Positions 1 to 39,223 of a stretch of 39,223 bases of DNA are shown piece by piece. The stretch is from NCBI GenBank assembly GCA_040380025.1, contig JBEIJY010000024.1, positions 1 to 39,223 of the forward strand, in the 5' to 3' direction. The notes beneath the pieces are model-generated. The model saw only the letters and a list, made by a program, of their open reading frames with translations, searched no databases and had not been told where the DNA came from. Position 1 is the first letter of the stretch; each line of letters opens with the position of its first letter. The position numbers and the translations under genes were made by a program. Source of the stretch: Bdellovibrionales bacterium. Its GTDB lineage: Bacteria; Bdellovibrionota; UBA1018; CAIMNF01.

Positions 1-362
1 GCCTTTATAGCGGTCAAGATCAACAAGTTCTGGAGATTTTTGTTGCTAGCGAAGTCAGAGTTGTGCAGAACTATTCTCTCTAAAAGCTCAATAAGCTCAT
101 TTGGCATATCTGCGTCCATAAAGGCCTTAACAGTGGTGGAAACCTCATCAGCATTCTTGGTCTCTGGGAGAGCAGTCTGTACTACCTGATCAATAACTTG
201 CTTGCGGTGAGGGTTGTCCTCTCTGAGGACGTAAGCCCAGAGATCAGCGCTTTGTCTCTCAACCAGGTAGCGAGCCTGCATTCTGTAAAGGTAGTTGCGG
301 TTGGTAACTTCGACAAGTTCCATGTCGCAGGAGCCCCAGGCTCTCTTGTAAGCGATGAAAGC
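1..362 (-). CDS. Internal fragment of eukaryotic clathrin heavy chain (partial, runs off the window edge); probably contaminant or chimeric sequence
   Basis: Manual translation of the minus strand gives [120 protein letters not shown]. This matches clathrin heavy chain signatures ([13 protein letters not shown].[25 protein letters not shown]). The segment is visibly lower in GC than the rest of the window. Confidence 0.93.
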
Positions 363-427
363 TCGGGTAGCAGTTCGTCAATGAACAGGGTTGAAGCCCT
401 CGCCCCGTTCAGGCACACTCCTTGACC

Positions 428-1222
428 ATGATGGTCTTTGTTCAACTGATCGCAGCCGCCTTGGTTCTGAATCTGCTCGTGATGACGCTTTGTTTTTGGT
501 ACGCCCGTTCGCGCGCGTTTTACAGCGTGGTCGATCCGGTCTGGTCGTTCTCGGTTCCTGCGACCGCGGTGCTGTACGCCCTGATCGGGCCCGCACCGAC
601 CGAGCGTGCTTTATTGCTCGCGATTCCGCCGCTTCTTTGGGGAGGTCGGCTCGGGCTTCATATTGCGACCCGACTGATTTCGCACTTTCCGAAGGAAGAT
701 GGCCGTTACCACATTTTGCGCGAGGAATACCTGCGCGAAGGCAGAACGATCGAGGGCGGGTTTTTCAGGTTTTTCCTGTTCCAGGGGTTGAGCGTGGTCA
801 TTCTTTCGGCGCCGTTCTTGAGTATGGCGCTCGATCCGTCTCCCGCGATCGGCGGCTTTGCCGCGCTCGGGGCCCTGGTCTGGGGGGTGGGGTTTTCGGG
901 TGAATCGCTCGCGGATTTTCAGATGCGGAGGTTTCGCGCGCAGAATCCGGGAAAAACCTGCACGGTGGGGCTTTGGCGATACTCGCGGCATCCGAATTAT
1001 TTTTTCGAGAGCGTGGTGTGGTGGGGGTATTTTTTGATGGCCTGCGATTCGCCCGGGGGATGGGCGTCGATTTATTGCCCGTTTGCGATTTTGTACCTCC
1101 TTCTTCGGGTCACCGGCGTGCCCTATGCCGAGGCGCAGTCCCTTCGGTCGAAGGGCGAGGAGTACCGGAGCTATCAGCGCCGGACCTCGGCGTTCGTTCC
1201 GTGGTTTCCGCGACGCGGGTGA
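428..1222 (+). CDS. DUF1295 family membrane protein (steroid 5-alpha-reductase-like)
   Basis: Multiple hydrophobic helices; EDGRY, E..AD.Q, GLWRYSRHPNYFFE and Y..YQ.RTSAFVPW motifs. Confidence 0.9.
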   Translation: MMVFVQLIAAALVLNLLVMTLCFWYARSRAFYSVVDPVWSFSVPATAVLYALIGPAPTERALLLAIPPLLWGGRLGLHIATRLISHFPKEDGRYHILREEYLREGRTIEGGFFRFFLFQGLSVVILSAPFLSMALDPSPAIGGFAALGALVWGVGFSGESLADFQMRRFRAQNPGKTCTVGLWRYSRHPNYFFESVVWWGYFLMACDSPGGWASIYCPFAILYLLLRVTGVPYAEAQSLRSKGEEYRSYQRRTSAFVPWFPRRG

Positions 1223-1276
1223 TTTTTTAAATAAATTGAGTTTATCGCGGTTCCGCCCTGTGGTAGCTCTCCCTCT

Positions 1277-1723
1277 ATGATGTGGTTCAGAACACTGATG
1301 TTGGCAGGTTTGATTCTGATCTCAGGGAGCGCCGCGAGGGTGGCCCATGCGCAGGGAGAGGTGACCGGTCCTCCGGCTCCGGTTCCCACCCCCAATCCGA
1401 CTCTTGCCGAGACTTCGCTCGTGTACGCCGATCCGCCCTTTCCGAATCTGATTTCGGACGGGATGTTCCGGATGCGCGTGAGCACGTCGGCGCCGGTGGT
1501 GTTTTTTGTCCGGATCAAGCTGTATGGGCTCGATGTGTGGGAATCGCCGAGACAAGGTCTCGCATCGGGATTCGAAGGAGTGATGATCTATCGCATCGAC
1601 CGAACCCTGAGCTCGGGCCAGTATCAGATCGTCCCGTACGTGGTCACGCCCAAAGGCGAGACCTTGCGCGCGAAGATCGCGAGCTCGGTTCCGTATGATT
1701 CGTATCCGGTCTTGATTCCGTGA
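1277..1723 (+). CDS. Hypothetical secreted protein
   Basis: Signal-peptide-like N-terminus (AHA-Q) and Pro-rich linker; fills the intergenic space. Confidence 0.65.
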   Translation: MMWFRTLMLAGLILISGSAARVAHAQGEVTGPPAPVPTPNPTLAETSLVYADPPFPNLISDGMFRMRVSTSAPVVFFVRIKLYGLDVWESPRQGLASGFEGVMIYRIDRTLSSGQYQIVPYVVTPKGETLRAKIASSVPYDSYPVLIP

Positions 1724-1729
1724 TCGCGC

Positions 1730-3055
1730 CTATTCCCAGATTTGGTCTTCGCCCTTGAGCCAGGCCTTGACGTTCTCGGTGGTGACCGATTTGGGCCGTT
1801 CGATCGGGAAGCCGAGGGCCCGGCTCCAGCACAGGGATGCGAGCACTCCGAGAGCGCGGCTCACGCCGAAGAGCACGGTGTAGTACTCGTAGTTTTCCAT
1901 CCCGTAGGCCGAAAGAAGCGCGCCCGAGTGGGCATCGACATTCGGCCAGGGGTTCTTGATTTTGCCGAGCGATTGCAGGATCGGCGGAACGGTTTCGAAG
2001 ATTCTCCAAACCGTGTTCACGAGCTTGTCGTTCGGGACATGCGCTTTCGCGAACACCTGTTGGGCGGTGAACCGCGGATCGGTCTTGCGAAGGACCGCGT
2101 GTCCGTATCCGGGAACGACCTTTCCGTCCGTGAGCGTCTTTTGCACGTAAGCCGCGATTTGCTCGTTGGTCGGAGAGTCCGTGCCGAGGCTCTTGTTCAT
2201 GTCGAGAATCCACTTGATCACCTCTTGATTGGCAAGGCCATGAAGAGGTCCCGCAAGGCCGTTCATTCCCGACGCATACGAGAGGTACGCATCCGAGAGC
2301 GCCGAGCCGACGAGATGGGTGGTGTGGGCCGAGACGTTTCCGCCTTCGTGATCGGCGTGAATGGTAAGGTACAGGCGCATCAGGTCCTTGAAGCTCTCCT
2401 GATCAAAGCTCAGAAGATGCGCGAAGTTCCCCGCCCAATCGAGGGTCGGGTCCGAAGAGACGGTTTTTCCGCCGCGATATTTGCGCCGATACACATGGGC
2501 CGCGATGACCGGGATCTTCGCGATCAGGTTCATCGAGTCCTCGTAGGTGTGGCTCCAGTAGTCTTTTTTGTTCACGCCCTCGGCGTATTTTTTCGCGAAG
2601 ATCGATTCGGTCTGCGCGGCCATCACGCCCACCACGAACTGGGTCATCGGATGCGTGTGGAGGGGAAGCGCGTCGATGGTTCGGAACACGTGCTCGGGGA
2701 TGTTCTTCGCCCGCTCGGCCCAGTCGCGGCCCAGTGCGGCCGCGTCCTCGTGCGACGGGATTTCTCCGGTCATCATCAGGTAAAAAAGTCCTTCGGGAAG
2801 GGGCTCTGTGCCCCCTTTCGCCTTCGGGAGTTTTTCGCGGAGCTCGGGAATGGAATATCCGCGAAAGCGAATTCCCTCTTGCGCATCCAGAAGCGAGGTC
2901 TCGTAGACCATGCCGGTGATTCCGCGCATCCCCTGATAGATTTGCGCCAGTTGGACTTCGCCGATTTTCTTGGTGCCGTGATCTTTCAAAAGGTCTTTGA
3001 TTTCGGAAGCAGCTTGGTCTGCCTTCGACTTGAAGAGGATTTTCAATTTTTCCAT
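1730..3055 (-). CDS. gltA: Citrate synthase, eukaryotic/mitochondrial type
   Basis: GMRGITGMVYETSLLD, GIRFRGYSIPE, HADHEGGNVSAH, GLAGPLHGLANQEV, GYGHAVLRKTDPRF and NPWPNVDAHSG motifs. Confidence 0.96.
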   Translation of the reverse strand: MEKLKILFKSKADQAASEIKDLLKDHGTKKIGEVQLAQIYQGMRGITGMVYETSLLDAQEGIRFRGYSIPELREKLPKAKGGTEPLPEGLFYLMMTGEIPSHEDAAALGRDWAERAKNIPEHVFRTIDALPLHTHPMTQFVVGVMAAQTESIFAKKYAEGVNKKDYWSHTYEDSMNLIAKIPVIAAHVYRRKYRGGKTVSSDPTLDWAGNFAHLLSFDQESFKDLMRLYLTIHADHEGGNVSAHTTHLVGSALSDAYLSYASGMNGLAGPLHGLANQEVIKWILDMNKSLGTDSPTNEQIAAYVQKTLTDGKVVPGYGHAVLRKTDPRFTAQQVFAKAHVPNDKLVNTVWRIFETVPPILQSLGKIKNPWPNVDAHSGALLSAYGMENYEYYTVLFGVSRALGVLASLCWSRALGFPIERPKSVTTENVKAWLKGEDQIWE

Positions 3056-3113
3056 AACATATCTAAGTTAAGCCAAGAGCGTGATTTCGACACCTGAAAA
3101 AATAGGATTTTTC

Positions 3114-3758
3114 TTATTTCATGATCCCGAACGGGTAGCGATACCCGTCGAAATCGGACTTCTTCCCGACCCCCGAGTCCTTCGGCTGGAACGGGAATCG
3201 GAACCGGATGGAATACTCGGTGATCGGAGACGGGCTTGCGCCCGAGGGGGAGTTCCCGACCTCGAGCGCCCCGGTGAACAAAATCTGGAATTCCGGAATG
3301 ACCCGCCAGAAAACCCCGCCTTCCGCAAAATAGGAAGAGCCTCCCGGTCGCCGATGGAGGCCGAGGATTCCCATGTCGTTGGTGTTGAAGAACGAGACCG
3401 GTGAGTACCCCGCTCCCACAAAAAACCGCCAGAATTCGAGGCGGGTGGCGAGATTCATGCTTCCGAAAGTCAGGGTGTTCCCCGAAACCGAGGTGGTGTT
3501 GCTCAGGCGGCCCTGGATTCCGAGGTCGACCCGCGCGATGCCCGAGGTTCGCGTGACCGGATAGTACCCGCTCAGGTTCCCGGCAAAGCCGAGCGTTCCG
3601 GAAGCAGGGGTTCCGAAATACCCGCCTGCGTTTTTCAGGTTTGCGGCACCGAGTCCAAACTCAAAATACGGCGACGCCCGGGCGGAGACGGTCCAAAAAC
3701 CGCTTCCCATCAAGAGCGGAATGAGAAGAGGAAATCGATTGGAGGCACGGGCCCACAT
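3114..3758 (-). CDS. Hypothetical exported protein, possible outer-membrane beta-barrel
   Basis: Signal peptide (ARA-S); alternating Gly/aromatic beta-strand pattern. Confidence 0.65.
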   Translation of the reverse strand: MWARASNRFPLLIPLLMGSGFWTVSARASPYFEFGLGAANLKNAGGYFGTPASGTLGFAGNLSGYYPVTRTSGIARVDLGIQGRLSNTTSVSGNTLTFGSMNLATRLEFWRFFVGAGYSPVSFFNTNDMGILGLHRRPGGSSYFAEGGVFWRVIPEFQILFTGALEVGNSPSGASPSPITEYSIRFRFPFQPKDSGVGKKSDFDGYRYPFGIMK

Positions 3759-3848
3759 GACTTTAGTTTACTCCTCCCGGGGGTGCCCCGCAGTCGGCAA
3801 AAACTGCCGAGTTCATTGGAGGCACAAAGGTTGCTTCCCCAAGAGGCA

Positions 3849-5786
3849 ATGAGATTCACCAATCGTAGAGACGCAGGTCAGATTTTGGCAAAACGGATCG
3901 AGAAGAGCGAATGGAAGGATGCCGTGGTTCTCGCGCTTCCTCGCGGGGGCGTGCCCGTGGCCTCGGCGGTCGCGAAGCGACTCGGGGTTCCGCTTCAGGT
4001 TCTTCTTGTCCGGAAGCTCGGCGCGCCCCTTCAGCCCGAATTTGCCTTGGGTGCGGTGGCCGAGGACGGATCGGTCTGGGTGAATGCTCCGGCGCTCCGG
4101 TACGAGGGGATGAAGCCCGCCGACCTCGAATCGATCAAGATCCGTGAGCTCTCCCGGATCAGCGAGCAAAAGAGCAAGTTCCGGGGCGGGCAGGATCTCG
4201 CTTCGATGAGGGGCCGGAAGGTCATTCTGGTCGATGACGGAATCGCAACGGGGGCCACGGTGTTTGCCGCAATCGAAGCCATGAAGCGCCAGGAGGCATC
4301 GAAGATCGCGGTGGCGGTTCCGGTTTGTGCGCCGTCGACCGCGCGGCTCATTCGCGCCGAAGGCGTCGAGCTTATCGATGTGATCGAGCCCGAACGACTC
4401 GCATCGGTGGGAATGTGGTACGAGGATTTTTCGCAGGTCGAAGACGAAGAGGTCTTGCAGGAGCTCGAGGGTGCATCTCCCCATGCCAAGCGAAACCCCT
4501 CCCGCCTGGCCCATCAAATCGCAGAGCGGTTGCTCCCTTTGCAGAGCGAAGAGGACTTCGCGCCGCTGTTGGCGCGTCTTCGAAGCAAGCGGGTCGTAAT
4601 GCTCGGCGAATCCACGCACGGCACTTCGGAGTTCTATCAGCTTCGCGCAAAGATCTCGTCGTATCTGGCGCAAAACGAGGGGTTTTCGTTTGTTGCGGTC
4701 GAAGGGGATTGGCCCGCGGCATTCCGGCTGAATCGCTATGTGAAGCAAGGAGCGGGGAAGTCCGCCCGCGAGGTGATGCGGGGATTCCGTCGCTGGCCCA
4801 CTTGGATGTGGGCGAACGAGGAAGTCGCCGGATTCATCGAGGAGCAACGAAAAGGAAGCAGATGCCCGTTCTACGGCCTCGACATTTATTCGTTCTTCGA
4901 GTCGATGGACTGCGTGATCGAATATGCCGAAAAAGTGAATCCGTTCTTGTCGCGGCTTTTGAAGCAGCGGTATTCGTGCTTTGAGCCCTTCGAGCGCGAT
5001 GAGTTCGCCTACGCGCGATCGCTCCAGCGGTTCCCGGAAGGATGCGCGACCGAGGTGCTCTCGAATCTGGAATCGATTTTAAAAGAGCGGATCATGGCGG
5101 GAGACGACCCCGAGGAACGTTTCAGTGCCGAGCAGAATGCGCGAATTGCGGTGAATGCCGAGAATTACTACCGGGCGATGCTTGCTTCGGATGAGAGCTC
5201 CTGGAATGTCCGCGACAGTCACATGCTCGATACGCTCGATCTGCTTTTATCGAGAAACCAATCCAAAAACCGACCTGCGAAAGGAATCGTCTGGGCCCAC
5301 AACACGCACATCGGCGATTACCGCGCCACCGACATGGCCCGCGCGGGCTATGTGAATCTGGGCGGACTCGCCCGGCAGTCGATGGGGGCGGCGAACGTGG
5401 CGCTCGTGGGATTCGGCACCCACTCGGGACGCGTGGTGGCCTCGCATGCGTGGGGCGGGAGGGAGCAGATTCTTCCGCTCCCGGAGGCGGATTCGGGGAC
5501 CTGGGATTCGTATTTTCATGAGGCGCTGAAGCTTCGTGGATGGCGGCAGGGATATGTGCTGTTCGAGGAGGCGGACCGCGAGGGCGTTTTTGCCGAGGTT
5601 CTCGGACAGCGCGCCATCGGCGTGGTGTATCACCCGGGGCATCCGGCGCGGGGGAATCTGGTGCCGACGTCGCTTTCGCGTCGGTATGATGCATTCGTGT
5701 TTGTCGATCACACGAGTGCGCTCCATTCGCTTCACGGCCCCCATGACGCCGGGAAATTCCCCGAAACCTGGCCCCGCGGGGTGTGA
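3849..5786 (+). CDS. Phosphoribosyltransferase-like domain fused to erythromycin esterase family domain
   Basis: N-terminal F.NR.DAG..LA, LALPRGGVPVA and VILVDDGIATGAT; C-terminal LGESTHGTSEFY, AVEGDWP, RWPTWMWAN, WN.RD.HM and VWAHNTHIGD. Start placed at ATG 3849. Confidence 0.9.
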   Translation: MRFTNRRDAGQILAKRIEKSEWKDAVVLALPRGGVPVASAVAKRLGVPLQVLLVRKLGAPLQPEFALGAVAEDGSVWVNAPALRYEGMKPADLESIKIRELSRISEQKSKFRGGQDLASMRGRKVILVDDGIATGATVFAAIEAMKRQEASKIAVAVPVCAPSTARLIRAEGVELIDVIEPERLASVGMWYEDFSQVEDEEVLQELEGASPHAKRNPSRLAHQIAERLLPLQSEEDFAPLLARLRSKRVVMLGESTHGTSEFYQLRAKISSYLAQNEGFSFVAVEGDWPAAFRLNRYVKQGAGKSAREVMRGFRRWPTWMWANEEVAGFIEEQRKGSRCPFYGLDIYSFFESMDCVIEYAEKVNPFLSRLLKQRYSCFEPFERDEFAYARSLQRFPEGCATEVLSNLESILKERIMAGDDPEERFSAEQNARIAVNAENYYRAMLASDESSWNVRDSHMLDTLDLLLSRNQSKNRPAKGIVWAHNTHIGDYRATDMARAGYVNLGGLARQSMGAANVALVGFGTHSGRVVASHAWGGREQILPLPEADSGTWDSYFHEALKLRGWRQGYVLFEEADREGVFAEVLGQRAIGVVYHPGHPARGNLVPTSLSRRYDAFVFVDHTSALHSLHGPHDAGKFPETWPRGV

Positions 5787-5875
5787 TGGCCTCGCCTGCC
5801 CGCGGGTTCGGGCCGAAATGTCCTTGGCGCAGAGGAGCCAATTTCACGAGGATGGTTTAAACCCGTCGAACAGGT

Positions 5876-5892
5876 CTGGCACAGACCCTGCT
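5876..5892 (+). promoter_or_regulatory. Putative sigma54 (-24/-12) promoter
   Basis: CTGGCACAGACCCTGCT has exact GG-N10-GC spacing and is close to the YTGGCAC-N5-TTGCW consensus. It also forms a small palindrome (GGTCTG/CAGACC), so a terminator role is an alternative. Confidence 0.6.
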
Positions 5893-5932
5893 TTATAAGA
5901 AATCAGCCGCCAACGAAAGGAGGCGGTAAACA

Positions 5933-6628
5933 GAGCGACACTAGGTTGATGTTTCAGCGGGTGAGAGTCCCGCCGCAGAGGTTGTCCAGTGACTGCGAAG
6001 CACCAAGCGCCACGGAGCGGGGGAAACCCTTCTGAGTGGTTCTGGAAAAGGCCCCCGGAAACCGGAGGTCAGCGCAGGATCAGGTTGCAGCGAAAGCGAA
6101 TCCCGATGACGTCGGATGTGCGCCGAGTGAGGGTAAAACTTCATGAAGGCAATATGACGGGCGAAGTACTGGATGCAGGCAGTACGTCGGCACATGCCGG
6201 TAGAGGGAGTGACATGATCTCAAGAAACAGAGACGAAAGTGCGGAACTTCTCCGGTTCCTGAAAGAGGCTTCTCTCTTTCAAAATCCGCCGGTGCGCCCG
6301 GTGGAGGTTCCCGAGAAGGTCAGTGAGGTCGATAAGCGTTGAAGACCGGATGAGCACAAACCGGTCGGAGCGAGGACCTCTGGAGGAAGCTGTGCGCTTG
6401 AGTCGAGTCGGGAATTTCTCTTCATCGAGAGTGCCCGGACGGGAAATGCCAACCGAGGGTTCGGACTGTGGATGCGAGAAGCACGCTTGAGCAGTCCGGA
6501 GCACCGGGAATGCCTCCCGCCCGAATGACTCCCTCCGTGAGCCGTAGCGGGGAAAACCCAACATGCGGTAAAACCAATGGTGGGCCGTGGATCTGCAGGG
6601 AATGCCCTGTGACGCCACGGCCCTCCAT
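5933..6628 (+). ncRNA. ORF-less group II intron-like RNA (domains I-VI recognisable; non-canonical ends)
   Basis: 5' GAGCGACAC (cf. GUGCGAC). DI elements GCGGGTGAGAGTCCCGC, GGGGAAACCC and GCCGA..TGAAGGCAAT..TCGGC. DII CTTCTC..GAGAAG. DIII GAGGTC..AGCGTTGAAGACCGG..CCGGTCGGAGCGAGGACCTC (6325-6380). Short DIV with no RT. DV-like GAGCCGTAGCGGGGAAAACCCAACATGCGGT (6539-6569). DVI-like hairpin ending in AT (6577-6628). Confidence 0.8.
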
Positions 6629-6634
6629 TTTTTT
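6577..6634 (+). terminator. Long hairpin plus U-tract (domain VI-like helix doubling as an intrinsic terminator)
   Basis: ATGGTGGGCCGTGG (6577-6590) pairs with CCACGGCCCTCCAT (6615-6628) with one T-T mismatch and is followed by a T run. Confidence 0.6.
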
Positions 6635-6661
6635 GAAAAACCCGAAGATTCAGTGTAACTT
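6633..6661 (+). promoter_or_regulatory. Possible sigma70 promoter giving a near-leaderless pccB mRNA
   Basis: TTGAAA-N17-TAACTT ending 9 nt before the ATG at 6671; no SD sequence visible. Confidence 0.35.
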
Positions 6662-6670
6662 CGTGGCACC

Positions 6671-8227
6671 ATGTCAAAACGAAGTGATGAAGTCCTGAAA
6701 GAGCGGGAACGCCTTGCCGAGCTCGGTGGCGGCGAAGCCCGGATCCGAAAGCAACATGAATCAGGGAAGTTGACGGCGCGGGAGCGCATCGAGCTTTTGC
6801 TCGACCCCGGAAGTTTCGTGGAGCTCGACAAATTCGTCACCCACCGGTGCACGGATTTTGGCATGGAATCCCAAAAATTTTATGGCGACGGCGTCGTGAC
6901 CGGCTACGGCACCGTGAACGGCCGGAAGATCTGCGTGTTCTCGCAGGACTTCACGGTGTTCGGGGGATCCCTCTCGGGCGCCCATGCGAGCAAGATCTGC
7001 AAGGTCATGGACCTCGCGCTGAAGACCGGCGTTCCCGTGATCGGGCTCAATGATTCGGGCGGTGCGCGCATTCAAGAGGGCGTGGAATCGCTCGGCGGTT
7101 ATGCCGAGATCTTCTGGCGGAATGTTCAGGCCAGCGGCGTGATTCCCCAAATCAGCCTCATTCTGGGCCCTTGTGCGGGCGGAGCCGTGTACTCGCCCGC
7201 GATGACGGATTTCATCGCGATGGTCGAGGGCTCATCCTATATGTTCGTGACCGGTCCGGATGTCATCAAGACCGTGACCCACGAAGAAGTGAGCAAAGAA
7301 GACCTGGGCGGAGCCGAGACCCATGCGGCGACGAGCGGCGTGTGCCAGCTTGTGTATCCGGATGAGCGCGCCATGTTCGAAGGCGTGCGGAGGATGCTGG
7401 ATTTTCTTCCGTCGAACAACCTGGATCGCGCGCCGGTCAAAACCCCAAATGATTCTCCCGAGCGGCTTTGCACTCGAATCGCCGAGATTTTGCCCGATGT
7501 CTCGAGCAAACCCTACGACATTCGTCTCGTGATCGAAGACGTGGTCGATGACGGTGAGTTTTTGGAGACCCACAAAGCCTACGCGCCCAACATTGTGACC
7601 GGATTTTCGCGCCTGAACGGAGCCACCGTGGGTGTGGTCGGGAACCAGCCCGCGCATCTGGCCGGGTGTCTCGACATCGCCGCATCCGCAAAGGCCGCGC
7701 GGTTTGTGCGCTTTTGCGACGCCTTCAATATTCCGCTCGTCACCTTTGTCGATGTTCCCGGATTTTTGCCCGGAACCGCCCAGGAATACGGCGGGATCAT
7801 CCGCCACGGAGCGAAGCTTTTGTACGCATACTCCGAGGCCACGGTGCCGAAGCTCACGGTCATCACCCGCAAGGCCTACGGCGGCGCATACGACGTGATG
7901 TCGTCGAAGCACATTCGCGCCGATCTGAACCTGGCCTACCCCGATGCCGAAATCGCGGTGATGGGGCCGGATGGCGCGATCAATATTTTGTACCGCAAAG
8001 AGATCGCCGAGGCCGCCGAGAAGGGGAATCTCGACGAGGCCCGTGCAAGTCTCGTGGCCCGCTACAAAGAGACCTTCGCGAATCCCTACAAGGCGGCGGA
8101 ACTCGGGTACATCGACGAAGTGATCGATCCGAAGTTCACCCGTCAGCGCTTGATCCAGGCCCTGGGGATCCTGGCCGGAAAACGCGAGCCGGGGCCGAAG
8201 CGCAAACACGGCAACATTCCACTCTGA
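6671..8227 (+). CDS. pccB: Acyl-CoA (propionyl-CoA) carboxylase carboxyltransferase beta subunit
   Basis: [58 protein letters not shown] and KHGNIPL motifs. Confidence 0.95.
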
Positions 8228-8243
8228 GAATTCGAGGTCGCTC

Positions 8244-9797
8244 ATGAAGTTTGTTCATAAAAAAAGAGAACCGGTGCTGATCGCAAACCGCGGCGAGATC
8301 GCGATCCGTGTGGCGCGCACCGCGAAGATGCTGGGGTTCCCGACGGTCGCCGTGTATTCGTCGGCGGACCGGTTCTCGGAACACGTGAAGTTCTGTGATT
8401 TTGCCGAGTTCATCGGCGATCCCGAGCCGAAGGCGAGTTACCTGGTCGCAGACAAGGTCATTGCCGCGGCGAAAAAGCACGGAGCAAAGTACATTCATCC
8501 GGGCTATGGGTTCCTCTCGGAGCGCCCGCATTTTGTCGAGGCGGTCGAGAAGGCCGGTCTCGTGTTTGTCGGACCTTCCGCTGATTCGATGCGGGTCATG
8601 GGCGACAAGATCGAGGCACGCAAAACCGTCGAACGCTTGAAAGTGCCCGGAGTCCCGGGAAGTCCCGGCGCCGTCAAGGATGCCGAAGAGGCGCTCGAGT
8701 TTGCAAAAAAAGTGAAATTCCCCGTGCTTTTGAAGGCCGCGGCGGGCGGCGGCGGCAAGGGCATGCGCCGGGTGGACTCGGAATCCGAGCTTCTCTCGGC
8801 GTTCGAGTCGGCCTCGCGCGAGGCGCTCAGCGCCTTCGGCGATGGCTCGATGTATGTCGAAAAATACATTCTCGAGCCCCATCATGTCGAGATCCAGGTG
8901 TTCGGTGACGGCAAGGGCGGCGCGATCCATCTTGGCGAGCGCGAGTGCTCGATCCAGCGGCGGCACCAGAAGGTGTGGGAGGAGTCTCCCGCGCCGATTC
9001 TGGAGATCCACCCGAAAACCCGCGAGAAGATGTTTGAATGCGCAGTGCGGATCGCGCGCGAGATTTGCTATGCCGGAGCGGGGACTTTCGAGTTCATCGT
9101 CGATGGTGCCGGCGATTTTTACTTTCTTGAGATGAACACCCGCTTGCAGGTGGAGCATCCGGTGACCGAATGGGTGACGGGAGCCGATCTGGTCGGGATG
9201 CAGTTGCTCCTGGCGGCCGGAGAGCTGGAGCTTCCGGCGCAGGAGTCGATCGTCCGCAACGGCGCCTCGATCGAGGTCCGCGTGTACGCCGAAGACCCGC
9301 ACACGTTCCTTCCCGCGCCCGGAAAAATGGGCCGGATCGTGCAACCGAACGGACCGTTTTTGCGCTGGGATTCCTCGTACGAATCGAGCGGCGAGGTGTC
9401 GATGTTTTATGACCCCATGATCGCGAAGCTCTCGGTCTGGGGCCGCTCCCGCGAAGAAGCGGTCGCGCGGATGCGAGTCGCGCTCGATGAGCTCTCGATC
9501 GAGGCTCCGAAGAATGCGCGGGGCGCGCAGAAGGGCTCGCTACGCACGAATGTGACGTTTTTGCAGCGGCTCTCGCGGTGTCCGGATGTGATTCAAGGGA
9601 ACACCACGACCGATTTGATTCCGCGGAATCCGCAGTTGACCGAGAACTCGGCGAGCACGGAGGTGTCTGCCGATGCGGCGATCGCGCTTGCGCTTCTGCG
9701 ATTCACCGAGGCGGCGGATGCGGTCGAGAGCTCCGGCGGATCAGCGGCACCGGGCTCGCTCTGGAACGAGCGCTCCCGCTGGGAGGCAGTGCGATGA
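8244..9797 (+). CDS. Biotin carboxylase subunit of acyl-CoA carboxylase
   Basis: IANRGEIA, IHPGYGFLSE, GGGGKGMR, RECSIQRRHQK, EMNTRLQVEHPVTE and YDPMIAKL motifs. Confidence 0.95.
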   Translation: MKFVHKKREPVLIANRGEIAIRVARTAKMLGFPTVAVYSSADRFSEHVKFCDFAEFIGDPEPKASYLVADKVIAAAKKHGAKYIHPGYGFLSERPHFVEAVEKAGLVFVGPSADSMRVMGDKIEARKTVERLKVPGVPGSPGAVKDAEEALEFAKKVKFPVLLKAAAGGGGKGMRRVDSESELLSAFESASREALSAFGDGSMYVEKYILEPHHVEIQVFGDGKGGAIHLGERECSIQRRHQKVWEESPAPILEIHPKTREKMFECAVRIAREICYAGAGTFEFIVDGAGDFYFLEMNTRLQVEHPVTEWVTGADLVGMQLLLAAGELELPAQESIVRNGASIEVRVYAEDPHTFLPAPGKMGRIVQPNGPFLRWDSSYESSGEVSMFYDPMIAKLSVWGRSREEAVARMRVALDELSIEAPKNARGAQKGSLRTNVTFLQRLSRCPDVIQGNTTTDLIPRNPQLTENSASTEVSADAAIALALLRFTEAADAVESSGGSAAPGSLWNERSRWEAVR

Positions 9798-10315
9798 TTT
9801 CAGGACAGGCAGGAAAGGCAAGATTGGCGTTTCTTTCGACTCCCAAGGGCCGCTCGGGCGAGGTCGAGGTGCGGCTCGCGGATGGCACGGTCGAAACCGT
9901 GCGCTGGCATCGGGATGATCAGGGAATCTGGATCGAGACCGCGCGTGGCTACCGGGGCTTTGATGTCAGAAAAATCGAGAACGAAGAAGGCGCGCCGGAG
10001 TATCAGATTCTGCGCCGAAGGCATGCCGAAGTGCTCACGGGGGTCTCGTTTTTGAAGGCCGGAGAGCAGGCGGATGCGAACTCGGTCGGAAAAGTCAAAA
10101 AAGGCGCGCGAGTGAAGTCCCAGATGCCGGGCAAGATTGTCCGCGTGCTGGTGAAGGCGGGCGATGAAGTGAAAAAAGGCCAGTCTCTGCTCGTGATGGA
10201 GGCGATGAAGATGGAAAACGAGATCAAATCGCCCCAGGACGGAGTCATCAAAGAGGTGAGGGTCGCAGAGGGCCAGGCCGTCGAAACGGGCAGCGAGCTC
10301 GCGAATTTCGTTTGA
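9794..10315 (+). CDS. Biotin carboxyl carrier protein
   Basis: MPGKIV..EAMKMENEI biotinylation motif; ATGA overlap with the upstream stop. Confidence 0.92.
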   Translation: MISGQAGKARLAFLSTPKGRSGEVEVRLADGTVETVRWHRDDQGIWIETARGYRGFDVRKIENEEGAPEYQILRRRHAEVLTGVSFLKAGEQADANSVGKVKKGARVKSQMPGKIVRVLVKAGDEVKKGQSLLVMEAMKMENEIKSPQDGVIKEVRVAEGQAVETGSELANFV

Positions 10316-10322
10316 AGGTTCA

Positions 10323-10521
10323 GAACTGCCCCCTTTCATTGTTCTTGGAAAGGGGAGGGATCGGGAGAAGCCATTGGGAACATTCGGTTTTTGCCGACTC
10401 TCGCGAGCGCGTGACGCGCGAAAGCGAGGCCGCAGGACGCGGCATGGAGGTAAAAACCGAATGTTCCCACTGGTTTCTCCCGATCCCTCTGATAGAAAAG
10501 CACAATGAAAGGGTGCAATTT
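10323..10521. repeat. ~200-bp nested inverted-repeat element (MITE/REPIN-like), copy 1
   Basis: Outer IR GAACTGCCCCCTTTCATTGT / ACAATGAAAGGGTGCAATTT; inner ~41-bp IR 10355-10395 / 10449-10489; core shared with copy 2. Confidence 0.85.
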
Positions 10522-10860
10522 ATGAAAAATGAACTCGTGATTACTGATGTCGTCCCCGGAACCGGAAAACAAGCCGTCAAAGGCGCCCTCGTCTCGGTCC
10601 ACTACGAAGGAACCCTCGAAAACGGATCCGTCTTCGATTCTTCGCATGTCCGCGGACGCCCCATCGAATTCGTGCTGGGTACGGGCCGGGTCATCAAGGG
10701 CTGGGATCAGGGGCTCATGGGAATGAAAGTCGGCGGCAAACGCACGCTGTTCATTCCTGCTCACCTTGCTTACGGGGAGCGCGCGATCGGAAGCATTCCC
10801 CCGAACTCGAATCTGAACTTCACGGTCGAGCTTCTTGAAGTCCGCACTCGCGACGAGTGA
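10522..10860 (+). CDS. FKBP-type peptidyl-prolyl cis-trans isomerase
   Basis: VSVHYEGTL..G.VFDSS, VIKGWDQGL.GMKVGGKR.L.IP.HLAYG and IPPNSNLNF.VELL; true start is ATG 10522. Confidence 0.95.
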   Translation: MKNELVITDVVPGTGKQAVKGALVSVHYEGTLENGSVFDSSHVRGRPIEFVLGTGRVIKGWDQGLMGMKVGGKRTLFIPAHLAYGERAIGSIPPNSNLNFTVELLEVRTRDE

Positions 10861-12447
10861 TCAGAATCCCGAGTATTCCTGGTACTCGCCGTACACCTTC
10901 CGGAGCTCGTCCGAGATCTCTCCGAGGGTGCACTCGCTCTTCACACATTCATAAATGCGGGCCATGAGGTTTCCCTCGCCCTTCGCCGAATCCGAAAGCG
11001 CGCGCAGGGAGTCTTGCGCCTTCCCGCCCGATCGCTTGGCCTTGTAGGCGCGAATCCGCTCGACTGCTTTTGTCTCGAGCTCGGCCGGGACCTTCATGAT
11101 CTCGATCTTCTTCGCGCCGTTGCCGGTTTCTTGGTAGGTGTTCACGCCGACGATTCCGAGCTCTTTCGCATCGATGCGCTTTTGATCCTCATAGGCGGAG
11201 TTCAAAATCTCGGTCTGAATATAGCCCGATTCGATGCACGCAACAGTACCGCCCCTTCGCTCGATTTCGGCCAGGTACTTCCAGACTTCTTCTTCGATTG
11301 TGGCGGTCAACGACTCGACAAAGTAACTGCCGGCCATCGGGTCGACGGTTTGGGTGACCATGGTTTCAGAGGCGATCACCTGCTGGGTCCGGAGCGCAAG
11401 AAGCGCTGCCGATTCGCTCGGAAGCGCAAGCGCCTCGTCCATCGAGTTCGTGTGAAGGGATTGGGTTCCGCCCAGAACCGAGGCCAAGGCCTGGATCGCC
11501 ACCCGGACGACGTTGTTTTCGGGTTGTTGCGCGGTCAGGGTTGATCCCGCCGTTTGGGAGTGGAACCGGAGCATCATCGAGCGGGGATCTTTTGCCTGGA
11601 ACCGCTCCTTCATGATTTTCGCCCAGATCCGGCGTGCGGCCCGGAACTTCGCGATCTCTTCGAAGAAATCATTGTGCACGTTGAAGAAAAAGCTCAACTG
11701 CCCTGCGAACGCATCGACATCGAGGCCCGCCTTCACCGCCGAATCGACATAGGCGATCGCATCGGCGAAGGTAAAGGCCAGTTCTTGGGTCGCGCTCGAG
11801 CCGGCCTCGCGGATGTGGTAGCCCGAGATCGAGATCGGATTCCACTTGGGCGTGTTCTTCGAGCACCACTCGAACATGTCGGTGATGATCCGAAGCGCGC
11901 CCTTCGGCGGATAAATGTAGTTTCCGCGCGCGATGTATTCCTTCAGCACATCGTTCTGAACGGTGCCGCGAAGCTCGCGGGCCTGTGCGCCTTGCTCTTC
12001 TGCGAGCGCGACATAGAATGAGAGCAAAATCGGTGCGGTCGCATTGATGGTCATCGAGGTCGAAACATCGGCAAGCGGGATTCCCCGAAACAGCGTGCGC
12101 ATCTCGTCCAAGGTCGAGACCGAAACACCAACCTTGCCCACCTCGCCCTTCGAGCGGGCGTGATCGGGGTCGTAGCCCAGCTGGGTCGGAAGATCAAACG
12201 CCACCGAGAGTCCCATGGTCCCTTGCGAGAGCAGGTAGTGATACCGCTGGTTTGACTCTTCGGCCGTCCCGAAGCCCGCATACTGGCGCATGGTCCAGAG
12301 GCGGCCCCGGTACATGGTCTTTTGGACCCCCCGGGTGAAGGGGTACTGGCCAGGAACGCCAAGGCGATCCTGGAGGTCCGCGGGGAGGTCCCCGGGTCCG
12401 TAAAACTCTTTCACGGGAATGCGAGAGCGGGTGGTGAAGGTTTTCAT
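10861..12447 (-). CDS. Methylmalonyl-CoA mutase, substrate-binding (large) subunit without a fused B12-binding domain
   Basis: [18 protein letters not shown] (Tyr specificity residue), [34 protein letters not shown] and QSLHTNS.DEAL. Start at ATG 12447; the longer ORF call overlaps guaB. Confidence 0.93.
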
Positions 12448-12600
12448 GTGCGGGGGATCGTATGCGATAGGGCGGGTAAAGACAACTTTGGCGCGGGAAA
12501 GGCGGGGTATTTTGCGTCTATTTCTTTCATTTACGGAAAATTGTTGTTTAAATTTGTCCAGTTTTATGCTACTCTTCCCGCAAAATTCCAAGGAGCCTGA

Positions 12601-15674
<3,074 letters not shown>

Positions 15675-15681
15675 GCGGAAC

Positions 15682-16188
15682 ATGAGCGGAAGAAACAAAA
15701 AAGAACTGAAAGGCGTAAGCCACCTCGGAAAGCGCGGAACCAAATACGGGTTCGAGTACGATCCCGGGCTCCTGGAAGCGTTCCCGAACAAGAATCCCGA
15801 TTCGATCCAGTGGGTGAGCTTTGTCTGCACCGAATTCACCTCGCTCTGCCCGCTGACGGGCCAGCCTGATTTCGCGCGGATTTTCATTCACTACATCGCC
15901 GATAAAAAGATGGTCGAGTCGAAGGCTCTCAAGCTCTATTTATTCAGCTTTCGCAATCATGGCGATTTTCATGAGGACTGCGTGCAGAAGATCTGCAACG
16001 ACTTGAAGAAACTTTTGAATCCGCGCTACCTCGAGGTGATCGGAGAGTTCACCCCGCGCGGCGGAATTGCGATTTATCCCTTCTCGAGCACTCACAACGG
16101 AGAAGACCTGTTTGAAAGAATTCACCGGGAGCGACTGATGGCTTACGCTCCCGGAAAATACACCTTGGATCTCGGACGACCGTATTAA
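15682..16188 (+). CDS. queF: PreQ1 synthase (7-cyano-7-deazaguanine reductase), unimodular type
   Basis: EFTSLCPLTGQPDFA, VESKALKLYLFSFRNHGDFHE and FTPRGGI motifs. Confidence 0.95.
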   Translation: MSGRNKKELKGVSHLGKRGTKYGFEYDPGLLEAFPNKNPDSIQWVSFVCTEFTSLCPLTGQPDFARIFIHYIADKKMVESKALKLYLFSFRNHGDFHEDCVQKICNDLKKLLNPRYLEVIGEFTPRGGIAIYPFSSTHNGEDLFERIHRERLMAYAPGKYTLDLGRPY

Positions 16189-16204
16189 AGCCTGAGGAAG
16201 TAGT

Positions 16205-17746
16205 ATGAAAACGAAGTACCTGTTCTTGAACCGAATCCGTGTGAGCACGATGGCGCTTTTTTGTGCGGTCGTCATGTCAGCATGTGGAAAGCCTTCTCCG
16301 TACACCACAACGGGCGCCATGAATTGGAACCAACCCGGGGTGCAGAATCCCTGGGTGAACAATACCCAGACCCCGAACAACCCGGCGATTGTGCCGATCG
16401 GGACGGGTCCCTCTGGCAACGGCCCTGGACTTGATCCGTACGATCCGTGCGGAGCATGCTGGCCTTGTGTTCAGGTCCGGAGACGGTGTTGTCCAGCGGA
16501 CGGAGGTGGGGGCGGCAGTGGTCACAGACGCTTCGGCAATCGCGATCGGTCCGGTGGCGCCGATGAGCGGGGAGCGGACGAGCGACACCAAGAAGAACCG
16601 GTGAAAAACGACAAACCATCTGACCCTACCGGTGTCGATGATACTCAAAAGCCCGGGGCTTCCCTCGAGGCGCCCCATGAGTATGAGCTGACCTATGAGG
16701 ATTACCGGCTGGCCAACGGACTCATGTACAGTCTTAAGATCAGCCCGGCTGGGAATGCGATTGAGATCAACGATGTTTTCGCCACCGGAAGAATTGCGAA
16801 TCCACAGCTCTTGATTCCTAGAACTCACCCGCTTTTTCCGCGCGTGAAGGCGCTTCTCGATGGGCAGGTCGAGGTTCAAGGGGACCCAAACGATGCCCAG
16901 TCCTACCAGGAGAGGCTCACGGTCCGGGACCTGACAAACGACAAAGTGGTTCAGGTGATCTCTCAACCGAGGATTTTGGGACCGTCGGGAGATACCGCGC
17001 TGTTTGATGACATTCGGGATTACATTTGGGATCATCTGAATCCGGCGGACTTTGCCGGAGGCGGGACCGGTGGCGACGCCGAGGGAACCAACCCGGGCAC
17101 AGGCAACCCAGAGACAAGACCGACCAAGCCACCCGTCGTTGTAGCGCCCGAAGTGGTGACTCAACCGGTGCCCGAAACACCGGAAGACCAGCGGGATGCC
17201 GCGAACGATGCTTTGAACCGCGCCGATGTAACGTTTCAGACTCCGGCGATCTATTTTGATACCGGGAAATCAACCATAAAAAAGGATAAAATGAAGGCGC
17301 CTCCGGGCTCCAGCGTGGGGGAGATCTCAGCCTTGGAGAGGGTGCAACGGACTGCGCTGGTCTTTGCCGAGTTTCAAAATGAGATTCAAAGAATCACCAT
17401 CATCGGACAGACGGACAAAGAGGGTGACGAAAAAGGGAATTTCAAACTTTCACTGAAACGCGCGCAGGCAGTACGGACGGTCATCGTGGATCCGAAACTA
17501 TTCAAAGAACCACCGAGGCTGAATGAAAAAATCGTGTTTGCTTTAGGGGTCGGTGAGCCGAAAAACTCGAGCTGCAAAACTGAGAAATGCCCGCAGGATC
17601 GCAAGGTTTCGTTTTCGGTTGACTTCGTGAACACACTTGACCCGAATACACTCGCTGCTCGGATCGAGGCGCTGAACCAAGAAATGATCAATATCTGGGG
17701 TGAGGGCATTCGTGCTCCTCAGAATGGTAATCCTTTGACCAATTGA
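16205..17746 (+). CDS. Lipoprotein with C-terminal OmpA-like (peptidoglycan-binding) domain
   Basis: Lipobox MSAC; IYFDTGKSTI, I.G.TD.EG....N..LS..RAQAV, G.GE and DRKV OmpA-like motifs; low-complexity linkers. Confidence 0.75.
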   Translation: MKTKYLFLNRIRVSTMALFCAVVMSACGKPSPYTTTGAMNWNQPGVQNPWVNNTQTPNNPAIVPIGTGPSGNGPGLDPYDPCGACWPCVQVRRRCCPADGGGGGSGHRRFGNRDRSGGADERGADERHQEEPVKNDKPSDPTGVDDTQKPGASLEAPHEYELTYEDYRLANGLMYSLKISPAGNAIEINDVFATGRIANPQLLIPRTHPLFPRVKALLDGQVEVQGDPNDAQSYQERLTVRDLTNDKVVQVISQPRILGPSGDTALFDDIRDYIWDHLNPADFAGGGTGGDAEGTNPGTGNPETRPTKPPVVVAPEVVTQPVPETPEDQRDAANDALNRADVTFQTPAIYFDTGKSTIKKDKMKAPPGSSVGEISALERVQRTALVFAEFQNEIQRITIIGQTDKEGDEKGNFKLSLKRAQAVRTVIVDPKLFKEPPRLNEKIVFALGVGEPKNSSCKTEKCPQDRKVSFSVDFVNTLDPNTLAARIEALNQEMINIWGEGIRAPQNGNPLTN

Positions 17747-17801
17747 GGCATGATGGAATTCGTCGGGCGACTTTTTCGGAGTTCAGAGCTAGGATGCAGT
17801 C

Positions 17802-18299
17802 ATGCTTTTGGATTCCTATCCTGTTCTGAAACGGTTTTTCTCGTCCGTGCTCATCGATTCTGATCTCGAGCGGGACCCGAAGACCGTGAAGTCCTACTGC
17901 GAAACCTCGGGCGCCGAAGAATCCGCCCGGCTGAAGAGCGATTTGCGAGCGCTTCTTGGCCTGAAGGAGCTTCCGATCGAGGAATTCGGATCCGAGGCGA
18001 ATCGCTGGTTTTCGGATTTGGCCGAGACGAAAGCCTGGCTTGAGTCGCTTCTTCAGGCGGCCGATGCCGCGTCTCTCCAAGAAGATGCGGTTCGTGTGCT
18101 CGACTCGAATGGTGCTCTTTTGGTCGAGGGCGATTCGGTCACGGTGATCAAGGACCTGAAGGTGAAGGGCGGATCGAGCGATCTGAAGCGCGGCACCCTC
18201 ATTCGAAAAATCCACCTGACGGCCGATCCGGCACTCATCGAGTGCAAGGTCGACGGCAGCGTGCTCGTACTCCGGACGGAGTTCCTGAAGAAAAGCTAA
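17802..18299 (+). CDS. PhnA/YjdM C-terminal domain protein with atypical helical N-terminal domain
   Basis: DSNGALL.EGDSVTVIKDLKVKG.S..LKRGT....I.L ... IECKVDG..L.TEFLKK; no zinc-ribbon cysteines in the N-terminal half. Confidence 0.8.
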   Translation: MLLDSYPVLKRFFSSVLIDSDLERDPKTVKSYCETSGAEESARLKSDLRALLGLKELPIEEFGSEANRWFSDLAETKAWLESLLQAADAASLQEDAVRVLDSNGALLVEGDSVTVIKDLKVKGGSSDLKRGTLIRKIHLTADPALIECKVDGSVLVLRTEFLKKS

Positions 18300-18394
18300 A
18301 ATGGCTTACTGTGAATCGCCCGAGCTTGATGATGCTCTTCTAATTGAAACAGCGCCATCCAAGGCGGGTCGCTTCATTCCTGCCCGCATTTTCT

Positions 18395-19108
18395 TCAGAG
18401 AACACAGACTTCTTCTTGAAGCGCGCGAGAAATCTTCAGTCTCTCGACCACCTGGAATTCGCGGATCCGCTGCCTCACCAACTCATAGGCGGCCCCCGAG
18501 TTCACCCCGTCGGTGTTCCGGTTCCAGTAGTCAACGGCATCGCTATGGCTCATTCCGCAAAATTGAATGAGCGAAATCGCCGCCATGTACCCCGAGGCAT
18601 GCCAGCCGTTCCAACAGTGCAGGTACAGTCCTCCCCGGGTTTTACCGGTCAGGTGATCGCGCACAAGCTCGAGCACTTTCTCGTCCTCGCCCGCGGCGAA
18701 GCGAAGGTTATGGTAGCGGAGTTTGGAGGCTTCTCCGCTCCGGAGCCTGCATGGGACTTCTTTGGGCGCGCTCGAGAAATTCGTGGGGTAAAGGTAGTTC
18801 GCATCGGTGATGCCCTCTTCGCACAAGTTCCGAAGCGCATCTTCCTGGAGCGGGTTGTTGTTCCCGCGCGGGTGATCGCGGTGGTAGACATTGTTCGCGC
18901 CCCCTCGGAGCACATTTTTGAACACAATCCGTGCGTTCCGGACCCCGTACAGGCGCTCCTCGCCCTGTCCCCGGTTGTTCACAATCTTGGTGTACCGATC
19001 GCGGACCCCGTAGCGGGCCGGATAGTCCGGAATGGCCTGCGCCGAGGCAAAGCTCCATGCGAACGAAAAACCAGATGCCAACGAAAGAAAAAGTAGAACT
19101 TTCCCCAC
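18395..19108 (-). CDS. Secreted protein-tyrosine-phosphatase-like protein
   Basis: Signal peptide (AQA-I); VLRGG and LYLHCWNGWHASG P-loop-like motif. Start reassigned to GTG 19108 because the longer ORF runs through the repeat element. Confidence 0.7.
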   Translation of the reverse strand: MGKVLLFLSLASGFSFAWSFASAQAIPDYPARYGVRDRYTKIVNNRGQGEERLYGVRNARIVFKNVLRGGANNVYHRDHPRGNNNPLQEDALRNLCEEGITDANYLYPTNFSSAPKEVPCRLRSGEASKLRYHNLRFAAGEDEKVLELVRDHLTGKTRGGLYLHCWNGWHASGYMAAISLIQFCGMSHSDAVDYWNRNTDGVNSGAAYELVRQRIREFQVVERLKISRALQEEVCVL

Positions 19109-19164
19109 GGGATTCGGATTAAACCGGTTCGACGAACTTGTAAATGATCGCTTCGGACAAGTCT

Positions 19165-19365
19165 GAACTGCTCCCTTTGAGTGTTCTTGATCCGTACCGT
19201 GTTTCGGGAAAGGGGCTGGGAAAGAAAAAGGTTTTGCCGACTCTCGCGAGCCAGGATGGCGAAAGCGAGGCCGGAGGACCCGGCTCGGAGGCAAAAACCT
19301 TTTTCTTTCCCAGTCCCTTTCCCGAAACACAGTGCTGTTTCAAACACAATCAAAGGGCGCAGTTC
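19165..19365. repeat. ~200-bp nested inverted-repeat element, copy 2
   Basis: Outer IR GAACTGCTCCCTTTGAGTGT / ACAATCAAAGGGCGCAGTTC; inner ~40-bp IR 19199-19238 / 19290-19330; core TTTTGCCGACTCTCGCGAGC..GCGAAAGCGAGGCCG identical to copy 1. Confidence 0.85.
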
Positions 19366-19369
19366 GGGA

Positions 19370-19825
19370 CTAATCCTGCCCGATCATGATCACCCGATGG
19401 CTCGGGCAATGTGGAAGTGCCGGGTACCAGTACCCGTACCAGCGCTCCTGGAGCCAGCTCAATTGGTTGGAGTCGATCACGCACCGGGCGCTGACGGTCA
19501 CGTTCGTCCCGTAAGCGTGGTAGCCGGTTTTTCCGCCGAATTTTTTCACAATTCCGGTTTGGTATTCGCGTTCGCAGGCAAAGGGCCCCAGCCGCCCGGC
19601 AAGCGAAGCACAAATTTGAATGACCGAGTCGAGGGCTTGATTCCGGGCCTGATCACGGAGCGAGTGACGATTCCCTCCCTCGTCGTCCAAAGAAAGAGGG
19701 TAGCGCTTTCTGCTCGCGGTGGAGCGGACTGCGATTTCGAATTCCAGGGTATCGGCGAGCGCAAGGGGCTCAAAGACGCCTGCAAGGAGCAGGAGCGGGA
19801 TGCAGACAGAAAAAAGCTTTCTCAT
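19370..19825 (-). CDS. Hypothetical secreted protein
   Basis: Signal peptide (ALA-D); four Cys in the mature region. Confidence 0.6.
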   Translation of the reverse strand: MRKLFSVCIPLLLLAGVFEPLALADTLEFEIAVRSTASRKRYPLSLDDEGGNRHSLRDQARNQALDSVIQICASLAGRLGPFACEREYQTGIVKKFGGKTGYHAYGTNVTVSARCVIDSNQLSWLQERWYGYWYPALPHCPSHRVIMIGQD

Positions 19826-19863
19826 AAAACCCGACGATGGATACCATCATCGGCTGATAAAAA

Positions 19864-20538
19864 TCAAATCTTCTTCGCGTGGCTCGTGTCGAGATATTCC
19901 GAATGCCCCTCGAGGGTCGGATGGAATTCCACTTTGCCGGTGTGGAGGTTGAAGAATGCTGGCAGGATCGCCAGGGTGTTTTCTTCTTCTTTTTTTCTCA
20001 GGATCTCGCTCTCTTCGCGGATGGCCCGGACCGTGGTGTGCACATTCTCGATCGAACAAAGATCGAGCATCCGCGTTTCCTCTTTTTCGTGCAGGTGAGG
20101 GGTGACCGAGGGGATGATCCGGTTGATGAGTCTTTGGATGTTTTCGGAAGCCGGTTCGGAACGGTCTCTGAGCTGATCCGCCGTTGCCTTGATGATTCCG
20201 CATCGGGAGTGCCCGAGCACGACGATCAGTGGGGTGTTGAAGTTCAGGGCCGCGAACTCCATCGACGCAAGAAGCGAAGGGGCGATCACATTCCCCGCCA
20301 CCCGAAGGACGATCAAGTCTCCGAGACCCTGGTCAAAAACAAGCTCGGAGGGGACTCGTGAATCGGCACAGCTCAGAATGATGCAGTACGGGCGTTGTCC
20401 CTGATCCGCCAGATCGCGGAGCTTCGAGGGGGTGGGAAAGTGCTCGACCGATCGAAGCCCGCGGACAAAACGGTCGTTTCCCTCGATCAGAATGTCGAGT
20501 GCCTCGCGGGAGTTCTTTGGATATTCAGATTCGTTCAT
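19864..20538 (-). CDS. Beta-class carbonic anhydrase
   Basis: EGN.RF, CADSRV, GDL.V.RVAGN and LGHSRCG zinc-ligand motifs. Confidence 0.95.
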   Translation of the reverse strand: MNESEYPKNSREALDILIEGNDRFVRGLRSVEHFPTPSKLRDLADQGQRPYCIILSCADSRVPSELVFDQGLGDLIVLRVAGNVIAPSLLASMEFAALNFNTPLIVVLGHSRCGIIKATADQLRDRSEPASENIQRLINRIIPSVTPHLHEKEETRMLDLCSIENVHTTVRAIREESEILRKKEEENTLAILPAFFNLHTGKVEFHPTLEGHSEYLDTSHAKKI

Positions 20539-20651
20539 GTTCCCGAGGTTTTATCATGATCAGTTCATCGGTGCCCCTGTTGAATGCTTCGATCAACGGG
20601 TGCGGTTTTATTGTTTTGCAGACCTTGATTCCATGATGTACGTTGACCTCG

Positions 20652-21629
20652 ATGGGGAAGCTCAGTTGGGGATTGAGTCTTTTCGTTCTTGTTTTGATTC
20701 AAGGGGGACCGTCCCGGGCATCGGGCGGCTCTGACTCGGGCGCGGGGGACTGCCCGAGTGTCGACCTGAGGTCGCGCCATCCGATGCCGGTGCGCGATCA
20801 GGGCAAGGTCTCGTGGTGCTACGCCTATGCCTCGGCCGATTATCTTCAGTTTTTTTACCGCACACCCGAGCAGGTCTCGGCCGCTGACATCGCGATTCGC
20901 TACAACCAAGGACTCTGGCCCCGCATGACCCGGGTTTTTTCGGGTGCACCCGTGCCCGAAACCGGCTTCGCCCGGAATGCACTCTTGATCGCCTCCAAGG
21001 AGGGATATTGCCCCGAGAGGATGTTTCCCTCGGACTCCTGGCGAAAAGTCCATGCGAACGGAGTCGAATCCAAGCCCCTGAACGAGGCGATTCAAGACAT
21101 CAAGCAGCTTCATCAAGACGTCCGGTCGGGCAAAATCCGCGGCGCTTCGGATCTCCCATTTTTTTATGAATTCCCCGCCGTCGGGGCCGGGGAGTTCTTT
21201 GAAGTCCTCCAAGAACGCCGATGGCGGCACGTTTTGAACCGCCTGCGCGAATCCGCGTGCCTGACGGCACGAAAATCCTACCCGCGAACCCCAGTACGGG
21301 TTTCGATGGTCTTCAACCTCGGGCGTCCGTTCGCACGAATTCAAGAGTCGCTGCTTTCGGGGAATCCGGTTTCGGCCGATTATTTTGCAGGGGTCCTGAA
21401 GACGCCAGAGCGGTATCGGCAAAGCCTCTCGGAACTCCATACGACATTGATTCTGGGTCAGCGCTACTCGAACGAGCGAAAAGAATGCGAGTACCTGATC
21501 AAGGATTCGCATGGGCCGGACTGCACGCAATACTCCCCCGAGTGGGAGTGTGAATCAGGGCATCTTTGGGTGGGCGAGGAAGCCTTGAAGGGGGCCTTGG
21601 TTTCGACGGTGTTTCTTCAGGAAAAGTAA
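20652..21629 (+). CDS. Secreted papain-like (C1) cysteine peptidase
   Basis: Signal peptide; VDLR..PVRDQGKVSWCYAYA (Gln, catalytic Cys), HTTLILG (His) and YLIKDSHG (cf. IKNSWG); start uncertain. Confidence 0.75.
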   Translation: MGKLSWGLSLFVLVLIQGGPSRASGGSDSGAGDCPSVDLRSRHPMPVRDQGKVSWCYAYASADYLQFFYRTPEQVSAADIAIRYNQGLWPRMTRVFSGAPVPETGFARNALLIASKEGYCPERMFPSDSWRKVHANGVESKPLNEAIQDIKQLHQDVRSGKIRGASDLPFFYEFPAVGAGEFFEVLQERRWRHVLNRLRESACLTARKSYPRTPVRVSMVFNLGRPFARIQESLLSGNPVSADYFAGVLKTPERYRQSLSELHTTLILGQRYSNERKECEYLIKDSHGPDCTQYSPEWECESGHLWVGEEALKGALVSTVFLQEK

Positions 21630-22693
21630 CAGCTCACAAAGTCCGAATGGGCCTGAGCGCCGATCCGGCGCACTCTCTCGGCCAAAGAAAACGAATCGCC
21701 GGCAAGCGTGAGCCTTGCGCGCACCGAGCGCACCCGTTTGATGGATGTTTGAAGCGCCTCGATCGAAAGTCGTCCCTCGGCCACGGCCTTCCGGATCGAC
21801 TCGATTGCAATCAGCGCCGCCGATTCCGAGCGGTAGCACAGAAGATCGCACCCAGCCTGAAGGGCAAGCACCGGAGCTTCTTCGGCGCCGTAGTTCTTGG
21901 TGATCGCACCCATCTCCATGTCATCGCTGATCACGACTCCGTCGTACCCCAGGGTCCCCCTCAGGTGCTCCTTCAAAAACGTGGACGAAAGGGTACCCGG
22001 ATTCACCGGGTCCAGATGCGGAAGCAGAATGTGCGCGCTCATCAAAAAGTTCGCGCCCGACTTCATGGCACGCTGGAACGGAATCCACTCGCGGGTCTGC
22101 AAGGTTTCGAGCGGAGTGGTCACGGTCGGGAGCGACTCGTGCGAGTCAAGATGAGTGTCCCCGTGACCCGGAAAATGCTTGATGCATCCTTGGACTCCCT
22201 CGGCCAGATGGCCTCGTAGAACGGCCTCGGCCATTTGCGAGACCTGCTCGGCTGTGCTCCCGTAGGCGCGGTCTCCGATGACAGGGTTTGCAGGATTCGT
22301 GTTGATGTCGCAAACGGGCGCGTAATTCAGCTGGATTCCGGCCGCATACAGCTCCCGTGCCTGAATGCGGGCGAACTCGAGCGCGAGATCGGTCGAATTC
22401 GCCGCCGCCACCCGAAGCGCCCGCGGCAGAAGCGTGAATCCTTTTCGGAAGCGCTGGACACGGCCGCCTTCCTGATCGACCGAGATGATCGCGGGAAGAG
22501 AGCCTCGTCGTGCCCGTGCCTGCAGCTCATCGGTGAGCGCGATCAGCTGTTCGGGGGATTCATAATTGTGTGCAAACAGGATGAACTGACAGGCTTTCTC
22601 GCGCGTGATCGTCGAGATCGTTTCATGCGCAAGCGAGGTTCCCTGAAACCCCATCACCACCAGCTCTGCCAGAGAGTAATCTTCACCGATCAT
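21617..22693 (-). CDS. nagZ: Beta-N-acetylhexosaminidase (GH3)
   Basis: VDQEGGRVQR, APVCD, IGDRAYG, KHFPGHGDT..DSH and ISDDMEMGA motifs. Confidence 0.93.
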   Translation of the reverse strand: MIGEDYSLAELVVMGFQGTSLAHETISTITREKACQFILFAHNYESPEQLIALTDELQARARRGSLPAIISVDQEGGRVQRFRKGFTLLPRALRVAAANSTDLALEFARIQARELYAAGIQLNYAPVCDINTNPANPVIGDRAYGSTAEQVSQMAEAVLRGHLAEGVQGCIKHFPGHGDTHLDSHESLPTVTTPLETLQTREWIPFQRAMKSGANFLMSAHILLPHLDPVNPGTLSSTFLKEHLRGTLGYDGVVISDDMEMGAITKNYGAEEAPVLALQAGCDLLCYRSESAALIAIESIRKAVAEGRLSIEALQTSIKRVRSVRARLTLAGDSFSLAERVRRIGAQAHSDFVSCYFS

Positions 22694-22702
22694 GGAGTTA
22701 CT

Positions 22703-23458
22703 TTATGTCCTCTCTTCGATTCGGAGCAAGTGGAATGAGCCGATCAGCAAACACAGGGGAGCCGCGGCCAAGCCCAGAATCCAGGGCGCCTCCAACAGGT
22801 AGTCCTTGCCCTGGGCCAGAAGTCGTCCCCAGGTTTCATATTCGGGGACGCTTGAGAGACCCAAGAAAGAAAGCGAGGTCTCGATCAAAATGAGCCGGAT
22901 CAACAAAAACGGAAGGATCACCGGAACGGATGCCTGAAGTGCGGGAAGGAAGTGCCGGGTCCAAAGATGCCATCGTCCCGCGCCCATGGCCTCGGAGGCG
23001 AGAACGAAGTCTTCGGATGATACTTTCAGAAGCTGGCTCTCGAAGTACCGGATGGTTGTGGGGACCACCATCAGCATCGCGCCCAGGTAAAACGTGGCGA
23101 TCGATCCCGGAAACAGCACCCCGAGCGCGAGCGCAAGTAAAAACCCGGGAAGCGCTGAGAGCAGATCGAGCACGGTTCGAACGAGGAATCGCACGCGCGG
23201 ATGGCGCGAGGCCGCGAACAGTGCCACTGCGATCGAGACCGCGATACAAAGCACCAGCACGGGCATGAGCGTGATCAAAGTTTGTGCGATGGTCGAGAGG
23301 GTGAGTGCCGCGCAGTTGCGTCCGAAGGCGTCGAATCCCGGCCTTAACACGCGAGAAATCACATGCGACTCGATCGAATCGCGGAATGGAATCGTGCCGA
23401 ACGAAGAAAGCACAAGAACGAGAATCACCATCGCTGGAATTTTTGCAGATTGTCTCAT
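22703..23458 (-). CDS. Peptide ABC transporter permease (DppC/OppC-like)
   Basis: G.DAFGR, FVLASEAMGA EAA loop, ETSLSFLGL and WGRLL motifs. Confidence 0.85.
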   Translation of the reverse strand: MRQSAKIPAMVILVLVLSSFGTIPFRDSIESHVISRVLRPGFDAFGRNCAALTLSTIAQTLITLMPVLVLCIAVSIAVALFAASRHPRVRFLVRTVLDLLSALPGFLLALALGVLFPGSIATFYLGAMLMVVPTTIRYFESQLLKVSSEDFVLASEAMGAGRWHLWTRHFLPALQASVPVILPFLLIRLILIETSLSFLGLSSVPEYETWGRLLAQGKDYLLEAPWILGLAAAPLCLLIGSFHLLRIEERT

Positions 23459-24288
23459 GTCGCCCTCGGATCAAGACGTGCCTGAAAGTGATAGCCGAGC
23501 TGTTGGGCAATCAAGCTCGCGACCGAGACCGCCATCAAGGTGAGCTCGATGACCGGGTAGTCTCGGCTGAGAACCGCATCCGCAAGAAGACTTCCCACGC
23601 CGTGCCACTGAAAGAGCGTCTCGACCAGAAGGCTGCCGTTCAAAAGAACCCCGAGCTGGGTGCCGAAAAAAACCGTGAAATACCCGAACGAGGGCGCAAG
23701 CAAGTGCTTCCGAAACACGGTGAATTCCGAAAACCCGAGAGCACGGGCGCCGGGGACGGAGCTTTTCAGGATGCTTGCCTCAAGGTGCCTCGAGAGCGAG
23801 CGGTGCCAGAACGCCGTCAGATGCAGGGCCAGAATGAGCGCCGGAAGAATGGGATTCGGAAGGGGAAAAACCCGAAGAAAAACCGGGCCTGCGACAAACA
23901 CGGGCACGGAGGCGAGAACGATCACCGATCCCTCTGAGATCCTCCGGCCCCGCCCGCGTCGGAAAGAAAGATACAGGGTCAGGAACGTGAGCGGAATGGC
24001 GAGGAACAAGGTAAGGGCCGTGAGAACCAGCGACTTCCCGGCCGCCCGCGAAAGAAGCGTCGCCGCGGATTCATTCCGCACGAGCGAGCGATTTTTGGGG
24101 AGGGAGAGCATTCGCTCCAAGGGGGACTCGGGAAGATCCATCTTCTTGCGGAGTTCGGAGGCCTCGATCCGCACGAGGGACTCGTGCACCAAAAACTCGG
24201 CCGGATCGCCGGGCAAAAGAAACACCGCACCCCGGAGCGCGCACCAGATCAGCAAGAATACGAGCGGAAGCCGAAGCCAGGATTTCAT
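23455..24288 (-). CDS. Peptide ABC transporter permease (DppB/OppB-like)
   Basis: LPGDPA, ARALG, GSLLVETLF.W.G.G and RDYPVI motifs. Confidence 0.85.
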   Translation of the reverse strand: MKSWLRLPLVFLLIWCALRGAVFLLPGDPAEFLVHESLVRIEASELRKKMDLPESPLERMLSLPKNRSLVRNESAATLLSRAAGKSLVLTALTLFLAIPLTFLTLYLSFRRGRGRRISEGSVIVLASVPVFVAGPVFLRVFPLPNPILPALILALHLTAFWHRSLSRHLEASILKSSVPGARALGFSEFTVFRKHLLAPSFGYFTVFFGTQLGVLLNGSLLVETLFQWHGVGSLLADAVLSRDYPVIELTLMAVSVASLIAQQLGYHFQARLDPRAT

Positions 24289-25007
24289 GGAGCGAGAAAC
24301 GCCTCTGCCTTCTCGCGCGTACTTTTTTGAACCACCCGCTCGAGTTCCGGAACCTCAATCCGGACGGCATCGCCTTTCGGCGTGACCCACCAGAACGCGA
24401 CCACTTTATGAAAAACCACTTGGAGCTTCCGTGTCTTCGTCGACACGGCAAATTCGTCCGGCCTCATCTCGTAGGCAGTACCCCGGATGACCGGGACCTC
24501 GCCCTCCACCGCATCTTCGAGAATCGCTTGGAATTCCTTGGGTTGGACCCCGGTGATCCGGCGGTAGTTTTGGTGGATCCACACCGGAAAGAACGAGGCC
24601 AGGATCAGATTCGGAATCATCTCGGCTTTCAGGGGTTTGGACTGTCGGATCCCCGTGCGGCTTTTGACCGAGAACACCTTGCCGCGGGAGTCGACCGTGC
24701 CGTCGATGATCTTCTCTTCTCCCTCCACCTGCGTCCGGAAGTTGTAATAGACCGGGTCGAGGGAGGGGGTGTTCTTGGCGGTGGCGCCCAGGTTCTCGCT
24801 CCGGATCCGACGGCCCTCGCGAATCCATGTGTTTAATTGAATTTTCGCGCGATCTCCCATGATCTCGGCTTTCTCGTTATAATAGGAGTGGGGGGTGCCT
24901 TGCTGGGTGACGATGTACCAGTTGTCCCAGAGCAGGGCCGCTTTTGCGGGAATCAGGGGCAGGGCGATGAGGGTCCAGATCATCCGACTGATTTTTGACA
25001 CGGGCAT
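24285..25007 (-). CDS. Hypothetical exported protein
   Basis: AGGAGG SD sequence upstream of ATG 25007; signal peptide; coupled to the downstream permease. Confidence 0.7.
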   Translation of the reverse strand: MPVSKISRMIWTLIALPLIPAKAALLWDNWYIVTQQGTPHSYYNEKAEIMGDRAKIQLNTWIREGRRIRSENLGATAKNTPSLDPVYYNFRTQVEGEEKIIDGTVDSRGKVFSVKSRTGIRQSKPLKAEMIPNLILASFFPVWIHQNYRRITGVQPKEFQAILEDAVEGEVPVIRGTAYEMRPDEFAVSTKTRKLQVVFHKVVAFWWVTPKGDAVRIEVPELERVVQKSTREKAEAFLAP

Positions 25008-25035
25008 TCCTCCTGGCGTGGGCACGGCCACAGGG

Positions 25036-25071
25036 TAACTGATTTCAGTTATCAAGGAAAGGTGCCGAGAA
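25036..25071 (+). promoter_or_regulatory. Palindromic operator overlapping a possible sigma28 promoter of the tad locus
   Basis: TAACTGA-TT-TCAGTTA perfect IR (25036-25051); TCAG-N15-GCCGAGAA resembles TAAA-N15-GCCGATAA. Confidence 0.4.
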
Positions 25072-25092
25072 GGATTCGGGAGGGAACGGACC

Positions 25093-26007
25093 ATGTTCCA
25101 CGTTGCGGACTACAGTGAATTCGTTCTGATGGCGGGATACGGAATCATCTTTGTCTCGGTCGCGATCTTCAGCTTCATGCTCGTTTCCGAGCAGGAGAAC
25201 CTGGATGCCCAGGAGAATCTTCGCGAACTCGACGGCAAGAAGACTTCGAACCCGCTCGTGAAGTTCACCCGTCCCGTGTTTTCGCAGTATCTGGTTCCGG
25301 CGATCCGGGGCAATGCCCGGTTCGATGCGTGGCGCCTCAAGTACAAACGCAAGATCATCAGCGGCGGCCTGAAAGAAGAGCTGACGGCGGATGAGTTCAT
25401 CGCTTTCAAGTTCATGCTGATCGCCGTGTTCCCCCTGATCGGCGGATTCATCCGCGCACTCGATCTGGCCGATGTTCCGAATCTCGTGATTCTCGCGCTC
25501 CCTGCGGTCGGCTACATGTATCCCGATCTTTGGGTGAACTCGCGGATCAAGGAACGCCATAAAAAGGTAATCCGCTCCCTGCCGTTCGTGGTCGATCTGC
25601 TCGCCCTGTCGACCGAAGCGGGCTTGGACTTCATCGGAGCCATCCAGAAGGTGGTCGAGAAAGCCGCACCAAGCCCGTTCATCGAGGAACTCGAGCAGGT
25701 GCTGAAAGAAATCAAAGTCGGTTCGGCGCGCGGAGATGCCCTTCGCGAGATGGCGTTCCGGATCAATCTCCAGGAAGTGAACTCCTTTGTGGCGGTCCTG
25801 TGCTCGGCCGATGCGATGGGGGCCTCGATCGGCAAGGTGCTCCGGCAACAGTCCGAGCAGATCCGTGTGCTCCGGTTCGTCCAGGCCGAGAAGGCCGGCG
25901 CGATCGCCAACCAGAAGCTCATGTTCCCGACGTTTTGCCTCATTCTGCCGGCGATCGCGATCGTGATGGGAGCGCCGTTTTACTTGCAGTCGCAGGCGGG
26001 AGGATGA
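25093..26007 (+). CDS. tadC: Tad pilus platform protein TadC (T2SS F family)
   Basis: LPFVVDLLALSTEAGLDF, G..R.DALR.MA.R, MGASIG.VLR.QS.Q.R and AEKAG motifs. Confidence 0.9.
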   Translation: MFHVADYSEFVLMAGYGIIFVSVAIFSFMLVSEQENLDAQENLRELDGKKTSNPLVKFTRPVFSQYLVPAIRGNARFDAWRLKYKRKIISGGLKEELTADEFIAFKFMLIAVFPLIGGFIRALDLADVPNLVILALPAVGYMYPDLWVNSRIKERHKKVIRSLPFVVDLLALSTEAGLDFIGAIQKVVEKAAPSPFIEELEQVLKEIKVGSARGDALREMAFRINLQEVNSFVAVLCSADAMGASIGKVLRQQSEQIRVLRFVQAEKAGAIANQKLMFPTFCLILPAIAIVMGAPFYLQSQAGG

Positions 26008-26372
26008 GAATGCCGTTGCGGATGATCCGGAAATCCGATTCCGCGTCGATCGCCTCGAATCTCGAGGTGGCGGAGCGGTTTTTGCCGAGACTCGTCGGAT
26101 TGATCGGCCGCAAATCGTTCGTGCCGGGCGAGGGACTGTTGTTCCCCCGCTGCACCAGCATTCACATGTGGATGATGAGCATCCCGATCGATGCCGTGTT
26201 TTTGAAAAAACGCGGAACTGAGTGGGAGGTGCTGAGTTTGCATCCCGAGCTCCGGCCGTGGCGGGTTCTTCCGGTCGGGAACGGTTCGGCGGATGACGTG
26301 CTTGAACTTCCCCAGGGAAGCATCGGGCGGATCGGACTGAGAACGGGGGAGGTGCTATGCATCGTCTCGTGA
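26004..26372 (+). CDS. DUF192 family protein
   Basis: A..F..RL.GL.GR, EGLLFP.C.SIHM..M..PID.VFL and VLELP.G motifs. Confidence 0.88.
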   Translation: MRMPLRMIRKSDSASIASNLEVAERFLPRLVGLIGRKSFVPGEGLLFPRCTSIHMWMMSIPIDAVFLKKRGTEWEVLSLHPELRPWRVLPVGNGSADDVLELPQGSIGRIGLRTGEVLCIVS

Positions 26373-27955
26373 TCGTCTCGGGGCCGAACCGCGGAAGCGC
26401 TTTTCAGTTGGCGGAGGGCGAGAATCTGATCGGCCGTCAGATGGACAATCATATTGTTTTGAGCTCCTCCCGCGTCTCGAAGCGCCATTGCTCGATCATG
26501 GTGGCGGAGAGCGGGATTTTTTTGAAGGACGACAGCAGCACGAACGGCACCTTCGTGAACGGGGCGCTCACCCGGCAGCAGACGCTGAAGTCGGGCGACA
26601 AACTCGGGGTCGGCGAGTTCGTTCTCGAGCTCGTGAAGGCGCGTGAAGCTCGCGCCGCCGCGCCTGTTTCGCTCGCTCCGGCCGTGGCGCCGGTCTTGGC
26701 GCACGCGCCGGGGATGCCGCAGGGAATGTCGATGCCTCGCGAGGAATTCAGGCTTCCGGTGAACGAGGTCGAGGAGCCCGACAGTCTGCCGTCGAAGCTC
26801 CAGGTGCTGTTCGAGGGCAAGCTCATGCCTGCCTTTTATTCGCTTCTCCTCAAATCCGGGTTTCGTACCGTCTCGGGTCTGGTGCTCGGGGTGGCGGGCG
26901 CGGCCACCATTCTGGGATCCGCCTTGCCCATGCAGGATCTTGCCGAGCAGTCGGTGCGGCGTGAGGCCTCGATCCGCGCGAAGGTCCTCGCCCGCGAGGT
27001 TGCAGATCGCTTCCAGCCGGATTTCGCGAATCACACCGAGTCGCGCATTGATTTCACCTTCCTCGAAAACGAGGATTCCATCCGTTCCATCGCCATCACC
27101 GATCCGTCCCTCCGGATCATCGCGCCCGTCTCGCGGCAGAACCAGCTCTTCGCCGGGTCCTACGAGGCGGTATTCGCCCTCGAGATGGCCAAGCGGTTTC
27201 GCGAAGGGAAGGAATCGGGCGCAGGACGGATGGATATCGAAAAGAACATCGCCGTTTACGTCGAGCCGATCAAGGTTCCGGGGCAGACGAAATCTCCGAT
27301 CGTGGCGATCGTGACCGTGGCGATTGATTTCTCGTCCAATATGATTTCGGCGGGGGGAGCGGGGGTCGCAGTCGGAACGGGCGTTGCCATCGGGGGCACG
27401 GCGCTTCTGCTCGCGTTTTTGATCCTGATGCGGCTTTCGTTCAAGCCCTACGAGGTATTGAACGAGGATCTCGACCAGGTTCTCCGGGGCGAGATTCCGC
27501 GGGTCACTGAGGAGTTCAAGATCGAAGAGACAAAAGGCCTCTGGGACAACATCAATGTGGCCGCGCAAAGACTTCCGAAAACCGCATCCGACCACGGCAA
27601 TGACGAGGGCGCGGTCAATTGGGAGTCGCGGTTCGAGGGGTTTCGCACGATGGCCGAACAGGGCGGGTTCGCGTTCGCCGGGTTCGATCCGAATCTCGGT
27701 TTTGCGGGCATGAACGATCTTTTTACCGAAATCAGCGGCATCCGGCCGGATTCGCTGGGACAGGCTGTGAGCGTCGTGGGCGATCAGGCCATCTCGGCTC
27801 TCGTGGTCGATCTGATGAAGATGACATTGCAGAGCCAGACCAAGAGCACCACCGACCGGTTCGTGTTCGGAGGGGATGACTACGAGGTGACGGCAATCGG
27901 GGTCCAGGTCAAGGAGCAAACAGGGCTTGCAGTCCTGTTCAAGAGGAAAGGATGA
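26357..27955 (+). CDS. FHA-domain inner-membrane protein with two TM segments
   Basis: IGR..SRVSKRH..STNGTFVNG; hydrophobic segments flanking a periplasmic region. Confidence 0.88.
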   Translation: MHRLVIVSGPNRGSAFQLAEGENLIGRQMDNHIVLSSSRVSKRHCSIMVAESGIFLKDDSSTNGTFVNGALTRQQTLKSGDKLGVGEFVLELVKAREARAAAPVSLAPAVAPVLAHAPGMPQGMSMPREEFRLPVNEVEEPDSLPSKLQVLFEGKLMPAFYSLLLKSGFRTVSGLVLGVAGAATILGSALPMQDLAEQSVRREASIRAKVLAREVADRFQPDFANHTESRIDFTFLENEDSIRSIAITDPSLRIIAPVSRQNQLFAGSYEAVFALEMAKRFREGKESGAGRMDIEKNIAVYVEPIKVPGQTKSPIVAIVTVAIDFSSNMISAGGAGVAVGTGVAIGGTALLLAFLILMRLSFKPYEVLNEDLDQVLRGEIPRVTEEFKIEETKGLWDNINVAAQRLPKTASDHGNDEGAVNWESRFEGFRTMAEQGGFAFAGFDPNLGFAGMNDLFTEISGIRPDSLGQAVSVVGDQAISALVVDLMKMTLQSQTKSTTDRFVFGGDDYEVTAIGVQVKEQTGLAVLFKRKG

Positions 27956-29016
27956 GGGAAATGAGCCAGTCCGTTCTCAAATTCAAGACGTCGGAGGTTC
28001 CCCGCCAAGAGGGGGAATACGCGCGTCTTCGGATCCTGAAGGGGCCGGACTTCGGTTCGGTCTTCGTGATCCGGGAGTCGTCCCTGGTCGTGGGACGCAG
28101 TGAGGACGCGACGATCCGCCTTTCGGATCTCAAGGCATCCCGGATCCATGTCCGGATCGAGTACACCCGCTCCGGTTGGAAGCTGGTCGATCTCGGAAGT
28201 GCGAATGGAGTGTTTTTTCGCGGAAAATACGTACGGGAGTGCGATTTGCAGAGCGGCGATCACTTCATGCTGGGGGAGACCATCCTCGAGTTCCTCATGA
28301 ACCATGAGAGCAACCGCGCACTCGTCGCGCCGATCGTCGACGATCCCGATCTCGAGAGGCGCGAGATGGCCCTCGCGCATCAGCGAATCAAGGTCAGGAA
28401 CGCGAGCGAGCCCGTCCGGATCGTGCCGCGGGTCGGAGCGAAGGCCCGGTCCAAGGGAATCCTGATCGGGCTTCTTGTGGTGGCCGCCGCCTACTCGTTT
28501 CCGGAGGTCGCGGTTCCTCTTTTGAATGATTTCGGCTTGGAGTTCATCGCGGACTTTCTTCCCGCCGATCCCGCCGCCGCGAAACGGAAGACGGTGCGAA
28601 AAGAGTCGAAGGAGCAGAAACAAGAAGAGATCGCCCGGGATCTCGCGTCGTATCTGCCTGCAAGCGAGGATGCCGACGGGATGAAAAACGAATCGGAGAG
28701 GTACTTCCAGGAGGGCTTTCGGGAGTATCGCACCGGAAACTACCTCCGGGCACGGGATGCCTTCGAACTCGCACTGCAAATGAATCCGGCCCACGAAAAA
28801 GCAAAACGCTATCGGGGAATCGCCATCCGGGATTCCGAAGTCGAAGTGAAACGCCTGATCGATGCCGGCCTGCGCGCCGTCGATTCGGGGCGATTCAGCC
28901 AGGCGAAGGCTTTTTTTGAGATGGCGCTCCGGCGACTTCCCGAGGATGAGGAGAATCCGCAGGTCAAGACCTGCCGGAATGCCCTGAAAGAGTTGAATGC
29001 GGGAGGCAAGTTATGA
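27952..29016 (+). CDS. FHA-TM-TPR protein
   Basis: VGRS..ASRIH..DLGSANG; TM segment; YFQEGFREY..GNY..A...F..AL..NP TPR. Confidence 0.88.
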   Translation: MREMSQSVLKFKTSEVPRQEGEYARLRILKGPDFGSVFVIRESSLVVGRSEDATIRLSDLKASRIHVRIEYTRSGWKLVDLGSANGVFFRGKYVRECDLQSGDHFMLGETILEFLMNHESNRALVAPIVDDPDLERREMALAHQRIKVRNASEPVRIVPRVGAKARSKGILIGLLVVAAAYSFPEVAVPLLNDFGLEFIADFLPADPAAAKRKTVRKESKEQKQEEIARDLASYLPASEDADGMKNESERYFQEGFREYRTGNYLRARDAFELALQMNPAHEKAKRYRGIAIRDSEVEVKRLIDAGLRAVDSGRFSQAKAFFEMALRRLPEDEENPQVKTCRNALKELNAGGKL

Positions 29017-31160
29017 GCGCGGCGCTCAAGCTCGCGGTATTCCGGAACGGAGACCTGGTTTCGGAAGTTTCGTTCGATGGCAAACCGCTCTGGCTCGGAC
29101 GCGGGGACGAGTGTGCGCTCCGGATCGAGGATCGCGCGATTTCGCGCAAACACGCGTTGATCCATCAGACTCGCGATGGGGTCGAATTCGAGAAAAAATC
29201 GAAGTTCGGCGAGGTGAAGGTGGATGGGCGCGATGTCTCGCAACTGTTGCTGAGAGGCGGGGAATGCCTGAAACTCGGTGAGTTCGAGCTGCGGGTCGAG
29301 CCAAGCGGCGAGCAGACGATCGAGCCAAGCGGCGATCCGGCACCCGTGAACGTAGAAGCCGCGCCCGGCGAAGACATGCCGGTGGACGTGCCGTTGGATG
29401 TCCCGGTGGAGATGCCGGTGGAGATGCCGGTAGACGCGCCTTCGACTCCAGCGGAGTCAGACTTCGGATCGGATGCTCCGGATGGCGCCACCCGGGTGCT
29501 CGATGCGGCGGTGCTCGCCAAAAAATTCATTCTCGACTTCGGCGAGACCGGGAGTTTCTACGAACTCGGAACCGAAGAAGGCGCAGGGCCGGTTTTCATC
29601 GGTCGCGCGAACTGTCACGTGATTCTCGAGGACCGGAAGTCTTCCCGTCGCCACGTCTCGGTCGAATTCCGCGATGGCAAGCACGTGTTGCAGGATCTCG
29701 GTTCTTCGAACGGAACCCTTCTGAACGGCGAAAAACTCACCGGAGAACGCATTCTCGAGAGTGGCGACGAGATCCAGATCGGCGACACGAAATTCCAGTA
29801 CCGCATGGTCCAGGCGGACTACGACCAGCGCCAGCAGGAGTTCCTGCAGCTTCCGCCCGAGCCGGAACCCGAGCTGGCCGCTCCGCCGGCTCCCGAGAGC
29901 TGGTATTCGCCGCCGATGGATCCCGGTGCCGTCGGGGCGCCCGCCGGAACTTTCGACGCGGCTCCTCCTCCCGTGCAGGACTTCGCACCCGAGGTGCACG
30001 AAGAGAACCGCTCCTTCCTCGCACGAGGACTCGAACGATACCGCATGCTCCCGGTCCGAAAGCAGATCATTTACGGAGTGGCCATTTTGGCGGGAATCTA
30101 CTTCATGCTCGAAGAAGAAGAGACCGTGACCCGTCCGACCCTGCAGTTGACCAAGCCCGTGCCGGCGGCGACAAAAAAAGAACCCGGAACCAAGCCGGGC
30201 GCTCTTCCTTCGTTCGAGGCGCTGAGCCCCGAGCAACAAGCCTATGTGGAGTCGCAGTACAACATCTCGTTCGAGCATTACAAGAACCGCGACTACGACA
30301 GCTGTCTTCTCGAGGTGGGGAAGATCTTCAGTTACGTCCAGGACTACAAGAACGCCCGCGAGATCGAAGCCTTCGCCCGCGAGGGAAAACGCAAGCTCGA
30401 GGCCCGCGAAGAGGAGCGGAAACGAAAAGAAGCCGAGCGGCAGGCCCAGCTTCGTCTTCAGTCGCTGATCGACCAGGCGGGACTGCTCATGGACCAAAAG
30501 AAATACAAAGAGGCCGAAGAGCTGTTTCCCGAAATCGAACTGATGCAACCCGAGAACCAGTCGGTTTCGGCATGGAAGAAGATCATCATCGAGGAGGCCG
30601 CCCGGGCCGAGGCGGAACGCCAGGAACAAGAACGGATCGCGAAGGGTAGGGAGAGCCTCTGGAGGCGCTACCGAGTGGCGAACGGGGTCCTCGAAGAGAA
30701 AAAGTACTTCGAGGCGTTGGATTTGCTCGATGCCCTGGTGGGGCAGGAGTTCGCCGAGCCCGCATTCGAGAAGTCCGTCGCGGAATCAATTCGGAAAGCC
30801 GAGGAGGCGATCGCGGCGGAGCGCGACCCCTTGCTTGCGGAGGGCCGAAAGTTCGAGGCCGATGGAAAACAAACCGAGGCGTATCGGGCTTATCAAAAAG
30901 CATTGCGGGTGGACCCGACCGACACTGAGGCTCCTGCGGGAATGGCCCGGATCCGCGATGCGCTCAATGCGAGGGCGCGGGCCATTTATTCTGAGGGCGT
31001 GATCGCCGAAGGCTTCGGCGAACTCGAGCAGGCCGAAAAGAAATACCGCGAGGTGCTCGAAGTCGTCCCCGATGACAGCGAGTACTTTGCCAAGGCGACC
31101 AGCAGGATCCGGAAGCTGACCGCGTACCGGTACCCGGCATCGACGGAGGAGAAGCAATGA
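29013..31160 (+). CDS. Double-FHA, TM, coiled-coil/TPR protein
   Basis: LGR..ISRKH and IGR..SSRRH..DLGSSNGT; TM IIYGVAILAGIYFML; AYQKALRVDP TPR. Confidence 0.88.
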   Translation: MSAALKLAVFRNGDLVSEVSFDGKPLWLGRGDECALRIEDRAISRKHALIHQTRDGVEFEKKSKFGEVKVDGRDVSQLLLRGGECLKLGEFELRVEPSGEQTIEPSGDPAPVNVEAAPGEDMPVDVPLDVPVEMPVEMPVDAPSTPAESDFGSDAPDGATRVLDAAVLAKKFILDFGETGSFYELGTEEGAGPVFIGRANCHVILEDRKSSRRHVSVEFRDGKHVLQDLGSSNGTLLNGEKLTGERILESGDEIQIGDTKFQYRMVQADYDQRQQEFLQLPPEPEPELAAPPAPESWYSPPMDPGAVGAPAGTFDAAPPPVQDFAPEVHEENRSFLARGLERYRMLPVRKQIIYGVAILAGIYFMLEEEETVTRPTLQLTKPVPAATKKEPGTKPGALPSFEALSPEQQAYVESQYNISFEHYKNRDYDSCLLEVGKIFSYVQDYKNAREIEAFAREGKRKLEAREEERKRKEAERQAQLRLQSLIDQAGLLMDQKKYKEAEELFPEIELMQPENQSVSAWKKIIIEEAARAEAERQEQERIAKGRESLWRRYRVANGVLEEKKYFEALDLLDALVGQEFAEPAFEKSVAESIRKAEEAIAAERDPLLAEGRKFEADGKQTEAYRAYQKALRVDPTDTEAPAGMARIRDALNARARAIYSEGVIAEGFGELEQAEKKYREVLEVVPDDSEYFAKATSRIRKLTAYRYPASTEEKQ

Positions 31161-31891
31161 GCGGATCAAAAAAAAGCATGATTCCACTTCGTTTCGCCGA
31201 AGGGTTCCAGTTGCAGGGCCCGGTTCCGGTGCAAGAAGATTACTTCGAGATCGATCCGAAGCGGGGGATTTTCATTCTTGCCGATGGATTCGGCGGGACT
31301 CCGGGCCGGCGCGCGGCCGAGCTTGCCGTCCGGTCGATCCGGCAGTTCCTCGAGCTCGAGGCAGGAGATCTCGATGCGACCCTGCCCTTCGAGTTGCGTC
31401 CTTATTATTCGATCGCAGGGAATGTCCTGTTGAATGCGGTTTCGTTCGCGAATCAAAAAGTCCTCGACATGAACGGGGAGCGTCCCGCGGAGCAGTCGGG
31501 CGGCGCGAGCGTGATCGCGGGATATGTCGACGGGAAGCTTTTGTCGGTGGCGCGGGTGGGGGCCTGCGCGCTTCATTTAAGGCGGGGGGGGCAGATCCGT
31601 CGTCTCATCGCGCCGAAAAACCTGTTGGAGCAAGTGGATCCCTTCGCCGGAGAAGGCCCGGGCGATGCCGTGCCGCTCATGAGCATCGGGACCGTGCGCC
31701 GTCTCGAGCCCGAGATTTCGGAGTTCGAGCTGAGGCCCGGGGATGAGCTCTTTTTCGGGACCTCGGGTGTGGGATCGCTGATTCGCGGTGAGGTGGCGGG
31801 GCTCTCCGATCCCTCCGCAATCAGCCAGTGGATTGACGGCGCCCGTGCCGGAACGACTGCGAATGCGTCGATGATTTGGCTCGGCTTCTAA
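31157..31891 (+). CDS. PP2C/PPM-family phosphatase-like protein, apparently degenerate
   Basis: QED and LADGFGG present; later Asp motifs replaced (VGAC, GTSGV, ANASMI). Confidence 0.75.
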   Translation: MSGSKKSMIPLRFAEGFQLQGPVPVQEDYFEIDPKRGIFILADGFGGTPGRRAAELAVRSIRQFLELEAGDLDATLPFELRPYYSIAGNVLLNAVSFANQKVLDMNGERPAEQSGGASVIAGYVDGKLLSVARVGACALHLRRGGQIRRLIAPKNLLEQVDPFAGEGPGDAVPLMSIGTVRRLEPEISEFELRPGDELFFGTSGVGSLIRGEVAGLSDPSAISQWIDGARAGTTANASMIWLGF

Positions 31892-31930
31892 TTGCCCGCC
31901 TGTCGTGGGATCATGAAGAAGGGAGGGGGA

Positions 31931-32125
31931 ATGGCGAAGAAGAAATCCGATTCGGGTCAGGCCGTGCTCGAGTATGTGATTCTGCTCGCGATCACCGTGG
32001 GAATCATGATCTATTTCGTACGCAATCTTTCTTCCGGCATGAACAAGACCATTCCGAAATGGGGGGGGAGTCTCGAGGTCCAGCTCAGGGCTGGAGCGGC
32101 TCCGGCATCGATATGGAAGAAATGA
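31931..32125 (+). CDS. Flp-like pilin
   Basis: Class III signal GQAVLEYVILLAI; 64 aa; purine-rich SD. Confidence 0.8.
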   Translation: MAKKKSDSGQAVLEYVILLAITVGIMIYFVRNLSSGMNKTIPKWGGSLEVQLRAGAAPASIWKK

Positions 32126-32397
32126 GCCGGTCGGGCCAGGCCGTCACGGAGTATGTGCTCCTTCTCGCGATCGTCGTCTTCATTTTCTCGTCTGCGATGA
32201 GACTGCTTTCTTCGGGGAATGCGGTCGTGAACATTCAAAAGGCATTCACGGAACAGTTCGCGCGGACCTACCGGTACGGACACCCCGAGGCCCGCGGCCT
32301 CGATGACGGAGGTCCGCTGAATCTGCCGCTTTACCAGCCGGCCGACGGTTCCGAGAGCCATAACTTCAGAATTTTCATCAATCCGCCGAAAGAGTGA
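32122..32397 (+). CDS. Flp-like / minor pilin
   Basis: MSRSGQAVTEYVLLLAIVV; ATGA overlap. Confidence 0.8.
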   Translation: MSRSGQAVTEYVLLLAIVVFIFSSAMRLLSSGNAVVNIQKAFTEQFARTYRYGHPEARGLDDGGPLNLPLYQPADGSESHNFRIFINPPKE

Positions 32398-32924
32398 TCG
32401 GGATGGAGAATCTCAGGAACAAAGGGATTTCAGGCCAGGCAATGATCGAGTTCGTGCTCGGCATGGTGCTCACGTTTTCCTTCTTCTTTTTTTACGTCAA
32501 GATGTGCGCGGCCTTCGCGATCGGAAACTACATCCATTATGCGACGTTCATGGCCGCACGGGCGTATTCCTCCTCCGCGTCCACCCCCGATGTCCAGCAG
32601 GAGCGGGCAGAGGAGGTTCTGAAAAAAATGTTGAAAGGCCGATTCCGGAGCGTGATCCGCGAGAAGCCCGACGGGATTCGCGTCGGCCCCGGACCGTATT
32701 TCGAGGAAGGTCCCCAGAACCGGTGGAACCAGGGTGCGACCTATTCGTTTTCGGTCGATCTCGCCCTGTACCCTTGGAGCACAAAAGGCCAGTCGATCAA
32801 AATGGATCTGACCAGCGAGAGCTGGATGCTCCGGAATGCGAGCCGCAAAGAGTGCGAGGATCAGAAAAACAGTTTGAAGGGATCGCTGAACGCCCCCGGA
32901 TTGGAGTGGGACAATGGATGCTAA
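32394..32924 (+). CDS. TadE-like pseudopilin
   Basis: GQAMIEFVL, hydrophobic helix and A.F.AARA motif. Confidence 0.8.
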   Translation: MIGMENLRNKGISGQAMIEFVLGMVLTFSFFFFYVKMCAAFAIGNYIHYATFMAARAYSSSASTPDVQQERAEEVLKKMLKGRFRSVIREKPDGIRVGPGPYFEEGPQNRWNQGATYSFSVDLALYPWSTKGQSIKMDLTSESWMLRNASRKECEDQKNSLKGSLNAPGLEWDNGC

Positions 32925-33453
32925 AGGGCAAAGCATTCTTGAAGTCGTCATCGTGCTCCCGTTCCTGTTCACGCTCGTGCTCCTGCTGTTCCGGTTCAAC
33001 ATGGGTATCCAGATGGCGATCAACAACGTCCAGCATGCGCGCGCGCAGATTTACGTCCTTGCGGGGAATTCGCCCGAGTATCCGCGGATCGAGTTCCGGA
33101 GCGCGGGGCTCACGTTCTTCAAGCGCCGCATGGATTTGATGATTCTCGGAGTCGCCGATCCCACAGCGATCGATGAGGGCGATTATAGCGGCGATGTCAT
33201 GCCGCCCATTCCACAGATTCAAAGGGTCGGAAACCGTTCGCTGCCCGGAGCGAGCTCGGAACCGGGCGAGGGAATGCCTCGCACCGAGGTACGCGTGCGG
33301 GAGACTGCCGCGATCTGCACCCAGAGCAACGGGGTCGGCGCGAATCTGGCTTTCAGTCCCCGGAACATTCCGGCCCTCGGAGCGCGGAGGTGGCCGTTCG
33401 GCAATCTGCCGTGCCAGTACGAGGGCACATGGATAGGAGGTCTGAATGAATAG
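32914..33453 (+). CDS. TadE-like pseudopilin
   Basis: GQSILEVVIVLPFL. Confidence 0.8.
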   Translation: MDAKGQSILEVVIVLPFLFTLVLLLFRFNMGIQMAINNVQHARAQIYVLAGNSPEYPRIEFRSAGLTFFKRRMDLMILGVADPTAIDEGDYSGDVMPPIPQIQRVGNRSLPGASSEPGEGMPRTEVRVRETAAICTQSNGVGANLAFSPRNIPALGARRWPFGNLPCQYEGTWIGGLNE

Positions 33454-34300
33454 CAAGGCGATGACGCTTTCTCTCATCATGGCCGGAATCGCCGTATTCT
33501 TCGTTATGAGTTCGGTCAATTCGATCAAAGAGGAGTCGCGGACCCGCTACGGCAAGGACGTGACCGTGATCGTGGCGAAAGAGGACATCCGCGAGATGGA
33601 CACGATCCACGAGAAGATGATGGAACCCAAGGTGGTTCCGATCACCTTCGTCGAACCGACCGCGATCCGATTCACGGGGACCGGCATCGAGGAGAGTTCC
33701 GATGTGTTCCAGAGCGAGATTCGGCGGATTGTCGGGAACATCGCCTTGGTCTCGATCAAGAAGGGCGAGCAACTGACCCTGAACAAGATCGCCGAGACCA
33801 GCATGAGAACCGGACTTTCTCCCCAGATTTCTCGCGGAAGGCGCGCATTCTCGATTCCGGCCGACGATGTCAGTGCCGTCACGAGGCTCCTCAGGCCCGG
33901 CGACCGGGTCGATGTGATCTCGATCGTCGACGTGGGAGCGGCATCCGGACGCGACAACAAGGTGGCGCGGACCCTGTTCCAGGACCTGGTCGTGCTCGCC
34001 GTGGGCCGGAACATCACGAACAACTTCGCGAGGCGCGTGGACTTCGACCCTTCGACCGGACGAGAGCGGGTTCGCAACCTCACCGAGTACGACGGCTATT
34101 CCACCGTCACGATCGAGGTGGAGCCCTTCCAAGCGCAGCAGCTTGCGGCGATCCTCGCCGGATCCGGAAACCGCATCATGCTCTCTCTGCGCAACAATGA
34201 TGATACCGACCGCACCGCACTCGCGCCCACCCGGGCCGGGGATACGGTGAACGACGGAATCCGGACGCCTGCGGCCTCGCCCGCACAGGGGGAGAAATGA
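33446..34300 (+). CDS. cpaB: Flp pilus assembly protein CpaB/RcpC
   Basis: VIVAKEDI SAF domain, G.RAFSI, LRPGDRVDVI, VLAVG and LSLRN..D motifs. Confidence 0.92.
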   Translation: MNSKAMTLSLIMAGIAVFFVMSSVNSIKEESRTRYGKDVTVIVAKEDIREMDTIHEKMMEPKVVPITFVEPTAIRFTGTGIEESSDVFQSEIRRIVGNIALVSIKKGEQLTLNKIAETSMRTGLSPQISRGRRAFSIPADDVSAVTRLLRPGDRVDVISIVDVGAASGRDNKVARTLFQDLVVLAVGRNITNNFARRVDFDPSTGRERVRNLTEYDGYSTVTIEVEPFQAQQLAAILAGSGNRIMLSLRNNDDTDRTALAPTRAGDTVNDGIRTPAASPAQGEK

Positions 34301-35994
34301 GCATCCTCCCCCGTCGGAGAATGTGCTTTTTGCTTCTGCTGATCCTCTCGCACCCTTCCGCGCAGGCGCAAGAACCGGCTACGCCGGAGCAGGCGCAAGA
34401 ACCCGTCCGCGTCCAGAGGCGTCTCGGGAAAGCCCCGAACCAGTTCCAGAAGTCCCGCTACACTCTTGATCGTTCCGAAGGCACCGCAGATCGCCGGACG
34501 CTCGTGCTCGCCAAGGGCGTCGACAAGGTGGTCGATCTGGATCCGGGAATCGAGTTTCCCTTTCCGCCCGAGGCCAACTCCATCCGGATCGGGAACGTCG
34601 CCGTGGTCAATGTCGCTCCGATCGGAATCGGAAAAGAACGCCAGCTCATCTTCCAACCGCTCGAGCCCGGCGAGACGAGCGTCACGATCCGCGATAAATC
34701 CGGCGCGATCCGGATCATCTTCGATGTTCTCGTCGCGAATCAGAATCAAGTGCGGTTCTATGAGCGTCTCCGGGAGAACCTGAAGGAGGTCGAGGGGATC
34801 ACGATCTCGCTCGAAGACAAAAACATCGTCATCCGGGGCGAAGTGCTGACCCTCCCGGACTATGCCGCGATCTTCAGCGAGATCGCCGACAAAACCTACG
34901 GAGAGTTCGTGGTGAGCAAGGTCAGGATGTCGAGCATCACGCTCGGAATCCTCGCAAAGAAGATCGAGCAGGACCTGCAGACAACCGTGGCTCAGACCCT
35001 TCGGGTCGAGGTGATCAACGGCAAGATCGTGCTCGGAGGCACGGTCGAAAGCGCGGATGCGAAATCGCGCGCCTTCAATCGCGCCTTCTGGTACATTCCG
35101 GCCGCTCGCGTGAAGGACTCCCTCGCGAACGCGCCGAACATGGAATTCGCCGAGGCCGACAAGCGTTCGGCCTTCCTCCAGAACGACATCGCGGTGAACG
35201 CCCCTCCTCCCAAGCGCGACAGCAAGCTCGTGCGGATGACCGTGTATTTCGTCGAACTCACCAAGGACTTCCTGAAGAGCTTCGGATTCAAATGGGCGCC
35301 CGGTTTCACGGCTGATCCGACGATCGCAGTGGGCAGCAATCCCGCAACGGGGGTCGCGACCAGCGGCGATGGCGGCTTCAGCTTCAGCGCGACCCTGAGT
35401 TCGCTGTTTCCGGCCATCAGCACCCCCCCCTCGAATGCTTCTTATGGACGCGTGATGAAGTCGGGGACGGTTGTGGTCAAGAGCGGCGAGGAGGGAAAAA
35501 TGGAAGACAACATCCAGATTCCCACTCAGACGATCGCGGCCGGCGGGGTTCAGGGGTTGGGCCCCTCCCTGAATTCGGCGGGATTCAAGATCTCGATCCG
35601 GCCGACCATCATGCAAGGGACGGATCTCGATGTCGACATGGACATCACCCAGAGCAGTGTCGTGGGCAAGGCGGCCGCAGGAGCGCCGATCACCTCGAAT
35701 CACGCGATCAAGACCCGTGTTTACATGAAATCCGGCGAAGTCGCCGCGGTTGCGGCCGTGAACAAGCAGGATGTCTCGACTTCTTTCAATCGCGATGACC
35801 CGAATCCGACCCAGTCCGGGGGCGCAGCGGCCGGGCCGCGGACCTCGCCGCTCTTCAATCTTCAGCGTTCCAAGAACATGTCGAAGGCGAAGGGGCAGTT
35901 CGTGATTTTCATCTCGCCGCTTATCATCGAAAACGCATCGGACGGAACCGAGGATCTGAAGAAGAACTTCAGGATGTCCTCGAGCACCCGGTAA
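34297..35994 (+). CDS. cpaC: Tad secretin (CpaC/RcpA-like) with BON-like domain
   Basis: Signal peptide, PGETSV.I N-domain, IVLGGTV, V.M.VYFVEL and FVIFISP.II; position between cpaB and cpaF. Confidence 0.8.
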   Translation: MSILPRRRMCFLLLLILSHPSAQAQEPATPEQAQEPVRVQRRLGKAPNQFQKSRYTLDRSEGTADRRTLVLAKGVDKVVDLDPGIEFPFPPEANSIRIGNVAVVNVAPIGIGKERQLIFQPLEPGETSVTIRDKSGAIRIIFDVLVANQNQVRFYERLRENLKEVEGITISLEDKNIVIRGEVLTLPDYAAIFSEIADKTYGEFVVSKVRMSSITLGILAKKIEQDLQTTVAQTLRVEVINGKIVLGGTVESADAKSRAFNRAFWYIPAARVKDSLANAPNMEFAEADKRSAFLQNDIAVNAPPPKRDSKLVRMTVYFVELTKDFLKSFGFKWAPGFTADPTIAVGSNPATGVATSGDGGFSFSATLSSLFPAISTPPSNASYGRVMKSGTVVVKSGEEGKMEDNIQIPTQTIAAGGVQGLGPSLNSAGFKISIRPTIMQGTDLDVDMDITQSSVVGKAAAGAPITSNHAIKTRVYMKSGEVAAVAAVNKQDVSTSFNRDDPNPTQSGGAAAGPRTSPLFNLQRSKNMSKAKGQFVIFISPLIIENASDGTEDLKKNFRMSSSTR

Positions 35995-36014
35995 CAAGAG
36001 GGGAACCGGAGCGC

Positions 36015-38177
36015 ATGGGACACATCATCGCAGTGGTCGGAGGAAAGGGCGGGGTCGGAAAAAGCGTTTTTGCGGCGAATCTTGCGATCGCCTACCAGCT
36101 GAACTCGAAACAACGCGCGCTCCTGATCGATCTGGATTTCCAGAGTCTGGGCGACCAGAACATCATCCTCGGAGTGAACAGCCCGAAAACGATCGTCGAC
36201 GTGTCGCGGGCGCAGGTGTCGCAGTGGGATCCGAAGGCGATCACGCCCTACATGGTGAACACTCCACAGGGACTGAGTCTGATCGGAGCGCCGCGGGAGG
36301 CCGCGCTCGCGCGGGACATCGATCTCGACGGGCTTGGCAAATTCCTGAAGGGCGCCGCACAGGTGTTTCCGTGGACGGTGATCGACTGCGGGGGAGGGAC
36401 CGAGCCCCATGCGCTGAAAGCGATGGAGCAGGCTTCGTTGATTTTCGTGGTGACCACTCCCGATGTGATCGTCGTGAATCAGACCCGGCGGATTCTCGCC
36501 CGGGTGCAGGAGCTGTTGTTCCCGCCCGAGATGGTGCAGGTGGTGGTGAACCGTCTGTCGCCCTCGAATCTGATCAATCCCCAGTTGATCCAGAAGAACC
36601 TGAATCGCGCGCCCTTTTTTGCCATTCCCGAAGACGCTGGCACTTGCGATGCCGCGCTGGCGAAGAGCCAGCCCTTCACGGTGTCGAATCCGGGGGCGGC
36701 CGTCTCGCGCGCCTATTCCGATCTCGTCCGGCGGATGGAGCAGACAAAAATGCTCGATCAGCTCGCAAAACTGAACCGACCGACTGGTGCCGCCCAGAAA
36801 GCACAGGCCGGAGCGGCCGCTTCGGGCGCGCAGGTCCAACCTGCCGGTGAGGGGAACGGCGGACCCTCCGCCCGCTCGAAGGGCGGAAATTACGATCCGT
36901 GGACGAACATGAAGCTCCGGATCCATCGGGCCCTGATCGATGTGGTCGACATGAAAAAAATGAACACCGACCTCGCCGACCCAAAACAAAAGGAAGTTCT
37001 GCGCGAGAAGACCCAGAAGGCGATCTTGGACGTCTTGGGTAAAGAGGATCTCACCACCTTGTGTCCCACCCGCGAGCATCGCGCCCAGCTGGTGAAGGAG
37101 GTGCTCGATGAGGCGCTCGGGCTCGGGCCCCTCGAGGATCTTCTCGCCGATGACTCGGTGACCGAGATCATGGTGAACGCCCGCGATCAGATTTATGTCG
37201 AGCAGAATGGAAAGCCCGGTCTCTCGAAGGTCACCTTCACGAGCGAGCAACAGATGATGATCGTGATCGAGCGGATCGTGACTCCGCTCGGAAGACGCGT
37301 CGACGAAAAAACCCCTTATGTCGATGCCCGGCTTGCTGACGGATCGCGGGTGCATGTCATTATTCCGCCGCTTGCACTCCGGGGGCCGACCATCACCATC
37401 CGGAAGTTCCCGAAAAAACGGATCACCTCGGGCGATCTGGTGAACTACGGCTCGATGACGAGCGAGATCGCGGACTTTCTTCGGGCCTGCGTCGAGGCGA
37501 AGCTCAACATCGTCGTGTCGGGGGGGACGGGCTCGGGTAAAACGACCCTTCTGAATGTTCTTTCGAATTTCATCCCCTCTACCGAGCGGATCATCACGGT
37601 CGAGGATGCGGCCGAACTCCAGCTCGGGCAGGAGCATCTGGTTCGTCTCGAAACTCGACCCAAGAACATCGAGGGCGAGGGAGAGGTGGCGATCCGCGAC
37701 CTGATCAAATGTTGTCTTCGGATGCGACCCGACCGGATCGTGGTCGGGGAGTGCCGCGGCGGAGAGGCCATGGACATGCTCCAGGCCATGAATACCGGTC
37801 ACTCCGGCTCGCTCACCACTGTGCACTCGAACAACCCCAGAGAGTGCATCGGACGCCTCGAGACCCTTGTCATGATGGCCGGCATGGGGCTCCCCCTGAA
37901 GGCGATCCGCGAAACGATCGCGAGCGCGGTGAACCTCATCATCCAGCAATCGCGCCTCTCGGACGGATCAAGAAAGGTGACCTATGTCTCCGAGGTGATC
38001 GGGATGCAAGGCGAAACCGTCACGATCCAGGACATCTTCGTCTTCAAGCAGGAGGGACTCGACAAGAACCGGAAGATCATCGGCCGCTTCGTGCCCACCG
38101 GCTTCATTCCGAAGTTCGTCGAAGAGATGGAAGCAAAGGGCATGAAAATTTCCCGCGGGCTTTTCGCGGTCAAATAG
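36015..38177 (+). CDS. tadA: CpaE/TadZ (MinD-like)-CpaF/TadA pilus ATPase fusion
   Basis: N-terminal GGKGGVGKS deviant Walker A; C-terminal [40 protein letters not shown] and AMNTGH. Confidence 0.93.
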
Positions 38178-38195
38178 ACAGGGTACAATCAAGAC

Positions 38196-39074
38196 GTGGA
38201 CTCCCTTTATTCCAGCTGGCTTCTCGGAATCCTGGTCTTCGTGAGCGCCTTCCTGGTCGCCATGCAGTTCTCCGACCGGATCATCGATTGGTTCCGCTTC
38301 CAGTCCATCGGAACCCGGGACTACATCGCCGAAAAACTCAAGCTCATGATGATCGACATTCCGCCCGAGAGAATCCTTCTCTATCAGGTGGGCGCATCCT
38401 TCGGGCTCGGTGCTGTCTTCTTTTTGCTCTGCCTTCCGAACATCCCGGCAGGCCTGTTTTTCGGCATTCTGGTCGCGGCGGGCGCGTGGATCATGCCCCG
38501 TCCGATCGTGAACATGATGTACCGGAATCGCGTCGATCTTTTCGTGAACCAGATGGTCGACGGACTCGGACTCATGGCGAATGGAATGCGCTCCGGACTC
38601 TCGGTCGCACAGGCGCTCGGGCTCGTGGTGAGCGAGATGCCTAAACCGATTTCGCAGGAGTTCGAGGTGGTCCTGAACCAGAACAAGTTCGGACTCTCGC
38701 TCGAGGAGGCCTTCTTGAATCTCTCCAAGCGCGTGGTGGCCGATGAGGTCGAGATGTTCGTGACCTCCGTCAATATCCTGAAGGAAACCGGCGGAAACCT
38801 GGCGGAGACCTTCGACACCATCACCACGCTCATCCGTGAGCGCATCAAGGTCGAAAACAAGATCAAGGCCATGACGGCCCAGGCCTTCTGGCAGGGCATT
38901 GTCCTGATGTGCGTTCCACCGTTCATGGCGGTCGTCTTGTCGCAGAGCGATCCGGAGATGATGATGAAATACATGTTCTCATCTCCGCTCGGGTGGGTGG
39001 CCTGCGCAGTGGTGGTGATTCTCGAGATTGTGGCTTATATTGTAATCAAGAAGATCACCACAATCGATGTTTAG
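38196..39074 (+). CDS. tadB: Tad pilus platform protein TadB
   Basis: RSGLS..QAL, P.PIS.EF and ETGGNLAE.F......IRER motifs. Confidence 0.92.
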   Translation: MDSLYSSWLLGILVFVSAFLVAMQFSDRIIDWFRFQSIGTRDYIAEKLKLMMIDIPPERILLYQVGASFGLGAVFFLLCLPNIPAGLFFGILVAAGAWIMPRPIVNMMYRNRVDLFVNQMVDGLGLMANGMRSGLSVAQALGLVVSEMPKPISQEFEVVLNQNKFGLSLEEAFLNLSKRVVADEVEMFVTSVNILKETGGNLAETFDTITTLIRERIKVENKIKAMTAQAFWQGIVLMCVPPFMAVVLSQSDPEMMMKYMFSSPLGWVACAVVVILEIVAYIVIKKITTIDV

Positions 39075-39089
39075 GGGAGAGGGGCTCGC

Positions 39090-39223
39090 ATGAGACACGT
39101 CGGATGGTTCGCAATTCTGTTTTTTTCGGTTTCAACCGCGTACGCACGCGCGGAGGTCAGTCTCCGGAACGGGAATTTCTTCGTTTCGCTCCGCGATTTC
39201 TCGTATCCGGGCGGAATCGAGCC
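39090..39223 (+). CDS. 5' part of a secreted protein, probably DUF6531/RHS-repeat family (truncated by the window)
   Basis: MRHVGWFAILFFSVSTAYARAEVSLRNGNFFVSLRDFSYPGGIE: signal peptide, then a V.L.NGNF....D...PG pattern typical of RHS N-termini. Confidence 0.55.
   Translation, partial: MRHVGWFAILFFSVSTAYARAEVSLRNGNFFVSLRDFSYPGGIE

What the first reader, a model, noticed from the sequence alone, without database searches (positions are those of the whole stretch)
5876..6634. Stand-alone group II intron-derived RNA with its own sigma54 promoter and terminator: candidate domesticated ribozyme or large ncRNA
Seen in the sequence: the 884-bp gap between the esterase gene and pccB has no credible protein but carries DI, DII, DIII, DV and DVI group II motifs in canonical order, with a ~155-nt DIV and no RT. 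Three splicing signatures deviate while the helices stay paired. The 5' end is GAGCG instead of GUGYG. DV keeps the AGC triad and an AC-containing bulge but loses its basal pairs (ends GGTAA, not GGTTC). DVI is a near-perfect hairpin with no bulged branch A and is followed by a U-tract. A GG-N10-GC promoter sits ~40 nt upstream. Established knowledge: ORF-less group II introns exist, and some act by hydrolysis or as endonucleolytic ribozymes. Inference: this is a separately transcribed ~730-nt RNA that interrupts no gene and may have been repurposed (hydrolytic or trans-acting ribozyme, or protein scaffold).
Basis: partly seen in the sequence, partly recalled or inferred. Interest (0 to 1): 0.88.

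Follow-up and report, generated by a model that had tools for sequence, protein, structure and literature searches.

The report
Promoter-driven RNA gene from a former intron
The gap holds a gene for a roughly 730-base folded RNA that descends from a self-splicing group II intron but has lost everything needed to be an intron, and bacteria of this phylum keep it behind a sigma-54-type promoter.

Summary
Window 5903-6634 (+) folds into all six group II domains (D4 156 nt, no ORF). A GG-N10-GC box sits at 5877-5892 and a hairpin plus T-tract at 6576-6634.

It is not a relic. I found 28 loci in 23 genomes from 5 families of a Bdellovibrionota-labelled phylum, plus two metagenome contigs. All 28 carry the box at a fixed distance. 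None of 18 mobile relatives does.

Those mobile relatives are ORF-less introns from soil-type metagenomes. They keep a GUGCAGCGA start, a 6-nt exon-binding guide, a bulged branch A and a ...GAC end. The promoter-bearing RNAs lack the GU (0 of 20), and the aligned copies lack the branch A.

The fold is kept by compensatory changes: 125 of 211 pairs family-wide, 68 of 211 within the window's subgroup. D3 and DV are the most conserved domains. This genome has one copy, no RT gene and no canonical intron. RNA-library contigs from four studies lie wholly inside the element.

Most likely it is a domesticated, non-splicing group II-derived RNA. Whether it still catalyses anything is open.

Corrections: the old 5' end is at 5930, and the missing basal DV pair is also seen in the mobile relatives.

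This scan noted the same kind on another genome (e1-7861027). Four literature searches found no description.

The parts
5877..5892 (+). Sigma-54-type -24/-12 box, TGGCAC-N5-CTGCT (GG 5878-5879, GC 5890-5891)
   Evidence: Sequence. A box of the form NGGYAY-N5-NTGCN lies at a fixed distance in 28 of 28 promoter-bearing loci and in 0 of 18 mobile relatives. rpoN is present in the genome. The consensus itself is recalled knowledge.
5903..5929 (+). Leader. Predicted start near 5903 (inferred from the box). Hairpin 5906-5927 capped by CGAAAG.
   Evidence: Fold -12.4 kcal/mol, z -4.3. The hairpin is conserved with compensatory changes in subgroups A and B and is absent in G001 and subgroup C. RNA-library contigs begin at 5914, 5919 and 5924.
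5930..5938 (+). Remnant of the intron 5' end: ACAGAGCGA where mobile relatives have GUGCAGCGA
   Evidence: Alignments. 0 of 20 promoter-bearing RNAs have G1+U2. All 23 mobile copies with a visible 5' end start their homology at GTGCAGCGA (read from the printout).
5936..6243 (+). Domain I scaffold, including the Rfam group-II-D1D4-4 match at 5955-6095
   Evidence: 101 pairs, of which 38 carry compensatory changes within the window's subgroup.
6127..6144 (+). Former exon-binding (EBS1) hairpin, now stem GUGAGG/CUUCAU with a fixed loop GUAAAA
   Evidence: In mobile relatives this loop pairs 6/6 with the copy's own 5' exon in 12 of 18 (mean 5.56 against 4.49 +/- 0.15 permuted, 0 of 2000). Here the best match to the leader is 4/6 and falls in the stem.
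6244..6321 (+). Domain II
6325..6381 (+). Domain III, with the invariant GGAGCGAGGACCUC stretch
   Evidence: (95% of cells paired in the subgroup; G000 against G011 88% identical).
6382..6537 (+). Domain IV, 156 nt, no ORF
6542..6568 (+). Domain V-like hairpin with AGC triad, G.U wobble and GAAAA loop. There are mismatches next to the bulge.
   Evidence: Not recognised by RF00029.
6576..6634 (+). Domain VI-derived hairpin (core 6578-6626) without a bulged A, then a T-tract at 6628-6634. This is an intrinsic-terminator-like end.
   Evidence: Fold -37.7 kcal/mol, z -6.2. Mobile relatives have ...CCUACCCGAC with a bulged A, the window's subgroup has ...CCCUCC.

Best explanation
Window ~5903-6634 (+) is a gene for a ~730-nt folded RNA. 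It descends from an ORF-less group II intron but is no longer an intron.

Inferred from the box: it is transcribed from a sigma-54-type promoter. Inferred from the sequence: it ends at the former domain VI hairpin, which now has a T-tract and no branch adenosine.

Shown by comparison with mobile relatives: it lacks the 5' GU, the exon-binding guide, the branch A, the 3' junction, flanking exons and any RT. So it cannot splice or move.

Shown: the six-domain fold is maintained by compensatory substitutions, with D3 and DV the most conserved parts. The RNA belongs to a phylum-wide family that always carries the same promoter box.

Inferred mechanism: on sigma-54 activation the cell makes this RNA as a stable particle, and the function lies in the folded group II core rather than in splicing. 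By analogy with paralogues that sit in baeRF/HPF/Hsp20/FtsH/CBS islands, the trigger is probably stress or starvation.

My odds for what the core does: about 45% that it still catalyses a hydrolytic or phosphotransfer reaction on a substrate not recognised through the old guide; about 40% that it is a non-catalytic scaffold or decoy. The confidence given here is for the identity (a domesticated, non-splicing, promoter-driven group II-derived RNA), not for either of these two activities.
For: Homology and fold. D1 model hit E 1.5e-7. Six-domain consensus with 92.1% of cells paired and 125 of 211 pairs compensatory, against 33-54 in slid controls and 0 of 500 shuffles. Within the window's subgroup alone, 68 of 211 pairs are compensatory against 17-32 slid.

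Characters differing from the mobile relatives. Those relatives start GUGCAGCGA, end ...CCUACCCGAC, and 12 of 18 have a perfect 6-nt guide. The window's subgroup has none of these.

Not mobile. One copy in this genome by blastn and by family profile. No RVT_1 and no RF00029 hit in a 98%-complete genome. The esterase-RNA-pccB order holds in 8 of 11 subgroup-A loci while the RNA is only 63-75% identical.

Independence from neighbours. In G002 the RNA, with box and terminator, lies between unrelated genes. ORFs are inserted on either side of it in G013 and L135.

Promoter. The box is in 28 of 28 loci, 43-52 nt from the GCGA anchor with the leader hairpin and about 20-30 nt without it (measured in 20 loci). 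It is in 0 of 18 mobile copies. There are only 28 such boxes in 2.35 Mb. rpoN is present.

Tree. The 20 promoter-bearing rows are separated from the 18 mobile rows by one branch with 100/100 support.

RNA libraries. Whole contigs of 670 nt (5914-6583), 649 nt (5919-6567), 390 nt and 441 nt from four studies lie inside the element. 24 runs of 13 studies hold 19-44% of its words.

Conservation. D3 and DV are 85-96% identical between sub-clades, against 50-66% for D1, D2, D4 and D6.
Against: - No experiment. Start, end, strand and sigma-54 dependence are inferred. Contigs from RNA libraries can contain DNA and cannot show ends or strand.
- The window's copy misses Rfam's gathering score and its DV is not recognised by RF00029.
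- Against catalysis: the DV triad is UGC in 4, GGC in 1 and AAC in 1 of 20, and DV is absent in G054. The window's subgroup has mismatches beside the DV bulge.
- Against 'stand-alone': in many paralogues a same-strand gene with a Shine-Dalgarno sequence starts 15-46 nt after the hairpin, and several hairpins lack a T-tract. In this genome the same kind of box drives a CBS gene directly.
- The stress link rests on paralogues. The window's own neighbours are housekeeping genes.
- The tree is unrooted, so a single domestication is not shown.
Confidence: 0.78

Rival explanations
1. Cis-acting leader. The RNA is the long 5' part of a sigma-54 transcript, and its terminal hairpin acts as an attenuator or processing point that sets the expression of the gene behind it (pccB here; HPF, Hsp20, CBS, FtsH or hydrolase genes elsewhere).
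For: - Same-strand genes start 15-46 nt behind the hairpin in 7 of 10 subgroup B/C loci, 35 nt behind it in the G011 clade, and 44 nt here (read).
- Hairpins without a T-tract occur in the G011 clade, G015b, G105 and G066.
- Empty site in this genome: box, then 38 nt, then a CBS gene. In G015a the order is box, RNA, 21 nt, CBS gene.
Against: - The window's copy ends in a strong hairpin plus 7 T.
- The subgroup keeps the RNA when the downstream gene changes (G002: YkuD), is convergent (L135) or lies 105-140 nt away (G013, G004a).
- The downstream genes are too varied for one ligand-type logic.
Confidence: 0.2
2. HYER-like trans nuclease. The RNA is a protein-free hydrolytic endonuclease that finds RNA or DNA targets by base pairing through the former EBS1 loop.
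For: - It is an ORF-less group II-derived RNA of 600-800 nt, as reported for HYERs (passages).
- DV and D3 are strongly conserved.
- The mobile sister introns use a 6-nt guide in the homologous loop.
Against: - The guide loop is fixed within subgroups and only 4-6 nt long: GUAAAA here, UCAA in subgroup C.
- A fixed loop gives one fixed short target, not a programmable one.
- Triad changes, and loss of DV in one member.
- Class IIC membership and any similarity to HYER sequences were not tested, because the HYER paper is not held.
Confidence: 0.12
3. It is still an intron. It sits in a 5' UTR and splices by hydrolysis, joining the short leader to the downstream message.
For: - Hydrolytic splicing without a branch A is known for some group II introns (recalled knowledge).
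- Subgroup C keeps a 6/6 leader-to-hairpin pairing, with a compensatory change in G066.
Against: For the window's subgroup there is no GU, positions 3-4 are not conserved, there is no guide pairing, no branch A and no ...GAC end. Two subgroup-C members that keep the pairing have a dead (AAC) or missing DV. No RT is present.
Confidence: 0.03
4. Decaying relic. It is a dead ORF-less intron drifting in an intergenic region, and the box and T-tract are chance.
For: Below Rfam's gathering score. Splice signals are missing.
Against: - Compensatory changes within the subgroup: 68 pairs against 17-32 in slid controls.
- Synteny is kept at 63-75% nucleotide identity.
- The box is in 28 of 28 loci and 0 of 18 mobile copies.
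- The family spans five families of a phylum.
Confidence: 0.03

Closest known systems
Mobile ORF-less group II introns of the Rfam group-II-D1D4-4 structural type (the soil-type metagenome relatives found here; one in an Acidobacteriota-labelled MAG, L026)
   Same: Same six-domain fold, alignable over the full length. Same DV sequence class and the same DVI architecture.
   Different: The introns start GUGCAGCGA, have a variable 6-nt guide matching their own 5' exon, a bulged branch A and a ...GAC end. They sit at many unrelated sites and nest inside each other's DVI loops. They have no sigma-54 box. The window's RNA has none of the splice features, has the box, and is single-copy and syntenic.
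HYERs (hydrolytic endonucleolytic ribozymes; Liu et al. 2024 Science, seen only through passages of two citing papers)
   Same: ORF-less group II-derived RNAs of about 600-640 nt that act without a protein gene of their own.
   Different: HYERs are described as class IIC introns with a 6-7-nt target recognition site. Here the homologous loop is short and fixed, the splice-site features are gone, and a host-type promoter is attached. Sequence relationship was not tested.
Large bacterial non-coding RNAs of unknown function (OLE, ROOL, GOLLD, raiA motif; named, otherwise recalled)
   Same: Long, highly structured, conserved stand-alone RNAs, some linked to stress or ribosome-hibernation genes.
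   Different: Those have no known ribozyme ancestry. This one is demonstrably derived from a group II intron and carries a sigma-54-type promoter.
Spliceosomal U2/U6 snRNAs as presumed descendants of group II domains (recalled knowledge)
   Same: A group II-type core freed from its exons and expressed from its own promoter.
   Different: This is bacterial, unfragmented (all six domains in one RNA), and has no known substrate.

Membership tests
Group II intron (self-splicing / mobile) | Six-domain secondary structure with D1 scaffold, DV and DVI in order | tested here: met
Group II intron (self-splicing / mobile) | Reaches the curated score of an Rfam group II model | tested here: not met
   RF02003 41.2 bits against 49. 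RF00029 gives no hit at E<=10. 17 of 17 mobile relatives do reach RF02003's cut-off.
Group II intron (self-splicing / mobile) | 5' boundary GUGYG-type (here the lineage's GUGCA) | tested here: not met
   ACAGA at 5930-5934. 0 of 20 family members have G1+U2.
Group II intron (self-splicing / mobile) | Bulged branch-site A in DVI, a few nt before the 3' boundary | tested here: not met
   ...CCCUCC against ...CCUACCCGAC in 20 mobile copies.
Group II intron (self-splicing / mobile) | EBS1-IBS1 pairing with the 5' exon | tested here: not met
   Best 4/6, in stem positions. Met in 12 of 18 mobile copies and in 4 of 5 subgroup-C RNAs.
Group II intron (self-splicing / mobile) | DV with catalytic triad and 2-nt bulge | tested here: inconclusive
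   AGC and the G.U wobble are present. Mismatches lie beside the bulge, and the basal A is unpaired as in the mobile relatives.
Group II intron (self-splicing / mobile) | Intron-encoded or trans-acting RT/maturase; several copies or varied insertion sites | tested here: not met
   No ORF with a Pfam family in the gap. No RVT_1 in the genome. One copy. Syntenic.
HYER | ORF-less group II-derived RNA | tested here: met
HYER | Class IIC structure and sequence relationship to published HYERs | not tested
   No HYER sequence or the paper itself was available.
HYER | 6-7-nt target recognition site in the EBS1 position | tested here: not met
   Fixed GUAAAA loop. Loops are 4-6 nt and conserved within each subgroup.
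HYER | Hydrolytic cleavage of RNA/DNA in trans | not testable with these tools
   Needs an in vitro assay.
Sigma-54-dependent transcription unit | GG-N10-GC (-24/-12) box at a fixed distance from the transcript | tested here: met
   5877-5892. 28 of 28 loci have the box; the distance was measured in 20.
Sigma-54-dependent transcription unit | rpoN in the genome | tested here: met
   Sigma54_DBD 216.8 bits.
Sigma-54-dependent transcription unit | Mapped start site; dependence on RpoN and an enhancer-binding protein | not testable with these tools
   RNA-library contigs begin 11-21 nt after the predicted start, and contigs cannot show starts.
Intrinsic terminator | GC-rich hairpin followed directly by a T-tract | tested here: met
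   -37.7 kcal/mol hairpin, 7 T. Not met in the G011 clade and some paralogues.

The most novel reading that the evidence does not exclude
Bacteria of this phylum have turned a group II intron into a host gene: an exon-less, promoter-driven ribozyme that keeps its active site and carries out a new reaction in trans under sigma-54 (stress or dormancy) control. That would be a living bacterial parallel to the step by which group II RNAs are thought to have become the trans-acting catalytic RNAs of the spliceosome.
Probability: 0.3. Interest if true: 0.92.

Novelty: new variant of a known kind. Interest (0 to 1): 0.84.

Why it matters
Group II introns are known in bacteria as selfish retroelements, and ORF-less copies are known as their passengers or as HYER nucleases. 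An RNA with the whole group II fold that is vertically inherited, tied to a host promoter type, stripped of every splice signal and still under structural selection across a phylum would be a case of host domestication of the ribozyme itself.

It offers a natural series from mobile intron to derived RNA. Mobile relatives come first. Subgroup C still docks its leader. Subgroups A and B have a new leader hairpin. With such a series one can ask experimentally which parts of the group II core are kept when splicing is no longer the function.

It also adds a large structured RNA of known ancestry to the short list of big bacterial non-coding RNAs. Through its paralogues it is linked to ribosome-hibernation and proteostasis genes.

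Tried and rejected
- Rfam at gathering score gave nothing in the window.
- The genome search does not accept DNA alignments. I used the Rfam D1 model instead. Its strict filters lose weak matches; G009's copy was missed and only found by blastn.
- The DV pattern scans find only copies with that exact DV. The 'mobile' sample is therefore narrow, and its shallow branches in the tree are partly a sampling effect.
- Most of the 61 genome contigs pattern hits were unrelated: 9 had a substantial profile match and 3 more matched only at the pattern site.
- RNA contigs. The flanking genes and the 3' hairpin (beyond 6583) had no cover from this organism in the four runs, and no joints were listed. No DNA run was laid.
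- Automatic detection of hairpin ends failed because the fold ran into downstream sequence. Distances to the next gene were read from the printed sequences instead.
- My first statement that the exon-binding guide is lost in all promoter-bearing RNAs was wrong. Subgroup C keeps a 6/6 pairing.
- No sign of the element or the esterase gene upstream of pccB in ten further genomes.
- The window's own neighbourhood is not a stress island.
- The HYER paper is not held.
- Look-ups of earlier scan notes by place and by sequence returned nothing.
- No covariance model of my own was built, and no R-scape test was available.
Full report
WHAT IS THERE

The 884-bp gap at 5787-6670 lies between a PRTase + erythromycin-esterase fusion ORF and a carboxyl-transferase (pccB-like) ORF, which is followed by a biotin carboxylase. 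ORFs inside the gap match no Pfam family.

Rfam finds nothing at gathering score in the whole window. With permissive filters the group-II-D1D4-4 model matches 5955-6095 at 41.2 bits (gathering score 49, E 1.5e-7). The DV/DVI model RF00029 does not match even at E<=10.

The sequence shows a TGGCAC-N5-CTGCT box at 5877-5892, a small hairpin at 5906-5927, and a long GC-rich hairpin at 6576-6629 followed by seven T.

RELATIVES IN THE SAME GENUS

The element is single-copy in its own 98%-complete genome. That genome has no RVT_1 gene and no RF00029 hit.

By blastn, 8 of 16 congeners have one match each, at 63-75% identity where it is full-length. None of 24 genomes outside the genus matched.

In 7 of 9 loci the element lies between the esterase-like gene and pccB. 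The flanking proteins are 57-76% and 86-91% identical. G002 has it between unrelated genes: an unknown ORF and a YkuD transpeptidase. G013 and metagenome contig L135 have extra ORFs inserted on one side.

The alignment shows the box, the leader hairpin and the 3' hairpin conserved, while the sequence further upstream is not. It also shows many compensatory pairs. Record titles of identical loci carry Bdellovibrio, Bdellovibrionales, Oligoflexia or Proteobacteria labels.

MOBILE RELATIVES GIVE THE COMPARISON STATE

I scanned with a pattern on the invariant DV core. It found one relative in an Acidobacteriota-labelled MAG (L026) and dozens in metagenome contigs with soil-type accessions.

These relatives are about 775-830 nt and ORF-less. 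All 17 tested reach Rfam's cut-off for group-II-D1D4-4, at 51-86 bits. Their features:
- Homology begins exactly at GTGCAGCGA in all 23 with a visible 5' end, and the sequence upstream is unrelated.
- Homology ends at ...CCTACCCGAC in 20 copies. There is a bulged A six nt before the end, and the sequence downstream is unrelated.
- Copies sit in tandem or nested inside each other's DVI loops.
- A hairpin loop in D1 is complementary to the last six bases of each copy's own 5' exon. The match is perfect in 12 of 18, with a mean of 5.56 against 4.49 +/- 0.15 in permutations (0 of 2000 reach it).

They are therefore bona fide mobile ORF-less group II introns with a 6-nt EBS1.

WHAT THE WINDOW'S RNA LACKS

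Aligned to these introns, the window's subgroup differs as follows:
- It has ACAG, GGAA or AGGA in place of GUGC. Position 1 falls at window 5930.
- It has a closed hairpin with a fixed GUAAAA, GUGAAA or CUGAA loop in place of the guide.
- It has ...CCCUCC in place of ...CCUACCC, so the branch A is missing.
- It has a T-tract or CUC in place of the ...CGAC end.

STRUCTURE IS UNDER SELECTION

A consensus fold of 28 sequences gives D1 to DVI in order. On it, 92.1% of cells are paired and 125 of 211 pairs show changes on both sides. Slid controls give 33-54, and 0 of 500 shuffles reach the observed values.

Using only the ten sequences of the window's subgroup, 82.4% of cells are paired and 68 pairs are compensatory, against 17-32 in slid controls.

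Between the two deepest sub-clades, D3 and DV are 85-96% identical. D1, D2, D4 and D6 are 50-66% identical. The single-sequence MFE fold gives the same domain layout, z -6.4.

A PHYLUM-WIDE FAMILY, ALWAYS WITH THE BOX

The Rfam D1 model was run over 116 genomes of the order and over a 151-genome sample of the phylum. Hits were then classified with a family profile.

This added 17 full-length relatives, and blastn had found a diverged copy in G009. The genus-level additions are G004 (three copies in all), G005, G014 and G015 (two copies). Three more genomes are in family f4. Eight more are in families f15, f17 and f24.

All 28 loci carry NGGYAY-N5-NTGCN. In the 20 loci measured, the GC is 43-52 nt from the GCGA anchor when the leader hairpin is present and about 20-30 nt when it is absent. 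None of the 18 mobile copies has such a box within 80 nt upstream.

The other D1-model hits are ordinary introns with GUGCG or GUGUG starts and no box.

The genome has rpoN and only 28 such boxes, against 18.8 expected from base composition.

In a maximum-likelihood tree, the 20 promoter-bearing RNAs are separated from the 18 mobile introns by one branch with 100/100 support. They fall into three deep subgroups. The tree is unrooted.

A GRADIENT WITHIN THE FAMILY

Subgroups B and C keep positions 3-9 of the old 5' end and a canonical DV. That DV has helix AGCCGUA/UACGG, a 2-nt bulge, and an upper helix that covaries with the mobile introns.

Four of five subgroup-C RNAs keep a perfect 6/6 pairing between the end of the leader and the former guide hairpin, with a compensatory change in G066. 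Subgroups A and B do not, and most of their members have the GAAA-capped leader hairpin instead.

No member has G1+U2 (0 of 20). The triad is AGC in 13 of 20, UGC in 4, GGC in 1 and AAC in 1. DV is absent in G054. The window's subgroup is the most derived.

CONTEXT

The window's genes are housekeeping: propionyl-CoA carboxylase, methylmalonyl-CoA mutase, GMP synthase, QueF and others.

The paralogous copies sit in a repeating set of genes:
- A Host_attach/baeRF-family-12 gene lies directly upstream in four loci.
- HPF/S30AE lies downstream in two loci.
- Hsp20, CBS-domain, FtsH and alpha/beta-hydrolase genes also occur alongside.

A published analysis reports a conserved baeRF-1-HPF neighbourhood and proposes a role in translational shutdown (PMC6514570, passages read).

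In seven of ten B/C loci a same-strand gene with a Shine-Dalgarno sequence starts 15-46 nt after the hairpin (read).

In this genome a perfect box lies 38 nt before a CBS gene that is convergent with the baeRF gene, with no RNA between. In G015a the order is box, RNA, 21 nt, CBS gene. The promoter type is thus shared with stress genes, and in some loci the RNA may be co-transcribed with them.

RNA EVIDENCE

Twenty-four RNA-library runs from 13 studies hold 19-44% of the element's sampled words. I laid four runs from four studies on 5200-7300. They gave whole contigs lying inside the element:
- 670 nt at 5914-6583
- 649 nt at 5919-6567
- 390 nt at 5924-6313
- 441 nt at 5951-6390

Loose ends matched the G011-like and G013-like variants.

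Contigs cannot show strand, ends or level, and an RNA library can contain DNA. So this is suggestive only. It is compatible with a transcript from about 5903 to 6634.

INTERPRETATION

Shown:
- Descent from a group II intron lineage.
- Absence of every splice and mobility feature in the window's copy.
- Structural selection on the fold.
- A conserved sigma-54-type box.
- One copy and no RT in this genome.

Inferred:
- Transcription from that box.
- Termination at the former DVI hairpin.
- A function of the folded core in trans.
- A link to stress physiology.

I put about 45% on retained catalysis of some kind and about 40% on a non-catalytic scaffold. For catalysis: D3 and DV are the best-conserved parts, and DV is present in 19 of the 20 RNAs aligned. 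Against it: the triad changes, one member without DV, and the altered bulge region in this subgroup. A HYER-like guided nuclease is unlikely for this copy because the guide loop is short and fixed.

COMPARISON WITH WHAT IS KNOWN

The closest described kinds are mobile ORF-less group II introns and HYERs. HYERs were seen only through passages of two citing papers. The Science paper itself is not held.

Four full-text searches found no description of a promoter-driven, exon-less group II-derived RNA. Supplements and subscription journals were not searched.

An earlier follow-up in this scan, on another genome, described the same kind of RNA in Bdellovibrionota stress-gene islands (e1-7861027). 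I had reached the same reading independently before finding that note. Here I add the mobile sister introns, the character-by-character comparison, the subgroup gradient and the empty site.

Noticed in passing
L098:380-560, L134:1300-1480, L156:1280-1538, L188:290-480, L149:200-700: In soil-type metagenome contigs the mobile ORF-less introns lie in tandem or nested. A second copy starts inside the DVI loop (after ...TTCGAAGCC) or right after the ...CCCGAC end of the first. Pieces of other group II classes (D1D4-2, D1D4-6) lie beside them.
   Followed up: partly
L026:1076-2572: In the Acidobacteriota-labelled MAG a second, canonical group II intron (D1D4-4 91.5 bits, D1D4-2 111.9 bits) begins a few bases after DV of the ORF-less copy, replacing its DVI.
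   Followed up: partly
L245:1240-2540 (own genome, contig C1): A perfect sigma-54-type box (TGGCACCGGCTTTGCA, minus strand) lies 38 nt before a two-CBS-domain gene. That gene is convergent with a Host_attach/baeRF-family-12 gene. This is an 'empty site' compared with loci where the RNA sits between box and CBS gene.
   Followed up: yes
L243 (G054) and L227 (G066): One family member lacks domain V altogether and another has AAC in place of the AGC triad. Both keep the box, the leader pairing and the 3' hairpin, and both lie directly upstream of an HPF/S30AE gene.
   Followed up: partly
window 5924-5932 and 6131-6139; same places in G002, G013: The end of the leader and the loop of the former guide hairpin carry the same A-rich word rather than complementary ones: GGUAAA(A)C in this genome, GGUGAAA in G002, G013 and L135. 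Seen by eye. No explanation.
   Followed up: no
window 5790-5830; upstream of the box in L004, L007, L008: Dyad-symmetric words lie 50-80 nt upstream of the box in several species (for example ATCCCG-N7-CGGGAT, GTCCCA-N5-TGGGAC). They are possible enhancer-binding-protein sites. Seen by eye, not tested.
   Followed up: no
window 3783-5786: The upstream gene is a fusion of a phosphoribosyltransferase domain and an erythromycin-esterase domain.
   Followed up: no
window 3-323 (-): A partial ORF at the window edge matches the Pfam 'Clathrin / VPS' repeat at 56.4 bits. This is unusual for a bacterial genome.
   Followed up: no
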